Below the pieces are notes generated by a model. The model was not told the origin of the DNA. It searched no databases and was given only the letters and a program-made list of their open reading frames with translations. 64,000 nt of DNA, from NCBI GenBank assembly GCA_965214705.1, contig CBDCCI010000002.1, forward strand, positions 2,880,001-2,944,000. The letters are read 5' to 3'. Of this stretch, positions 1-64,000 are shown in pieces; positions within the stretch are counted from its first letter, which is position 1; each line of letters begins with the position of its first letter. Source of the DNA: Alphaproteobacteria bacterium (GTDB lineage: Bacteria; Pseudomonadota; Alphaproteobacteria; UBA828). A program made the position numbers and the translations under genes.

Positions 1-2
1 GC

Positions 3-296
3 AATGGCGAGGGCCCGAGCCTGATCCACATCAAGACCGCCCGCTTCTACGGCCACTTCGTCGGCGATGCGCAGACCTACCGGGGGGACGGCGAGATCGA
101 CAAGCTTCGCGCCGAGAAGGACTGCCTGAACATGTTCCGCGAGAAGGTCGTCGAGACAGGTCTGCTGACCGGCGAACAGCTCGATGAGATCTTCGAGGAG
201 GAGAGAGCGCGGGTGGCAGATGCCGCGTCGGCCGCTCAGGTCGCGCCGCGTGCCACCGAGGCCGATCTCATGACCGACGTTTACGCCTCTTACTGA
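3..296 (+). CDS. acoA: TPP-dependent acetoin dehydrogenase E1 alpha subunit, 3' part (truncated by window edge)
   Basis: Manual translation NGEGPSLIHIKTARFYGHFVGDAQTYR...DVYASY*; RxxGH motif; directly upstream of the E1 beta gene. Confidence 0.85.
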   Translation, partial: NGEGPSLIHIKTARFYGHFVGDAQTYRGDGEIDKLRAEKDCLNMFREKVVETGLLTGEQLDEIFEEERARVADAASAAQVAPRATEADLMTDVYASY

Positions 297-310
297 GCGG
301 GGGACCGACA

Positions 311-1315
311 ATGCCGATGAAATCATACAGGGCCGCCATCAACGAGGCGATGGCAGGCGAGATGCGGCGCGATTCCTCGGTCATCGTGATGGGCGAAGAC
401 GTGTCCGGCGGAACCGGCGCTCCCGGCGAGGACGATGCCTGGGGCGGCCCGCTTGGCGTGACCAAGGGGCTTCATACCGAGTTCGGACCGACGCGGGTGC
501 TGGACACGCCGATCGCGGAAGGCGGCTTCATCGGGGCGGCGGCCGGCGCGGCGGTAACCGGCATGCGCCCCATCGTCGATCTGATGTTCGTCGACTTCCT
601 CGGGGTCTGCTTCGATGCGATCTACAACCAGGCGGGGAAGTTCCGCTACATGTTCGGCGGCAAGGCCGAGACCCCGCTGGTGGTCAGGACGATGTATGGC
701 GCAGGCCTCAGGGCTGCGTCACAGCACAGCCAAGTGCTCTATTCGCTCTTCACCCATGTGCCCGGCGTGAAGGTGGTCGTTCCCTCGAACCCCTATGACG
801 CCAAGGGGCTGATGATCCAGTCCATACGCGACAACGATCCCGTCGTCTTCTTCGAGCACAAGGCGATGTACGACGAAGAGGCCGACGTTCCCGACGAGGC
901 CTACACGGTCCCCTTCGGCGAAGCGAACGTGGTTCGCGAGGGCGAGGACGTCACCATCGTCGCGATCGGCAAGATGGTGCATCTGGCCAATGAGGCGGCC
1001 GACAATCTGGCGAAGGACGGCATTTCCTGCACGGTGATCGACCCGCGCACGGTTTCGCCGCTGGACGAGGAGACCATCCTCGAAGAGGTCGAGGCGACCG
1101 GCCGTCTGGTCGTCGTGGACGAGAGCCACCCGCGCTGCTCCATGGCGGCCGACATCTCGTCCATCGTGGCGCAGAAGGCGTTCAAGTCGCTGAGGGGGCC
1201 AATCGAGAAGGTGACGGCGCCGCACTGCCCGGTCCCCTTCGCGCCCGAGCTCGAGGACCTCTACATCCCCAAGGTGGAGGACGTGGAGGCGGCCGTTCGC
1301 CGGACCATGGCCTGA
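311..1315 (+). CDS. acoB: Acetoin dehydrogenase E1 beta subunit
   Basis: MGEDV, DDAWGG(P)LGVTKGL (AcoB-typical), DTPIAE, ASQHSQ, FFEHK motifs. Confidence 0.88.
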   Translation: MPMKSYRAAINEAMAGEMRRDSSVIVMGEDVSGGTGAPGEDDAWGGPLGVTKGLHTEFGPTRVLDTPIAEGGFIGAAAGAAVTGMRPIVDLMFVDFLGVCFDAIYNQAGKFRYMFGGKAETPLVVRTMYGAGLRAASQHSQVLYSLFTHVPGVKVVVPSNPYDAKGLMIQSIRDNDPVVFFEHKAMYDEEADVPDEAYTVPFGEANVVREGEDVTIVAIGKMVHLANEAADNLAKDGISCTVIDPRTVSPLDEETILEEVEATGRLVVVDESHPRCSMAADISSIVAQKAFKSLRGPIEKVTAPHCPVPFAPELEDLYIPKVEDVEAAVRRTMA

Positions 1316-1445
1316 GCGGGGGTGTGCCCCGGCCCGGCGGCGCGCTTTGTTTGACAGGTTTCGGCCTTTTTCCTAGCGTCGCGCACCGGCACGCGGCTCG
1401 CCGGCGCCGGGGGAGGGCCCTGGGGATAGCCCAAGGGATGGCGAT

Positions 1446-2126
1446 GTGACGATCGGGGCGGTCCTTCCGGTCAAGGACACGGGCGATGCCAAGCAGCGGC
1501 TGGCGGGTTTCCTCAGCGCGGCTGAGCGCCAGCGCCTCGCCCTCGCGATGGCGGAAGACGTGCTGGAGACCCTTGCGCGCGTGCCGGGATTGTCGGACAT
1601 CCTCGTGGTGACGCGGGACGAGCGGGCGGCTGCGCTCGCCGCACGCCACGGGGCGCGGGTGCTCACGGAGCCCTCGAACGACGGCCAGAGCGCGGCGGTG
1701 GAGAGGGCCGCCGCGGCGTTCGGCCGCACTGGGGTCGATAGTCTGCTGCAGGTACCGGGCGACGTGCCCGGCGCGAGCGTGGACGAGATCGAGGCGGTGC
1801 TGGCGGAACACAAGGGCGCGCGCGACAACGGGCCGGCGGTGACCCTGGTGCCGTCGCACGACCGGCGCGGCACCAACTGCGTGCTCTGCTCGCCGCCCGG
1901 CGCACTGCCCTTTGCCTTCGGCCACGACAGCTTCGGGCCGCATTGCGCAGCAGCGTGGGCGCGTGGCATCGCACCGCGGATCCTGCCGCTGCCGGGTCTC
2001 GGCCTCGATATCGACACGCCCGACGATCTCCGCGCCTTCATCGCGCGGCCGGCGCCGGGCCGCACCCTCGACTATCTGCGCGAAAGCGGGGTCGCTGAGC
2101 GCCTTCTTGTGACCGACGCGGCTTGA
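1446..2126 (+). CDS. cofC: F420 biosynthesis guanylyltransferase CofC/FbiD
   Basis: PVK...AKQRL, PGDVP, GTN, FGHDSF..H, LDIDTPDDL motifs; adjacent to FO synthase. Confidence 0.9.
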   Translation: MTIGAVLPVKDTGDAKQRLAGFLSAAERQRLALAMAEDVLETLARVPGLSDILVVTRDERAAALAARHGARVLTEPSNDGQSAAVERAAAAFGRTGVDSLLQVPGDVPGASVDEIEAVLAEHKGARDNGPAVTLVPSHDRRGTNCVLCSPPGALPFAFGHDSFGPHCAAAWARGIAPRILPLPGLGLDIDTPDDLRAFIARPAPGRTLDYLRESGVAERLLVTDAA

Positions 2127-2131
2127 GGCGG

Positions 2132-4600
2132 ATGCAAGGCGCAACCCGAGATTTGCTCGAAGCGGTGCAGGACGGCCGCCGTCCCGATGCGGTGGAGGCT
2201 CTCGCGCTCGCCGCCGAGGACGACCTGGCGCCGCTGCTGGACTGCGCGGCCGCACTCCGCGATCGGGCGCATCCCGACGTCGTGACCTACTCGCGCAAGG
2301 TCTTCATCCCGCTCACCCATCTCTGCCGCGACGTCTGCCACTACTGCACCTTCGCCCGGCCGCCGCGCCGGGGCGAGACCGCGTTCATGACGCCGGAGGA
2401 AGTGCTGCGGATGGCCGAAGCGGGCGCCGCCGCGGGCTGCAAGGAGGCGCTCTTCACCCTCGGCGACAAGCCGGAGCTGCGCTATCGCGCGGCGCGCGAA
2501 GGGCTGGAAGCGCTGGGCTACGAGAGCACGCTCGCCTACCTCGCGGACATGGCGAAGCTGGTGCTGGAGAAGACACCGCTGCTGCCGCACCTCAATCCCG
2601 GCGTGCTGAATCGCGACGACCTGCGCACGCTGCGCGAGGTCTCCGCCTCACAGGGCATGATGCTGGAGAGCGCGTCGGAGCGGCTTTCGGCCAAGGGCGG
2701 GCCGCACTACGGCTCGCCCGACAAGCAGCCGGCAGCGCACCTCGAGACGCTGCGCCTTGCGGGCGAGGAGGCGGTGCCGTTCACCTCCGGCATCCTCATC
2801 GGCATCGGCGAGACGCGGGAGGAGCGGATCGAGGCTCTGCTCGCGCTCCGCGATGCCCACGACGCCCACGGGCATATTCAGGAAATCATCGTCCAGAACT
2901 TCCGGGCCAAGCCTGGGACGCGCATGGCCGATGCGCCCGAGCCGAGCCTCGACGAGCTGCTCTGGACTATCGCAACGGCCCGCATCCTCTTCGGGCCGGA
3001 GGCGAACATCCAGGCGCCGCCCAACCTCAGCCCCGGCGCGCTGCCGCAACTGGTCGCCGCCGGGATCAACGACTGGGGCGGCGTCTCGCCGGTGACGCAG
3101 GATTACGTCAATCCCGAGGCGCCGTGGCCCCATCTCGACGCGCTCGCGCGCGAGACCGCCGCCGCCGGCAAAACCCTGGCCGAGCGGCTCACGATCTATC
3201 CGTCCTACGTGCGTGCGGGCGAACGCTGGCTCGATCCAGCGCTGCACACGCGCGTGCTGAAGCTGGTCGATTCCGAGGGCTATCCCCGCACCGACGCCTG
3301 GGTCACGGGCGCGGGCGAGCCGCCGCCGGAGCAGCGCACGTCCGCGCCAGCCGTCATCACGCCCGACATCGAGCGCGTTCTGGTCCGCGCGGAGGCGGGC
3401 GAGGGGCTTGGCGAGGACGCGCTAGTGCGGCTCTTTGGCGCGCGGGGCGGCGCGTTCGACGCGGTCTGCGCCGCGGCCGACGGGCTGCGCGCCAGGGTGA
3501 GCGGCCCGCAGGTCAGCTACGTGGTGAACCGCAACATCAACTACACCAACGTCTGCTACTTCCGCTGCCAGTTCTGCGCCTTCTCCAAGGGCAAGCTGAG
3601 CGAGAACCTGCGCGGCCGGCCCTACGACCTGACGCTGGACGAGATCGTGCGCCGGGTGCGGGAGGCGTGGGAGCGCGGCGCGACCGAGGTCTGCCTCCAG
3701 GGCGGCATCCATCCCGACTACACCGGCGAGACCTATCTCGCGATCTGCCGCGCCATCAAGCAGGCGGAGCCCGCGATCCACGTCCACGCCTTCTCGCCGC
3801 TGGAGATCTGGCAGGGCGCAGCGACCTTGGGCCACACGGTGCCCGACTTCCTCGCTGCGCTGCAGGAGGCCGGGTTGGGGTCGCTGCCCGGCACCGCCGC
3901 CGAAATCCTCGACGACGAGGTGAGGGCGGTCATCTGCCCGGACAAAATCGTGACCGACCAGTGGCTTTCGGTGATGGAGGCGGCCCATGCGCTGGGACTG
4001 CGCAGCACCGCCACGATCATGTTCGGCCACGTGGACGGGCCGCGTCACTGGGCGCGCCACCTCGCGCGCGTCCGCGCCTTGCAGGAGCGCACCGGCGGCT
4101 TCACCGAGTTCGTGCCGCTCCCCTTCGTCGCAACGGAGGCGCCGCTCTACCTCAAGGGGCGCGCGAGGCGGGGGCCGACCTGGCGCGAGGCGGTGCTGAT
4201 GCACGCCGTGGCGCGGCTCGCGCTGCACCCGATCATCCCCAACATCCAGACCTCGTGGGTCAAGATGGGGCGGGTGGGTGCCGCAGCCTGCCTTCGCGCC
4301 GGCGCCAACGACATCGGCGGCACGCTGATGAACGAATCGATCACCCGCGCTGCCGGCGCGAGCCACGGCCAGGAATTCCTGGCCGACGAGATCGAGGCGC
4401 TGGTGGAGCGGCTGGGGCGCACGCCGGTGCAGCGGACGACGCTCTACGAGCCCGCACCGCCCGCCCGCCGCGCCGCTGCCCGCGCTGCGGCGCCGCTCGC
4501 CCCGGTGGTGAACGCGCCGGCCCGGCGCTACGAGCGGCGCGCGGCAGCAAGCGACCTGGTCCGCCCCGGACTCGACGCCGGCGCACCGCCGGGAGAGTGA
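2132..4600 (+). CDS. fbiC: Bifunctional FO synthase (CofG-CofH fusion)
   Basis: Two radical-SAM motifs (CRDVCHYC, CYFRCQFC); TYSRKVFIPLT and NRNINYTN motifs. Confidence 0.93.
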   Translation: MQGATRDLLEAVQDGRRPDAVEALALAAEDDLAPLLDCAAALRDRAHPDVVTYSRKVFIPLTHLCRDVCHYCTFARPPRRGETAFMTPEEVLRMAEAGAAAGCKEALFTLGDKPELRYRAAREGLEALGYESTLAYLADMAKLVLEKTPLLPHLNPGVLNRDDLRTLREVSASQGMMLESASERLSAKGGPHYGSPDKQPAAHLETLRLAGEEAVPFTSGILIGIGETREERIEALLALRDAHDAHGHIQEIIVQNFRAKPGTRMADAPEPSLDELLWTIATARILFGPEANIQAPPNLSPGALPQLVAAGINDWGGVSPVTQDYVNPEAPWPHLDALARETAAAGKTLAERLTIYPSYVRAGERWLDPALHTRVLKLVDSEGYPRTDAWVTGAGEPPPEQRTSAPAVITPDIERVLVRAEAGEGLGEDALVRLFGARGGAFDAVCAAADGLRARVSGPQVSYVVNRNINYTNVCYFRCQFCAFSKGKLSENLRGRPYDLTLDEIVRRVREAWERGATEVCLQGGIHPDYTGETYLAICRAIKQAEPAIHVHAFSPLEIWQGAATLGHTVPDFLAALQEAGLGSLPGTAAEILDDEVRAVICPDKIVTDQWLSVMEAAHALGLRSTATIMFGHVDGPRHWARHLARVRALQERTGGFTEFVPLPFVATEAPLYLKGRARRGPTWREAVLMHAVARLALHPIIPNIQTSWVKMGRVGAAACLRAGANDIGGTLMNESITRAAGASHGQEFLADEIEALVERLGRTPVQRTTLYEPAPPARRAAARAAAPLAPVVNAPARRYERRAAASDLVRPGLDAGAPPGE

Positions 4601-4638
4601 GGGGCGGCGTCAATCTCTCCGCTGGCCTCGACGAAAAC

Positions 4639-4914
4639 TCAAGATGTTGAGCTATACGCGCGATGTTTGTTGGCAATCAATGTGGCCAGCCGCGCATCTA
4701 TCTCTGTTCCAGTAACGAACTCACTCTCGCGGCGGCGCGAGAGGAGCGCGCGCAAAGCCGCGTTTTCCGACTCCTTGGCCTCCACTTGCTGGCGCAGCAG
4801 CTCAACGCCTCGCTGCAAGACCGCGTCAATGCTGGAGTAGTGCCCTGCCTCGACCAGCGACTTGGCAAAGGCGTGCTGCTCATCGGTAAGCGATACAGAC
4901 GACTTGACCGTCAC
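4639..4914 (-). CDS. Ribbon-helix-helix ParD-like antitoxin (orphan)
   Basis: MTVKSSVSLTDEQHAFAKSLVEAGHYSSIDAVLQRG resembles the ParD/CopG RHH family. Confidence 0.7.
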   Translation of the reverse strand: MTVKSSVSLTDEQHAFAKSLVEAGHYSSIDAVLQRGVELLRQQVEAKESENAALRALLSRRRESEFVTGTEIDARLATLIANKHRAYSSTS

Positions 4915-5061
4915 AGGAGTCTCCTTGGCGCAAAAGTGATACTCAGCAGCACCTTAGTCAACAAACTCGCGCATCCGTTCGTCTACGCTCGGGAGAGAGG
5001 CCGATCCGTGTGATAGGCTCGACGCGCGCGCAGGCGCGGCCACAGGGGAGGAGCAGCGACG

Positions 5062-5517
5062 ATGGCAGGGTTCACGATCACGGCGACCAATCACACGAGC
5101 TTCACGGTCTCCAGCCTGGACCGCGCGATCGGCCTGTTCCAGGGCGCGCTCGGCTTCACGCTGCTCAACCGCTCGCCGCGCGATCCCAAGTTCATCGAGC
5201 AGGTGGTGGGCGTCGACGGCGCGGACATCGAGGTCGCCTACCTGCAGGCGCCCGGCCATCGCCTGGAGTTGATCGAGTATCGCGGCCCCGCCGACCGCGG
5301 CCGGGTCGACTCGCGCCCCTGCGACGCGGGCTTCGCCCATATCGCCTTCGACGTGGACGACATCCACGAAGCGATCGCGGCGGTGCGGGACGCGGGCTCC
5401 GAGCCTCTAGGCGATCCCATCACGGTCAACGCCGGGCCCAACAAGGGCGGCCTCGTGGTCTACACGCGCGATCCCGACGGCATCACGGTCGAGTTCATCC
5501 AGCGGCCGAAGGCCTAG
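5062..5517 (+). CDS. VOC/glyoxalase family protein
   Basis: NHTSFTV, LELIEY, HIAFDVDD, RDPDGITVE. Confidence 0.88.
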   Translation: MAGFTITATNHTSFTVSSLDRAIGLFQGALGFTLLNRSPRDPKFIEQVVGVDGADIEVAYLQAPGHRLELIEYRGPADRGRVDSRPCDAGFAHIAFDVDDIHEAIAAVRDAGSEPLGDPITVNAGPNKGGLVVYTRDPDGITVEFIQRPKA

Positions 5518-5524
5518 GCGCCAG

Positions 5525-6145
5525 ATGTTCTACGAGACCGCGCGCAACGATCACGGCCTGCCGCACGACCCCTTCAAGTCCTGCGTGGTGCCGCGCCCGA
5601 TCGGCTGGATCACCACGATCGATATGGCCGGCGGGCTCAACCTCGCGCCCTTCAGCTACTTCAACGCCTGCGGCGACCACCCGCCGCAGGTGATGTACGC
5701 GCCGAGCGGGCCGCACGCGGCCGAAGGCGGCGCCAAGGACAGCCTGCACAACGTGCAGGAGACCGGCGAGTTCGTCGCCAACTTAGCCACCTGGGAGCAG
5801 CGCGAGGCGATGCGCTTCTCGTCGAGCGGGGTGCCGAGCAGCGTCGACGAGTTCGCGCTGACCGGGCTCCAGACCGAGCCCGCGCGGCTGGTGCGCCCGC
5901 CCAGGGTCAAGGGCGCGCCGATCCACCTCGAATGCCGGCTCCACAAGGTGATCGAGCTGCTGGCCGACAACCCTGCGCGCTTCCGCAACTGGCTCGTGCT
6001 GGGCGAGGTGGTCGGCGTTCACATCGATGACGCGATCATCACCGACGGGCGCGTGGACCAGTCGAAGTTCCGGCCCATCGCGCGGCTCGGCTACGCCGAC
6101 TACACTACGGTGGACAGCCACTTCGAGATGCCCTTCCCGGACTAA
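5525..6145 (+). CDS. Flavin reductase family protein
   Basis: VVPRPIGWITT, NLAPFSYFN, KDSLHN..ETGEFV, ARLG motifs. Confidence 0.88.
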   Translation: MFYETARNDHGLPHDPFKSCVVPRPIGWITTIDMAGGLNLAPFSYFNACGDHPPQVMYAPSGPHAAEGGAKDSLHNVQETGEFVANLATWEQREAMRFSSSGVPSSVDEFALTGLQTEPARLVRPPRVKGAPIHLECRLHKVIELLADNPARFRNWLVLGEVVGVHIDDAIITDGRVDQSKFRPIARLGYADYTTVDSHFEMPFPD

Positions 6146-6445
6146 GGCGAGACGCCGGGTTTCGGGTTGGGGCTGAGTGAGCGGCTATAGAGCGAGCGTC
6201 GCGGTCTCGGCTCGCACGCCGCTTTTGACCACAGACCGGATCATGTCGGCGGTCTCGCCGAGCCCGAAATTCAGGCCGGGCATTCGGTTGGAGGTCATTG
6301 TACTGGCGGCTCCTATCGCTACTCCATTGCTTTATGGTGAACATAGCACAACTCTAGGGCAGAGGTGCCGGTGACTATGATCAAGAAGCATACTTCTCGC
6401 TCAACAGTTCAAGACGGCCCAGCTACTATCCTTTCTCCACTCCAC

Positions 6446-9139
6446 CTAAATCGTTTGCTCAACGCCGCGGCCGTCTAAAACATTATCAAAGTCATTTAGA
6501 GCCTCTTGAAGATCCCAATGGGCTCTTAACTGGTGCTGTTTAGCGATTACCACATTTGAGATAAGCCGATGTTGTTCGTCGGGATTCAGTGGAAAAGCAA
6601 TCTCCAATTCTTCAAAATCCTGAACTTGAGTACGTCTTCGATTACTGTGTCCCGTTGTGATTGCTCGAAATGCACGTTGATAATATCTACTCCTCAAAAG
6701 CACTTGCAGAAAGGCTGGCTCTAGTCGACTATCAATTACTGAATAGATTGGAAATTCCTTGGAAACCAAGGCGCCGTCAAACTCACTAGGAACCAAAGCA
6801 ATGCAGCCCTTCCAAAGATCAATTGAAGAGAATACCACGTCCCCCTCATGGGCCACATACCACGTGCCGGGGCTCTCCCGGAAATATTCCGCGCGCCATT
6901 CTGGTGGATTTCGACCTTTTCCAGCCTCCCGTGGGCGAATATCCCCTGTTTGACCAATTGTCATAACCGTATATAATTCATCCGCCTCATTTGAGAAAAC
7001 TGCGCGTTCCTCTTGTCTTTGCAAAACATCTCCGAGTCTTCTTATTATCCACCCCTCTGGAACAATAGGACTGCCGTAATATTTGAAGAGGTGATATTTG
7101 GGATCCAAGCGATGGCTCCCATGGCTCTCCCAAACCTCTTCAAATGGTAGCGCTGCACAGTCGGGCTCCACGTGCCCCCTGTAAGTATCGGGTGCGCTTG
7201 CAAATCGTCTCCATTCACCGAGTATTGAGCCCTCTTGATCATTCCCCAATACATGGGCGCCGTCACTTTGGTACAAGTCGTTTCTGGAACTCGGCGCTCC
7301 CGCTGGCGTGTAACCAACCTCAGCTGCCTCACCCAGGAAGGTCCTATAGCAGAGTCTGGCCTCGCGAATTGCCGCTCCAATGACTCCTAAATGGTCCTCT
7401 CCAGCCTGCACCAGGCGATTAATAGCACGATCAAAAACTCGCTTTTCGGCGAGGGTAAATTTTTGGAAGAAAAGGATTGAAGTCTTGTTTTGTGCGCCGG
7501 ATTTGCGAAACGCGTGGTCTGGAAGGGAAATAATGGCCGTAACCCTGCCCCGAGACGCAATAAAGGACCGTGTACGCGGACAATTTGACCGATCCCCCTG
7601 ATTGTTAAGCAGACCATCCGGTACGATCAGTTCGAGACGTCCTCCCGGCTCCAAAAATTCAATACATCTTTCCAACACAACTTGCTCTGAGTCAATCTTT
7701 CGGATTCCTGCAGCAACTGCAAAATTCTCAAGAGTATTTTGCCCGAGTTGTTCGTCATCTCCCTCCGAGATATCAGTGCCAAAAGGCGGATTTCCAACAA
7801 TGACCGTAAACTTTTCTCTAGGAGGGTTTAGCCGAGCGTTAGCGAACACCGCGTCCAGGACTGAGCGATTGGCCTCAATGTTGGAATGCCCGTCATGGTG
7901 AAGAAGAAGAAGATTTATTTTACAAATCCGCGCCAGAATTTCATGAATTTCAATGCCATAGACCTGGGTCATTGCAAAATCATACTTTATGCGATGAACC
8001 TGGTCTGATGGCTGGCCAAGAAAGGCACGATCAATACGATGCCAAACTTGAAGTAAGCATTCCAAAAGAAAGCCCCCGCTACCGGCCGTTGGGTCTAACA
8101 CGAAATCGCTATGGTTAATATCCAACATAGAAATCACGAAACGTGCAAGTTGTCGCATTGTGAAGTATTGGCCAAGGCCCCCTCGGAAAATCGAGCCGAA
8201 GAACTGTTCGAAGGCTTTTCCTACACTGTCGACGTCGGTTCGCGTAAAGGCTACACCCTCAAGGGTGCTAACTATCGATGAAATTTTTGCATCGGGAAGA
8301 CTAATGCGAGAATCCACCGGGAATATGGTGGGATCAGTTTCACAGGCTTGTGAAAACAGTGAGTGCACTCGTGTAGCAACAGTCGCGGTCGTTTCTTTGG
8401 TTCCGACCTGAAAGCGGCGGGGTTCGTTGGAGCTGGTGGTTCTCTCATCAATGACCTTGGCAAAGAGAAGTTTGCTCCATTCGTCAAATGCAGTAAGTGG
8501 ATCACGTCTGCCTCCGGCCCAAATGAGGGAATGTGTCTGGCGAATTTTGGCCTCCAATTGAGAAGCTTCAAGGGGGGCGATGTCGTTGGGCTGGCCAGCA
8601 AGGAAGGTGTAGACGGGAATGTTGCCGTATTCGCGCGGCAGTCTGTCTCGGTCGCCAAGTCGGTTTGTAACGCGTTCTGTAGATGGGTAGTTCGCTACAT
8701 CAAAAAAGGCGCTGCAGGTTCCCTCGTCATAAAGAGTAAAGTCGGCTCGCAAAGAGTTGGCGTTTCCAAATGCTTGTTCTATGCCCTGCTCGCGATCAGC
8801 ATCGCTTTGTTCAGCTGCTTTGTTTTCAACAACAATGTATGGTTCGCGACAATGATCGTCATTGTATACTACAATATCGGCAAAGTCGGATGGAGTCCGG
8901 CGCGGCACGGACACTTCAAGTTTAATTCTATTTGCCGGATACCCTTTGTCCACTATTAGCCATGAAACTGTCGTGGACCTCACCCACTCTTCGGGGTCGT
9001 TCCAGTTGTAGGATTGCTCCTTTGCCAATACATATTTTACACGCTGGTTATCAATGAGAAGGATTCCACGACGGATCGCTTCATGAACCGCCGGTTGGGT
9101 CAGGGCATCTTCCGGACTATCAAGTCTGGATATAGGCAT
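6446..9139 (-). CDS. Single-chain restriction-modification enzyme (HsdR-N-type nuclease + N6-adenine MTase + one TRD; Type IIG-like)
   Basis: PEEWVR..ADIVVY..IVVENK nuclease motif, GQYFT, VLDPTAGSGGFL, GNPPF, C-terminal HsdS-like TRD; visibly AT-richer than the flanks. Confidence 0.85.
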   Translation of the reverse strand: MPISRLDSPEDALTQPAVHEAIRRGILLIDNQRVKYVLAKEQSYNWNDPEEWVRSTTVSWLIVDKGYPANRIKLEVSVPRRTPSDFADIVVYNDDHCREPYIVVENKAAEQSDADREQGIEQAFGNANSLRADFTLYDEGTCSAFFDVANYPSTERVTNRLGDRDRLPREYGNIPVYTFLAGQPNDIAPLEASQLEAKIRQTHSLIWAGGRRDPLTAFDEWSKLLFAKVIDERTTSSNEPRRFQVGTKETTATVATRVHSLFSQACETDPTIFPVDSRISLPDAKISSIVSTLEGVAFTRTDVDSVGKAFEQFFGSIFRGGLGQYFTMRQLARFVISMLDINHSDFVLDPTAGSGGFLLECLLQVWHRIDRAFLGQPSDQVHRIKYDFAMTQVYGIEIHEILARICKINLLLLHHDGHSNIEANRSVLDAVFANARLNPPREKFTVIVGNPPFGTDISEGDDEQLGQNTLENFAVAAGIRKIDSEQVVLERCIEFLEPGGRLELIVPDGLLNNQGDRSNCPRTRSFIASRGRVTAIISLPDHAFRKSGAQNKTSILFFQKFTLAEKRVFDRAINRLVQAGEDHLGVIGAAIREARLCYRTFLGEAAEVGYTPAGAPSSRNDLYQSDGAHVLGNDQEGSILGEWRRFASAPDTYRGHVEPDCAALPFEEVWESHGSHRLDPKYHLFKYYGSPIVPEGWIIRRLGDVLQRQEERAVFSNEADELYTVMTIGQTGDIRPREAGKGRNPPEWRAEYFRESPGTWYVAHEGDVVFSSIDLWKGCIALVPSEFDGALVSKEFPIYSVIDSRLEPAFLQVLLRSRYYQRAFRAITTGHSNRRRTQVQDFEELEIAFPLNPDEQHRLISNVVIAKQHQLRAHWDLQEALNDFDNVLDGRGVEQTI

Positions 9140-9142
9140 CTG

Positions 9143-9385
9143 CTAACTCCAGGAAGCAACCGCAGCGTTGCGAGGATTGACCTTGATCGAGATAAACCGC
9201 GAGCCAGCAATCTTATCGACCAATATTACTTCCAGCTTGACGGTAGAGCCCACCACGCTCGGGAGGTGCGCGGGCGGCGTGTGAAGTGACTGCTTCCCGG
9301 CCGCGCCGCCCGACGCACGTACCATACGGAGCTCACGGAAATACGTCTCGACCGCCGCGCGCAGTTTCTTGTTTGTTCCGCTCAT
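9143..9385 (-). pseudogene. Degraded N-terminal stub of a Type ISP-like R-M enzyme
   Basis: AVETYFRELRMVRASGGAAG recalls the N-terminus of Type ISP-like MTase/helicase proteins; ends after 80 aa. Confidence 0.5.
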
Positions 9386-9454
9386 TGCGCCCTTATCGCC
9401 GACGACGGTCTATCGTTCAAGGCCTGCGGCCCAGTCGCGGATGGTTGAGCGTCG

Positions 9455-9494
9455 CCCGGACCATGGTGCGGTGCACGACGCGCCGGGGCCGTGA
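9455..9494 (+). promoter_or_regulatory. Mor/C-type activator box and -35 region, copy A (its -10 and ATG displaced to 11659-11673 by IS1634)
   Basis: CCCGGACCATGGTGCGGTGCACG (9455-9477) is identical to the reverse complement of 17513-17535. Confidence 0.65.
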
Positions 9495-11654
9495 CCCAAG
9501 TTGGCACTTTTTCCGACCAGCCGAGCCTGTTCGAGCTAGTTTTGCGGCGCTGAACCACTAGATGTTGGGGTTGGAGGACACCTGAGACCCACATTTGCCA
9601 TTCGTGGTCCTGGAAGCCAATTGTGGGGCCAGGACTTTGGAGTTGAGTCGATATCCCTCTTGCCAGATGCCGCGAACGCCGTGTATGCGAAACAGGCATC
9701 GCAGAAACGGCGCCGCCATGTACATCAAGGCAACCAGGACACACACCGACAAGGCCGGCCAGCCGGTCCGAAGCCATCGCCTCGTGCTCGCCCAGCGCGT
9801 CGGCGACAAGGTGCGCCACAGGACGCTGCTCAATCTCGGCACCGACTATCCGGTGCCGCGCGAGAAGTGGAAGGCCGTCACCGAACTCGCCGAGGCGCTG
9901 CTTCACGGCAAGCCGCCGCTGTTCGAGGGCGAGGCGGATGTGCGGGCCGCAGCCGAGGACATCGTCGCCAAGCTCAGGGCCAGGGGGTTCCGCGTCGAGG
10001 CGATGCAGGAAGAGGCGCGCAAGCCCGACATCGCCACCGTCGACCTCGATACCCTGGAGCACGAGAACCCGCGCACGGTCGGCTGCGAGCGCCTGTGCCT
10101 CAAGGCCCTCGACGCCCTCGGCTTCGCCGAAATCCTCCACGGCCTCGACATCAAGGGCCGCGACGGGCGCATCGCCAGCGCGCTGATCGTCGCCAGGATG
10201 GTCCATCCCGCCAGCGAGCGTGATACCAGCCGCTGGCTCCGCCACGACAGCGCGGCCGCCGAGCTCCTGGGCCTGGAGGGCGACCGCAAGGCGCTGCGGC
10301 GCAAGACGCTCTACCGCATCGGCGACCTGCTCTGGCGCCACCGCGCCGCCATCCAGCGGGAGCTGTTCAACCGTGAGCGCGCACTGCTCGACCTGCCCGA
10401 GACGATCGCCTTCTACGATCTCACCAACGTCCACTACCACGGCCACACGGGCGGCGAGCTTCCCAGGTTCGGGCGCTCCAAGCAGAAGCGCGACGACTGT
10501 CCCCTCATCACGCTGGCGCTGGCGCTCGACGGCGCGGGCTTCCCGCGCAGTTGCGAGATCCTGCCGGGCAACGTGAGCGAGCCGGGCACGCTGCACGAGG
10601 CGCTGGCGCGGCTCGAGGCGGTGTGCGGCGGCACGGCGCCGAAGCCCACGGTGGTCATGGACGCGGGCATCGCCACCGAGAAAAACATCGCGTGGCTGGG
10701 CGAGCAGGGCTACGACTGGATCGCGGTCAGCCGCGGTGCCAGGCCTGCGCCGCCCGAGGGCGGACCCGAGGCCCTGCTGATCACCAGCGCGCGCCACGAG
10801 GTGCGGGCCTGGCGGCTTGCCAGCGAGGACGGCGAGGCGCGGCTCTACGTCGTCAGCGAGGGCAAGAAGAAGGCCGAGAACGCGATCATCGGCCTGAGGC
10901 GGAACCGCTTCGAGGCGGCGCTGGAAAGGCTCCACGGCGGCCTCCCGGTCAAGGGCCGCCTCAAGCGCTACGACAAGGTGCTGGAGAGCATAGGCCGCCT
11001 CAAGCAGCGCTTCTCCGCCGTCGCCAGGCACTACGAGATCACGGTCGAGAGGGCGAAAACCGGCCCCAATGCCACCGCCGTGCGCTTCAAGCGCAGGCCG
11101 CGATACGACGAGGCCGATGAGGGCGCCGGTGCCTATGTGCTGCGCACCAGCCACGTCGACTGGGACATCGAGACGGTCCTGCGGACGTACTGGCGGATCA
11201 CGGATATCGAGGCGACATTCCGGAGCCTGAAATCCGAGCTCGGCCTTCGCCCGATCTGGCACCAGCTCGACCGGCGCATCGCGGCCCACCTGCTGATCGC
11301 CGTGCTGGCCTACCACGCCGTGCATCTGATCCGTACCCGGCTGGCCGCGCGCGGCATCCACAAGTGCTGGGCGTCGATCCGCGAGAGCATGCGGACCTGG
11401 GTGCGGATCACCACGCGCCTGCGCCAGACCGACGGCACCTTGATCGTCAACCGCCAGGACACGCGCCCGGCCGCCGAGGTTGCCGCAATCTCCTCGGCGG
11501 CGGGCGTGGACCCCGCCATCCACCGCACGAGGACCCGTCTGATGAGCTGACAGAATCTCACAAAATGTGGGGCCATGTTGGAATCGACCGAGAAAAATAT
11601 CGCGTTGAATCAAACCAATAGGGAACACAGGCAGCGGAAAAGTGCCAACTTGGG
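9495..11654 (+). mobile_element. IS1634-family insertion sequence
   Basis: Terminal IRs CCCAAGTTGGCACTTTT / AAAAGTGCCAACTTGGG; GTGA duplicated at 9491-9494 and 11655-11658. Confidence 0.92.
9718..11550 (+). CDS. IS1634-family DDE transposase
   Basis: YDLTNVHY, GRSKQKRDD, VVMDAGI, IEATFRSLKSELGLRPIWH. Confidence 0.92.
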   Translation: MYIKATRTHTDKAGQPVRSHRLVLAQRVGDKVRHRTLLNLGTDYPVPREKWKAVTELAEALLHGKPPLFEGEADVRAAAEDIVAKLRARGFRVEAMQEEARKPDIATVDLDTLEHENPRTVGCERLCLKALDALGFAEILHGLDIKGRDGRIASALIVARMVHPASERDTSRWLRHDSAAAELLGLEGDRKALRRKTLYRIGDLLWRHRAAIQRELFNRERALLDLPETIAFYDLTNVHYHGHTGGELPRFGRSKQKRDDCPLITLALALDGAGFPRSCEILPGNVSEPGTLHEALARLEAVCGGTAPKPTVVMDAGIATEKNIAWLGEQGYDWIAVSRGARPAPPEGGPEALLITSARHEVRAWRLASEDGEARLYVVSEGKKKAENAIIGLRRNRFEAALERLHGGLPVKGRLKRYDKVLESIGRLKQRFSAVARHYEITVERAKTGPNATAVRFKRRPRYDEADEGAGAYVLRTSHVDWDIETVLRTYWRITDIEATFRSLKSELGLRPIWHQLDRRIAAHLLIAVLAYHAVHLIRTRLAARGIHKCWASIRESMRTWVRITTRLRQTDGTLIVNRQDTRPAAEVAAISSAAGVDPAIHRTRTRLMS

Positions 11655-11712
11655 GTGACAGGATCCCGCCATGCGGTGGGCGAGCGAATGGGTCGCAGCC
11701 GGTGGGGTTATA

Positions 11713-12230
11713 TGGATGCGCGGATGCCCGGAACGAGTCCGGGCATGTCCGCGCATGACGGGATGGGGCATCGCGTGCGACGGATGTTGCGGGGCACGAC
11801 GCAATGTCCACACGCGTTGGGTGCGCGATGACGAGAACGTCGGGCGGGCACTTGGGCGACTCTCGGGCAGAAAACGTTGCTGTGGAATCCCGCTTATCTC
11901 ACTTAATCCCACTTTATCCCGGAGAATCCCACCCAATCCCGGCGCATCCCGCATGAAATTAAGTTGTCGCATCCCGCTTTCGTCACGGGGCGTTCTTTCG
12001 GCCCACCCGTTCTCCCACATCGTCATGCCCGCACTTGTTGCGGGCATCCACGCGTTTTTCTGAGTACGGCGGGTTTTGCTGAGGAAGATGGCTCGATACA
12101 CGGAACGAGTGGGGGCAAGTCCAGGCTTGACGCGAGAACACCGTGCAAGCGTGCGCGACTCCTCTTGTGCGCGCGAGACCTTTCAGGCTCGCGCGACGTG
12201 GATGGCCGGAACAAGTCCGGCCATGACGAA
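11713..12230. repeat. Cluster of REP-like palindromes (GTCATGSCCG..CGGSCATCCA type)
   Basis: Copies at ~11713-11760, ~12021-12054 and ~12197-12229, in alternating orientation. Confidence 0.7.
11887..11975 (+). repeat. ATCCC motif array with 10-bp period
   Basis: ATC(C/T)C starts at 11896, 11906, 11916, 11926, 11936, 11946, plus 11887 and 11971. Confidence 0.75.
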
Positions 12231-12268
12231 AAAGAGTATTGGTCCCGCCCTAGCCGAGACTGCAGGCC

Positions 12269-14263
12269 CTACAGCAACCCCCGCACCGCCTCCACGATGC
12301 GGTCCTGCGAGGGGATGACCTCGAGCTCTAACCGGTCGTTGTAGGGCATCGGCGTGTGCGGGGCGCCGAGGCGGGCGACCGGCGCGTCGAGATAGTCGAA
12401 GGCCTTGTCCACCACCATCGCCGCAACCTCGGCGCCGAAGCCGCCGCGCACCCAGGCCTCGTGCACGATGAGGAGGCGATTGGTCTTGCGCACGCTGGCC
12501 AGGATGGTCTCCTCGTCCAGCGGCTGCAGCGTGCGGGGGTCGACCACCTCGACGCTGATGCCGTCGCGCTCCAGCACCGTGGCGGCGCTCAGCGCGCGCG
12601 GCACCATGGCGGACGTCGCGACCACGGTCACGTCCGTGCCCGCGCGCTTGATGTCGGCCTTGCCGAGGGGGATGGCGTAGAGCTCCTCCGGCACCGGGCC
12701 GTTGCCGCCGAGGTAGAGCAGCTTCTGCTCCAGGAAGACCACCGGGTTCTCGTCGCGGATCGCGGCGACCAGCAGGCCCTTGGCGTCGTAGGGGGTGGAC
12801 GGCGCCGCCACCACCAGCCCCGGCACGTGGGTGAACCAGGCCTCCAGGCTCTGGCTGTGCTGGGCCGCGAGCCGGATGCCGCCGCCTTGCGGGCCGCGCA
12901 CCACCAGCGGCACGCTGGGCTTGCCCCCCAGCATGAAGCGGAACTTGGCCGCCTGGTTGACCAGCATGTCCATGGTGAGCGCCACGAAGTCGAAGATCTG
13001 GATCTCCACGACAGGACGCATGCCGGCGATGGCGGCGCCGACGCCGCAGCCGACGAAGGTGGCCTCGGAGATCGGCGTGTCGCGCACACGCTCAGGCCCG
13101 TAGCGGTCCATCAGCCCCTTGGAGACGCCGAAGATGCCGCCGGTGGCGCCGACATCCTCGCCCATGAGGAAGACCCGGTCGTCGCGCAGCATCTCCTGGT
13201 CCAGCGCCTCGTTGAGCGCCTCGGGGTAGGAGAGCTCGCGCTCGGTCTCGGGCCCCGGCTCGGTGTGCGCCGCGTGGGGGGCGTAGACCGCATCGAGCAT
13301 CACGTGCACCGGCGGCTCCGGGCTCTCGCGGCCGTAAGAGACGGCGGTCTCGATCTCATCGTCTACGGCCTGCGTGGTCTCGTCGAACTGCTCGTCGGAG
13401 AAGCTGGCTTCGGAGGTGAGGCGCTTTTCCATGCGCGCGATGGGGTCGCGGTCCAGCCAGGATTCGAGCTCGTCCTCGGGCCGCGGATCGCGCAGATTGA
13501 CGCGGAGCGAGTGCTGGCCGTGGCGGTAGGTCATCGCCTCGATCAGGGTCGGCCCCTCGCCGGCGCGGGCGCGGTCCACCGCCTCGCGCAGCACGAGGTA
13601 GACCTCCACGCCGTCGTTGCCGTCCACGGTGATGCCGGGGATCTCGTAGGAGGCCGCGCGGTTCGAGACTTGGGAGACCGCCGTGGTGTTCCGATAGGAG
13701 GTGGAGAGCGCGTACTGGTTGTTCTCGCAGACGAAGATCACCGGCAGCTTCCATACCGCAGCCAGGTTGAGCGATTCGTGGAAGACGCCCTGGTTCGACG
13801 CGCCGTCACCGAAGAAGGCCACCGCGACCCGATCCGTCCCCTGCAGCTTGGCGGCGAGGCCCGCGCCGGTGGCGAGCGGCATGGCGGCGCCGACGATGCC
13901 GTTCGCGCCCATGATGTTGAGCTCCATGTCCGCGATGTGCATGGAGCCGCCGAGGCCCTGGCAGTAGCCGGTCTGGCGGCCCATCAGCTCCGCCATCATG
14001 CGGTCGATGCGCGCGCCCTTGGCGATGCAGTGGCCGTGGCCGCGGTGGTAGGAGGCGATGATGTCGTCATCGCGCAGCGCCGCGCAGACGCCGGCGGCGA
14101 TCGCCTCCTCGCCCTTGTAGCTGTGGGCCGTGCCCTTAACGACGCCTTCCTGGAAGAGGTCGGCGGTCTTGTCCTCGAAGGCGCGGATGCGGCGCATGGT
14201 GACGTAGAGGTCGCGGAGGGTCTCCGCCTCCACGGTAATGTTGCTGGTCGCGCTCTCGTTCAT
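12269..14263 (-). CDS. Fused E1 alpha/beta 2-oxoacid dehydrogenase (TPP-dependent)
   Basis: Alpha domain (HRGHGH, GGSMH, FGDGA..ENNQY) joined in frame to beta domain (MGEDV, DTPISE, AAQHSQ). Confidence 0.9.
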
Positions 14264-14484
14264 CGCCCTTCGCCTCCCTGGCGTGCCGCTCTGGCCCCGG
14301 CGCATTGTTCACGACTGTGCTTCGGCGCGCCACCCCAAGTCTTAAGGCCGCACGCTCCTCCCCTCTGCTGCCAGTTCACTGTCGTCCGGACGGAACGAAA
14401 TGATTTGACCGGCGTGCCCGGCATTCGAAGGATCGACGCCCGCGACGCCTTGCCGCGCGCGAGAGGTGCGATGGACCGGATGCC

Positions 14485-15720
14485 GTGATCGCTCAGGCCA
14501 TACTGCGGAGGCCGCCGGCGTTGATCGCCGTGATGTGCCTCGCCGAGGTGCTCGCGATGACCGGCTTCGCGGCCTACTGGTCGCTGCTGCCGGTGCTCCA
14601 GGCCGAGTGGCACATGAGCAACGCCATGGCCGGCTGGCTCTCGGGCGCGTTCTTCGGCGGTTACGTCCTGGTGGTCGCGTTTCTGACCGCGATGACGGAC
14701 CGGGTCGATGCCCGCTACGTCTTCATCCTGGGTGCGGCGCTGTCTGCCGCCGGTCTGGTCGGGCTGGCGCTGCTGGCGACGGGATTCTGGTCGGCTCTGC
14801 CGTGGCGCGTGATCGCGGGCGCAGGCCTCGCTGGCACCTACATGCCGGGCCTCAAGGTGCTCACCGACCGCCTGCCGCAAGAACGACAGGCACGCGCGGT
14901 GGCCTTCTACACGTCCTCCTTCAGCATCGGCACGGCGGTGTCCTATTCCCTCGCGGGCGGCGCGCTGGAGTGGTTCGGCTGGCGCGGCGCCCTGCTGTTC
15001 ACGGCCGCCGGCCCGGTCCTTGCCGGCATCGCGCTTGCGACGATCGTCGCACCGCGGCAGCCGGAAGCGGCCGCCGAGGAACGCGGCCACGTGCTCGACT
15101 TCCGCCCGGTGCTGCGCTCGCGGGAGACCATGGCCTACATCATGGCCTACGCCGGCCACGGGGCCGAGCTCTTCGCCATGCGCTCCTGGATCGTGCCCTT
15201 CCTGGTGTTCTGCCTGGGCAGCGGCAGCGGACGCGAGCTCAACGCCACGCTCTTCGCCACGGCGATCGCCCTCGTCGCGGTGGTGTCGAGCATCGGCGGA
15301 GCGGAGCTTGCGTTGCGCATCGGCCGCGTGCGTCTGCTCACCTGGGTAATGCTGGCGACCTTCGCGATCAGCGTCGCGGTCGGCTTTTCCTCGCCGCTTC
15401 CCTTCGCCGTGGTGGTGGTGCTTTGCCTGATTTATTCTGCCGCGATTCAGGCCGATTCTGCGGCGCTTACCGCCGGTGCCGTCGCTACCTCGCCGGTGGG
15501 TCATCGCGGCGCGACGCTGGCGGTGCATTCGACGCTGGGGTTCGGTGGCTCGCTGTTCGCGCCGGCGCTTGTGGGCGTGGTGCTCGACGTTGCCGCGCCA
15601 CTGGGCGGCACGACCGCATGGGGTCTCGCTTTCCTTTCAATGGGATCGATGGCGCTGCTCGGCTACGTTTTTTTCCTGCTGGTACGCCGACGCCCGGCTC
15701 ACGGGCCGACTTTGGGATAG
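14485..15720 (+). CDS. MFS transporter
   Basis: About 12 hydrophobic segments; TDRVDAR motif-A-like loop; YMPGLK. Confidence 0.88.
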   Translation: MIAQAILRRPPALIAVMCLAEVLAMTGFAAYWSLLPVLQAEWHMSNAMAGWLSGAFFGGYVLVVAFLTAMTDRVDARYVFILGAALSAAGLVGLALLATGFWSALPWRVIAGAGLAGTYMPGLKVLTDRLPQERQARAVAFYTSSFSIGTAVSYSLAGGALEWFGWRGALLFTAAGPVLAGIALATIVAPRQPEAAAEERGHVLDFRPVLRSRETMAYIMAYAGHGAELFAMRSWIVPFLVFCLGSGSGRELNATLFATAIALVAVVSSIGGAELALRIGRVRLLTWVMLATFAISVAVGFSSPLPFAVVVVLCLIYSAAIQADSAALTAGAVATSPVGHRGATLAVHSTLGFGGSLFAPALVGVVLDVAAPLGGTTAWGLAFLSMGSMALLGYVFFLLVRRRPAHGPTLG

Positions 15721-16035
15721 ACGGCGACCGAACGCGCCGCTCCAATCCGAACCAAGATTTCGCGAGGGTGTGAGGCACTATGTCGATTTGGACATACCAT
15801 TTTATCTGTTCTATATGGCTTATTTACATGATAATGGAGTGTTCTGCCGCCGGTATCCCTGTCCTCGCTGGGCCGGTCGCAGCGTAGTCGCGGCGCCGCG
15901 TCCGATCCCGGGCCGGCGGCGGACAAGGCCCCGGTGCCGCTGGCGGCCACTGTTTGCCTCCTGGGCTCTCGGCGGTCCGGTGGCGCCGGGGCCGGCTTTA
16001 CTTGCCGGAGACATGGACCGCGCCCGCGACTCCGC

Positions 16036-16422
16036 TCAGGCGCCCCCTCCCAGCAGATGTGCGTTGATCTGGTCGAGCTGCTTGTCGAGGCCGGCGATCA
16101 TCTTGTCCATGCCATCGAGGGTCGCGCGGAGCGCCGCGATCTCCCCCTGAACCGCCGTGACCGAGCGTCCGAGAGTTGCGAACTCGCGGGCGTCGGGAAG
16201 GGATTCGAGCGCCGTGGAAAGCTTGACCAGGCCGCGCTCGACGGTCTCCATGCGCGCGCCCAGGGCGCCGACGCCGGTGTCGCGCCTCTCCAGGTCGCTG
16301 ACGCTCTTGGTGGTAACGGCACCGGCGGATTCGAGCCGGCGCACGCGCACGAAGAGACCGACGCAGGCGCCGACGATGGCGCCGACCACGCCGCGCGCGA
16401 CCCACGTCTCGAGATCGCTCAT
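16036..16422 (-). CDS. DUF2730-like phage membrane/coiled-coil protein
   Basis: N-terminal TM, coiled coil, LESLPDARE motif, ends INAHLL; ATGA overlap with the upstream gene. Confidence 0.6.
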   Translation of the reverse strand: MSDLETWVARGVVGAIVGACVGLFVRVRRLESAGAVTTKSVSDLERRDTGVGALGARMETVERGLVKLSTALESLPDAREFATLGRSVTAVQGEIAALRATLDGMDKMIAGLDKQLDQINAHLLGGGA

Positions 16423-16949
16423 CGACCGGCCGCCCCGCCCTCGCGCGAACGCCGCTTCTCGATCTGACGGGCGCCGAACCACCAGAGCATCGCGGCGGTG
16501 AAGAGATAGAGCACGGTCTCGACGATGCGGGGCCGGAGGCTTACGGCTGCGAGATCGGAAGCGCCGAGCAGGAAGTAGATCGCGCCCACGAGAGCGAAGA
16601 GGCTCCAGGTGAGCGCCGGCCGCGTGAGGCCCCGCACCACGTCGACGAGCTGCATGGCCCAGCCCTCGCCGGGCTTGGACCAGCGCCGGGCGGCCTCCCG
16701 GTAGGAAGCCTCCATGGCCTCCCACTCGGCCCGCTCGCGGGTGGCCTGAGCCTCGATGGCGGCATGCGCCGCAGCGCCCTCCGCCTCGGCCTTGGCGAGC
16801 TCGATGTCGAGACGGCGCAGATCCAGCTCCTGGGCGTGCCGCTGGCGCGACTGGAAGAAGTCGACCACGGCCGACAGCGCCGTGCCGAGCAGCCCGGTCG
16901 CGCCGCCGGTGAGTACCGAGACGCCGAAGTTGAAAAGCGTTTCAAGCAT
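16419..16949 (-). CDS. Holin-like phage membrane protein
   Basis: GGATGLLG N-terminus, coiled coil, VRGLTRP, two TMs, WWFGAR; follows the putative endolysin. Confidence 0.6.
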   Translation of the reverse strand: MLETLFNFGVSVLTGGATGLLGTALSAVVDFFQSRQRHAQELDLRRLDIELAKAEAEGAAAHAAIEAQATRERAEWEAMEASYREAARRWSKPGEGWAMQLVDVVRGLTRPALTWSLFALVGAIYFLLGASDLAAVSLRPRIVETVLYLFTAAMLWWFGARQIEKRRSREGGAAGR

Positions 16950-16994
16950 GGGACTCTCCTATGCGCCCTACCGCTTCAATACTTGAGGGCGCGT

Positions 16995-17483
16995 TCATTC
17001 CGTTCGCCCTATTGCTGGGCTCGTTTGCCGCGCGCCTACCGGCGCGACGCTTGAGGGCGGGTTGATCTCCAGTTCGAAGGGTTGGTCCGCGGCCCAGTCC
17101 ATGAGGTGACGGAAGGCCGTGCGCGAGGCGAGCACCGCCGCCTGCTGGCGCCCCTTCACGCTCAACCGCCCCCGGCGGAGACCGGGCAGCAGGCAGCCCT
17201 GGGTGTGGGTATGCCAGCCGCGCTCCACGTCGCCGCCGAGGTTGCCGGCATGGAAGAGGATGTGGCTGCGGCCCGGCACCTGAGTCACCAGCAGGCAGCG
17301 CCGGTGGCGCGGCGAAAGGTGCGGCACAACATCGTAGAGCCCAGCCGGGATGCAGGAGCGGTTGCGCCGGTTGCCGCGCCAGGGCGGCTCCATGATCCAG
17401 GTGGGCGAGAGGCCGGGGCCGCTCAGGACCCCGACGGTGCCCTGGTCGCTTTCGTGCCGCCGTGTGAGGATCGCCCGTTGCAT
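16995..17483 (-). CDS. DUF5675-family protein (putative endolysin)
   Basis: EPPW..N..SCIPAGLY, VPGRSHILFHAGN, TQGCLLPG, SRTAF. Confidence 0.75.
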   Translation of the reverse strand: MQRAILTRRHESDQGTVGVLSGPGLSPTWIMEPPWRGNRRNRSCIPAGLYDVVPHLSPRHRRCLLVTQVPGRSHILFHAGNLGGDVERGWHTHTQGCLLPGLRRGRLSVKGRQQAAVLASRTAFRHLMDWAADQPFELEINPPSSVAPVGARQTSPAIGRTE

Positions 17484-17535
17484 GGGGCGATCATGGCGGG
17501 GCGGGCCCCGCCCGTGCACCGCACCATGGTCCGGG
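17484..17535 (-). promoter_or_regulatory. Putative Mor/C-activated leaderless promoter of the lysis-type cassette, copy B
   Basis: 23-bp box, 17-nt spacer, CATGAT, 6 nt, then ATG; no Shine-Dalgarno sequence. Confidence 0.65.
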
Positions 17536-17566
17536 TTCTACCGACTGCGCGCGCGTCTGGTCGGGG

Positions 17567-18118
17567 TCAGTCCACCAGCCACTTGATGCGCCAGAATGCG
17601 ATCGCGTCGAGCGCCATATTTGGGCCGACGAGGTCGGGCGTGGCGCCGAGCGCGGCGCGGCGCGTGGGGCGTGTCGTGGCGTCTTCAGCGCCCTCCCAAG
17701 GCAGCGGACCCTGCCAGATGATCTTGTCCTTGATCGCGTAGAGGGCGCAGGCGGGCCGGTCTGCGGGGTGAGCCTCCGCAACCGCCTCGCGGCAGCGTTC
17801 GAGCGCCCGGTACGTGTAGTGGACGTCTTTGACCGACCGGGCGAACGGATTGTCCAGAACGTGGCAGCCGCCTGTCGCGCAATAGACGTACCAGCCTCCC
17901 CGCCCGTTTCGGTCGAGCGCGAGCACGGCGTAGCGGCCCTGTGCATGGCGCAGGTAGTCGCCCCACCACGCCACGAACCAGGCAGGCGCCCCTTCGTGCA
18001 GCGCGTCGACCGACGCTGCGGTGGCGCGAATCTTGTGGCCCTCGACGTGCGTGATCGGCGAACAAGCGGCGAGCGCAGCGGCCGCCAGAACGCCGATCAG
18101 CGCTGCGCGACGCATCAT
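17567..18118 (-). CDS. Hypothetical lipoprotein coupled to the repressor
   Basis: MMRRAALIGVLAAAALAAC lipobox; four further Cys; ATG overlaps the repressor stop codon. Confidence 0.7.
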   Translation of the reverse strand: MMRRAALIGVLAAAALAACSPITHVEGHKIRATAASVDALHEGAPAWFVAWWGDYLRHAQGRYAVLALDRNGRGGWYVYCATGGCHVLDNPFARSVKDVHYTYRALERCREAVAEAHPADRPACALYAIKDKIIWQGPLPWEGAEDATTRPTRRAALGATPDLVGPNMALDAIAFWRIKWLVD

Positions 18119-19017
18119 TCGAAGGTGCGGGAGGCCCAGCGCACCTCGCCGATCACCTCCGCCTCCCGCGGCCACGGCACCGGCTGCCAGGACGGGTGAT
18201 CGCTGGCGAGGAACCATTGCCGGCCGCGCCGCTCCAGCCGCTTCACGACCAGGCCCTCGCCGGTGGTGACCACAAAGATGCGCCCGGAACGGCGGCGGGT
18301 GCGGTCGCGGTCCACCAGGATCTTGGAGCCGGCCGGCAGCGTGGGCTCCATCGACTCGCCCCGCACCGAAATCACCACGCAGCGCGTCGGGTCGATGCCT
18401 TGGCCATCGAGCCAGTCACGGCGGAACCAGACCGGACCCTTGACCGGTGCATCGTCGAGATTGACCGTGCCGCCGCCCGCCGCCGCTGCGACCTCGCGCG
18501 TCCCCACCGAGCGCGCGCCGGGCGGCACGCCGTTCTCGTTCGCTGCAGCGACCGGCCGGGCGTCGGAGTCGGCGAAGCCCGCCACAGGGGGCGCGCCCAG
18601 CTCCTCCGGGATCGGGTCGCCGCCGGCGTCTGCGACGAGCCCCACCAGCGCCCGGACCGGCCCCTCCAGGCTGAATATCGGCACCGCCGGCGGGGCTGCC
18701 GGCAATGCACCGCCCCACTCCGTACCCGTCAATTCCGACAGTGCTCCCGCTCCCCCCAGGCCGACCTCGTCGTCCTCACCATCGGCGCGCGGATCGGCAG
18801 GCGGGCCGATCGAAAGTGTGAGCCCGAGCGCGGCGCAGATTTCGGCCGCGCGGTCCACCGACGGCGCCTGTTGGCGGGTCGGGTCCAGAATTCCCCGCAG
18901 CGTCCAGGGCCGGAGCCCGCGGGCCGCCTCGAAGCGCCGCGCGCCCACGCCGGCGGCCGCCAGCGCCTCGCGCACGGCACGGCGGATCTGCTCGCTCGGT
19001 CGAGTCGATTCGTTCAT
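18115..19017 (-). CDS. CI-like repressor, HTH + S24 peptidase
   Basis: N-terminal HTH (PSVDRAAEICAALGL), AAAG cleavage-site motif, VRGESMEP (Ser), VVKRL (Lys). Confidence 0.88.
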   Translation of the reverse strand: MNESTRPSEQIRRAVREALAAAGVGARRFEAARGLRPWTLRGILDPTRQQAPSVDRAAEICAALGLTLSIGPPADPRADGEDDEVGLGGAGALSELTGTEWGGALPAAPPAVPIFSLEGPVRALVGLVADAGGDPIPEELGAPPVAGFADSDARPVAAANENGVPPGARSVGTREVAAAAGGGTVNLDDAPVKGPVWFRRDWLDGQGIDPTRCVVISVRGESMEPTLPAGSKILVDRDRTRRRSGRIFVVTTGEGLVVKRLERRGRQWFLASDHPSWQPVPWPREAEVIGEVRWASRTFE

Positions 19018-19103
19018 GTGCACAATATAGCACAAACGATCGTGCATAAAAGTGCTTGATATCGTCATGTGTGATCGTGCATATATGCCTTATGGTGCAC
19101 AAC
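19018..19103. promoter_or_regulatory. Divergent repressor/cro control region with repeated operator-like motifs
   Basis: AT-rich; GATCGTGCATA at 19038 and 19073; GTGCACAA at 19018 and 19096; TATATT 6 nt before the repressor ATG. Confidence 0.6.
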
Positions 19104-19343
19104 GACCAACTGCTCGTTACCCTCATCCACGCCTTTGCGGACGCTCGCAGCCTCTCCGTCTCCTACGCGTCGCGCCTGTTGACCGGCAGCGGCGACACGG
19201 TCGACCGCGTCACCGCTGGCGCGAGCATCACCGCGCGCCGGGCCGAGACCATCGTCCGCCGCGCCTCGCAGAACTGGCCCGCCGACCGCGCCTGGCCGAC
19301 GGACATCCCCCGCCCCGCGCCCGCGCCGAAAACCGATAAGTAA
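19092..19343 (+). CDS. Cro-like small DNA-binding protein
   Basis: Divergent from the repressor; SQNWPADRAWPTDIPRP C-terminus resembles alphaproteobacterial phage Cro-like proteins. Confidence 0.7.
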   Translation: MVHNDQLLVTLIHAFADARSLSVSYASRLLTGSGDTVDRVTAGASITARRAETIVRRASQNWPADRAWPTDIPRPAPAPKTDK

Positions 19344-19365
19344 TCGATTTGAAAGGGAGAACCCG

Positions 19366-19911
19366 ATGGCCGGAACCCATGCGCCACCAGTGACCTCTAT
19401 GGAGGACATCGTCGCCCTTGCCCGGAGCTTCGCCGCCGCGCGGGCGACGACCGAGGCGCTGGCCGAAGACATCAAGGCGATGCAATGCAAGGCCCTGGCC
19501 GGCCGGCTTCGTGCGCTGCGTAGCCGCATTGCCGAGCAGTCGGCATCCGAAGACGCGCTGCGCGCCGCAATCCTGGCCCGGCCGGACCTTTTCGACAGCC
19601 CGCGCACCATCGCGGTGGACGGCATCAGGTTCGGGCTCCGCAAGCAGCCGGGCGCCATTGCGCTGGACGACGAGGCGCTGACCATCGAGCGGCTGCGCGC
19701 GCGCTTCCCCGACCGGGCCGAGACGCTGATCCGGGTCAAGGAGACGCTGGACCGCGCGGCACTGCGCAAGCTCCCGGCAGGCGAGCTCGCGCAGCTCGGC
19801 ATCACCATAGAGAAGGCGACGGACGACGTGGTTATCGCGGCGGCATCGAGCGATCTCGACCGCGTCGTCGCCGCCTTGCTGGACGACCACGCACCGGCGG
19901 AGGCGGCATGA
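19366..19911 (+). CDS. Mu Gam-like host-nuclease inhibitor family protein
   Basis: Coiled-coil N-terminus; PDLFDSPRTIAVDGIRFGLRKQPG, LIRVKETLDRAAL. Confidence 0.72.
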   Translation: MAGTHAPPVTSMEDIVALARSFAAARATTEALAEDIKAMQCKALAGRLRALRSRIAEQSASEDALRAAILARPDLFDSPRTIAVDGIRFGLRKQPGAIALDDEALTIERLRARFPDRAETLIRVKETLDRAALRKLPAGELAQLGITIEKATDDVVIAAASSDLDRVVAALLDDHAPAEAA

Positions 19912-20057
19912 GGAGCGGACGCCTGCGCAGCATGCGGCGGGAGGAGGCGCGGCCGGCGGCAGTGCCGGGCGCCCGCGCCCGCGCCGAGCGCCTGTGGAAC
20001 GAGACTGTCGCGAGTCCTCGCGAGCCTACGGCGGACGATGCAAACGGATCGACCGTT

Positions 20058-20175
20058 CCCCTCCTCACCCCGGCCCTCTCCTCCCCGAGGGGAGGAGAGG
20101 GAGAGTCAGTCGGCGCTACCCACGTCCCCTCTCCGCCCCTGGGGGCGGAGAGGGACAGGGAGAGGTGGGGGAGGG
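20058..20175. repeat. Double-hairpin palindromic element (CCCTCTCC..GGAGAGGG type), copy 1
   Basis: CCCTCTCCTCCCC-GA-GGGGAGGAGAGGG and CCCTCTCCGCCCC-TG-GGGGCGGAGAGGG. Confidence 0.8.
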
Positions 20176-20210
20176 TTGCGTCAAGAGACCCTCAACGTCC
20201 GCTAAAGGGA

Positions 20211-20705
20211 ATGACTACCGGTACTCCCCTTTCCGGCGGGCCGGCGACGCGCAAGCTGCGGGCGCTCTGGCACAGCGCCTATCATCTGGGCCTGATCCAC
20301 GACCGCTCGGACGACGCGCTTGGCGCCTGGCTCCGTCGCCTCGCGTACCTCGATGGGAACGCCTGCGCTGAACCGGCCAGCCTCGACCGGCCCATCCAGG
20401 CACTCAAAGCCTGGCTCGCGCGCGCCGCCGGCGTGGACTGGCGGCCGCATGTCTCCCTCGGGCAGGACGGGCGGGTGCGGGAGACGCGCCGCCCGCGGGC
20501 GCGCGTTCTGGAAGCGCAGTGGCGCCTGCTCCACCGCCGGGGCCGGGTGCGGATCGGAAGCGACGCGGCTCTCGGCGCCTACGCCGCCCGCCTTGTCGGC
20601 CTGGGCCGCGCTGATTCACATCTCGCTCTCAGCAACGCTCAGACCGATGCCCTGATCCGCCACTTCGGCAAGTGCATCCGCGCGGCGAGCGAACGCCATG
20701 ACTGA
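20211..20705 (+). CDS. GemA/gp16 (DUF1018)-like protein; open frame extends upstream to 19908
   Basis: RKLRALWHSAYHLGLIHDRSDDAL..IQALKAW; AAAGGGA upstream of ATG 20211. Confidence 0.65.
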   Translation: MTTGTPLSGGPATRKLRALWHSAYHLGLIHDRSDDALGAWLRRLAYLDGNACAEPASLDRPIQALKAWLARAAGVDWRPHVSLGQDGRVRETRRPRARVLEAQWRLLHRRGRVRIGSDAALGAYAARLVGLGRADSHLALSNAQTDALIRHFGKCIRAASERHD

Positions 20706-21045
20706 TGCCGCGCCTCTCCCCGGCGTGCTGGAGGAGATTGCGGATATCGCGGGCAGGCCGACGGCGATCGCCATGGCGCTTGCCTGGGGCGGGCGGGAGG
20801 TTCACATCCCCAAACCGCACTATCTGGCGCGCCACCCCGACCACCCCCTCGCCCGCCTGCTGGAGGCCGAGGGGACCGCGTTCCAGGTCGCCGACTATCT
20901 CGGCGGTTCCGGCGTCTACCTGCCGCGAGCGCGCCGTGCCTGCGCCGTCCACCTCGCCGCCGCCGGCGCAACCGCCGTCGAGATCGCAGCGCGCCTCTCC
21001 CTCTCCCCCAGCGCGGCCCGGCGCTACATCAGGGGCGTGCCGTAG
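20698..21045 (+). CDS. Mor/C-family transcription activator
   Basis: LPGVLEEIADIAG..WGGREVHIP, LGGSGVYLP, C-terminal HTH (EIAARLSLSPSAARRY). Confidence 0.78.
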   Translation: MTDAAPLPGVLEEIADIAGRPTAIAMALAWGGREVHIPKPHYLARHPDHPLARLLEAEGTAFQVADYLGGSGVYLPRARRACAVHLAAAGATAVEIAARLSLSPSAARRYIRGVP

Positions 21046-21268
21046 GCGGCCCCCGGAGGGCGCCCCGCGCATGAGTGCTATGCTTGAGAGTCAGCCCGTC
21101 CGGCGTTGCACATTAGTCGCGTCATAACCACATCACCTGTGGCGGCGCAGCGCCCGAATTCCCGCGTGGGAGCAGGCTGTGCCGCCCCAGAGTCAACAAG
21201 GGCCACGCACCAGCGAGAGGTCCATCGAGCGGCAGCCACCGCAGCCCGGTCAGAAAAGGAACGTCGTC

Positions 21269-21763
21269 ATGTCCCAGACATTGCACCCCACGAAGATCGA
21301 CATTGCCGACAACACGCGCGCCGCGATGGTCGCGCTGCTCAACGCCCGCCTCGCCGACGCGGTGGACCTGGCCACCCAGATGAAGCAGGCCCATTGGAAC
21401 GTGAAGGGCCCCTCCTTCATTGCGCTGCACGAGCTCTTCGACGCCATCCACGTGGCGGTTCAGGGCCATGTCGACAACCTGGCGGAGCGCATCACGGTGC
21501 TCGGTGGCACCGCGCGGGGAACCGCGGCCGTGGCCGCGGCGGACTCAGGGCTTCCCGCCTATCCGCTGGAGATCACGGCGGGCACCGACCACGTGGAGGC
21601 TGTGAGCGTGGCGCTCGCCACCTTCGGCAAGGGCATCCGCGCCGCCATCGCCGAAGCGGGCGATGCCGGTGATGCCGACACCGAGGACCTCTTCGTCGAG
21701 GTCTCGCGCGATATCGACAAGAACCTCTGGCTGGTGGAGGCCCACGCCCAGGCGCAACGTTAG
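21269..21763 (+). CDS. dps: DNA starvation/stationary-phase protection protein Dps
   Basis: KQAHWNVKGPSFIALHELFD, DNLAER, DKNLWLVEAH. Confidence 0.93.
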   Translation: MSQTLHPTKIDIADNTRAAMVALLNARLADAVDLATQMKQAHWNVKGPSFIALHELFDAIHVAVQGHVDNLAERITVLGGTARGTAAVAAADSGLPAYPLEITAGTDHVEAVSVALATFGKGIRAAIAEAGDAGDADTEDLFVEVSRDIDKNLWLVEAHAQAQR

Positions 21764-21873
21764 AGCAAATCCCGACTGGACGTGATCATACCCGGTTGCT
21801 GCGCCGCCCTCGTTACCCATGCAGTGCCGGCCCGAGAATCCCCCTCCTCACCCCGCCCCTCTCCTCCCCGTTG

Positions 21874-23042
21874 GGATTCCTCTGCGAAAGTGGGTTTGCG
21901 GATTGGTTGGCATGTGATTCGTTGCTGCAGCGATGGGGAGGTCGAGTCGATGAGCGGCACGGGTCAGCTGGGATTTGCAGAAGCATTCATGTCTCCGGGG
22001 CTGGGGTCGAACCGGAAGCTGGAGCGTCTGGACGCCTTGATCGACTGGGCTCCTCTCGAGCGTCTGGCCGCGCGCGTGCGCGAGGGGCGGCGGGGTCGTC
22101 CGCCGTATGCGCCTTTGGCGATGCTGAAGGCGCTCTATCTTCAGGCGCTTTACGACCTTTCGGACCCCGGCCTGGAGGAGACGCTGCTGGATCGTCTGTC
22201 GTTCCGGCGTTTCTGCGGCTTTGCGCTGGATGGGGGCACGCCGGACGAGACCACGATCTGCCGCTTTCGCGCGGACGCGGGCGCGGTTCTGGAGGCGGCG
22301 TTCGAGGAGATCAACCGCCAGCTGGACGCCGCCGGCCTGATCCTGCGTAAGGGCACGCTGATGGACGCGACGCTGGTGGCCTCGGCCTCGCGGCCTCCGC
22401 CCTACAAGGCGGGCGCAGGTGCTGGGCACCCACGGGAGCCGGGCGCGGGCTGGACGCGGAAGAAGGGCCGCGGCTTCTTCGGCTACAAGGCGCATCTGGG
22501 GGTCGACCAAGGCTCCGGGCTGATCCGGCGCGTGGCGCTGAGCTCGGCCAAGACTTACGAGAGCGAGGTGGCCGATCGGCTGATCTGCGGCGACGAGGGG
22601 GCGGTCTATGGCGATCGCGCCTACGAAAGCAAGCCGAGACGGGCGAGGCTCAGGGCTGCCGGCATCAAGGACCGCATCATGCACCGGCGCAACAAACACA
22701 TGGCCTCGCTGCCGCCCTGGCAGCAGCGCCGCAACGATCTCATTGCGAGGCGCCGGGCGCCGGTGGAAGCGGTCTTTTCGGCGCTGAAGCGCCTCTACGG
22801 GCTGAGGCGAGCCAGGAGTTGCGTGTTCGAGAGGAACACCGCCCGCCTCTACGCCGCTGCCACCGCCTACAACCTGCGCCGCGCCAGCCTGATTGCGGGC
22901 TGCTGACCGACCAGTGCGCCCGCAAACCGCCGTTTCAGACACAAGATCGTCCAACGACGGCGGCACACGCGCCTCCATCAACACCGCCCAATGCCAAAAC
23001 CTTCCCAAAACATCCCGCTGAGCCGATTTCGCAGAGGAATCC
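21874..23042 (+). mobile_element. IS5-family insertion sequence
   Basis: Perfect 16-bp IR GGATTCCTCTGCGAAA; GTTG TSD at 21870-21873 and 23043-23046. Confidence 0.93.
21950..22906 (+). CDS. IS5-family transposase
   Basis: PDETTICRFR, MDAT, GYKAH, YGDRAY, RAPVEAVF. Confidence 0.92.
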   Translation: MSGTGQLGFAEAFMSPGLGSNRKLERLDALIDWAPLERLAARVREGRRGRPPYAPLAMLKALYLQALYDLSDPGLEETLLDRLSFRRFCGFALDGGTPDETTICRFRADAGAVLEAAFEEINRQLDAAGLILRKGTLMDATLVASASRPPPYKAGAGAGHPREPGAGWTRKKGRGFFGYKAHLGVDQGSGLIRRVALSSAKTYESEVADRLICGDEGAVYGDRAYESKPRRARLRAAGIKDRIMHRRNKHMASLPPWQQRRNDLIARRRAPVEAVFSALKRLYGLRRARSCVFERNTARLYAAATAYNLRRASLIAGC

Positions 23043-23335
23043 GTTGGGGAGGAGAGGGAGAACGGGCGGCGCAGCCACGTCCCCCCTCCGCCCCACTGGG
23101 CCGTAGGCCCGGACGGCGCGACTGCGCCGCGCGCGAAGCGCGTAGACTTACGAGTAAATGTATCGTTAAGCATATATAAGAGGACATAGAACGACATTAT
23201 ATGAATATTTGCAATAGGTTGTTGGAATTCTGCGAAGCGTTCTCCCTTTGCGAGGCGACATGAGATGACTTTCAATCCCTTTCATGTGTTGGGCAGTGTG
23301 TTGACAGTTCGACAGCCCCATGGTCCAGTGTCTCC

Positions 23336-24622
23336 ATGAAGACGAAGCCCGGAAAACGCGTCGCCAAGACCAAGATTACCATCAACAAGCGTGCCGTCGA
23401 TGCCCTCAAGCCCGGCGACAAGCCCTGGATCGCGTGGGATGACAGGCTCACAGGCTTCGGCGTCAGGGTGCACCCCACCGGCGCCAAGTCCTTCATCGTC
23501 AACTACCGTGCGGGTGACGGCGGCAGGAAGGCGCCAAACAAGCAGGTCGTGCTCGGTCGATATGGCAAGATCGCGCCCGGTCAGGCCAGGCGCCTGGCCC
23601 AGACCACCCTCGGCAAAGTGGCCAGCGGCGAGGACCCGGCTGAGGAACGTTCGCAGGCGCGAGGGATGCCGACCCTGGCGGATGCGCTCAAGGACTACCT
23701 GGCTGCCAATCCCAACCGCTCCGAGAACACCAACAAGCTCTACCGCTACGAGGCCGAGCGCTATCTCGGTGACTGGCTCAGCCGCCCACTCGATTCCATC
23801 ACGCGGCGCGAGGTGGAGGCGTGCTTCAACCGCATTACCGTGGACCACGGCTGGTCACCGGCTAACCACGCGATGTCTCTGCTGCGTTCTGTTTACCGCC
23901 GTCCCTGCGTCGATCTCGAAGGTCTGCGCAACCCGGTCGACCTCTGGCTTGCCGCAGGCGGGAAGTTCCATCGCAAGACGCGACGCAAGATCTCCACGCC
24001 CGCCGAGGTGCTGCCCTGTTGGCGAACCGGCATCGAGGCCGAGGTCAAGATGCCGGCCATGAGTGACGCGCTGTGGTTCGGGCTTTACACCGGCATGCGG
24101 CTGAGAGAAGTCCTGACACTGCGCTGGGAGCGAGTAGACATGGTGTCGCTCACCTTCCGCGTCGAGCAGACCAAGACCCGAGTCCCTCTTGAGCTTCCGA
24201 TCACCCGACAACTGGAACTTATCCTTGAGAGGCGTCGGGCGGCGAGGGCGGCGATGCCGGTCACCGTGCGGGACTGGGTGTTCCCTTCTCCGGCCAGCAA
24301 GTCCGGGCATGTCGAGGACCCGCACTATCTTTACCCGCGCATCACGAAGACGGGCGGTGCGAAGTTCTGGTTCCATGCGTTCCGCAACTGCTTCATCACG
24401 GTGGCCGAGCGTGACTTGATGCTTCCCTCGCCGTTGACCAAGCGCCTTGTGAACCACGCCAGACCCAACGACGTGACGGAGGGCTACGCTGCGGACTGGA
24501 CGATCGCCCAACTGCGCGAACCAGCTCAGAGGGTTGCCAATCGGATAGACGCACTGATGAGCCATGCGCCGGAGAGCACCGCCGAACAGGATGGGATTCC
24601 AGTCGACGCCGGCACTGGTTGA
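23336..24622 (+). CDS. Tyrosine recombinase/integrase with arm-binding domain
   Basis: WDDRLTGFGVRV arm domain; TGMR, HAFR, VNH, TEGY catalytic residues. Confidence 0.88.
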   Translation: MKTKPGKRVAKTKITINKRAVDALKPGDKPWIAWDDRLTGFGVRVHPTGAKSFIVNYRAGDGGRKAPNKQVVLGRYGKIAPGQARRLAQTTLGKVASGEDPAEERSQARGMPTLADALKDYLAANPNRSENTNKLYRYEAERYLGDWLSRPLDSITRREVEACFNRITVDHGWSPANHAMSLLRSVYRRPCVDLEGLRNPVDLWLAAGGKFHRKTRRKISTPAEVLPCWRTGIEAEVKMPAMSDALWFGLYTGMRLREVLTLRWERVDMVSLTFRVEQTKTRVPLELPITRQLELILERRRAARAAMPVTVRDWVFPSPASKSGHVEDPHYLYPRITKTGGAKFWFHAFRNCFITVAERDLMLPSPLTKRLVNHARPNDVTEGYAADWTIAQLREPAQRVANRIDALMSHAPESTAEQDGIPVDAGTG

Positions 24623-25227
24623 GACGCGGCCGGCAAGGAACGCATTCTCGATCATCGCTCCCTCGCGGCTCAGTCCCGTGTCGTCGTAGTCCGGGCGTGC
24701 TGGCGCCGGCGACCAACTCGCGACCGCGGGTCTCCAACAAGGCGCTGTGTCGGGGCCGAGCGCATGTGAGCGCGCGAAGCCTCGCACATATCACCTTTGA
24801 AGAGAGGCGGCGGTGATCCGTCCCACGCGTCGAGCAGTTCTCCGGATGCGGGATGGGAAAGGAACGAATGGAATGAGGATCACCGCCGATCGCTGACAGG
24901 CTGTGGCTCATTCGCACTCGCTGAGCACGTCGTCTGGGAAGCCGACCACGAACGGCTCAGTGCAGTCGATGCCCAAGAAGACGCGCGTCGGAGGCGGCGC
25001 CTCGACGATCGGCGGGTCGCCCCTACACGTTGGGGTGTCGGCCGTGACCACTTCTGAACTGTTTCGCAATCGCTGCTTCAGCCAGGAGATTGGCTCGCAA
25101 TCGGTACTCGGCCGGCCAGCTGGGCTGGCCGGCCAGTGCTCGACTCCACTTTCCCGGCCCCAATGATGCCTGTCTCCTTGGTGCGTACGCCAGACGGAAA
25201 ACTGGGAGAGGTAGCCGCCAAGGCGCC

Positions 25228-25638
25228 TCAGACCGCCTCAGGAGCCTCGCCATGCCGCGTATCCTCGCCCGCGGTGACGAAGAGCATGGCACTCCTCTCG
25301 TGCGGCCGCGCGGTATGCCAGGTGCCTTGAGGAACGATCACATAGGAGCCGGGCTCGCCAAGGCGAACCGCACGCTCGGTGCCGGCGAACCACAACACGA
25401 AGTCGACATCGCCGAACAGCAGATAGACAATTTCGTCGCCCTTCGGATGCATCTCCCAGGTGCCCCACGGTTCGGTGAATTCATGTGTCGAGATCAGCAA
25501 GTGGCCGGCAAAGCCGCCGAACTCTGCGTCGAGCTCGCTGTAGAAATCGGGCCCGATCCGCTTCGGCGTTGCGCGGCCTCGCGGATCCATGACCAGGCGG
25601 ACGGTCTCCAGATCGAACGGTCCAACATTGCGTGTCAT
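25228..25638 (-). CDS. Cupin domain protein
   Basis: WEMHPKGDE and IVPQGTWHTA. Confidence 0.85.
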   Translation of the reverse strand: MTRNVGPFDLETVRLVMDPRGRATPKRIGPDFYSELDAEFGGFAGHLLISTHEFTEPWGTWEMHPKGDEIVYLLFGDVDFVLWFAGTERAVRLGEPGSYVIVPQGTWHTARPHERSAMLFVTAGEDTRHGEAPEAV

Positions 25639-25671
25639 GGTGAGTCTCTCCTTGGTTCGATCACAATCCTT

Positions 25672-26149
25672 TCACGGGGCGGACCGGGGCATGGACTTAT
25701 TGGCCCACAACCAGATGCAGATTGTGGCGATTTTGATCATTGCGATGTAGTTGGCGGCGAGCTTTTCATTGCGTGTTACGATGCGCCGGGACCGTTTGAA
25801 TTTGTTTGAAGAAGCGCTCGACTTGGTTGCGCAGGCGGTAGAGATCGCGGCTGAAAGCATGGAGCGCCGTGGCGCCTCTGCGGTCAGGCATGATGGGCAC
25901 CGCATCCTGGGCCTTGATCATCGCCCTGGTCCATTCCGCGTCGCAGGCCTTGTCGGCGAGCACGAAGCCGTCGGGCGACAGGTGACCGTCCAGCCAGGGC
26001 CCCGGCGAGCGTGCTGTCGTGGGCTTGCCCTGAGCTCCAGGCGAAGCGGAGCGGCAGGCCGCTGGCGTCGCGCGGCCACGCGCGCGGAGCGCACGATGAC
26101 CACGGTGTCGATCTTCATCGTCATACCGCCTCGGGAACGATCCATGCAA
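25672..26149 (-). pseudogene. Frameshifted IS5-family transposase remnant
   Basis: SRGGMTMKI, LADKACD, YRLRNQVERFF and RRIVTRNEKLAANY lie in different frames. Confidence 0.75.
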
Positions 26150-26266
26150 CGATCCGGCCCCCCCCTTTCTAGCACCACAGCGTGCGTCCTCAAGCGCCCC
26201 ACACGATCTTGGTTGTTAGACTCATGATCAGAAAAGCGGCCCGCCGGAGGGCTGATGATTACCTTG

Positions 26267-26806
26267 CTATGACATTTCTCTCACAAAAACTTCAGTGTCT
26301 TCTGTCGACAGGCGGTCCGATTTCGTAAATCGGACTTTTTCCAGAACTCTTGCCGAGGCCTTGTTGTCGATTCCAACGCCACTCTGAATTCTCGATACGC
26401 TTCCGCAGGATTGCAGATGCTCGATCAATCCTGACAACAGCTCAGTTGCATAACCCTTTCCCCATGCTTCTTCCGCAAGCATGTAGCCAAGGTGCAAGGT
26501 GCTGCTGCCGTCATCTTCTGATACATCTGCGAGAACAAGCAGCCCGAGCAGCGCCGAGTGCTTCAGATCACGTACCGCCAGAACCTCCGCCTCCGCATTG
26601 CGATCCGCTGTCCACCGCGCTATGGCATCACGCTCTTGTTCCACATAAAGCACTTCGGGCAGGTGCTGCATCACGTTGCTCGTCAGGATTGACGTCAGTT
26701 CCTCTATCAGCACCTCTCGCGACGAAGGGTCTGCCAGCAGCGGTCGCCAGTTCTCGACCGTCAGTCGAGCGGTCTTGAAGCATCCTGTGTGTCTGCGGGT
26801 TTTCAT
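26267..26806 (-). CDS. GNAT (RimJ/RimL-like) acetyltransferase
   Basis: LGYMLAEEAWGKGYATE, NKASARVLEK. Confidence 0.8.
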   Translation of the reverse strand: MKTRRHTGCFKTARLTVENWRPLLADPSSREVLIEELTSILTSNVMQHLPEVLYVEQERDAIARWTADRNAEAEVLAVRDLKHSALLGLLVLADVSEDDGSSTLHLGYMLAEEAWGKGYATELLSGLIEHLQSCGSVSRIQSGVGIDNKASARVLEKVRFTKSDRLSTEDTEVFVREMS

Positions 26807-27427
26807 TCGCGCCGCCGGGCTCGTTTGCTTCAAAGTATCGGAACAGCGGCGTCCCTGCATGCCAAGTCCCAACTCTCTCGGTTTCGTCCAGCGGCACTCG
26901 CCTTTCACGGTAGCTGCAGAGCTTCGTGGTCTCCGTGACGTGCCGGCCGAGTGCCGGGTAGCATCGACGTGCGCCTCCGGGTGCGCCGGATAGGTCGCAG
27001 TGCCGTTTGCCCGACAACTGTGGTTGCAGGCGACCGACTGAACTCGCTGTTCCCGTCCGCCGACAGATCGTTTCCCAGGCCTTGTGACGGTTGAACCAAC
27101 GGGCGATGCGCGAGATGTCACGATTGAGCACCCGGAAGAGAGGCCGTCCCGACCGGTGCGTAAATTGGCCGATGCGTCTCATCTCGCGCAGAAGACATGT
27201 CGTGGCCACCCCGACAATCAACACGACAAGCTTCGCGCGGCGGCTCATAGACGCGGCGCCCAGCCGTTCCGACTGTGGCGATGACCGCGCACGGCGAGGA
27301 ACTCGACCACGATCTGTGTTGATCGGGACCAATTTTGAGCGCGCCCAAAGAGCTCCGGGCGTAGGCTGCTTGGCCACTGCTCCTGGCCGCCATTCCGTGC
27401 ATTGCAATCACCTTCATGCGTTGTGCA

Positions 27428-28115
27428 TTACACCCGCCGAAACAACTCGCAGCCCCCTTGAACCGCTTCAAGACAATCGCGAAGCTGCTCCGTCACAGAG
27501 TTTCGTGTCAGATTGTGTCGCTCGAGACAGTCAAAACTCACGGCAATGCGAAAGCTGGGCTTCATTTCCTGTTCGATATCGTTGAACACGAGAAGACTCC
27601 TGTCCTGTTCAATTCTTCTGCCCCTCATTCGTCCCGCGAGTTGCTGATCCGTTGGTCGGCGCGGTGGGTGGTTTTCACCAAAGACAATCGTATCTATCCC
27701 GGCCATTCCGACCACGATCAAGTTCAGGTGTCTGTGTTTGTCAATATTGCAGAGGTCTCGCAGCGTCCGAAATACTTGAGCATAGCAGGGGTGGGGTCGG
27801 CCATTGATCGGCAGTTGAAGCATCGGATTGAAGGGCTGCAAGAAACGAATTGTCTTCTTGCATTCGTCCTCAACGCCTTTCAGTTTATTCTGGGTGCTGC
27901 GCTTCGTCCAATCCGCTTCCTCATCCAAGATCGGGAATTGGTTAGCTTTCGATGGCTTCTGTCCGTTGGCGACGACGAGTTGCCATACAAGATGATCTAG
28001 TGCCGATCGCAGATTGTAAAGAATCTCTCCTGCTCGAATCGACCATTCAATCGGCACCTCGGGTGTCGCGCCGCGATAAGACCACATCTGCTCACCCGCA
28101 TCTCTGTCAATCTCG
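27428..28115 (-). pseudogene. 3' part of a 266-aa hypothetical (HEPN-like) gene split by IS66
   Basis: NLRSALDHL, NQFPI, LCNIDKHR; joins in frame to 30867-30979 when the IS is removed. Confidence 0.75.
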
Positions 28116-28200
28116 TGGACAATGTAAGCGGTACGCAGACCCCATATCGGAATCTGGGTTGACTACGGAGAGTTTTGGATGAGCGCTGTGAGCGCGCGAG

Positions 28201-29910
28201 TCACTTTGCCTCGGGCTGGAAGTTCCACGGCAGCAGCTCTTGGATGCCCGACTGCGGGTGGCCCTTGGCGATCTTCTCGAGCGTGCTCCGCATCCAGGCG
28301 TAGGGCTCGACGCCGTTCATCTTGCAGGTCTCGATCAGCGAGGCGATGCGGGCCCAGGCTTGCGCACCCTCGTCGTTGCCGGCGAAGAGCGCATTCTTGG
28401 CTGTGAGCTTCAGCGGCCGGATTCGGTTTTCCACCAGGTTCGAGTCGATCTCGACACGACCGTCGTGCAGGAACTCCAGCAGCCCGTCCCACTGGTTGGC
28501 GATATAGGTCAGCTTCTCGCCGAGACGGGAGCGCGGTGAGACGCGCGAGCGCTGCTCGTCGAGCCAGACCCCGAAGGCGTTCACGATCGGCGCCGACTCC
28601 TCCCAACGGATCGCGCGGCGCTCCGCCGGCGGCTTGCCCCGGATCTTCTTCTCGATCGCATAGAGCTTCGCGATCCGATTCAGACCGGCCAGCGCGATCG
28701 GCGATGCGCTCGAGTCGTATACCTCTTTCAGCTTCCGTCTTACGTGCGCCCAACAGAGGGCCCGCGTCACAGGGCCTTCCGCCCGGTCCGGCCGCGCCAA
28801 GGTGTTGTGGCCCGAGTAGCCGTCGAGCTGCACCGTCCCCGAAAAGCCTTCCATAAGCTCGGCGCCATACTTGCCGCCGCGGCCGGGCGCATAGCGATAG
28901 ACGACGCCCGGCGGGTCCGTGCCGCTCCAGTGGCGCTCGTCACGCACAAGGGTCCACATGTAGCCCGTCTTCGTCCTGCCGAGGCCAGGGGCGAGAACAC
29001 GGATCGTGGTCTCGTCCAGACCCAGGTGGTCCGACTGCTTCAGCTCCGCCGTCAGGCAATCGACCACGGGGCGCAGGTGAAACGACGCCTGGCCCACCCA
29101 CGTCGCCAGCGTCGCGCGGTGAACCTCGATCCCCGAGCGCTCGTAGATCTGCGACTGGCGATAGAGCGGGCAATGATCGCCGTACTTCGAGATCAGCACG
29201 TGCGCCAGAAGAGCCTCGGTGGGAAGGCCGCCCTCCACCAGAGAGGCCGGTGCCGACGCCTGCACCACTCCGCCTCCCTTGCACTTGTTGCAGGCGTAGC
29301 GGGGGCGCACCGTCTCGATGACGGTGAACTTCGCCGGCTCATAGTCCAGCCGCTCGCTGCGATCCTCGCCGATCTTCGTCATCTCGCCGCAGCCGCAAGG
29401 GCACATGATCGTGTCCGGCTCGATCACCTCCTCGCGCCGATCGAGATGAGCTCCGAAGCGCACCCCGCTGCGCGATCCCCGGGAAGACCGCCGCCGGCGC
29501 TTGCCGCCAGCCTCCTCGTCCCGGTCCTCTGCCTCAGGCCGACCGCCGGCTTCTGCGATCGCCGCCCAAAACTCCTCGAACGAAAGCTGGCGCTCGTCCT
29601 CGCCGAGCTTCTCGGACTTCTTGCCGAACAGTGCGTTCCTGAGCTCCTTGTTGAGATGCTCAAGGCGGCCGATCTGCTCCGCGCTCTGCGCGTTCTCGGC
29701 CTCCAACCGCGCAGCCCGCGCTTCCGCCGTCTGGCGCGCTGCCTCCGCTGCGCTGCGTGCCTGCTCCGCGTCATGCAGCGCGGCTTCCGTCGCCCGGCGC
29801 GCCGCGCGCTCGTCGTCAAGCTCCGCCTGCAGGGCCACCAGCGACGCCGAAACCACCGCAGGCGACGGCGAACCGGCGCTGCTGAGGGGTGGGGGCGTGG
29901 CCTGCGGCAT
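28201..29910 (-). CDS. tnpC: IS66 transposase TnpC
   Basis: LFGKKSEK, CPCGC zinc finger, LDETT, LDGY, CWAH, DSNLVEN, ELLPW. Confidence 0.93.
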   Translation of the reverse strand: MPQATPPPLSSAGSPSPAVVSASLVALQAELDDERAARRATEAALHDAEQARSAAEAARQTAEARAARLEAENAQSAEQIGRLEHLNKELRNALFGKKSEKLGEDERQLSFEEFWAAIAEAGGRPEAEDRDEEAGGKRRRRSSRGSRSGVRFGAHLDRREEVIEPDTIMCPCGCGEMTKIGEDRSERLDYEPAKFTVIETVRPRYACNKCKGGGVVQASAPASLVEGGLPTEALLAHVLISKYGDHCPLYRQSQIYERSGIEVHRATLATWVGQASFHLRPVVDCLTAELKQSDHLGLDETTIRVLAPGLGRTKTGYMWTLVRDERHWSGTDPPGVVYRYAPGRGGKYGAELMEGFSGTVQLDGYSGHNTLARPDRAEGPVTRALCWAHVRRKLKEVYDSSASPIALAGLNRIAKLYAIEKKIRGKPPAERRAIRWEESAPIVNAFGVWLDEQRSRVSPRSRLGEKLTYIANQWDGLLEFLHDGRVEIDSNLVENRIRPLKLTAKNALFAGNDEGAQAWARIASLIETCKMNGVEPYAWMRSTLEKIAKGHPQSGIQELLPWNFQPEAK

Positions 29911-30003
29911 GGACCACCTCCTAATCCGATTCGCCGATGCGTGACCAGACCAAATGGCGGGGCATCGACCAAAATCTGCGAGCACCCCGGCCTGCGTGTC
30001 GCC

Positions 30004-30354
30004 TCACTCCGCTGCCAGCGGGCGGCGAACCGGGCGAGCCTTCACCCGGCGCCAGTCCAGACCTTCGAAGAGGGCCTCGAACTGGCCCTTCGTAAGGCGC
30101 ATCACACCGTCCTCGATCCGGGGCCAGGCGAAGCGACCCTGCTCAAGACGCTTGTAGGTCATCACCAGACCGGTGCCGTCCCAGGTGAGCAGCTTCAATC
30201 TGTCGCCGCGGCGCGAGCGGAAGATGACGATCACCCCGGAATAGATATCGAGGTCAAGCTCCCCCGCCGCCGTCGCCGCAAGCGCGTCGTGGCCGCGACG
30301 AAAATCAACCGGCCGCGTCGCCAACACGATGCGAAGCGAGGGGACGGCGATCAT
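30004..30354 (-). CDS. tnpB: IS66 accessory protein TnpB
   Basis: PVDFRRG, DRLKLLTWDGTG, KRLEQGRFAWP. Confidence 0.92.
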   Translation of the reverse strand: MIAVPSLRIVLATRPVDFRRGHDALAATAAGELDLDIYSGVIVIFRSRRGDRLKLLTWDGTGLVMTYKRLEQGRFAWPRIEDGVMRLTKGQFEALFEGLDWRRVKARPVRRPLAAE

Positions 30355-30806
30355 GACGACGCCCGACCCAGACCCGAGGCCACCGCAACAATCCGATCGA
30401 CCGCGCTCTCCACCGGAAGGCGAACGACGACGCCCAGCGCCTCGATCGCCACCGTCTGCTCGGACGTCACGCTATCAACCACCACGGGAACAAATGGCGG
30501 TGCAGATCCACCAATCTGAGCGCCCGGAAGAGTTCCCTCCCGCGCGCGCCGCCGCCACTTGGTCAGGGTCGTATCGCTGACGCCATGGCGGCGCGCGACC
30601 GCCGCAACCGAAGATCCCGGCTCAAAGCTCTCCGAGACAATCCGCGCCTTCTCATCGTCCGGCCAGCGTCGCATGTGGGCCGGCACAGACAGAGCCGGGG
30701 CGGCTCCCTCAGAAGCTGGGATCTCAACCGAAGCAACAGCGACACCGTCGCCAGGTGCCAAAATCGAATCTGTCATCGCGATCTCTCCTGTGTGGCTCGT
30801 GGTCAA
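30351..30806 (-). CDS. tnpA: IS66 HTH protein TnpA
   Basis: RRWPDDEKARIVSES..VAAVARRHGV..WRR. Confidence 0.88.
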   Translation of the reverse strand: MTTSHTGEIAMTDSILAPGDGVAVASVEIPASEGAAPALSVPAHMRRWPDDEKARIVSESFEPGSSVAAVARRHGVSDTTLTKWRRRAREGTLPGAQIGGSAPPFVPVVVDSVTSEQTVAIEALGVVVRLPVESAVDRIVAVASGLGRASS

Positions 30807-30866
30807 GGCGGAGAGTCAGCCCCGAAATCAGTTCCGCTGGAAGTATGGGGGCCCGATACCGCTTAC

Positions 30867-30979
30867 TGGACAATTGACCGCTTGATGTTCAAACAGAATT
30901 CATCGATATCAGCGTTGAGCGCGCCAACTTGACGGCTTGCCCGATCAATCTTTGCATCGATCCCGCTGAAATCGATCAC
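30867..30979 (-). pseudogene. 5' part of the IS66-split gene
   Basis: VIDFSGIDAKIDRASRQVGALNADIDEFCLNIKRSIV, continuing as HEIDRDAGEQMW across the TSD. Confidence 0.75.
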
Positions 30980-30982
30980 GCT

Positions 30983-31240
30983 TCAGTATCCGACATTGAG
31001 AGCCAGCGATTCCGGTAGAGCCACATCTTCGGAGATTCCCGCGTCCCGCCCCTGCGCCGTTGCCATGCCGGCAGCAGGCGCTGCGTCGGCACCAGCGAGC
31101 CCTTGTAGGCGGGCTCTGTGGTGGTTGGTCAGTGTGCCCGCCGAGAGCGCCTTCGCCGCCGCATCATCGGGAGGGACCAATCGTTTTGGATCGCCCGGCA
31201 CCCGCTCGCTCACCCAGTCCACCAGAGATCTAGCGGTTCC
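30983..31240 (-). pseudogene. Decayed C-terminus of an MmeI-like (Type IIL) R-M enzyme
   Basis: LVDWVSERVPGDPKRLVP..GTLTNHHRAR..ISEDVAL..LALN resembles the RTLTNLYN..LLALN tail. Confidence 0.6.
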
Positions 31241-31479
31241 AAGCGGTTCGCATTCGGCCACTCCGCTCAGAATACGCCGTGACGAAACGTCAGTCAAACC
31301 CGTCCCACACAGAGAATTCAGAAAATGTGCGTTCTTTCAGATGGTTATGGTTCCGGCTGTGGTTCTTGAAGGGGTGGTTGGGTTGTCTTCCGAGCTTGCC
31401 ACCACAGCCCAATCAGCGGTCGCTCTGCTTTCCTGAGCTGGGGAGGGTTTGGTTGGTTGGACCTCGCGCAACCTGGAAT

Positions 31480-31610
31480 CGAACGACCAGGAATTTTTGT
31501 CCGGACCGGGCGTGTCATTGGAACGGACGAGCGTGTACCTGATGGACGAGCGCGGAGAGACCGTCAGGGACGCGAACACTCCAAATGAAGCTGATTCCCT
31601 TGTGGTCTCT
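31480..31610 (+). pseudogene. IS110-family transposase N-terminal remnant
   Basis: GVSLERTSVYLMDERGETVRD resembles the GLDVS..TS.C..D..G N-terminus. Confidence 0.5.
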
Positions 31611-31659
31611 TCGCCCATACGTGGTGCCAACTACCCGCGGCGGTCCTCGTTTCCCGGTT

Positions 31660-33870
<2,211 letters not shown>

Positions 33871-33949
33871 CTATGGATCGGAACGGTCCCGGAGACCGCT
33901 CCGGCAGCCGCCAATCCGGCTGCAGGGGGCGAGCGTAGGCACCGCGACT

Positions 33950-33990
33950 ATATCGTGTATAACGACGAATATTCGTTGTTATAATCGTAT
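33950..33990. promoter_or_regulatory. Putative OxyR operator in the divergent katG/oxyR region
   Basis: Near-perfect AT-rich palindrome TATAACGACGAATATTCGTTGTTATA at 33958-33983. Confidence 0.6.
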
Positions 33991-34020
33991 ATTGCGAAGA
34001 CTCGCTCCCGGAGCTGCCCG

Positions 34021-34923
34021 ATGAAGCGCCTGCCCACGATGAAGCAGCTCGAATACCTGGCGGCGCTGGCCGAGACGCAGCACTTCGGCCGCGCGTCCGA
34101 GCGCTGTCACGTCACCCAGTCGACCCTGAGCGCGGGCATCCGCGATCTGGAGGCGGTGCTCGGCACCGCGGTCGCGGAGCGCTCGAACCGGCGCGTGCTG
34201 ATGACGCGCGTCGGCGAACGGATCGCAGAGCGGGCGAAGACGTTGTTGCGCGACGCCGAAGAGGTGATGGAGATCGCGAGGGCCGGGCGCGCGCCGATGA
34301 CCGGAGAGATGCGCCTCGGGGTGATCCCGACGATCGGCCCCTTCCTCCTGCCCCGCGTCCTGCCGGCGCTGCGCGAGAAGTTCCCGGAGCTGACGCTGTA
34401 TCTACGAGAGGAACAGACCGGCCCGCTGCTGGCCCGGCTGGAGGACGGGGAGGTCGATGCCGCGCTGATCGCGCTGCCCTGCGAGACCGGGGACCTCGCC
34501 ACCGAGGACATCGGCGAGGACGAGTTCCTGTTCGCCTGCGATCGCGACCACCCTCTCGCAGGCGCCGCCCAAGTGCCCCTCGACGCGCTGGCCGGTGAAC
34601 GGCTCCTGCTGCTGGAAGAGGGCCACTGCCTGCGCGGCCATGCCCTCGACGCCTGCGAGATGGGCGACACCCGGGCGCGCGCGCAGTTTGAGGCCAGCAG
34701 CCTGCACACGCTGGTGCAGATGGTGGCGGCTGGCATTGGCGTCACCCTCGTGCCGAGGCTCGCGGTCGACGCCCGGATCGCCGAGGGAACCGATATCTCG
34801 CTCTCGCGGCTTGCCGCGCCCGCATCGCGCCGGATCGGATTGGCCTGGCGGCAGACGTCGTTGAGAACCGACGAGTTCAGACTGCTGGCGGACGCCCTGC
34901 GCGAGTTGGCCGAGGTGGCGTAA
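34021..34923 (+). CDS. oxyR: H2O2-sensing LysR regulator OxyR
   Basis: LysR HTH; EEGHCLRGHALDAC redox Cys pair; divergent from katG. Confidence 0.93.
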   Translation: MKRLPTMKQLEYLAALAETQHFGRASERCHVTQSTLSAGIRDLEAVLGTAVAERSNRRVLMTRVGERIAERAKTLLRDAEEVMEIARAGRAPMTGEMRLGVIPTIGPFLLPRVLPALREKFPELTLYLREEQTGPLLARLEDGEVDAALIALPCETGDLATEDIGEDEFLFACDRDHPLAGAAQVPLDALAGERLLLLEEGHCLRGHALDACEMGDTRARAQFEASSLHTLVQMVAAGIGVTLVPRLAVDARIAEGTDISLSRLAAPASRRIGLAWRQTSLRTDEFRLLADALRELAEVA

Positions 34924-34996
34924 CCCGATTACAGAAGATCGCTACCGCAGCGCAGCGCGGCTTGCGTATTCCACGCTGGAGCGCCCGCCCGCGGCG

Positions 34997-35971
34997 CTAC
35001 CTTTCCGAGCGGGCCTCAGACCAGGCTCGGCCGAAGTCCGTCAGGTCGAACTCAAGATCGACATCGCCTTCGTCCGTGCAGATGCCCACGGTGAGAACGC
35101 CGCCGCGCTTCAGCGCCGCGACCGTCGCTTCATCTACGAAGTAATCCGCCCATCCGAGGTAATGCGTCCGGGGCTGCGGAACGGTGAAGACGGCGTCCAA
35201 CTCGACGGGCGTTCCGCCGTCCACGCTGAGCGCAACGCTGCCGGCCACCCCGTCGGAGCCCGCGCAACCTCCGATCGACTGCGCCTCGACCTTCATCGGA
35301 TAGCCCGACGCCGTCCGTTCGGACGACAGCGTCACCGTCCCCTCCAGGCCGGTGCCCTGCCGGCGTTCCAGGGCTCTCCAGAGCAGGCGTTTCCCGTCGA
35401 CTGCGATCGAAGCAGGATCGATCACGAAGTCCAGCCCGTTCATGTCCGCGACTGCCCGCGCCAGTCCGGCCAGGGAATATTCCAGCCGCAGGGGCGAACC
35501 GGCGGGCAGGCAATTCCTCATGGGTTCGCGGTCCACATGCAGCGTCGTTCCCTCGATCAACGCTCTCATCATCGGTCGCGGGAGGCGGAAGCGTCCTTCG
35601 AGAACATCGATACGGAAGTCCACCGCGGTCTCCGGACCGCCGTCTATACGGTACCGGATCCGCCATCCCGAGCTGTGCGCGCACAGGGTGCGACGCTGGA
35701 ATTCCAGGGCGGCAACATAGTCGCCTCCGTCCGGCGCCATGCGCCGGAGTTCCAGGGCGACGCCCCGGCTCACCGCCCTCGCGGCGAAATGCTCCGTGGA
35801 TTGCGAGCCGTGCCTCTTGCTCTCGGTCAGCTCCCAGCCTTGTGCCGGCGACGCCGGTGCGAGGCCCGCTGCGATGGCGACGAGCAGCGCTGCGAGACCT
35901 GCGCCCAGGCCGTCGGCGGTCTTCGGGCGCCGCGTGCCGCCGAACGCAAGCCGAGACGCCGCGCGGGACAT
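34997..35971 (-). CDS. Hypothetical exported protein with two similar beta-rich halves
   Basis: Signal-like segment ending PAQG; each half has DGG(P/T) and ends (Y/F)xLxxxxRA. Confidence 0.6.
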   Translation of the reverse strand: MSRAASRLAFGGTRRPKTADGLGAGLAALLVAIAAGLAPASPAQGWELTESKRHGSQSTEHFAARAVSRGVALELRRMAPDGGDYVAALEFQRRTLCAHSSGWRIRYRIDGGPETAVDFRIDVLEGRFRLPRPMMRALIEGTTLHVDREPMRNCLPAGSPLRLEYSLAGLARAVADMNGLDFVIDPASIAVDGKRLLWRALERRQGTGLEGTVTLSSERTASGYPMKVEAQSIGGCAGSDGVAGSVALSVDGGTPVELDAVFTVPQPRTHYLGWADYFVDEATVAALKRGGVLTVGICTDEGDVDLEFDLTDFGRAWSEARSER

Positions 35972-35986
35972 GTCCCGCCGCTCGGC

Positions 35987-36799
35987 CTACTCCCCTTCCG
36001 AAACAAGCAGGTATCCGCGGTTCTCGACGGTATCGAACGTGCGCATCGCCGCGATCAGGTCGCCGGAGCCGACCCACACCCAGGGCGCCCGGTTGGGGTT
36101 CACGTCCATGATCAGGAAGGAATCGCTGCGCTCGTCATACGCCCCGAGCGGGGAGATGTGACCGCCGCCCTGCTGGCCCAGCGCCTTGCGCGCGTAGTTG
36201 ACCAGCACGTAGTCGTCCCCGGAGGCGAGGTTCGCGGCGATCTCCCGCCTGATCTCCTCTGCGTCCGCGCCGTCGTCCACGACCCGGGTCACGACCTCAA
36301 GGCCGTGGCTTCTCAGGACCTGCGCGAACTGGCGCAGCTGCAGGCCGTAGTCGCGCTTCGCCTCGCCCTCGATGAGGATGGGCTTGCCCAGGACCTTGAG
36401 GCGCGATTTCGTCCGCTCACCGAGCACGTTGTTGGGCGTGTATTTGCCGTAGAACGGATCGGCGTCCTGCCAGAGCCAGGCCATCTCGTCCTCGGCGATC
36501 GAGCTGCGGTCACGCGGCAGTCCCTCCCGTTTGCCCAGCCGCAGCGCGTTCAGCACGATCGCCGAGGAGACCGGGCCGCAGAAGATGGCGTTGTCCTGGC
36601 TGATGAAGTGATTGCTGAGCGGGAAGAAATCCGTCCTGTGGGCTGAGCTGGAGAAACGCTCGGCGCTCTCCCCGGACTGCCATTCGACGAGAGCCGCCGG
36701 GCGCGGCTCGGCGCTGTCCGCTGCACGTCCGTCGATCGAAACGACCATGAAGGCGTACAGCAGCGCGAGGATCGAAACCAGCGTCGTGGTCTTCATCAT
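35987..36799 (-). CDS. Phytochelatin synthase family protein with signal peptide
   Basis: QDNAIFCG (Cys), GGHISPLGAYD (His), LIMDV (Asp). Confidence 0.88.
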   Translation of the reverse strand: MMKTTTLVSILALLYAFMVVSIDGRAADSAEPRPAALVEWQSGESAERFSSSAHRTDFFPLSNHFISQDNAIFCGPVSSAIVLNALRLGKREGLPRDRSSIAEDEMAWLWQDADPFYGKYTPNNVLGERTKSRLKVLGKPILIEGEAKRDYGLQLRQFAQVLRSHGLEVVTRVVDDGADAEEIRREIAANLASGDDYVLVNYARKALGQQGGGHISPLGAYDERSDSFLIMDVNPNRAPWVWVGSGDLIAAMRTFDTVENRGYLLVSEGE

Positions 36800-37279
36800 G
36801 GGGCTCCTCGGTCAGGGTGGCGTGCCAGCCTCGCGAACGCGGCGAGGGTTCCCGAGACACTGTGCGAACGAAATTGCCGCGGATGAACCGGCTCGCTGCG
36901 GCTCGTGGCGATACCCTCGAACGAAAGCATCGATCGACATTGTCCCGGTTGCGTGAATGTCTCCGCCGGCCGGGCCGGGGACATCGCGATTGGGAAAGGC
37001 CCCTGGACCGGTTCGATGCCCCGCCCGTCTGCGGCGCTTTCCGATCGTCTCCCGGGACATTGCATGTTGCGAAGCGCCCTGCAAGCGTTCCGGTGATCGC
37101 TTCGACAAGCCCCTCAGTTCAGCGACGCGCTTTGGTGCTGTCTTGCCCGCAAGCCTGCCTGCTCGTGCCCGATCGTGGCCAACGGGAGGGCGATCGTCTC
37201 GGTGCAACCAGCGGCAAAGGTTTCAATTGGCCGATGCATAATCTTGCAATCAGCCGGACACCGAACTTACAATTGGCCG

Positions 37280-38620
37280 ATGCCGAGCTCGGTCTTCTAT
37301 CCCCGGTCCGTCGAGCGCCGGCTGGTCGAAGCGCTCGAGGATTCGCCGGTCGTGCTGATACACGGCCCGCGTCAGTGCGGCAAGACCACGCTCGCTCAAT
37401 TCACCTGCGCGCCGAACTACCTGACCTGGGGCGGTGACCACCTGACCTGGGGCGGCGAGCGGCTCGCATGGGGATACTCCCGGGAAGATCGGGACTACAC
37501 GTATTTCAGCTTCGACGATCCTGTCACCAGAGACGGCGCCCGGGCCGACCCCACGGGTTTCGTTGCTGACTTGCCGGAACGCGTAATCCTCGACGAAGTC
37601 CAACGCGTTCCCGAGCTGTTTGAGGCGATCAAGATATCCGTGGACCGCCAGCGGGCGCCGGGACGTTTCCTGCTTACGGGCTCCACCAACGTTTTTCTCG
37701 TTCCGCAATTATCGGACTCGCTGGCGGGACGCATACAGATCGTGCCGCTGCATCCCTTGACACAGTATGAGCTTACGGGTCGGTCGGACCCGTCCCGTCC
37801 CGATGCGGACTTCCTGAATGCCCTGTTCGGCGACGGTTTCCCGATATTCCAATGCGAACGTCTCGGTAGCCAGCTTGTCGAAAGAATCGTTGCCGGCGGC
37901 TATCCCGCGGCATTGGAGCGTCCGACGGCGAGGCGCGCGGCAAACTGGTATCGCAACTATGTGGAGGCACTTGTCCAGCGTGACGCGCGGGACATGACGC
38001 GGGTCCGCTCGCTCGACGTCCTGCCTCGGCTTCTGCGCGCCGCAGCCGCGCAGACGGCCCAGCTCTTCAACCTCAGCAGCCTGGCTTCGCCGTTCGAGCT
38101 CAGCCGGCCTTCGATCGGGGACTACGTTACGCTTCTCGAGAGGCTTTTCCTTCTGGAACGGCTCCCTGCCTGGCACGGCAATCGGCTGAAGCGGCTGGTC
38201 AAGAGTCCGAAGTTGCATCTCACGGATACCGGCCTCGCCGCGGCTTTGCTCGGCGCCGACGCCAAGGCTTTGGCAGCAGACGGAACCCTCCTGGGTCATT
38301 TTCTGGAAACGTTTGCGTTTCGGGAGTTGCGAAGAGAGGCGAGTTGGCAGGACACACCGATCGAGTTCTTCCATTTTCGGGACAAGGACGGCGCCGAAAC
38401 GGATATCGTGATGGAGCAGGCGTCCGGCGCCGTCGCCGGCGTGGAAATCAAGGCGGCCGCGTCGGTGAGTTCGAGGGACTTTCGTGGACTGCGCAAGCTC
38501 GAAAGAGCAGCCGGTAACCGCTTCGTCCGCGGTGTGGTGCTCTATGACGGCGAGACCGCCATCCCCTTTGGCGATCGCTTTCATGCAGTGCCGATATCGC
38601 GGTTGTGGAAAATTCCGTAA
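37280..38620 (+). CDS. AAA+ ATPase with DUF4143 domain
   Basis: GPRQCGKTT, LDEVQRVP, LLTGS, SLAGR, KSPKLHLTDTG, ETD..EIK. Confidence 0.88.
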   Translation: MPSSVFYPRSVERRLVEALEDSPVVLIHGPRQCGKTTLAQFTCAPNYLTWGGDHLTWGGERLAWGYSREDRDYTYFSFDDPVTRDGARADPTGFVADLPERVILDEVQRVPELFEAIKISVDRQRAPGRFLLTGSTNVFLVPQLSDSLAGRIQIVPLHPLTQYELTGRSDPSRPDADFLNALFGDGFPIFQCERLGSQLVERIVAGGYPAALERPTARRAANWYRNYVEALVQRDARDMTRVRSLDVLPRLLRAAAAQTAQLFNLSSLASPFELSRPSIGDYVTLLERLFLLERLPAWHGNRLKRLVKSPKLHLTDTGLAAALLGADAKALAADGTLLGHFLETFAFRELRREASWQDTPIEFFHFRDKDGAETDIVMEQASGAVAGVEIKAAASVSSRDFRGLRKLERAAGNRFVRGVVLYDGETAIPFGDRFHAVPISRLWKIP

Positions 38621-38742
38621 GTGCTACGGAGACTCGCAAGGCCCGGGCCGCGAGCATCGGCGTCTCCCGCTCCCGCATCGGTTTTTCCAGGAAGATCGAA
38701 TGACCGGAGACGGCTTGAGGCACGTCGGCGTCAATGAATACG

Positions 38743-39792
38743 TCAGCCACCGCTCGGCTTGTTCGCGTCCTTCGCGCGATGAAGGAACACGGAGGGGTCT
38801 GCGCGCCATTCCTCGTAGCCGATGCGGCCGGAATCGGTCAGCTGGCCGATCTTGGTGTCCAGGCACGCAGCGAGCGCATGGTCCGAAGCCGCCAGCGCGA
38901 AACCGCCGAGCTCCCGGCGGCGGTCGCGCGCGCCGAGCACGAACGTACCGACGGACTCGGCGACGGCGTCCGCATTGCCGATCATGCCGCGGGCGACCGC
39001 ATCGACCATGCCGTTGCGCAACGCTTCCAGATGAGCGTCTTCGTCCTGGAAATAGACCACCTGCGGCATGTGTGCCGCGTCGCCGGGCGGCTCCAGCCGC
39101 CGCCGGCCTTCCAGCGAGGGCGAGGAGCCGGCCGCAGTGATCGCAAGGCGTTCACCCCCGGCCTCCAGCACCGCCCCGGAGGCAAGATGAACCCGCACGC
39201 CCGGCCGCAGCGCACCATCCGGCCCGGTATAGCCGGTCAGTTGCAGCAGCCGTTCCTCTCCGGTGGTGCCGGGCACCGCGGCGATGCGGATCTCCGGCGT
39301 GAAGCCGCGATAGGCGGCGAAGCGCCCGGCGTCCGCGACACGCACCAGCAACGTCTGGACGAACGCGATATGCCCCGAGGTGAAGACCACCGCCTTCCGT
39401 CCGGCGGCGTCGTGGGTGCGGTCCTCGCGGATCGTGATGCCACCGCCGATCAGGTCGTAGTCGGGCGTCGCGGCCTTGAGCCAGATGCCGGCGAACGCGC
39501 CACCGATTGCGCGCCGGGAAAACCGCGCCGCGCCCATCGCCTCCAGCGCCGTCAACAGGTCCGCCTCGTAGCCGCGGTGTTCGTGGAAGCCGGCGCTGCC
39601 GGGGTCCCGGTCCGCGCTGTAGCTCACCGGCGCGAAGTCGGGGTAGAAGCCGACCTTGAGGACTCGCCCATCCTGCGTGCAGGCGGCGGGTGCGTCGGCA
39701 GCCGCCGCGCCGGCGGCAAGCAGCGCAGCTGCCATGCCGAACGCGAACGCCACGACCCCGAAGCCCCGTGTCGTGCGCCGTTCCTGGACCAT
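38743..39792 (-). CDS. Periplasmic substrate-binding protein (family 3-like), stand-alone
   Basis: Signal peptide; FAPVSY, GYEADLL, GGITIREDR, GTTGE. Confidence 0.78.
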   Translation of the reverse strand: MVQERRTTRGFGVVAFAFGMAAALLAAGAAAADAPAACTQDGRVLKVGFYPDFAPVSYSADRDPGSAGFHEHRGYEADLLTALEAMGAARFSRRAIGGAFAGIWLKAATPDYDLIGGGITIREDRTHDAAGRKAVVFTSGHIAFVQTLLVRVADAGRFAAYRGFTPEIRIAAVPGTTGEERLLQLTGYTGPDGALRPGVRVHLASGAVLEAGGERLAITAAGSSPSLEGRRRLEPPGDAAHMPQVVYFQDEDAHLEALRNGMVDAVARGMIGNADAVAESVGTFVLGARDRRRELGGFALAASDHALAACLDTKIGQLTDSGRIGYEEWRADPSVFLHRAKDANKPSGG

Positions 39793-39911
39793 TGTTTGCC
39801 TCCCTGGCGCCGGTCGGTCTGTTGTTCGGCGCACAAACTGGACGCCAATCGGCGTGGCAGGGCCTTGATTGTCGTTAATTTGGAAGGGTCAAACCAGGAC
39901 ACCGAACACTC

Positions 39912-40147
39912 GAGGCCAGCAGCCTGCACACGCTGGTGCAGATGGTCGCGGCGGGCATCGGCGTCACCCTCGTACCGCGGCTCTCGGTCGAGGCACATAT
40001 GGCCCGGTGAATGGTATCTCGCTCGCGCCGCTTGCAGCGCCCGCATCGCGCCGGATCGGACTGGCCTGGCGGCAAACGTTGTTGAGAGCCGACGAGTTCC
40101 GATTGCTCGCTCACATGCTGCGCGATCTGGCCGAGGTGGCGTGACCC
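39912..40147 (+). pseudogene. oxyR: Diverged duplicate of the oxyR 3' end
   Basis: Aligns with 34690-34926 (EASSLHTLVQMVAAGIG...LAEVA*); 1 nt shorter, so frameshifted. Confidence 0.88.
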
Positions 40148-40413
40148 TCGGCCTGGCCTTGCTCGCCGTCCGCGCGATGCCGCGCGGCCGGCCTAATGCC
40201 GATGCGGTATGCCGAAAGAGAGGCAGTCGGGGAACCGGCGCTGTGCGCCCTGCCCAAGGCGGTCGCCCCAGGTGTTCGCAACCGGCGGTTTCGACAAGGA
40301 GCTGAGGATCCACGGGACCGGCTCTGAAACGCTCGCGTCCGTGGCCGGCTGATAGGCGTATTCCTGCTTCAGCCCTACCTCGGAGGAAGTCTTGCATCCC
40401 GGCGAGGGAGGCC

Positions 40414-42198
40414 CTAGCGACCTTCCCCTGCGGCGTTGCGTTCGTCCTCGGCGAACATCTCTTCCAGCTCCCGGGTCCAGTGCTTCGCCTCTTCGATCAT
40501 GCGGTCGGTGTCGTGCGCGATCTCGTGCTGCTGGATCAGGCGCGCGGTGTCGTGGTCGCGGAAGGTCTCGACGGTACGCCGGCTGTCGAATTGGCTTATG
40601 CCCAGCTCGGTCATGATCCCTTGGGCGAGCTCGAGGCTCGAATGGAAGGTGTCGCGAACGATGCGCTCGACGCCGAGGTCCATCAGCGCGTAGGCGTGCT
40701 GGCGGTTGCGCGCACGGGCGAAGATCGTGAGATGCGGGAAGTGCTTGCGCACCGCCCGCGCCGTCGCGAGCGAGCGCTCCACATCCTCGATGGCGAGCAC
40801 GAAGAGCACGGCCTTGTCGGCCTTCGCGGCGCGCAGCAGCTCAACCCGGCTCGCGTCGCCATAGTAGATCTTGTTGCCGAATCGGCGCACGAAGTCGACC
40901 TGCTCGGCGCTGGACTCGAGTGCGGTGAAGCCGATGCGGCGCAAACGCAGGATGCGGCCCACGATTTGGCCGACCCGGCCGAATCCCGCGATGATGACCC
41001 GGTTCTCCTCGTCGATGTGGCGCTCGTACTCCGGTTCCGCCTCTTTCCCGAGGCGGGCGTTCAGCCAGTCGCCGGCCCTGAAGGCGAGGGGTGTCGTCGC
41101 CATCGAAAGCGTCACCGCGACGATCAGCATGTCGGCTGTGCGCCCGTCCATCAGCGCGGACGACACGCCGAGCGCGACGATGACGAAGGCGAACTCGCCG
41201 CCCTGCGAGAGCGCCACGGCCGTGCCGCGGATCGTCCGCCAGTTCGGTGTGTCGATGCGCGCGACGGCGGCCAGGCAGAGCATCTTGACGAGCATCAGGC
41301 CGAGGGCGAGGCCGAGCACCGTGAGCGGCGTCTCGATCACCAATCCGATGTTGACCGTCATCCCGACCGCCATGAAGAACAGGCCGAGCAGCAGGCCCTT
41401 GAAGGGTTCGATGTCGGCTTCCAGCTCGTGCCGGTATTCGGAATCGGCAAGAAGCACGCCGGCCAGGAACGCGCCGAGCGCCATGGAGAGGCCGACATGC
41501 TCCATCAGCAGGGCCACGCCCACGACCGTGAGGAGGGCCGTGGCGGTGAACACCTCGTGGGTGCCGAACCGCGCGACGAGTCGGAGGACATGGCGCAGCA
41601 GGTAGCGGCCGCCGACGGCGACGAGCGCGATCATGCCGACCGCCTCGGCGATGCCGAGCCAGAGCGTCCCGCCCCCGGCGCCGCCGGACGCGGGCGCCAG
41701 CAGGGGCAGGAGGGCCAGGATCGGGATCACCGCGAGGTCCTGGAACAGCAGGATCGAGAACGACAGGCGGCCGTGGCGGGTGGTGAGTTCGTTGCGCTCG
41801 GCCAGCGCCTGCAGGGCGAAGGCGGTCGACGACAGCGACAGGGCAAGCCCCGCGACCACGGCGGTCTCGATCGGCAGTCCGAGCGCGAAGGCGATACCGG
41901 CGAACGCCGCGGCGGTCAGCGCGACCTGCCCGCCGCCCAGCCCAAAGACCGCCCGGCGCATGGCCCAGAGGCGGCGCGGCTGCAGTTCGAGGCCGATGAC
42001 GAACAGCAGCAGGACGACTCCGAACTCGGCGAAGTGGAGGATCGCCTGCTCGTCGTGGACCAGATCCAGCGCCCACGGCCCCACGATCACGCCTGCCAGC
42101 ATGTAGCCCAGGACCGACCCCAGTCCGGCCCGCCTGGCGAGCGGGACGACCACCACGGCCGCAGCAAGAAAGATGGCAACCTGTTCAAGAAACGCCAT
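40414..42198 (-). CDS. kefC: Glutathione-regulated K+ efflux antiporter (CPA2, KefB/KefC)
   Basis: SEYRHELEADIEPFKGLLLGLFF, SQGGEFAFV, GFGRVGQ KTN domain. Confidence 0.88.
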   Translation of the reverse strand: MAFLEQVAIFLAAAVVVVPLARRAGLGSVLGYMLAGVIVGPWALDLVHDEQAILHFAEFGVVLLLFVIGLELQPRRLWAMRRAVFGLGGGQVALTAAAFAGIAFALGLPIETAVVAGLALSLSSTAFALQALAERNELTTRHGRLSFSILLFQDLAVIPILALLPLLAPASGGAGGGTLWLGIAEAVGMIALVAVGGRYLLRHVLRLVARFGTHEVFTATALLTVVGVALLMEHVGLSMALGAFLAGVLLADSEYRHELEADIEPFKGLLLGLFFMAVGMTVNIGLVIETPLTVLGLALGLMLVKMLCLAAVARIDTPNWRTIRGTAVALSQGGEFAFVIVALGVSSALMDGRTADMLIVAVTLSMATTPLAFRAGDWLNARLGKEAEPEYERHIDEENRVIIAGFGRVGQIVGRILRLRRIGFTALESSAEQVDFVRRFGNKIYYGDASRVELLRAAKADKAVLFVLAIEDVERSLATARAVRKHFPHLTIFARARNRQHAYALMDLGVERIVRDTFHSSLELAQGIMTELGISQFDSRRTVETFRDHDTARLIQQHEIAHDTDRMIEEAKHWTRELEEMFAEDERNAAGEGR

Positions 42199-42310
42199 GC
42201 GACGCACTCCTTCTGCTCGAACCGCGCCCACCGCTCCGGAGCTTGCGGCCGCAAATCCGGGACCCTACCCTGTCGCGTGCACCGTCCGACACCAATGGGG
42301 CGTCCCGAAC

Positions 42311-42763
42311 ATGCTCGACATCGAGAAGGTGGACCATATCGGCATCCGGGTCAGCGACAGGGCGGTGTCCGTCGCCTTCTACGAACGGCTGGGATTCCAA
42401 ACCCTTTCGGATACGGGTTTCGAGAAGGGTCACCCGATCATCATGCAGCATCCGTCCGGCGTGGTGCTCAACCTGCTGGGGCCGGCAGACACGGCGGGCG
42501 ACAGGAACATCCTGATGGACGTCGACCAAAAATATCCGGGCATCACCCACGTCTCGTTCAAGGTGGCTTCCCTCAACGCCGCCAAGCGGTTCCTCGCGGA
42601 GCACGGCATTCCGCTGAGCGGCCAGTTCTCGTTCAAGGACCTGCGGGCCGTCTTCATCCGCGATCCCGACCGCAACGTGATCGAGCTCGACGCCTATGCC
42701 GGGGACGAACCGGAGACGCGGGCCGGCGAGCCCGAGGACGCCGGCTACCGGGCACATCCATAG
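42311..42763 (+). CDS. VOC family protein
   Basis: DHIGIRV, THVSF, RDPDRNVIEL. Confidence 0.85.
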   Translation: MLDIEKVDHIGIRVSDRAVSVAFYERLGFQTLSDTGFEKGHPIIMQHPSGVVLNLLGPADTAGDRNILMDVDQKYPGITHVSFKVASLNAAKRFLAEHGIPLSGQFSFKDLRAVFIRDPDRNVIELDAYAGDEPETRAGEPEDAGYRAHP

Positions 42764-42947
42764 CCGTACGGTTCCGGATCGGGCGTCCGGGACCGGTTCG
42801 CAACGACACCGGCGCCGGATGCTGCGACACGGCGGAGGAGCTTATCTCTCCGGGTCCGGGTCGTAGAAGAGGTTCGTTCTGCGGCTCCCCGCCGTCGCCC
42901 GGCGTCTGGTTCGAACGCCGGGACGCCAGTGAGCAATCGACCCGGGC

Positions 42948-43592
42948 TCAGGCGGCGCGTTCCCGAAGCTCGCGCAGGTGGGGCTCGGCCTCTTCCAGCA
43001 CCCGGGTGTAGGACGGACGCGTGCGCAGACGGTCCCAGTAGGCCGCGATCGCCGGGCGTTCGGCGAACGGGAACTGCTCCCCGGCGTAGAGCAGCGCCGG
43101 CGCGGCCGCGCAGTCGGCCATCGTGAAGTCCTCGCCCATCAGCCAGGGACGTCCGTCGAGCCGGTGCTCCAGGAAGTCGTACATCACGCCGGCCCGGAAG
43201 CGGCTGCGATCGATCAACTCCCGGTCGCGCGCCTCCTCCGGCTTCCAGCTCTGGAACAGCAACGAGGCGATCGAGTCGTTGAGGTAAAGGTCCAGCATGC
43301 GGTCGTGGAACCGGGTCTGGCGCGCATCGTCCGGCCCGGGCGGGATCAGCCGCGTCCCGCCGTCGAGGGTCGCATCGAGATACTCGACGATGATCGAGGA
43401 CTCGGGGATGAGGTGGCCGTCGTCGAGCACCAGCAGCGGAATGCGGCCCATCGGATAGAGCTTGCGGTAGCGCTCGCGTTCGGTCTCGTCGAACAGCCTG
43501 ACCTGCTCGGGCTCGAACTCTGCTCCCTTCTCGTGGAGCGCGATGAGCACCTTCTGCGAATAGGTCGACAGCGGGAAGTAGTAGAGTTTCAC
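42948..43592 (-). CDS. Glutathione S-transferase
   Basis: STYSQKV, PMGRIP, ESSII, FTMADC. Confidence 0.88.
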   Translation of the reverse strand: MKLYYFPLSTYSQKVLIALHEKGAEFEPEQVRLFDETERERYRKLYPMGRIPLLVLDDGHLIPESSIIVEYLDATLDGGTRLIPPGPDDARQTRFHDRMLDLYLNDSIASLLFQSWKPEEARDRELIDRSRFRAGVMYDFLEHRLDGRPWLMGEDFTMADCAAAPALLYAGEQFPFAERPAIAAYWDRLRTRPSYTRVLEEAEPHLRELRERAA

Positions 43593-43641
43593 CGCAGTTC
43601 TCCCTCTTGGGTCTGAACGGATTGCGGACGTTGCGGGGAGC

Positions 43642-44091
43642 TCAGCCGACATGCAGTGTTTCGAGCTTCGCCAGGCAACCGGTCCAGCCGCTCTCGTGCC
43701 GATCGCGATCCTCGGCGTCGGCGAAGCGGGAATGGGTGAGGGTGAGGCGTGTCGCGCCCTCCGGCGCCGGCTCGAGCTCGACGGTAACGAGAGATTCGAC
43801 GTCGCTGCCCTCCCACTGCCAGGTGTGGACCAGCCGGCGGTTGGGCACCACCTCGCGGTAGACCCCGCGGGTGATGTGGCGCTCGCCCTTCGCCCCGCGC
43901 ATCTCGACGAGGAAGGCCCCTCCCACCTCGACCTCGGCGACCGCGCGCGCCACCGAGAGATCGCCCGGCGCAAACCACTTGCGCATCGCCTCCGGATCGG
44001 TCCACGCGGCGTACACTTTCTCCACCGGCGCATCGATCGTGCGGTTCAGCGTCAAGTAAAACGCGCGTTGGTCGGGCCGATGCTCCGTCAT
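43642..44091 (-). CDS. SRPBCC/AHSA1-like protein
   Basis: APVEKVYAAWTDPE..W, LVHTWQW, GWTGCL. Confidence 0.88.
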   Translation of the reverse strand: MTEHRPDQRAFYLTLNRTIDAPVEKVYAAWTDPEAMRKWFAPGDLSVARAVAEVEVGGAFLVEMRGAKGERHITRGVYREVVPNRRLVHTWQWEGSDVESLVTVELEPAPEGATRLTLTHSRFADAEDRDRHESGWTGCLAKLETLHVG

Positions 44092-44147
44092 GCCGGTTGC
44101 TCCTCAATAGGTCCGGGGATCGAACTGTGCAGGCGAGTCCGGATCGG

Positions 44148-44489
44148 TCACCGCGTCCCGCCGGATTCGCCGAAGGTGGTCCTGACCAGGCTGTCGAGCG
44201 CATCGAGGCGTTCGCTCCAGAAGCGCTCGTGGAACTCGAGCCAGGCGCGGGCGTCCTCAAGCGCCGCCGGGTTCATCCGGCACACCCGTTCCCGGCCCCG
44301 CGCCTCGCGCGTCACGAGCCCGGCGCGTTCGAGCACGCCCAGGTGCTTGGACACCGCGGCAAGAGAGATGGGAAAGGGTTCGGAGAGAGCGCCTACGGTC
44401 GCCTCGCCCCCGGCCAGGCGGGCGAGGATGGCGCGGCGCGTGGGATCGGCGAGCGCGCGGAACACCAGATCGAGATTCTGTTCAACCAT
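44148..44489 (-). CDS. ArsR/SmtB-family regulator
   Basis: FRALADPTRRAIL, AVSKHLGVLERAGLV. Confidence 0.9.
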   Translation of the reverse strand: MVEQNLDLVFRALADPTRRAILARLAGGEATVGALSEPFPISLAAVSKHLGVLERAGLVTREARGRERVCRMNPAALEDARAWLEFHERFWSERLDALDSLVRTTFGESGGTR

Positions 44490-44538
44490 GCAGTTGAGTA
44501 TAGAGGCATTCCGGCGGACATTCAACCATAAGGTTTGA
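44481..44538. promoter_or_regulatory. Two ArsR-type operator palindromes
   Basis: TTCAACCATGCAGTTGAG (44481) and TTCAACCATAAGGTTTGA (44521) at the regulator start. Confidence 0.65.
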
Positions 44539-44880
44539 TGTTGTCGCGGGCCTCATGGTTGCGGGACGATCCACCGTGACACGGAACCCGGTCAGTTGCG
44601 AACGGCCGGTCCGAGAAATCGTCGTACAGCATTGGCGCGCCTCCTACCGAAGAGGCGTCGCCCGTGAGGGTCACGGACGATCCTTGCAGAGGTATCGAGG
44701 TCGACAACGTCGACCGCGCCAGGAACCTGCTGAGCCTGTGGCCCCGTCTTGCAAACTCTCCTCATGGCACGCCGCCTCTCCTTCACTGGGCCATCCACAA
44801 AGATAGACGATCGGCGGCGGCAAACGCGCCTCGCGTGGCAACGGGAACTACAGGCGAAGTGGTCGGGCCAGCGAGGGTGT

Positions 44881-45600
44881 TCACCGCGAGGTTGCTTGCC
44901 TCAAGTAGACGAAGGTCTGGCCATCTTCGACAAAGGTCAATGCCAGCGTACTCGCGCTTTCAGTCAAAGAGGCCCTCAGCAAGGACTTGCTCCCATCTGC
45001 TTCGGTAAGGGCGATCGTGTCGCCGGCGAGAGAATACGGCCTGGTTTGAGAGAAGGTGAGTGATGTCGTCATCACGTTGTCCACGATCTCCAGCGTACCC
45101 GAGACCAGGAGCGGGAATATCGCGGTTCTGGATCGGCGCAGGTCCAGCGCATATGTTCCCTGCAATGCATCTTCAGTGACGTCGTTGGACGTACCGGCGC
45201 CGTTCGATCTCCCGAACACGAATACCGCGACGCTATCCCCGATTTCGTCTACCAGTGTCAGCGTATTACCGTTGTTGGCGAGCGACGCCTGTATCACATC
45301 CTCGAAACCGTTTTGGAACGTAACCGTAAGGTCGTCATCCGCCAGTGTGAAACGTCCCTCCCCAGCAAATGTCGGTGCGAACGTCAGAGTCTCGGCGCCG
45401 ATCTCGAGCCTCTCGGAGATCATGTGGAAGGCGGTGTCGCTGTCTGATTGGGCCGGCCAGCGATCCGTGCTCAACTCGTAGGTGCCGAGAAGATTGGCAA
45501 TCGTCAGCGCGCTCGTTTTCTCTTCATCGGCGTGAGCGATTCCGACCAACAGTACCGTGGTCGCTATGGTTCCCCATAACCAAGCTGCCGCCGGACTCAT
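44881..45600 (-). CDS. Hypothetical exported protein with two lipocalin-like repeats
   Basis: Signal peptide; LLGTYEL / LQGTYAL and TLTL / TLAL repeated. Confidence 0.6.
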   Translation of the reverse strand: MSPAAAWLWGTIATTVLLVGIAHADEEKTSALTIANLLGTYELSTDRWPAQSDSDTAFHMISERLEIGAETLTFAPTFAGEGRFTLADDDLTVTFQNGFEDVIQASLANNGNTLTLVDEIGDSVAVFVFGRSNGAGTSNDVTEDALQGTYALDLRRSRTAIFPLLVSGTLEIVDNVMTTSLTFSQTRPYSLAGDTIALTEADGSKSLLRASLTESASTLALTFVEDGQTFVYLRQATSR

Positions 45601-45895
45601 GGTTGGTGCCCTATCGGTGATGTCATGTGAACCGTCGGTAATTCGAATCGGTTTCGGTCTCAGCCGACAGCTTCTCCGCCAAGTACATCACGCGGCCGGA
45701 GGCGGAATCGGGCAGCATTATGCAAGAGTCACCGTCGCGTCGCAAAACGAAGGCGATTGTGTCGAAGGCACGCAACCGCAATCTGGGAGGAGATCGGTCG
45801 TTTCACGCCTCGGCGCCCAATTCGATGTGGAACGTGAGAGTCTCCGAAGCGGCATGCCGCTTCGACGGAGCGGTTCTGTCCGCGATGACGACGGC

Positions 45896-47275
45896 TCACT
45901 CCAGCGGCTTCAGGTCGCCCAGCATCGTCGGAATCAGCTCGCTCACGGTGGGATGAACATGCACGGCCCGCTGGATGGTCGTGTACGGCGCGTCTGCGTA
46001 CATGATGTCGAGGATCGAATGAATGACCTCGTCGCCGCCGATGCCGAGTATCGCGGCGCCGAGGATTCTTTCCGTCTCCGCGTCGACCAGCACCTTCATG
46101 AACCCGAGGGTCTCGCTGCGCTCGCGTGCCCGCCCCACCCGTGCCATCGCCATCTTGCCGATGAGCGCGCTCCGCCCCGAAGCGCGCACCTCCCGCTCCG
46201 TCAGTCCTGCCCGTCCGAGCGGTGGATCGATGTAGAGCCCGTAGGCCGTGATGCGGTCGTTCACCGAGCGGCGATCGTCATCGAACAGGTTGGCGGCGAC
46301 GATCTCGAAGTCGTCAAAGGAGGTGTGGGTGAAAGCGCCCCGCCCATTGACGTCGCCGAGCGCCCACACGTTCGGAACACTGGTCCGCAGCCGGTCGTCG
46401 ACCCGGATGAAACCGCGCGGGTCGGTCTCGATCCCGGCTTCGTCCAAACCGAGATCGTCGGTATTGGGCCTGCGCCCCACCGCGAGAAGCAGGTGACTGC
46501 CCAGCACCTCTGGGGCTCCCTCGTCGCATTCCACCTGAACCGAGATTCCCCGATCCAGCTTCCTCACGGCCAGGCATTCGGCGCGCAGTCGAACCTCGAT
46601 CCCCTCGGCCTGCAGTATCTCCCGTACCGCCTCGGACACGTCATCGTCGTCGCGGGCGATCAGCCGATCCTGCATCTCCACGATCGTGACCCGGCTCCCG
46701 AAACGGCGATACATCTGCGCGAACTCAAGCCCGATGTAGCTGCCGCCGATGACGATCAGGTGCTCGGGAAGAGCATCGATATCCATCATCGACGAATTGG
46801 TCAGGTAGTCGATCTCGTTCAGGCCAGGCAGGTCGGGAACGAACGCGCGAGCGCCCGTGTTGATGAAGATCCTCCCGGCCTCCAGCCGCTCGCCGCCCAC
46901 ACGCACCGTGCACGAGTCCTCGAAACGCGCGTGTCCTTCGTACACCGTGCAGTTGGACATGCTCCGGAGCCAGGCGGTCACGCCTTCGCTCGATTGCCGC
47001 ACGATGGCGTCCTTGCGGGCCTTGACCCGCTTCATGTTCACCTCGACGGGACCCCCAATCGCAACACCGAAGTCGTCGCCCCGACGGGCCATGTGGGCGG
47101 CGCGGGCGCTCGCCACCAGCGCCTTGGTGGGGATGCAGCCCACGTTCACGCAGGTACCGCCGAACAGCTTGCGCTCGATGACGGCGGTCTTCAGGCCTTC
47201 GCCGGTCAGTCTCGCCGCCATCGACGGTCCGGACTGACCCGTACCGATGACGATCGCGTCGTATCTCTGTGCCAT
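45896..47275 (-). CDS. FAD-dependent pyridine nucleotide-disulfide oxidoreductase (MerA/LPD-like)
   Basis: GTGQSG, GGTCVNVGCIP, GGSYIGLE, HPTVSE. Confidence 0.88.
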   Translation of the reverse strand: MAQRYDAIVIGTGQSGPSMAARLTGEGLKTAVIERKLFGGTCVNVGCIPTKALVASARAAHMARRGDDFGVAIGGPVEVNMKRVKARKDAIVRQSSEGVTAWLRSMSNCTVYEGHARFEDSCTVRVGGERLEAGRIFINTGARAFVPDLPGLNEIDYLTNSSMMDIDALPEHLIVIGGSYIGLEFAQMYRRFGSRVTIVEMQDRLIARDDDDVSEAVREILQAEGIEVRLRAECLAVRKLDRGISVQVECDEGAPEVLGSHLLLAVGRRPNTDDLGLDEAGIETDPRGFIRVDDRLRTSVPNVWALGDVNGRGAFTHTSFDDFEIVAANLFDDDRRSVNDRITAYGLYIDPPLGRAGLTEREVRASGRSALIGKMAMARVGRARERSETLGFMKVLVDAETERILGAAILGIGGDEVIHSILDIMYADAPYTTIQRAVHVHPTVSELIPTMLGDLKPLE

Positions 47276-48019
47276 GACTCGCTCCTCCGGGCCGATGAGC
47301 GCGGGCATTCCCTGCCGCGCTGCGCCATCTTGCGAACCGATTGTACGCTCGCGCTCCGGGCGGGTACGAGGGCGCGAGCCCGGAGCCGGGCCCGGGAAGC
47401 CGAAGCGGCCGGAATAGCGGCGCCCCCGTGGCAAACGGATGACGATGCCTAGATTTCCGTCCGGCTTCGCAACCGGCAGGCAGGTTGGACGGCATGTCGG
47501 GAGCGGCACAGAGGGCTGCAACCCATAGAATCGGTCGAGCGCGCAGCCAGGCGGACACCATCGCTGGCCCGCTCTGCACGGCAGCGAAACGGCACGAAGA
47601 CGACGGCGGGCACGGCGACGGCGAGATCCGGCGCCGATAAGGACTTGCCGCATTGGCACCCGCCACCGATCGTGTCGGTGAGCCGCTCGCTCGACGACGC
47701 GTCGAACGTTCATTGCCGCGCCCGGCGGCGGTATTCAAATTCCGGCGGGATACGAGTCGGAAGCCGATCACGGGCGCGCTTCATCGCCCCGCTTCGCTCG
47801 CCCCTGGTCTCAAAGAAGAGCAGTTCGTCGAGCACCGGGCGTGACGCAGAACAGCGCCCCTCCGCGGATGTATGCGGCGCGACGCCGAACAAGCGGACCT
47901 GAATGCCGGCCGTTTGGAGCCGATGCGGTCTTGTGGATAACCCACCCGTCAGGGGCCAGGAATCGATGGACGCCGGTCGGCTCCATTGGGAAGTTTGCCC
48001 GGGAAGGAGAGGAATCACA

Positions 48020-48550
48020 TCAAATTCCCGGTGGGCTGCGCGCACCCTCCCCGAGTTCTCGCTGCATGAGCACCGTGTCGAGCCAGCGTCCGTGCTTGCG
48101 GCCGACGTTCCTGAGGGTGCCAACGATCTCGAACCCCGCCGCCAGGTGAAGGCGCATCGACGCCGGGTCTTCGGACTCGGCTACGATTGCCACCATCTGA
48201 CGGAAGCCTCGATCCGTGCAGGCCTGAATCAGGGCACGAAGCAACGCCGTGCCGATTCCGCCACGCCTGGCCGAGCGCTCGACGTACACGGAGTTCTCCA
48301 CTGTACGACCGTAGGCGGGACGGGCTCGATAGGGGCCCGCGTAGGCGAAGCCGCAAATGTCACCGCCGCGCTCAGCAACGAAGCAGGGGTAGTTGTCCTC
48401 GATCAACAACCGCCAGCGCCTGCGCATTTCGGCCTCATCCGGCGCCACCGTCTCGAAGCTCGCAGTGCCGGCTTCGACGTAGTAGGCGTAAATGGCCGTG
48501 ACTGCCGGCATGTCGGCATCGCACGGCGGGCGAACGGTCAGTGCTTTCAT
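48020..48550 (-). CDS. Phosphinothricin acetyltransferase-like GNAT
   Basis: TASFET, YRARPAY, ENSVYV, GRKHGRWLD. Confidence 0.85.
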   Translation of the reverse strand: MKALTVRPPCDADMPAVTAIYAYYVEAGTASFETVAPDEAEMRRRWRLLIEDNYPCFVAERGGDICGFAYAGPYRARPAYGRTVENSVYVERSARRGGIGTALLRALIQACTDRGFRQMVAIVAESEDPASMRLHLAAGFEIVGTLRNVGRKHGRWLDTVLMQRELGEGARSPPGI

Positions 48551-48976
48551 GTGCGCTTCCATGTTGTCGCCGAGATAGTCCCGGCGATTCCGAAATTGCA
48601 AATGTACGGTCTTGTCGCTTCGGTTGAGCATCCACTCTCCGCCCCGCTCTTGCTGGACGGGTCGGCCGAAGCTCGGCGGTCCAACCCGGCCCCTCGATCA
48701 GGACTCTTCACGGACCGAACAGCAGATTCCAGGTTGGACCGAGAGAGGTATCGGGCAACGACAGGCACCCCAACGCCGCGTTGCGCGTTCTCGCGGGACG
48801 CCCGCGGGACGCATGGCCGACCGCAATGAACGGGAACACTCGACCCCGCTTGACCCCCACACCGCCTTGAAACGCCGCATCCAATCACCACGTCAATTCA
48901 TTGCTGCACATGTTCCAGGATCGATTGCGGCGCCGTTTTGGGACCGGAGCCCACGATGGCCAATGCGGGGGGAATC

Positions 48977-49900
48977 ATGACATCACCACACGCCGCCGCC
49001 ATCCCGGCGACCGTGGACGGGAGCGGTGTCTCCCGATACCTCCGCGAGATCCGCCAGTTTCCGCTCCTCACGCCCGAAGAGGAGTTCATGCTGGCCAAGC
49101 GCTGGCGAGAGCACGACGACGCCGAGGCGGCACACCGGCTCGTGACCAGCCACCTGCGCCTGGTGGCCAGGATCGCCATGGGCTATCGCGGCTACGGTCT
49201 CCCGGTGGGCGAGCTGATCTCCGAGGGCAACAGCGGCCTCATGCAGGCGGTCAAGCGCTTCGATCCGGACCGCGGCTTCCGCCTTGCCACCTACGCCATG
49301 TGGTGGATTCGCGCCTCGATGCAGGAATACATCCTGCGCTCCTGGTCGCTGGTGAAGATGGGCACCACAGCTGCGCAGAAGAAGCTCTTCTTCAACCTGC
49401 GCAAGCTGAAGGGCGAGATCGAGGCGATCGACGACGGCGATCTGACGCCCGAGCAAGTGGAGCACATCGCGACCGCGCTCAACGTCTCCCAGGACGATGT
49501 CACCTCCATGAACCGGCGGATGATCGGTCCAGAACTGTCGTTGAATGCGCCCATTCGAGAGGAGGGCGGTGGCGAGTGGCAGGACTGGCTCGAAGACACC
49601 GGCGAGAGCCAGGAGAGCACCGTCCTCGAAGCGAACGAGCTGGACTACCGGAGGCGGCTCCTCAGAGATTCGCTCGACGTGCTGACAGAGCGAGAGCGGC
49701 ACATCCTGCATGAGCGCAGACTAAAGGAGGAGCCGGCGACACTTGGGGAGCTGAGCCAGGTCCATGGTGTCTCGCGCGAGCGCATCCGCCAAATCGAGGT
49801 AGGGGCCTTCAAGAAGCTGCAGGAAGCGATGCGCACGGCGCACCGCGCGCAGACGGAGCGGATCCCCGACCGTGCCCCCACCGATATGCGGGCATTCTGA
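48977..49900 (+). CDS. rpoH: RNA polymerase sigma-32 factor
   Basis: SHLRLV, RLATYAMWWI, RpoH box QKKLFFNLRK, VSRERIRQIE. Confidence 0.92.
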   Translation: MTSPHAAAIPATVDGSGVSRYLREIRQFPLLTPEEEFMLAKRWREHDDAEAAHRLVTSHLRLVARIAMGYRGYGLPVGELISEGNSGLMQAVKRFDPDRGFRLATYAMWWIRASMQEYILRSWSLVKMGTTAAQKKLFFNLRKLKGEIEAIDDGDLTPEQVEHIATALNVSQDDVTSMNRRMIGPELSLNAPIREEGGGEWQDWLEDTGESQESTVLEANELDYRRRLLRDSLDVLTERERHILHERRLKEEPATLGELSQVHGVSRERIRQIEVGAFKKLQEAMRTAHRAQTERIPDRAPTDMRAF

Positions 49901-50333
49901 AGAGCCCGGTGTCGCGTGCCGCCTGATGCTCTTGCTCCACCTTGGGCTCGACGAAGGACATCGGAGCGGCCGGCAGACCCCATATCGGAATCCGGGTTGA
50001 CGATGCAGGTTACTTGGGGAGCGGCCTGAGCTCGCACGTCAGACTGTCGCGAGCTTAATGTTCCACGGCCGCAATTCGTGGATTCTCGATTGCAGCTGGC
50101 CGGCTGCACGACCCACGCATACCCGGCCAAGCCCTGCGGCAAGTTGGAGACGAATATACGCCGGCAATACGGTCACCGCCGCGATCGCGGTTTACAGGGC
50201 CGCAATCCAGAACAGCCGGATCGAGGCAGCATGCATCGCGCGAACACGGGCCGGACCATTCTCGCCGAAACCCTGCCTGCGACGCCGAAGGAGTTCGGCT
50301 GGGCAACACTAGGGTATCGTGCAGCGACGGCAT

Positions 50334-51020
50334 CTACTCCGTTCTCACATGTGCGTTTATCCAGCGGTTGAGCGGACACAGCGCCTCGAGAATTTCTGTC
50401 AAGTAGTCGATGGCGCCTCGCCCGAACAGCCGATCGTCGAACCCGGGTTTCTCCTCGGTTCGGGCGACGATCCCTTTGCGTCGAAGATGGTCCGCCGCCG
50501 GTCCGTCGGCGTCGAAGCCCCGAGGCACGCGCTGCAGTTCCGGCTCGCCCGGCACGCAACCGACTTCACCCGCGGCCGCAATCGCCGCATCCAGTTCTCT
50601 TCGCGCGGTCGCCTTCTGCACGGCCGCACGGTAGCGGTCCAGCCCGACGCCGGAGAAAGCCCAATGACCGGCCCCGAAACCGAAATGGCGATCCGATAGC
50701 ACCAGGTGCGTGCCGGCGGAGCGGTTCGGGTGGTCGCCGGTCCAGAAAACGATGTGCATGCGCGTGTGATAGGGCGTCTTGTCCTTCGAAAAGCGAGTGT
50801 CACGGTGGATGCGCCGCAGGGACCCGTTGATCTTCGGCTCCGCCCGATGCGGCGGCTCGAGCGACGCCGCGACGGGAGACAATGCCTCGATCAACTGCAG
50901 AGCGGGCTGGACAAACGAGGCATCGTATTCCGCTCTGTGTTCTTCGAACCATTGGCGATTGTTGTTCGCCTTCAGCGCCTTCAGGTATTCAACGGATTGC
51001 CGCGGAAGGCCTTCGAACAC
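50334..51020 (-). CDS. DUF2461 family protein
   Basis: LKANNNRQWF, RIHRDTRFSKDKTPY, LQRVPRGF. Confidence 0.85.
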   Translation of the reverse strand: MFEGLPRQSVEYLKALKANNNRQWFEEHRAEYDASFVQPALQLIEALSPVAASLEPPHRAEPKINGSLRRIHRDTRFSKDKTPYHTRMHIVFWTGDHPNRSAGTHLVLSDRHFGFGAGHWAFSGVGLDRYRAAVQKATARRELDAAIAAAGEVGCVPGEPELQRVPRGFDADGPAADHLRRKGIVARTEEKPGFDDRLFGRGAIDYLTEILEALCPLNRWINAHVRTE

Positions 51021-51031
51021 GACCCGCTCCC

Positions 51032-51361
51032 CTACTTGGGCGGCAGGCCGCCGACGAACCGGGCTGCGAAATCGAGCCAGCTCTTCAGGCCTGTCTCGAT
51101 CGCGGCACCCGCATCTACCCAAACCAGGCCGCCCATCTTGCGGCCCGTGAAGTCCATCGGCCGGGCGCCCGGCCTCGCCAGCGCTTCGGCCTCCTGGTCC
51201 TTGCCGACGCGAAACATGAATCGGTCGCGATCCGCGACGCCCGCGAGCATGTTGCCGTTGAGCAGAAAGCACACGCCGCCAAACATGTTCCGTTCCGTAA
51301 CGCCCTTTGTGCCCGAGAGCGCTTTGCGCAGCAGCTCAGCTAGATGTGGATCGTGCGCCAC
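51032..51361 (-). CDS. TfoX N-terminal domain protein
   Basis: MFGGVCFLLNGNM, MDFTGRKM, ends LPPK. Confidence 0.85.
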   Translation of the reverse strand: MAHDPHLAELLRKALSGTKGVTERNMFGGVCFLLNGNMLAGVADRDRFMFRVGKDQEAEALARPGARPMDFTGRKMGGLVWVDAGAAIETGLKSWLDFAARFVGGLPPK

Positions 51362-51523
51362 TGCTCACCCCGTCATCCGGGTCGATCTGCCCCTGCCGCC
51401 GCTGACAAGGCAGTCCGACTCGCAAGCGCCTGGGCTGTGACGATGAGCGTCGTCGACACGATGTCACTTCCGTGCCCTTTGGCCCCCGAGGGGGCCGGTG
51501 CGGCATGCCGCACCGGCAGAACC

Positions 51524-51904
51524 CTACTGCATGCTCTCGTAGGTGATCAGAGAAATGGACGCACCGTATGGATCGCGGATTTTCGCCATTCGTCCTACAC
51601 CTGGAAAATCAGCCGGTTCCTCGATGCCTTCCGCGCCGTTGTCGAGAGCGGCCTGGAAGCGCGCGTCGACGTCGTCGACGGTGATGTAGATCGTCCATGC
51701 GCCGTCCTGAACCGGGACCGGCATGAAGCCGCCGATCGGCTTCTCGCCGACCACGATGCCGGCATAGGACGAGCCGTCCTGCATCGGCATGTCGTTCACG
51801 GTCCAGCCGAGAACCGCTTCGTAGAACTTGCGAGCACCGGCCGGGTCGCTGCCGCTGTGTTGAATCCAGCTCGCTGCGCCGTGCGTATGCATGGGATTGG
51901 ACAT
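51524..51904 (-). CDS. VOC family protein
   Basis: FYEAVLGW, WTIYITVDDVD, RDPYGA. Confidence 0.85.
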   Translation of the reverse strand: MSNPMHTHGAASWIQHSGSDPAGARKFYEAVLGWTVNDMPMQDGSSYAGIVVGEKPIGGFMPVPVQDGAWTIYITVDDVDARFQAALDNGAEGIEEPADFPGVGRMAKIRDPYGASISLITYESMQ

Positions 51905-51963
51905 CGGTTCCTCCTCGGGGTTTCCTCTTCGATGACCCAAGGACGAATGCCGCTTGACGAATC

Positions 51964-53250
51964 CTACACCGGTGCTGATTCTTTCTGCCCTCGATTGCAC
52001 AGTCCCATCTGCTCACGGATGTAATCGGCTTCCTGTCCGGTGGGTTCGAGCTGCAGCGCTCGTTCGTAGGCTGCTGCCGCCTGTTGCGGGTATCCGGCTT
52101 CCTTCAGCAACGAGGCTCGGGTCGTGTGGAAGTATAGATAGCTTGCAAGCGTCTCGGACAGCGGGGCCAGGTGGTGCAGCCCGGCCTGCGCGTCCCTGAC
52201 CTTGGACAACGCCACGGCCCGGTTGAGCGAGACCACCGGCGAAGGCTGAACCTGTTCCAGGGCGGCGTACAGCGTCTCTATCTCTTGCCAGTCGGTTGTA
52301 TTGGCGGTCTCGGCAGTACAATGCACTGCCGCAATGGCAGCCTGAATCTGGTAAGGTCCGGGGCGCCCGTGGCGCAGCGCCTTTTGCAACAGGACGCGCC
52401 CCTCCGAGATTTCCTGCCGGTTCCAGAGGGTCCTGTCCTGTCGGTCCAGCGGAACCAGGCTGTAGTCAGCGTCGATCCGCGCCTTCCGTCGGGAATGCTG
52501 AAACAGGAATAGCGCAAGAAGCCCCATGACCTCGGCCTGAGAGGGATAGAGCGCCAGCAGCAGCCTGACCAGGCGGATGGCCTCCTCGGAGAGTTCCGCA
52601 CGAATGTGCACATCGCCGCCACTTGCAGAGTATCCCTCGCTGAACAGCAGGTAGGCCACGACGCAGACCGCATCGAGCCGGGCAGCACGCTCATGCAGGC
52701 TGGGCACGTCCAGCCGGGCGGCGACCGCCGAAGCTCTCTTCTTGGCCCGGGTGATGCGCTGCTCCATGGCCTTCGGCTTGACGACGAAGCCCCGGGCGAT
52801 TCTCTCCACGGAAAATCCGGCGATGACCTTCAGCGCAAGTGCGAGTTGGTCCTGAAGGCTCAGTTCCGGATGGCAACACATGAACATCAGCCGAAGCACG
52901 TCGTCGCGGAGCTCGGACATGTCGATCCGGTCGGCCAGGTCGGCTTCGACGTTGTCGGCCTCCCCGGAATTCTCCGGCAGAGTGTCGCTGTAGGCGATCC
53001 GCTTGTCTCGACGCATGCGGTCTATGACCGAATTGCGTCCCGTCACCAGCAGCCAGGCTGCGGGATCGCCCGGCAAACCGGCAGAAGGCCAGCGCTCCAG
53101 CGCACGCACGCACGCCTCCTGATAGGCCTCTTCGGCCATGTCGAGATCGGAAAACCGCCGCATCAGTCCCGCGACGACGCGCGGCTTGGCCATGACCAGG
53201 TGAGCGGCGAATTCGCCTTGCCGCTGCATCCGGTCAGCTGCCTCCATCAC
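51964..53250 (-). CDS. ECF sigma factor with C-terminal TPR extension (ECF42-like)
   Basis: DDVLRLMFMCCHP, QRITRAK, LFSEGY, GPYQIQAAIAAVH, LNRAVA. Confidence 0.85.
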   Translation of the reverse strand: MMEAADRMQRQGEFAAHLVMAKPRVVAGLMRRFSDLDMAEEAYQEACVRALERWPSAGLPGDPAAWLLVTGRNSVIDRMRRDKRIAYSDTLPENSGEADNVEADLADRIDMSELRDDVLRLMFMCCHPELSLQDQLALALKVIAGFSVERIARGFVVKPKAMEQRITRAKKRASAVAARLDVPSLHERAARLDAVCVVAYLLFSEGYSASGGDVHIRAELSEEAIRLVRLLLALYPSQAEVMGLLALFLFQHSRRKARIDADYSLVPLDRQDRTLWNRQEISEGRVLLQKALRHGRPGPYQIQAAIAAVHCTAETANTTDWQEIETLYAALEQVQPSPVVSLNRAVALSKVRDAQAGLHHLAPLSETLASYLYFHTTRASLLKEAGYPQQAAAAYERALQLEPTGQEADYIREQMGLCNRGQKESAPV

Positions 53251-53614
53251 CTGGTTTCTCGATCGTGCCGCCGCCCCAGCCTACCGGACGCACCTCATAG
53301 GCGGCGAGGCCTTGCGGCAGCTTCTTCGCCTGCTTGACGGCATCCTCGATACTGTCGCACTCAAGAATATAGAGCCCGAGCAGCTGTTCCTTGGTCTCGG
53401 CAAACGGACCGTCGAGAACGAGCACGCCGTCGCCCCGCTTCCTGACCGTCACCGCAGTGGACGTGCCCATCAATCTGGCGACGGCCCCGAGAGTGCCCTT
53501 TGCGCCATGTTCCCGCTGCAGCTCGCGATGTCGCTCCATCGCAGCTTCCTGCTCTTCTTCCGGCAGGCGATCGAATAGACCTTCCATCCCGTAAATCAAT
53601 ATTGCGTACTGCAT
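53234..53614 (-). CDS. YciI/DGPF family protein
   Basis: DGPFAETKEQL, EVRP; the usual ECF42 partner. Confidence 0.88.
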   Translation of the reverse strand: MQYAILIYGMEGLFDRLPEEEQEAAMERHRELQREHGAKGTLGAVARLMGTSTAVTVRKRGDGVLVLDGPFAETKEQLLGLYILECDSIEDAVKQAKKLPQGLAAYEVRPVGWGGGTIEKPGDGGS

Positions 53615-53779
53615 CGTTCGCTCCCCCGTGCGGCAGTCTCACTATAGACGTTCGAGATGCCGCAAGTCCGACACGGCTTGCCCATTCAGTCGGCACCTCC
53701 TTCAGGTGGCCCGCGCCCTCTTCACTGGAAGGAGTACGATGCTCGGCGTTTCTGCAATGTCCAGCGATTGGGCGAACCG

Positions 53780-54009
53780 GCAAAGGCGTGCCGCAATTCC
53801 AGCCAACATCTGTTCGAGCTTCGGCTCGGCGCGTCGAATGCGTCGTGCTGGGAGGTGAGCCGGCAAGCACACTGATCGGTTATGCGAACAACGTCGGCGC
53901 CGATCTCATCGTCATGGGGTACCGCGGCCGCATGGAGGGGCTCGTCATCGACAGCGTCTCCACGAAGCTGACGAGCCACGCAAACTGCGCGGTGCTGACA
54001 GTCAAGTAG
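53780..54009 (+). pseudogene. Universal stress protein C-terminal remnant
   Basis: GEPASTLIGYA..ADLIVMGYRG..SVSTKL..CAVLTVK, with no intact N-terminus. Confidence 0.65.
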
Positions 54010-54019
54010 GGAGGGCCGC

Positions 54020-54352
54020 GTGACGGATTGGACGGCCGCTCGCGAGCGACTGGAGCGCCGGCGCTCAGAACCGCGCGAATCGCTCGCGCACTATCAGCGC
54101 GATCTGCGGACCACCCACAACGCCGACTGGGAGGAGCGGGCGGTGGAAGCCCAGGGCGATGAGGTCCTCGAAGGTTTGGAAACGTCCGCGCTGCACGAGA
54201 TCGAACAGATCGATGCCGCCATCAAGAGAATCGAGCTCGTGACTTGCGGCGAACGCCGGGTCTACGGCGAGCCCATCGGCAGGCGGCGGCTCGACGCTCT
54301 GCCTTATGCCGTGAGCTGCGTCCGCTGTGCCGGCTCCGCCACCGGCGGTTGA
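54020..54352 (+). CDS. TraR/DksA family protein with degenerate zinc finger
   Basis: DWEERA, IDAAIKRI, GEPI..RLDALP..CVRC; the first CxxC is eroded. Confidence 0.7.
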   Translation: MTDWTAARERLERRRSEPRESLAHYQRDLRTTHNADWEERAVEAQGDEVLEGLETSALHEIEQIDAAIKRIELVTCGERRVYGEPIGRRRLDALPYAVSCVRCAGSATGG

Positions 54353-54462
54353 GCACGAAGCTCGACGGCGCACGTCTTCGATCCGGGCGAATCACCACAA
54401 GGCGGTGAGCGGCTGGCGAGGGCGTCGTTTGTGGCTGGGCAACGAATGGCAGACTGCCGCTC

Positions 54463-54476
54463 TTGATCGAAGTCAA
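54463..54476. promoter_or_regulatory. FNR/FixK box upstream of ccoN
   Basis: TTGAT-CGAA-GTCAA. Confidence 0.75.
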
Positions 54477-54666
54477 CCATCCGAAAGTTCGATCGGGTAA
54501 GAACTTGCGCTATGACCGATAGGCCGCCGTGCCCAGGCTTGTCGTGCGGACGGCACGCGGGTCAATTCCCGATGGAGCCGGGATCGCGCTTTGGCTAGCA
54601 TTGACGGGCGTCGGATCGAGACCGCCCGGTCACCGGGATCGGCCCGGCGGCCCTACAGGGGGTAGC

Positions 54667-56133
54667 GTGGCGGACGCGGACACCGTTGCGGGAGAGCGAT
54701 ACAACGAGACGGTGGTGCGGTGCTGCACCGTCGCCACCGTGTTCTGGGGCGTGGTCGGCTTCCTGGTCGGTCTCTATCTTGCGCTTGAGCTCGCCTTCCC
54801 CGTCCTCAATTTCGACCTGCCGTGGCTGAGCTTCGGGCGCCTGCGCCCGGTGCACACCTCGGCGGTGATCTTCGCCTTCGGCGGCAACGCGCTGCTCGCG
54901 ACTTCCTTCTACGTGGTGCAGCGGACCTGCAGGGCGCGGCTTTGGGGCGGGCCGCTCGCGATGTTCGTCTTCGTCGGCTACCAGATCTTCATTTGCCTCG
55001 CCGCAAGCGGCTACTTGCTTGGCTACACGCAGAGCAAGGAATACGCCGAGCCCGAGTGGTACACGGACGCCTGGCTCACGCTGGTCTGGGTGGTCTACCT
55101 CGCGGTCTTCCTGGGCACGCTGATCAAGCGCAAGGAGCCGCACATCTACGTCGCGAACTGGTTCTTCCTCGCCTTCATCGTGACCGTCGCGATGCTGCAC
55201 ATCGTGAACGGGCTGAGCTGGCCGGTCTCCTTCCTCGGCACCAAGAGCTACTCGATGTTCGCGGGCGTGCAGGACGCGCTGACCCAGTGGTGGTACGGCC
55301 ACAATGCCGTGGGCTTCTTCCTGACCGCGGGCTTCCTCGGCATGATGTACTACTTCGTGCCCAAGCGCGCCGAGCGGCCTGTCTATTCCTACCGGCTCTC
55401 CATCGTCCACTTCTGGTCGCTGATCTTCCTCTACATCTGGGCGGGGCCCCACCACCTGCACTACACGGCGCTGCCGGATTGGGCGCAGACGCTGGGCATG
55501 ACCTTCTCGGTCATGCTGTGGATGCCGTCCTGGGGCGGAATGATCAACGGCATCATGACCCTCTCCGGCGCGTGGCATAAGCTCCGCACCAACCCGGTGC
55601 TGCGCATGATGGTCACGGCGGTCGCCTTCTACGGCATGAGCACCTTCGAGGGGCCGCTCATGTCCATCAAGGCGGTCAACGCGCTCAGCCACTACACCGA
55701 CTGGACCATCGGCCACGTGCATTCCGGCGCGCTCGGCTGGGTCGCCTTCATCACCTTCGGCGCGGTCTACATGCTGGTGCCGGCGCTCTGGAATCGCCCG
55801 CGCCTCTACTCGATGAAGCTCGTCAGCGTGCATTTCTGGATCGCCACCATCGGGATCGTCTTCTACATCTCCGCGATGTGGGTCTCCGGCATCATGCAGG
55901 GGCTGATGTGGCGCGCCTACGACAGCCTGGGCTTCCTGCAGTACTCCTTCGCCGAGACCGTCGACGCGATGCACCCCTTCTACGTAATCCGCGCGCTGGG
56001 CGGGCTCCTCTTCGTGATCGGCGCGCTGGTCATGGTCTACAACCTGTGGCGGACGATGCGGGGCGACATCCGCGCGTCCGAGCCCCTCGAAGAGCCGCGT
56101 CCCGCCCCGGTCGCCGCCGGCGCGCCGGCGTGA
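54667..56133 (+). CDS. ccoN: cbb3 cytochrome c oxidase subunit I
   Basis: [39 protein letters not shown]. Confidence 0.96.
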
Positions 56134-56143
56134 GGGGGCTGCG

Positions 56144-56890
56144 ATGAGCCTGCACCGGGTCATCGAGCGTCACTCCTTCCTCATGCTCGTGCTGATCCTC
56201 GTCACGGTCGCCATCGGCGGCATCGTCGAGATCGTGCCGCTGTTCACGCTGGAGAGCACGGTGCCGAAGGTGAAGGGGGTGCGCCCCTATTCGCCGCTGG
56301 AGCTCGCGGGCCGCAACATCTACGTGCGCGAGGGCTGCTACGTCTGCCACAGCCAGATGGTGCGGCCCTTCCGCGACGAGGTGGAGCGCTACGGCCACTA
56401 CTCGCTCGCGGCGGAGAGCATGTACGACCACCCCTTCCAGTGGGGATCGAAGCGCACGGGCCCCGATCTCGCGCGCGTCGGCGGGCGCTACTCCAACGAC
56501 TGGCACGTCGCGCATTTTCTGGATCCGCGCGCCGTCGTGCCGGAATCGGTCATGCCGGGCTACGGCTATCTCGCCGAGTGGGAGCTCGGCTACGACGACA
56601 TCGCGGCGCATCTGGAGACCAACCGCCATGTTGGCGTGCCCTACACCGACGAGATGATCGCGAACGCGGCGGACGACCTCGCCGTCCAGGCCGATCCCGA
56701 CGGCGACCACGACGAGCTTCTCGAACGCTACCCGAAGGCGGTGGTGGGCGATTTCGACGGCGACCCCGACGTCCTGAGCGAGATGGACGCGATCATCGCC
56801 TACCTGCAGATGCTCGGCACGCTGGTCGACTTCACCAGCTACCGCCCCGAGTACCTCGATGCCGCGGCCGGGCAGGAGATGGGCGAATGA
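56144..56890 (+). CDS. ccoO: cbb3 oxidase subunit II
   Basis: [20 protein letters not shown]. Confidence 0.96.
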
Positions 56891-57039
56891 TCGAGGCGCT
56901 GCAGGCCTGGTGGTCGGTCGTCCTGCTGGTGGTCTTTCTCGCCATCATCGGCTGGGTCTTCTGGCCGCGGCACAAGAAGCGGCTGGAGAACCACGGCACG
57001 ATCCCGCTGCGCGACGGCGCACCGCCGGAGGAGCGCTGA
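56887..57039 (+). CDS. ccoQ: cbb3 oxidase subunit CcoQ
   Basis: Small single-[19 protein letters not shown] between ccoO and ccoP. Confidence 0.85.
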
Positions 57040-57042
57040 GCC

Positions 57043-57927
57043 GTGGCGGACGAGCGCGAGAGGGACGAGGTCACGGGGGTCGAGGTCACGGGGGTCGAGA
57101 CCACCGGCCACGAGTGGGACGGGATCAAGGAGCTCAACAACCCGCTGCCGCGCTGGTGGCTCTACATCCTCTACGCGACCATCGTGTTTGCGCTCATCTG
57201 GTGGGTGCTGTTCCCGGCATGGCCCACGGTCGAGACATATTCCAAGGGCGTGCTCGGCTGGTCGCGCCACCAGCAGTTCGACGAGGAAGTGGCCGCGGCC
57301 CGCGCCAGGCAGGCGACCTACCTGAACCGCATCGCCGAGCTGGAGGTCGGCGAGATCGCGGAGACGCCGGAGCTCAGGGCGTTCGCGATGGCGGGCGGGC
57401 GCTCGGCCTTCGCCGTCAATTGCTCGCAGTGTCACGGCAGCGGCGCCGCCGGCGCACCCGGATACCCCAACCTTAACGACGACGACTGGCTCTGGGGCGG
57501 CGACCTGGAGGCGATCGAGGAGACCATCCGCTACGGCATCCGCTCGGACCATGACGACGCCCGCTTCAACGACATGCCGGCCTTCCTCGTGGACGAGTGG
57601 CTGAGCGAGGAGCAGATCGACGACGTCGCCGAGTACGTCCTCGCCTACACGGAGCGCTCGGGCGATGCCGAGGCGGCCGCGCGCGGTGCGCCGATCTTCG
57701 AGGAGGAATGCTCCCTCTGCCACGGTGAGGAGGGCGGCGGCGATTACGACATGGGCGGGCCCAGGCTGAACGACCACATCTGGCTCTACGGCGGCGAGAA
57801 GGAGGACATCGTCCGCATGGTCTCGTACTCGCGGGGCGGCGTGATGCCGGCCTGGGAGGGGCGCCTCGACGATACCGTGATCAAGCAGCTCGCCGTCTTC
57901 GTGCACGGCCTCGGCGGCGGGGAGTGA
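57043..57927 (+). CDS. ccoP: cbb3 oxidase subunit III (diheme)
   Basis: TGHEWDGIKELNNPLPRWW, CSQCH, CSLCH. Confidence 0.95.
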   Translation: MADERERDEVTGVEVTGVETTGHEWDGIKELNNPLPRWWLYILYATIVFALIWWVLFPAWPTVETYSKGVLGWSRHQQFDEEVAAARARQATYLNRIAELEVGEIAETPELRAFAMAGGRSAFAVNCSQCHGSGAAGAPGYPNLNDDDWLWGGDLEAIEETIRYGIRSDHDDARFNDMPAFLVDEWLSEEQIDDVAEYVLAYTERSGDAEAAARGAPIFEEECSLCHGEEGGGDYDMGGPRLNDHIWLYGGEKEDIVRMVSYSRGGVMPAWEGRLDDTVIKQLAVFVHGLGGGE

Positions 57928-57944
57928 GGCCCGGCGGAGCCGCC

Positions 57945-59426
57945 ATGGCTTCCAGCAACCAGGCGCAGACGAGCGCCGTCCCCGTCGAGGATGTGGCAGC
58001 CGTCAATGCGCGAAAGAACCGTCCGCTCTACACGAAGAGGGAGCGGATCTATCCGCGCATCCCGCGCGGGCGCTACCGCACCGTCAAGTGGATCGCCATG
58101 GGGGTCACGCTCGCGATCTACTACCTCCTGCCGTGGGCCCGCTGGGAGCGTAGCGCTGGCGCGCCGGACCAGGCGGTGCTGGTCGATATCCCGGCGCGGA
58201 AGTTCTACTTCTTCGCGATCGAGATTTGGCCGCAGGAGATCTACTACTGGGCCGGCCTGCTGATCCTGGCCGCGCTCGGGCTCTTTCTCGTCTCGAGCCT
58301 GCTGGGGCGCGTCTGGTGCGGCTATGCCTGCCCGCAGACCGTGTGGACCGACCTCTTTATTCATGTCGAGCGCTGGATCGAAGGCGACCGCAACGCGCGG
58401 ATGCGCCTCGACAGGGCGCCGTGGCGGGCAGCGAAGATCGTCCGCAAGGCGGCGAAGCACCTCGTCTGGATCGCCATCGGCGTCGCCACCGGGGGCGCCT
58501 GGGTCTTCTACTTCGCCGATGCGCCGACGCTCTTCTCTGAGCTCGTCCGCTTCGAGGCGGCGATCTCGGCCTACGCCACCATGGCCTTCCTCACCGCCAC
58601 GACCTACCTCTTCGCGGGCCACGCGCGGGAGCAGATCTGCACGTATGTCTGCCCCTACGCGCGCTTCCAGGCGGCCATGTTCGACGAGAACACCATGATG
58701 GTGAGCTACGATGCAGCCCGCGGCGAGCCACGCGGCAAGCACAAGGCGGGCCAGTCGTGGGAGGGCCGGGGCGACTGTGTCGACTGCAAGCTCTGCGTCG
58801 CCGTGTGCCCTGCCGGCATCGACATCCGGGACGGCCAGCAGATGGAGTGCATCAACTGCGCGCTCTGCATCGATGCGTGCAACGGCGTGATGCCCAAAGT
58901 AGGGCGGCCGCGGGGGCTGATCCGCTACGACACCCTGAGCAACCTGGAGGCGCGGGCTGCGGGCGAGTCCGCACGGGTGCGCCTCTTCCGGCCGCGCACG
59001 ATCGTCTACATGGTGCTGCTCGCCGCCGCCGCGGTCTTGATGATGGGCACGCTCTTCACCCGCGCCGACCTCGACGTGGCGGTACAGCGAGACCGCAATC
59101 CGCTCTTCGTGCAGCTCTCGGACGGCAGCATCCGGAACGGCTACACGCTGAAGGTGGCCAACAAGTCGCATGACACGCGCGCCCTTGTCCTCACGGCCTC
59201 CGGGATTACGGGTGCCCTCATCGACATGCCCGTCCAGGACGTGCAGGCTGCGACGGAGGTGCTGCTGGTCGTCGAGCCGGACGCGCTCGGCACGTTCCGT
59301 GTCTTCATTCGCGCGCAGCGGGCGGCGCTGGCGGGCAGCTCCACCGATCTCGAGTTCTCGGTCGTGGAGGAGAATGGGGGAGCGGCGGCGCGCTACGACA
59401 CGGTGTTCAGGGGGCCGGAGCCATGA
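57945..59426 (+). CDS. ccoG: Cytochrome c oxidase accessory Fe-S protein CcoG/FixG
   Basis: GRVWCGYACPQTVW, CVDCKLC, CINCALC. Confidence 0.93.
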   Translation: MASSNQAQTSAVPVEDVAAVNARKNRPLYTKRERIYPRIPRGRYRTVKWIAMGVTLAIYYLLPWARWERSAGAPDQAVLVDIPARKFYFFAIEIWPQEIYYWAGLLILAALGLFLVSSLLGRVWCGYACPQTVWTDLFIHVERWIEGDRNARMRLDRAPWRAAKIVRKAAKHLVWIAIGVATGGAWVFYFADAPTLFSELVRFEAAISAYATMAFLTATTYLFAGHAREQICTYVCPYARFQAAMFDENTMMVSYDAARGEPRGKHKAGQSWEGRGDCVDCKLCVAVCPAGIDIRDGQQMECINCALCIDACNGVMPKVGRPRGLIRYDTLSNLEARAAGESARVRLFRPRTIVYMVLLAAAAVLMMGTLFTRADLDVAVQRDRNPLFVQLSDGSIRNGYTLKVANKSHDTRALVLTASGITGALIDMPVQDVQAATEVLLVVEPDALGTFRVFIRAQRAALAGSSTDLEFSVVEENGGAAARYDTVFRGPEP

Positions 59427-59917
59427 CCGTGCAGGACCGGGCGGAGCCCCCCAAGAGCTGGTGGCAGTCGGGACGCTGGATCCCGTGGATCTTCGTCGGT
59501 GGATTCGGCGTGGTGATAGGCGCCAACGTCGCGCTGATCCTCTTTTCACTGGGAAGTTGGACCGGGCTCGAGACCACGGACGCATACCGCAAGGGGCTGG
59601 CCTACAACGACGTGCTCGCTGCGGCGGAGGCGCAGGCCGCGCGCGGCTGGGAGCACGCGATCGACTACGCGGACGAGCGGCTGGACGTCCGTCTGAGCGA
59701 CACGGACGGGCGTGGGCTGGAGGGGCTTATCGTGACGGCGACCTTCGTGCGGCCCACCCATGAGGGCGGCGATGTCCAAGTCCTGCTGGCAGCCGAGGGT
59801 GCCGGGAGCTATGGCGCCCCGGTCGCACTGCCCTATGCCGGCAACTGGGATTTGCGCCTGAGGGCCGAGGGCATCGGCGAGCCCTGGTTCGCCAGCCAGC
59901 GGCTGTGGGTTCGCTGA
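59423..59917 (+). CDS. ccoH: FixH/CcoH
   Basis: WIPWIFV..N, AYRKGLAYN, RPT, GNWDL. Confidence 0.85.
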   Translation: MTVQDRAEPPKSWWQSGRWIPWIFVGGFGVVIGANVALILFSLGSWTGLETTDAYRKGLAYNDVLAAAEAQAARGWEHAIDYADERLDVRLSDTDGRGLEGLIVTATFVRPTHEGGDVQVLLAAEGAGSYGAPVALPYAGNWDLRLRAEGIGEPWFASQRLWVR

Positions 59918-62106
59918 TGGCCTTCGCGGAGCCCCAAACTGCCGCGGGCGGTGCGTTCGCTCCCTACATCGAGACGCGGGACGGCCGCCACACGCTGCGC
60001 TTCCTGGTGGACGGCATCCACTGCGGCCAGTGCGTCTGGAAGATCGAACAGGCGCTCGTTCGCGAGCCGGGCGTGACCGCCGCACGGGTCAACCTCTCGA
60101 CCAGGCGGCTTGCGCTCACCTGGCGGGGTGCTGCGAGCGACGCGTCGCGCCTCGTCGATGCGGTGGAGCGGCTCGGCTATCGCCTCGTCGCCTACGACCC
60201 CGCTGCGCTCGACACCGGCGCGCGGCAAGAGGAGCGCGCCCTGCTGCGCGCCGTCGCCGTCGCCGGCTTCGCCACGGCCAACGTGATGCTGCTCTCAATC
60301 GCGGTCTGGGCCGGGGCGGTGCAGGACATGGGTCCGGCGACGCGGGATCTGATGCACTGGGTCTCCGCTCTCATCGCGCTGCCGGCGGTGGCCTATGCCG
60401 GGCGGCCCTTCTTCCGCGCGGCGCTCGCCGCCGTCTCCCACCGGCAGCTCACGATGGAGGTGCCGATCTCGCTCGCGGTGATCGCGGCGGCCGCCATGAG
60501 CCTGTTCGAGACCGCGTCGGGCGGCACGCACGTCTACTTCGATTCCGCTTGCGCGCTGCTCTTCTTCCTGCTCATCGGGCGTTATCTCGACCGCCGCGCG
60601 GTCGGCCGCGCGCGCTCGGCGGCGGAGCAGCTTCTGGGGCTCCGGGCACACGCCGTCACGGTGATCGACGCCGACGGGCGCGAGCGTCGGGTTGCGCCGG
60701 AACAGGTCCGCCCCGGCATGCAGGTCCTGGTCGCAGCAGGCGAGCGGATCGGGGTGGACGGCACGGTGGACGGCGCGGCCGGCACGGTCGACACCAGCCT
60801 CATCACCGGCGAGGCCGCGCCCGCGACGCTCGCGCATGGCGCCGCCGCTTACGCCGGCATGGTCAATCTCGCCGGCCCGCTCCGGCTCTCGGTGACGGCG
60901 GTGGGCAACGAGACGCTGCTGGCGGAGATCGTGCGCCTGACCGAGGCGGCGGAGGCCGAGCGCACCCGCTACCAGGCCCTCGCCGATCGATTGGCGAGCC
61001 TCTACGCACCCATCGTGCACGGGCTCAGCGTGGCGAGCTTCCTCGGCTGGTATCTGATCGGCGGGGCGGATTGGCAAGAAGCGCTGCTCATCGCCATCGC
61101 GGTGCTCATCGTCACCTGCCCCTGCGCCTTCGGGCTGGCCGTGCCCATGGTTCAGGCCGTGACCAGCGGTCGCCTGATGCGGCGGGGCATCATCGTGAAG
61201 TCCGGCACCGCGCTGGAGCGGCTGGCCCGCATCGACCAGGTGGTCCTCGACAAGACCGGCACGCTCACCTGCGGCACGCCGGTGCCCGATCTGGTCGGCA
61301 TTGCGCCCGCCGACCTCGAGATCGCGGCCTCGCTCGCCGCGGCGAGCCGCCATCCCCTGGCGCAGGCGCTCGCCCGCGCCTACGGCGCCGCGCGCCCGGC
61401 GGAGGACGTGACGGAAACGCCGGGTTACGGGCTGGAGGGCACGGTCGCTGGCACCCGCGCGCGCCTCGGCAGCCGGGCCTGGTGCGGCGTGGCGGAGGAC
61501 GACGAGGCCGCCGGGCCCGAGCTCTGGCTCGTGCGCGAGAGCCGAACGCCGGTGCACATCCCGTTCTCCGACACCCTGCGGCCCGACGCCGCTTCGGTGG
61601 TCGAGCGGATGCAGTCGCTGGGCCTGCCGGTCACGCTTCTGTCCGGCGACCGGCAGGCGACGGTCGAGAGGGTGGCCGCAACGCTCGGCCTCGATCGCTG
61701 GCGGGCCGCGTGCAAGCCCGGCGACAAGGCGGAGGCGCTCGCCCGACTCTCGCGCGAAGGCCATCGCCCCCTCATGGTCGGCGACGGGATCAATGACGCG
61801 CCGGCGCTGGCCGCGGCCTTCGTCTCGATGTCGCCGGCGAGCGCCGCGGACGTTAGCCAGGCAGCCGCCGATCTGGTGTTCCAGGGCGAGAGGCTCGCGC
61901 CCGTGGCCGAGACCATGGCGCTTGCCCGGCGCGCGGCCAGGGTGGTGTTTCAGAACTTCGCGCTCGCCTTCTCGTACAACGTCATCACCATTCCGCTGGC
62001 AATGGCGGGGCTGGTGTCGCCGCTGGTCGCGGCGATCGCGATGTCCGCGTCGTCGCTCGCGGTCGTGCTGAACGCCTTGCGCCTCGGACGGGAGGGCAGC
62101 GCATGA
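59917..62106 (+). CDS. ccoI: Copper P1B-type ATPase CcoI/FixI
   Basis: CGQC HMA domain, TGE, CPC, DKTGT, GDGINDAP. Confidence 0.93.
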   Translation: MAFAEPQTAAGGAFAPYIETRDGRHTLRFLVDGIHCGQCVWKIEQALVREPGVTAARVNLSTRRLALTWRGAASDASRLVDAVERLGYRLVAYDPAALDTGARQEERALLRAVAVAGFATANVMLLSIAVWAGAVQDMGPATRDLMHWVSALIALPAVAYAGRPFFRAALAAVSHRQLTMEVPISLAVIAAAAMSLFETASGGTHVYFDSACALLFFLLIGRYLDRRAVGRARSAAEQLLGLRAHAVTVIDADGRERRVAPEQVRPGMQVLVAAGERIGVDGTVDGAAGTVDTSLITGEAAPATLAHGAAAYAGMVNLAGPLRLSVTAVGNETLLAEIVRLTEAAEAERTRYQALADRLASLYAPIVHGLSVASFLGWYLIGGADWQEALLIAIAVLIVTCPCAFGLAVPMVQAVTSGRLMRRGIIVKSGTALERLARIDQVVLDKTGTLTCGTPVPDLVGIAPADLEIAASLAAASRHPLAQALARAYGAARPAEDVTETPGYGLEGTVAGTRARLGSRAWCGVAEDDEAAGPELWLVRESRTPVHIPFSDTLRPDAASVVERMQSLGLPVTLLSGDRQATVERVAATLGLDRWRAACKPGDKAEALARLSREGHRPLMVGDGINDAPALAAAFVSMSPASAADVSQAAADLVFQGERLAPVAETMALARRAARVVFQNFALAFSYNVITIPLAMAGLVSPLVAAIAMSASSLAVVLNALRLGREGSA

Positions 62107-62273
62107 GCATGCTCCTCTATCTCATTCCCGCCGCGGTGTTTCTCGGCCTCCTCGGCCTCGGCGCCTTTCTCTGGTCCGTGCGCTCGGGCCAGTACGACGA
62201 CCTCGACGGCGAGGCGCACCGCATCCTCTTCGACGACGAGACGCGCGACGAGCGCGAGGAAGATCAGCCATGA
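62103..62273 (+). CDS. ccoS: cbb3 maturation protein CcoS/FixS
   Basis: Manual translation MSMLLYLIP..FLWSVRSGQYDDLDGEAHRILFDD. Confidence 0.9.
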   Translation: MSMLLYLIPAAVFLGLLGLGAFLWSVRSGQYDDLDGEAHRILFDDETRDEREEDQP

Positions 62274-63043
62274 CGACGGATCAGACGGCCACCGGTTTCG
62301 GGCTTCCTTCCGAGAAGAAGATCGGCTTCGACCATCCGTGGGCCTGGCTCGCGGCCGGCTACCGCGACATGAAGAAGTCCCCTCACGTGAGCCTCAGCTA
62401 CGGCGCGCTCTTCGCCGCCATGGGGTGCCTGCTGACCTACGGCCTCTACGAGCTCGACGCGGTCTACGTCGCGCTGCCGCTGGCGGCGGGCTTCATGCTG
62501 ATGGGGCCGCTGCTCGCCGTCGGGCTCTACGAGGTGAGCCGCCGCCATGCTGCGGGCGAGAAGGTGACGCTGGGCGCGGCGCTTGGCGCCTGGCGGCGGG
62601 ATCCGGGCGGCGTGTTCGCGCTCGGCTTCGTGCTGATGCTGGTGTTCCTGCTCTGGATCCGCATCGCGACGCTGCTGTTTGCGCTCTTCTACGGAGTCGG
62701 CGAGTTCCACGCCGACGCGTTTGTCTCCGAGACCTTCTTCTCGTTCAAGACGATCTGGTTCCTGATCACGGGCATCGGCATCGGCGCCGTGTTCGCGACC
62801 ATCGTCTTTTCCATGAGCGCGATCGCCTTCCCCATGATCATCGACCGGAAGTCGGGCGCGACGGTCGCCATCCTCTGCAGCCTGCGCGCGGTCGCTCACA
62901 ACTGGCGCCCGCTGGTCCTCTGGGCCGGCCTGATCGTCGCCTTCTCGATCGCAGGCCTCGTGGTCGTCTATATCGGCCTGATCTTCACCCTGCCCCTGAT
63001 CGGCCACGCGAGCTATCACGCCTACCGCGACCTGGTCGAGTAG
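62270..63043 (+). CDS. DUF2189 membrane protein
   Basis: PWAWLAAG, GLYEVSRR, PLIGHASYHAYRDL. Confidence 0.85.
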   Translation: MTTDQTATGFGLPSEKKIGFDHPWAWLAAGYRDMKKSPHVSLSYGALFAAMGCLLTYGLYELDAVYVALPLAAGFMLMGPLLAVGLYEVSRRHAAGEKVTLGAALGAWRRDPGGVFALGFVLMLVFLLWIRIATLLFALFYGVGEFHADAFVSETFFSFKTIWFLITGIGIGAVFATIVFSMSAIAFPMIIDRKSGATVAILCSLRAVAHNWRPLVLWAGLIVAFSIAGLVVVYIGLIFTLPLIGHASYHAYRDLVE

Positions 63044-63210
63044 CGGCGACAGTCAGACCGGGCACGGACCGGACACACACATCTGCAGATGGGCGCGTCG
63101 ATCCAGCCGATGAAGGCGCGCTGGACAGGTTCACCGTTCGTGTCTTGGGAGTCGCTATTGCGCAACCGACAACACCGCACATCGAAGGCGACCAGATCAG
63201 GGACGAAGGC

Positions 63211-63600
63211 ATGTCCCCCAAATCCGTTCGAGATCGACGCCTACCCGCCGTCACAAGTCGCGCGGCGTGTCGAATCCGCGGGCGTTGCCAGGACGCGTCT
63301 CTCGACGATGCAAGCGTTCGGTATCACCACTCCTGGCGGTGCGCTCATCGCCTTCGGCGGAACGACTTACACTGTCGGCGTGACCCGCTCGGAGCCCGTC
63401 TTCGCGGCGACCCGGCTTCTCCCCGGCATTGCCTTCTCACTCTGCCCGATGCTGACCGTCACCGGTGGAGCGGAACTCTTCACTGGAAACAATTTTATCA
63501 CCGTGGCCTGGGCTGACCGGAAGTGACGAAGCGTCACCTGCGCCGCAACTGGCTTCTGGTATATCTGGACCCAGGCAACATCGCCGACGCCCGAATAGCG
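63211..63600 (+). pseudogene. Formate/nitrite transporter remnant
   Basis: DAYPP, GALIAFG, GAELFTGNN; frameshifted start and premature stop at 63526. Confidence 0.7.
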
Positions 63601-63752
63601 TAGGGGAGGGGGCAGGACGCAGGAGAGCCCAAGGAACGGCGCTGCTGCTCTCCTGAGCGGTCGCCTCTCAACGGTGTCGTCGTGAGTTGACAGTGTTGGT
63701 CCGCACGCTCGGCCTTGCTGCGCGAGCGGCGCGAACTCGGGTAGCTTGAACG

Positions 63753-64000
63753 ATGGACCCGTTCGTCGAGATGCTGTTTTGGACCGCGCTCGCCGGGTCT
63801 TGCATACCGGTGGGCGCCTCCCTCGCGCGGATCGAGCGCATTCGCCCACTTTGGCTGGAGGAGGAGTTTCGCCACTTCGTGATCGCCTTCGGCGGCGGCG
63901 TGTTGCTCGGCGCCGTGGCCCTGGTACTGGTGCCGGAAGGAGTGGCGCACGTGTCCCAGCCGTGGGCGGTTGCCGGCCTGATGCTGGCGGGTGGTGTGAC
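63753..64000 (+). CDS. ZIP-family metal transporter, 5' part
   Basis: Manual translation MDPF..FRHFVIAFGGGVLLGAVALVLVPEG; runs off the window. Confidence 0.75.
   Translation, partial: MDPFVEMLFWTALAGSCIPVGASLARIERIRPLWLEEEFRHFVIAFGGGVLLGAVALVLVPEGVAHVSQPWAVAGLMLAGGV

Follow-up and report, generated by a model that had tools for sequence, protein, structure and literature searches.

Two exact copies of a 23-bp box in the window, by which we mean the whole 64,000-nucleotide stretch of alphaproteobacterial DNA analyzed here, belong to a set of about 50 predicted promoters dispersed over the genome. The best explanation of this set, which we consider reasonably probable, is a Mu-type late promoter that drives a GTA-like system whose packaging origins are dispersed and transcribed late.

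Architecture of the Two Box Copies

A letter-by-letter search places the box at 9455-9477 (+) and 17513-17535 (-), the pair ~8 kb apart that had been picked out in the sequence-only reading. With up to three mismatches allowed the window still holds two matches, against an expectation of 0.01, and none of 100 shuffles reaches two. The box contains a 16-bp dyad, CCGGACCA joined to TGGTGCGG, spanning -51 to -36 when the A of the ATG is taken as +1; the center at -43.5 is the one given earlier for a shorter dyad. Copy B is a complete predicted late promoter (17481-17535, -), in which the box is followed by 17 nt, CATGAT (17495-17490), CGCCCC, and the ATG at 17483 that starts the DUF5675 gene (PF18925), just as the earlier layout had it. 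Copy A (dyad 9456-9471; weak -35 TGCACG, 9472-9477; plus strand) is interrupted between its -35 and -10 by an IS1634 element (9495-11654, +).

The insertion is a true IS1634: its transposase matches the family model (NF033559, 257 bits; cut-off 100), it has terminal inverted repeats, and GTGA flanks both of its ends as a target duplication, one copy forming the 3′ end of the 17-nt spacer (9478-9494, +). Near-full copies number 59 in the whole genome. Excising the element and retaining one GTGA gives 17 nt, CAGGAT (11659-11664), CCCGCC, and ATG 11671 (-10-like hexamer through predicted +1 codon, 11659-11673, +), again the expected arrangement, and the predicted IS-free form exists in relative G017 (L059:7133) with spacer, -10, and ATG all identical. 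No joint matching a clean absence of the IS was listed among the assembled contigs of sequencing runs. The only RNA run contains related strains, as assembled contigs, and reveals neither transcript starts nor expression levels.

The ORF at 11671 has no Pfam or PHROG match. From its sequence, copy A appears to be a terS-derived mini-cassette, now split by the IS, and copy B the promoter of a predicted lysis operon. That operon comprises the DUF5675 gene (16995-17483, -), whose start is the predicted +1 ATG of copy B and which shares 75% identity with its counterpart in an intact prophage, followed by a membrane protein gene (phrog_6637; 16419-16949, -) and a DUF2730-like gene (16036-16422, -). 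By position, the membrane protein may be holin-like and DUF5675 may serve as the lysin.

A Genome-Wide Set of Predicted Promoters

Across the whole genome the box occurs six times exactly, 17 times with at most one mismatch, 32 times with at most two, and 40 times with at most three. A full model, consisting of the dyad CCGSACCA-TGGTGCGG at -51 to -36 from the ATG, a weak -35, 17 nt, CAnnAT, and an ATG taken as the probable +1, finds 50 sites, and none in the reversed-sequence control; the earlier count of two copies thus becomes ~50, and the suggestion that the regulon extends outside the module is borne out. The -35 (TGCACG/A) matches the consensus at only three to four of six positions, the spacer ranges from 16 to 18, and the -10 is nearly invariant at two positions (-11A in 44/45, -7T in 43/45); a plain sigma70 scan returns no sites. 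Six to seven Bacteroidota matches to the pattern were rejected as unrelated, having a different core followed by 1 to 10 codons.

Hits selected by the box alone show the same geometry. An ATG lies 28 to 30 nt 3′ of 37 of the 40 (38 once copy A is restored), against a background of 1.25% per position, and both -11A and -7T are present in 35 of those 37; likewise, 19 of 20 loci selected by box alone in relative G006 have the ATG. In orthologous cassettes the box is 94.5% conserved and the spacer 80 to 83%, while the conservation of ATG and -10 (22 of 30 orthologous pairs) is circular because the search pattern required both. Selection on promoter geometry, as first proposed, is upheld. A common dispersed repeat without fixed spacing would have spoken against it; the boxes do form a dispersed repeat family, but their spacing is fixed. 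We found neither even spacing of the sites (gap CV 1.1 to 1.3, gaps up to 876 kb) nor a strand bias, the GC skew being too weak for replichore assignment. Rfam searches gave only weak miRNA-type matches, at a hairpin near 20.06-20.17 kb, and none at the boxes or array. Within the genus, boxes occur in 17 of 20 relatives, at 8 to 58 per genome.

Counting copy A with its IS removed, 14 of the 50 sites lie before phage-derived genes and the other 36 before short cassettes whose codon scores are negative. Ten of the 14 stand before copies of terS, the small-terminase gene, and the other four before lysis, head-tail, TerL, and portal genes. In the relatives' loci the box stands ahead of DUF5675 in 12 of 12 cases, of portal in 15 of 15, and of the protease in 14 of 16. 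Judged by these targets, the promoter would behave like one served by Mu C (late) rather than Mor (middle). Two other readings of the cassettes were rejected. A conserved small protein does not fit ORFs whose orthologs range from 8 to >150 codons with negative codon scores; and a MITE or mini-Mu transposon end, for which terminal inverted repeats or TG..CA ends and a target duplication are expected, does not fit four empty sites without duplication or cassettes lacking the terminal site present in prophage ends.

The Candidate Activator and Related Prophages

A Mor/C-family gene lies at 20698-21045 (+; PF08765, 28 bits, cut-off 24.9; phrog_836, E = 6.7e-14), in keeping with the Mor-like factor named earlier, and its product is the likely binder of the box. 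By tblastn it matches the late activator of Rhizobium phage RR1-B (E = 5e-5), and its LGG-VY-PR linker aligns with that of Mu Mor, though at E values of just 0.12 to 0.39. The monomer model is confident (pLDDT 92); in fold searches with it 1rr7 came no higher than rank 19 (E = 1.4), and a wide search gave no hit of Z ≥ 5. Searches of the genome with PF10124, PF08765, and PF04233 found nothing, which means little because PF08765 failed to detect even the known mor gene and the capsid is of a different family. The gene is preceded by a CI-like repressor with an S24 domain (18115-19068, -; ORF limits, the start probably lying later), a small divergent gene in Cro/Ner position (phrog_7669; 19056-19343, +), a Mu Gam-like protein (19366-19911, +), and GemA (19908-20705, +).

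Related prophages were searched for an intergenic dyad followed by a -10-like hexamer, without use of the box. This recovered GGACCA-TGGTCC dyads in G002 prophages, where they follow mor and precede the head protease, in G006, where they follow mor, and in two G012 prophages, where they precede the protease; the G002:C6, G010, and G012:C6 prophage pieces yielded none of this type. A viral contig whose Mor is 59% identical carries CCGAACCATGGTCCGG-TGCACA-N17-CATCAT directly behind mor, and RR1-B has its own duplicated dyad, with the same spacing, after mor and ahead of the head protease. Because intact Mu-like prophages carry the dyad at these two places, it can be read as a late promoter of the Mor/C type, and we regard it as very probable that a Mor/C activator binds the box and that it is used late, as a promoter of the Mu type.

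The parallel with Mu is close. In Mu, Mor and C each bind 16-bp dyads centered at -43.5 (PMC4390567, PMC2582627), and Pm, Plys, PI, PP, and Pmom share a 16-bp imperfect dyad at that position (PMC4390567, PMC2582627, bioRxiv 10.1101/2025.05.02.651988). As described there, Pm and the late promoters likewise combine a weak -35 with a recognizable -10, the activator gene follows gemA, and promoters precede lysis and head-protease genes, as they do here. The present promoters differ from those of Mu in dyad sequence, in a -10 that starts with C, in the ATG at the predicted +1, and in number, with ~50 chromosomal copies against four to five within one Mu prophage.

The Dispersed Particle Genes

Besides the lysis operon at copy B, the genome has a head-tail operon (C3:2804346-2819072) and terL with portal (C3:1.237-1.240 Mb), giving a full head, tail, packaging, and lysis set with no replication or integration genes of its own detected. 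Neither MuA/MuB of the G002 prophage nor gpF has a match in this genome (the control of the corresponding PF02914 search was silent). Sixteen of 20 genus genomes encode a capsid of 90 to 93% identity, the capsid tree has several clades in common with that of atpA, and median dN/dS is 0.087 for capsid, 0.13 for portal, 0.19 for mor, and 0.31 for DUF5675. These sequences indicate a transposase-less, B3/Mu-derived particle set that is inherited vertically under purifying selection (dN/dS 0.09 to 0.31), and the particle probably works. The loci retrieved from seven relatives (G004, G006, G008, G012, G013, G018, and G020) lack some parts or have them in broken form. Box, mor, capsid, and terL are all absent from G011, G015, and G016, which form one clade, implying a single event; G001, G007, and G012 (92%, 67%, and 99% complete) have boxes with no orthologous mor match.

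The capsid is 39% identical to that of Pseudomonas phage B3/JD18 and 83% identical to that of a Mu-like prophage in G002. With B3-like phages and the prophages of the genus the system shares homologous gam, gemA, mor, DUF5675, terL, and portal genes and the same promoter layout. It differs from them in several ways: the queries used turned up neither MuA/MuB nor gpF, its genes are spread over four loci, its tape measure is short (269 aa), and terS has moved out and been amplified.

Phased Arrays as Candidate Packaging Sites

Cassette A contains a type II phased array (11887-11977, +) of seven RTCYCRS units at ~10-bp spacing, an A/T tract, and one more unit, a candidate TerS-binding or pac site. 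A strict 10-bp phased chain is present in 28 of 36 cassettes, compared with 0.5% of random windows; a looser pattern gave mostly chance matches and was dropped, together with a set of loose array flags. In the whole genome 34 of 35 array terminal motifs lie downstream of a box. Arrays are linked to the 3′ ends of terS, and their type tracks TerS lineage and species. TerS itself spans residues 1-171 of 173 of PF11985 and 5-181 of 184 of phrog_426.

In Mu, the left-end pac lies between the first two transposase sites. Phased CC(A/G)C/CCGG chains occur no more than 110 bp from the gpF-side end at six of nine prophage ends, against ~1% of random windows, the six representing two independent types only; of the other three ends, two reached a score of 2 and one a score of 1. 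The type II pattern was not found in two viral fragments (42% and 37% complete). By sequence the arrays thus appear to resemble a phased stretch inside the ends of related prophages, and we give an even chance to their being packaging origins.

Putting these elements together, the protein encoded at 20698 would bind the dyad at -43.5 and recruit the housekeeping RNA polymerase to the weak -35/-10, with transcription beginning at or beside the ATG. When the CI/Cro-like switch flips, the activator would turn on the particle set, about 10 terS genes, and ~36 cassettes simultaneously. The short cassettes may have arisen from terS genes through loss of the coding region; the terS copies and most cassettes end in the 10-bp-phased array, most likely a TerS-binding signal taken from the phage end. 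If these terminal arrays are an inherited packaging signal, headful packaging of host DNA would start at dozens of origins fixed in the chromosome, as in a GTA-like system. A fuller version is more tentative: an independent Mu/B3-derived GTA in which 30 to 50 cassettes of late promoter, terS, and pac act as programmed origins under one activator, while TerS lineages, each with arrays of its own, and a second family of proteins that has a separate motif compete for a single motor and so choose the regions transferred.

Alternative Explanations

The cassettes might instead be selfish satellites that exploit the late activator together with capsids made by the domesticated set or by intact Mu-like prophages in the genus, getting themselves and their neighbors packaged and spreading by recombination or conversion between boxes. 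We judge this unlikely as a separate account, and it is compatible with the best explanation. Copy number fits such behavior, with two to 20 terS genes per genome where terL, portal, and capsid are single, as do cassettes gained and lost between relatives at given host loci, the three of 20 G006 loci whose upstream and downstream flanks lie far apart in the present genome, and the existence in the genus of intact prophages with a near-identical dyad. So does G018, which retains 24 boxes despite a truncated mor and lost head genes and whose nine sampled cassettes are ~91% alike. Yet the cassettes of the present genome look old, having diverged to a median 57% pairwise identity beyond the box, most G006 sites are orthologous in position to sites here, and the particle genes are under purifying selection. 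The same selection across the genus makes it improbable that the whole system is a slowly decaying prophage and the dispersed boxes neutral leftovers of old terS duplications. Box, spacing, ATG, and array have been retained, and the box outlasts its spacer in orthologous cassettes, while the intervening DNA has diverged. The damage in seven relatives, the IS-split copy A, and cassette ORFs of unconserved length are what decay would leave.

It is also rather improbable that the particle has another role, as a DNA-carrying decoy or a particle directed at host or competitor, with the arrays acting as autoregulatory TerS operators or short regulatory RNAs. A terminator-like hairpin after array A (11975-11992) would give a defined short RNA, the SPP1 terminase represses its own synthesis according to a title cited in PMC6316719, and tail fiber genes vary among relatives; terminator-like sites, however, are at chance level (5 vs. 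4.3), no Rfam match exceeds threshold, terL and portal are strongly conserved, and the arrays resemble prophage-end sequence. The sequence-only reading had the Mor-like protein rewired to host genes, and this we now find highly improbable. Read-through is conceivable at the 19 of 36 cassettes whose next gene is co-oriented, but the other 17, copy A among them, face convergent genes, the neighboring host genes are functionally unrelated or transposases, an array stands between promoter and host gene, and individual host loci gain and lose cassettes.

Relation to Gene Transfer Agents

The phage-derived head, tail, packaging, and lysis genes, lacking detected replication and integration genes and inherited vertically under purifying selection with losses or breaks in seven relatives, match a GTA in gene content and inheritance. 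RcGTA and CcGTA (PMC11841831, PMC11150451) similarly combine domesticated head-tail genes, spread over several loci and inherited vertically, with an activator dedicated to them, and they lack a replication module; their activators are GafA and GafYZ, whereas here the origin would be independent, from Mu/B3, with a Mor/C activator. Membership of the RcGTA-like family is not indicated: the marker PF09343 is absent from all 21 genus genomes, with a control that rang in Caulobacter, the capsid is nearest B3-like phages, and TerS covers the whole Mu gp27 profile rather than being of the short RcGTA type. According to published descriptions, known GTAs have no packaging initiation site and their TerS has no DNA-binding domain (PMC11841831, PMC11150451), yet some show packaging peaks (PMC11841831); in the present system the array travels with TerS. 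Lateral and SaPI island-mediated transduction (PMC6687093) package chromosomal DNA in situ from a terminase recognition site, as would happen here if the arrays are pac; there, one prophage or island is the source, whereas here the chromosome keeps dozens of candidate sites, and every one comes with a late promoter.

In the literature searched, mostly open texts without supplements, we found no description of this system of dispersed promoters, terS, and arrays. How GTAs choose their DNA is an open question, and candidate origins that can be read from the sequence lead to a sharp prediction, coverage steps at ~40 named positions. The ~50 sites also offer, per genome, as many natural variants of one candidate Mor/C binding site. 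If the favored explanation is true, this GTA would descend from a transposable phage, close intact relatives of which occur in the same genus, and dozens of tiny cassettes possibly marking the points from which host DNA is packed would represent an undescribed GTA design.

Results

An exact 23-bp box, made up of a 16-bp dyad and a weak -35 element, occurs twice in the window, at 9455-9477 on the (+) strand (copy A) and at 17513-17535 on the (-) strand (copy B); shuffled sequence gives 0.01 matches. Copy B is followed by 17 nt, CATGAT, 6 nt, and the ATG at 17483 that starts the DUF5675 gene. Copy A is interrupted at 9495-11654 by an IS1634 element with a GTGA duplication, and an uninterrupted allele in the relative G017 has the spacer, CAGGAT, and ATG that the sequence-only reading had predicted. 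The exact boxes, the duplication, and this allele thus bear out the reconstruction of both copies. This IS1634, present as 59 near-full copies in the genome under study (G000), entered cassette A right in front of its -10 element. Upstream of copy A (6446-9385) lies variable cargo, an N6 methyltransferase/HsdR-N protein (weak MADS2 match) and a small gene; this spot in relatives holds different restriction-modification or toxin-antitoxin genes.

The proposed scan of G000 (7.9 Mb, 3 contigs) for the box at fixed spacing to an ATG yielded ∼50 sites. Six copies are exact and 40 have ≤3 mismatches; among these 40, picked by box alone, 37 are followed by an ATG at 28 to 30 nt, and 35 of those ATG-linked copies carry both -11A and -7T. 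A box-plus-core model with 45 such sites as its training set identifies 50 sites, unevenly spaced, and 0 in reversed sequence. The consensus is CCGSACCA/TGGTGCGG (-51 to -36), TGCACR (-35 to -30), 17 (16 to 18) nt, CAnnAT, 6 nt, and ATG. There are 8 to 58 boxes per genome in 17 of 20 genus genomes, and the box is absent from 40 genomes outside the genus (0/40). A collection-wide scan gave at least 100 stretches, and 80 loci were read; carriers among the matches listed are uncultured Alphaproteobacteria or Rhodospirillales. Related DNA occurs in sequencing runs labelled sponge or coral metagenome (word shares 0.29 to 0.34). Box positions are 94.5% conserved versus 80 to 83% for the spacer (30 orthologous pairs), a difference partly due to how the pairs were selected. 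In G005 (L060:12774) a second, degenerate box lies upstream of the lysis promoter inside the module.

Four of the 50 sites precede the DUF5675-holin-like-DUF2730 genes (copy B), a head-tail operon of 16 genes next to those for ATP synthase (C3:2804346-2819072), the large terminase gene (terL), and portal; 10 more precede copies or fragments of a Mu gp27-type small terminase gene (terS). The relatives' loci have the box before DUF5675 in 12/12 cases, with the ATG as the gene's own start, before portal in 15/15, and before protease in 14/16. At portal the +1 ATG begins a short leader, shifted out of frame by a constant step in 14 of 15 loci; we read this offset as expected for stop-start coupling, which speaks for translation of the +1 ATG. 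Capsid, portal, terL, and mor are 75 to 99% identical across the genus, with median dN/dS of 0.087 for capsid, 0.13 for portal, 0.19 for mor, and 0.31 for DUF5675; the nearest matches of the capsid are in B3-like transposable phages (39%). No homologue of MuA, MuB, or gpF from the intact Mu-like prophage of G002 was found in G000, nor was the marker of the gene transfer agent (GTA) RcGTA found in 21 genomes.

Most modules still lie side by side between dps and atpH in G002 and G003, which suggests one ancestral insertion that was later split up. Among the loci fetched, parts are broken or missing in seven relatives; some of these cases may reflect misassembly or continued splitting. The dps gene (21269-21763) adjoins mor in every relative's mor locus examined, where it probably marks one flank of the ancestral insertion and is possibly linked to stress induction. 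G002 also carries an apparently complete transposable prophage (G002:C1:174-213 kb; L055/L037/L038) with TGT..ACA ends, a 5-bp duplication, and a contractile tail, whose capsid is 83% identical to the domesticated one, as in a close living relative of the ancestor.

The earlier proposal of a regulon across host genes does not hold. Beyond the 14 sites before phage-derived genes, the remaining 36 lie before short stretches whose codon scores are negative and whose ORF lengths are not conserved, and at 17 of the 36 the next host gene is convergent. Several of these cassettes keep decayed terS starts and thus derive from terS cassettes through loss of the internal part. Transcription through a non-coding cassette may open the site for terminase; alternatively, promoter and ATG may be relics in slow decay. 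Transposon ends were rejected as an identity for the cassettes, since the terminal site is lacking and four empty sites show no target duplication. Variable inserts of 2 to 17 kb adjoin several cassettes. Three G006 boxes (L188, L193, L200) have upstream and downstream flanks that map far apart in G000, in two cases at other boxes or half-boxes; boxes thus act as rearrangement breakpoints.

The terS genes and most of the non-coding sites are followed by a 10-bp-phased array with an A/T tract at its end. The arrays are of type I (GGCCRC), type II (RTCCCRC; 11887-11977 for copy A), or, in G002, type III (GTGCCRC). Type I and II terminal motifs occur at 35 places in G000, 34 of them downstream of a box. 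A strict phased chain is present at 28 of the 36 non-terS, non-structural sites versus 0.5% of random windows, and 3 to 4 more have a weaker array. In a TerS tree of 34 rows (20 chosen from about 130 matches, plus own, G002, and phage copies), dispersed copies stand beside core and phage TerS; array type follows lineage, a link that amounts to few events, as there are just three types and the type I rows are near-orthologous. At the gpF-side end of related prophages, a longer terminal site occurs twice and flanks a phased GATTCC(G/A)C stretch, in the position that pac occupies in Mu. Chains of 4 or more occur in 6 of 9 such ends versus about 1% by chance, in two independent types; a type II-like array is visible by eye in a G010 prophage but went undetected by the strict score. 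Mu-like phages are described as cutting first within host DNA, at a fixed distance from their own end (PMC5557969); packaging of the chromosome would therefore begin wherever such an end signal had been relocated.

The box also precedes an uncharacterised protein of 270 to 290 aa starting 'VATQRQIEANRRNA' (L311:234-1106, G000:C1:3770934; G000:C3:1711309; L240; L243), with no Pfam or PHROG match and with Atlas neighbours at 0.96 in unnamed, partly viral clusters. The 3' end of its gene carries a CAAAACGAACCCAA motif. G000 has this motif at 10 places, 2 of them box-linked, and each of the nine G018 cassettes sampled has it too. As this design is that of terS plus array, the protein is possibly a second packaging-specificity family.

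The candidate activator gene, at 20698, comes after gam and gemA; its product scores above the Pfam Mor cut-off, matches a PHROG late-activator family (6.7e-14), and gives a weak profile match to the solved Mor (E 0.12 to 0.39) with the linker motif aligned. In a fold search with a model of the protein, the Mor structure 1rr7 ranked 19th (E 1.4). Within the gemA ORF, 20056-20176 is a GC-rich palindromic repeat, dispersed and at high depth in assembled contigs, that gives spurious miRNA matches. Mu Mor and Mu C are each described as binding a 16-bp dyad centred at -43.5 (PMC4390567, PMC2582627, bioRxiv 2025.05.02.651988). Ten prophage loci were searched, with the box unused, for dyads in intergenic DNA that have a -10-like hexamer downstream. 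GGACCA/TGGTCC dyads came up in the G002:C1 prophage both behind mor and ahead of the head protease, in G006 behind mor, and in two G012 prophages ahead of protease, along with a few unrelated weak dyads; this type was not found in five of the ten loci. Nearly the same box stands directly behind mor in a viral contig whose Mor is 59% identical; phage RR1-B has a dyad of its own, different in sequence and duplicated at the same spacing in the same two places, behind mor and before the head protease. This comparative evidence is the strongest support for a Mor/C-type factor, and the promoter inference of the sequence-only reading holds.

Box, orthologous mor, capsid, and terL were all undetected in G011, G015, and G016, a co-absence that counts as one event since the three form one clade on atpA. 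A second atpA in G011 (L303, G011:C2), on a small contig and almost identical to that of G013/G004, suggests contamination of the bin. Boxes without an intact orthologous mor occur in G018, where mor is truncated, and in G012, G001, and G007. The G018 locus (L036, G018:C1:2.006-2.021 Mb) has lost CI, the early genes, mor in its 5' part, and the head operon through a natural deletion, whereas lysis, terL, portal, tail tip, and 24 boxes are kept. Nine sampled G018 cassettes are about 91% alike despite the loss of mor and head genes, which points to cassettes that spread or convert on their own and supports the rival reading of them as satellites. One homogenised G018 cassette occupies a site that in G000 holds a cassette of type I.

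Discussion

Mu late promoters are of the same, already known, type. Known GTAs differ in that they are described as without packaging sites and TerS DNA-binding domains (PMC11841831) and as using other activators (PMC11150451). In situ packaging from pac sites is described for lateral transduction and SaPIs (PMC6687093). Our literature search turned up no description of a GTA-like set of Mu origin that has promoter-terS-array cassettes dispersed over the genome; the box observation is real.

Anatomy, spacing, targets, and conservation of the system are direct observations. Uneven spacing of the sites, decay in several relatives, and the G018 cassettes weigh against the functional reading. In the mechanism that we propose, a CI/Cro-like switch would release gam-gemA-mor and the activator would fire all boxes. 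This would yield heads and short tails (the tape measure has 269 aa), along with terminase and lysis proteins; TerS copies would bind the arrays, where the single TerL would start to pack headfuls.
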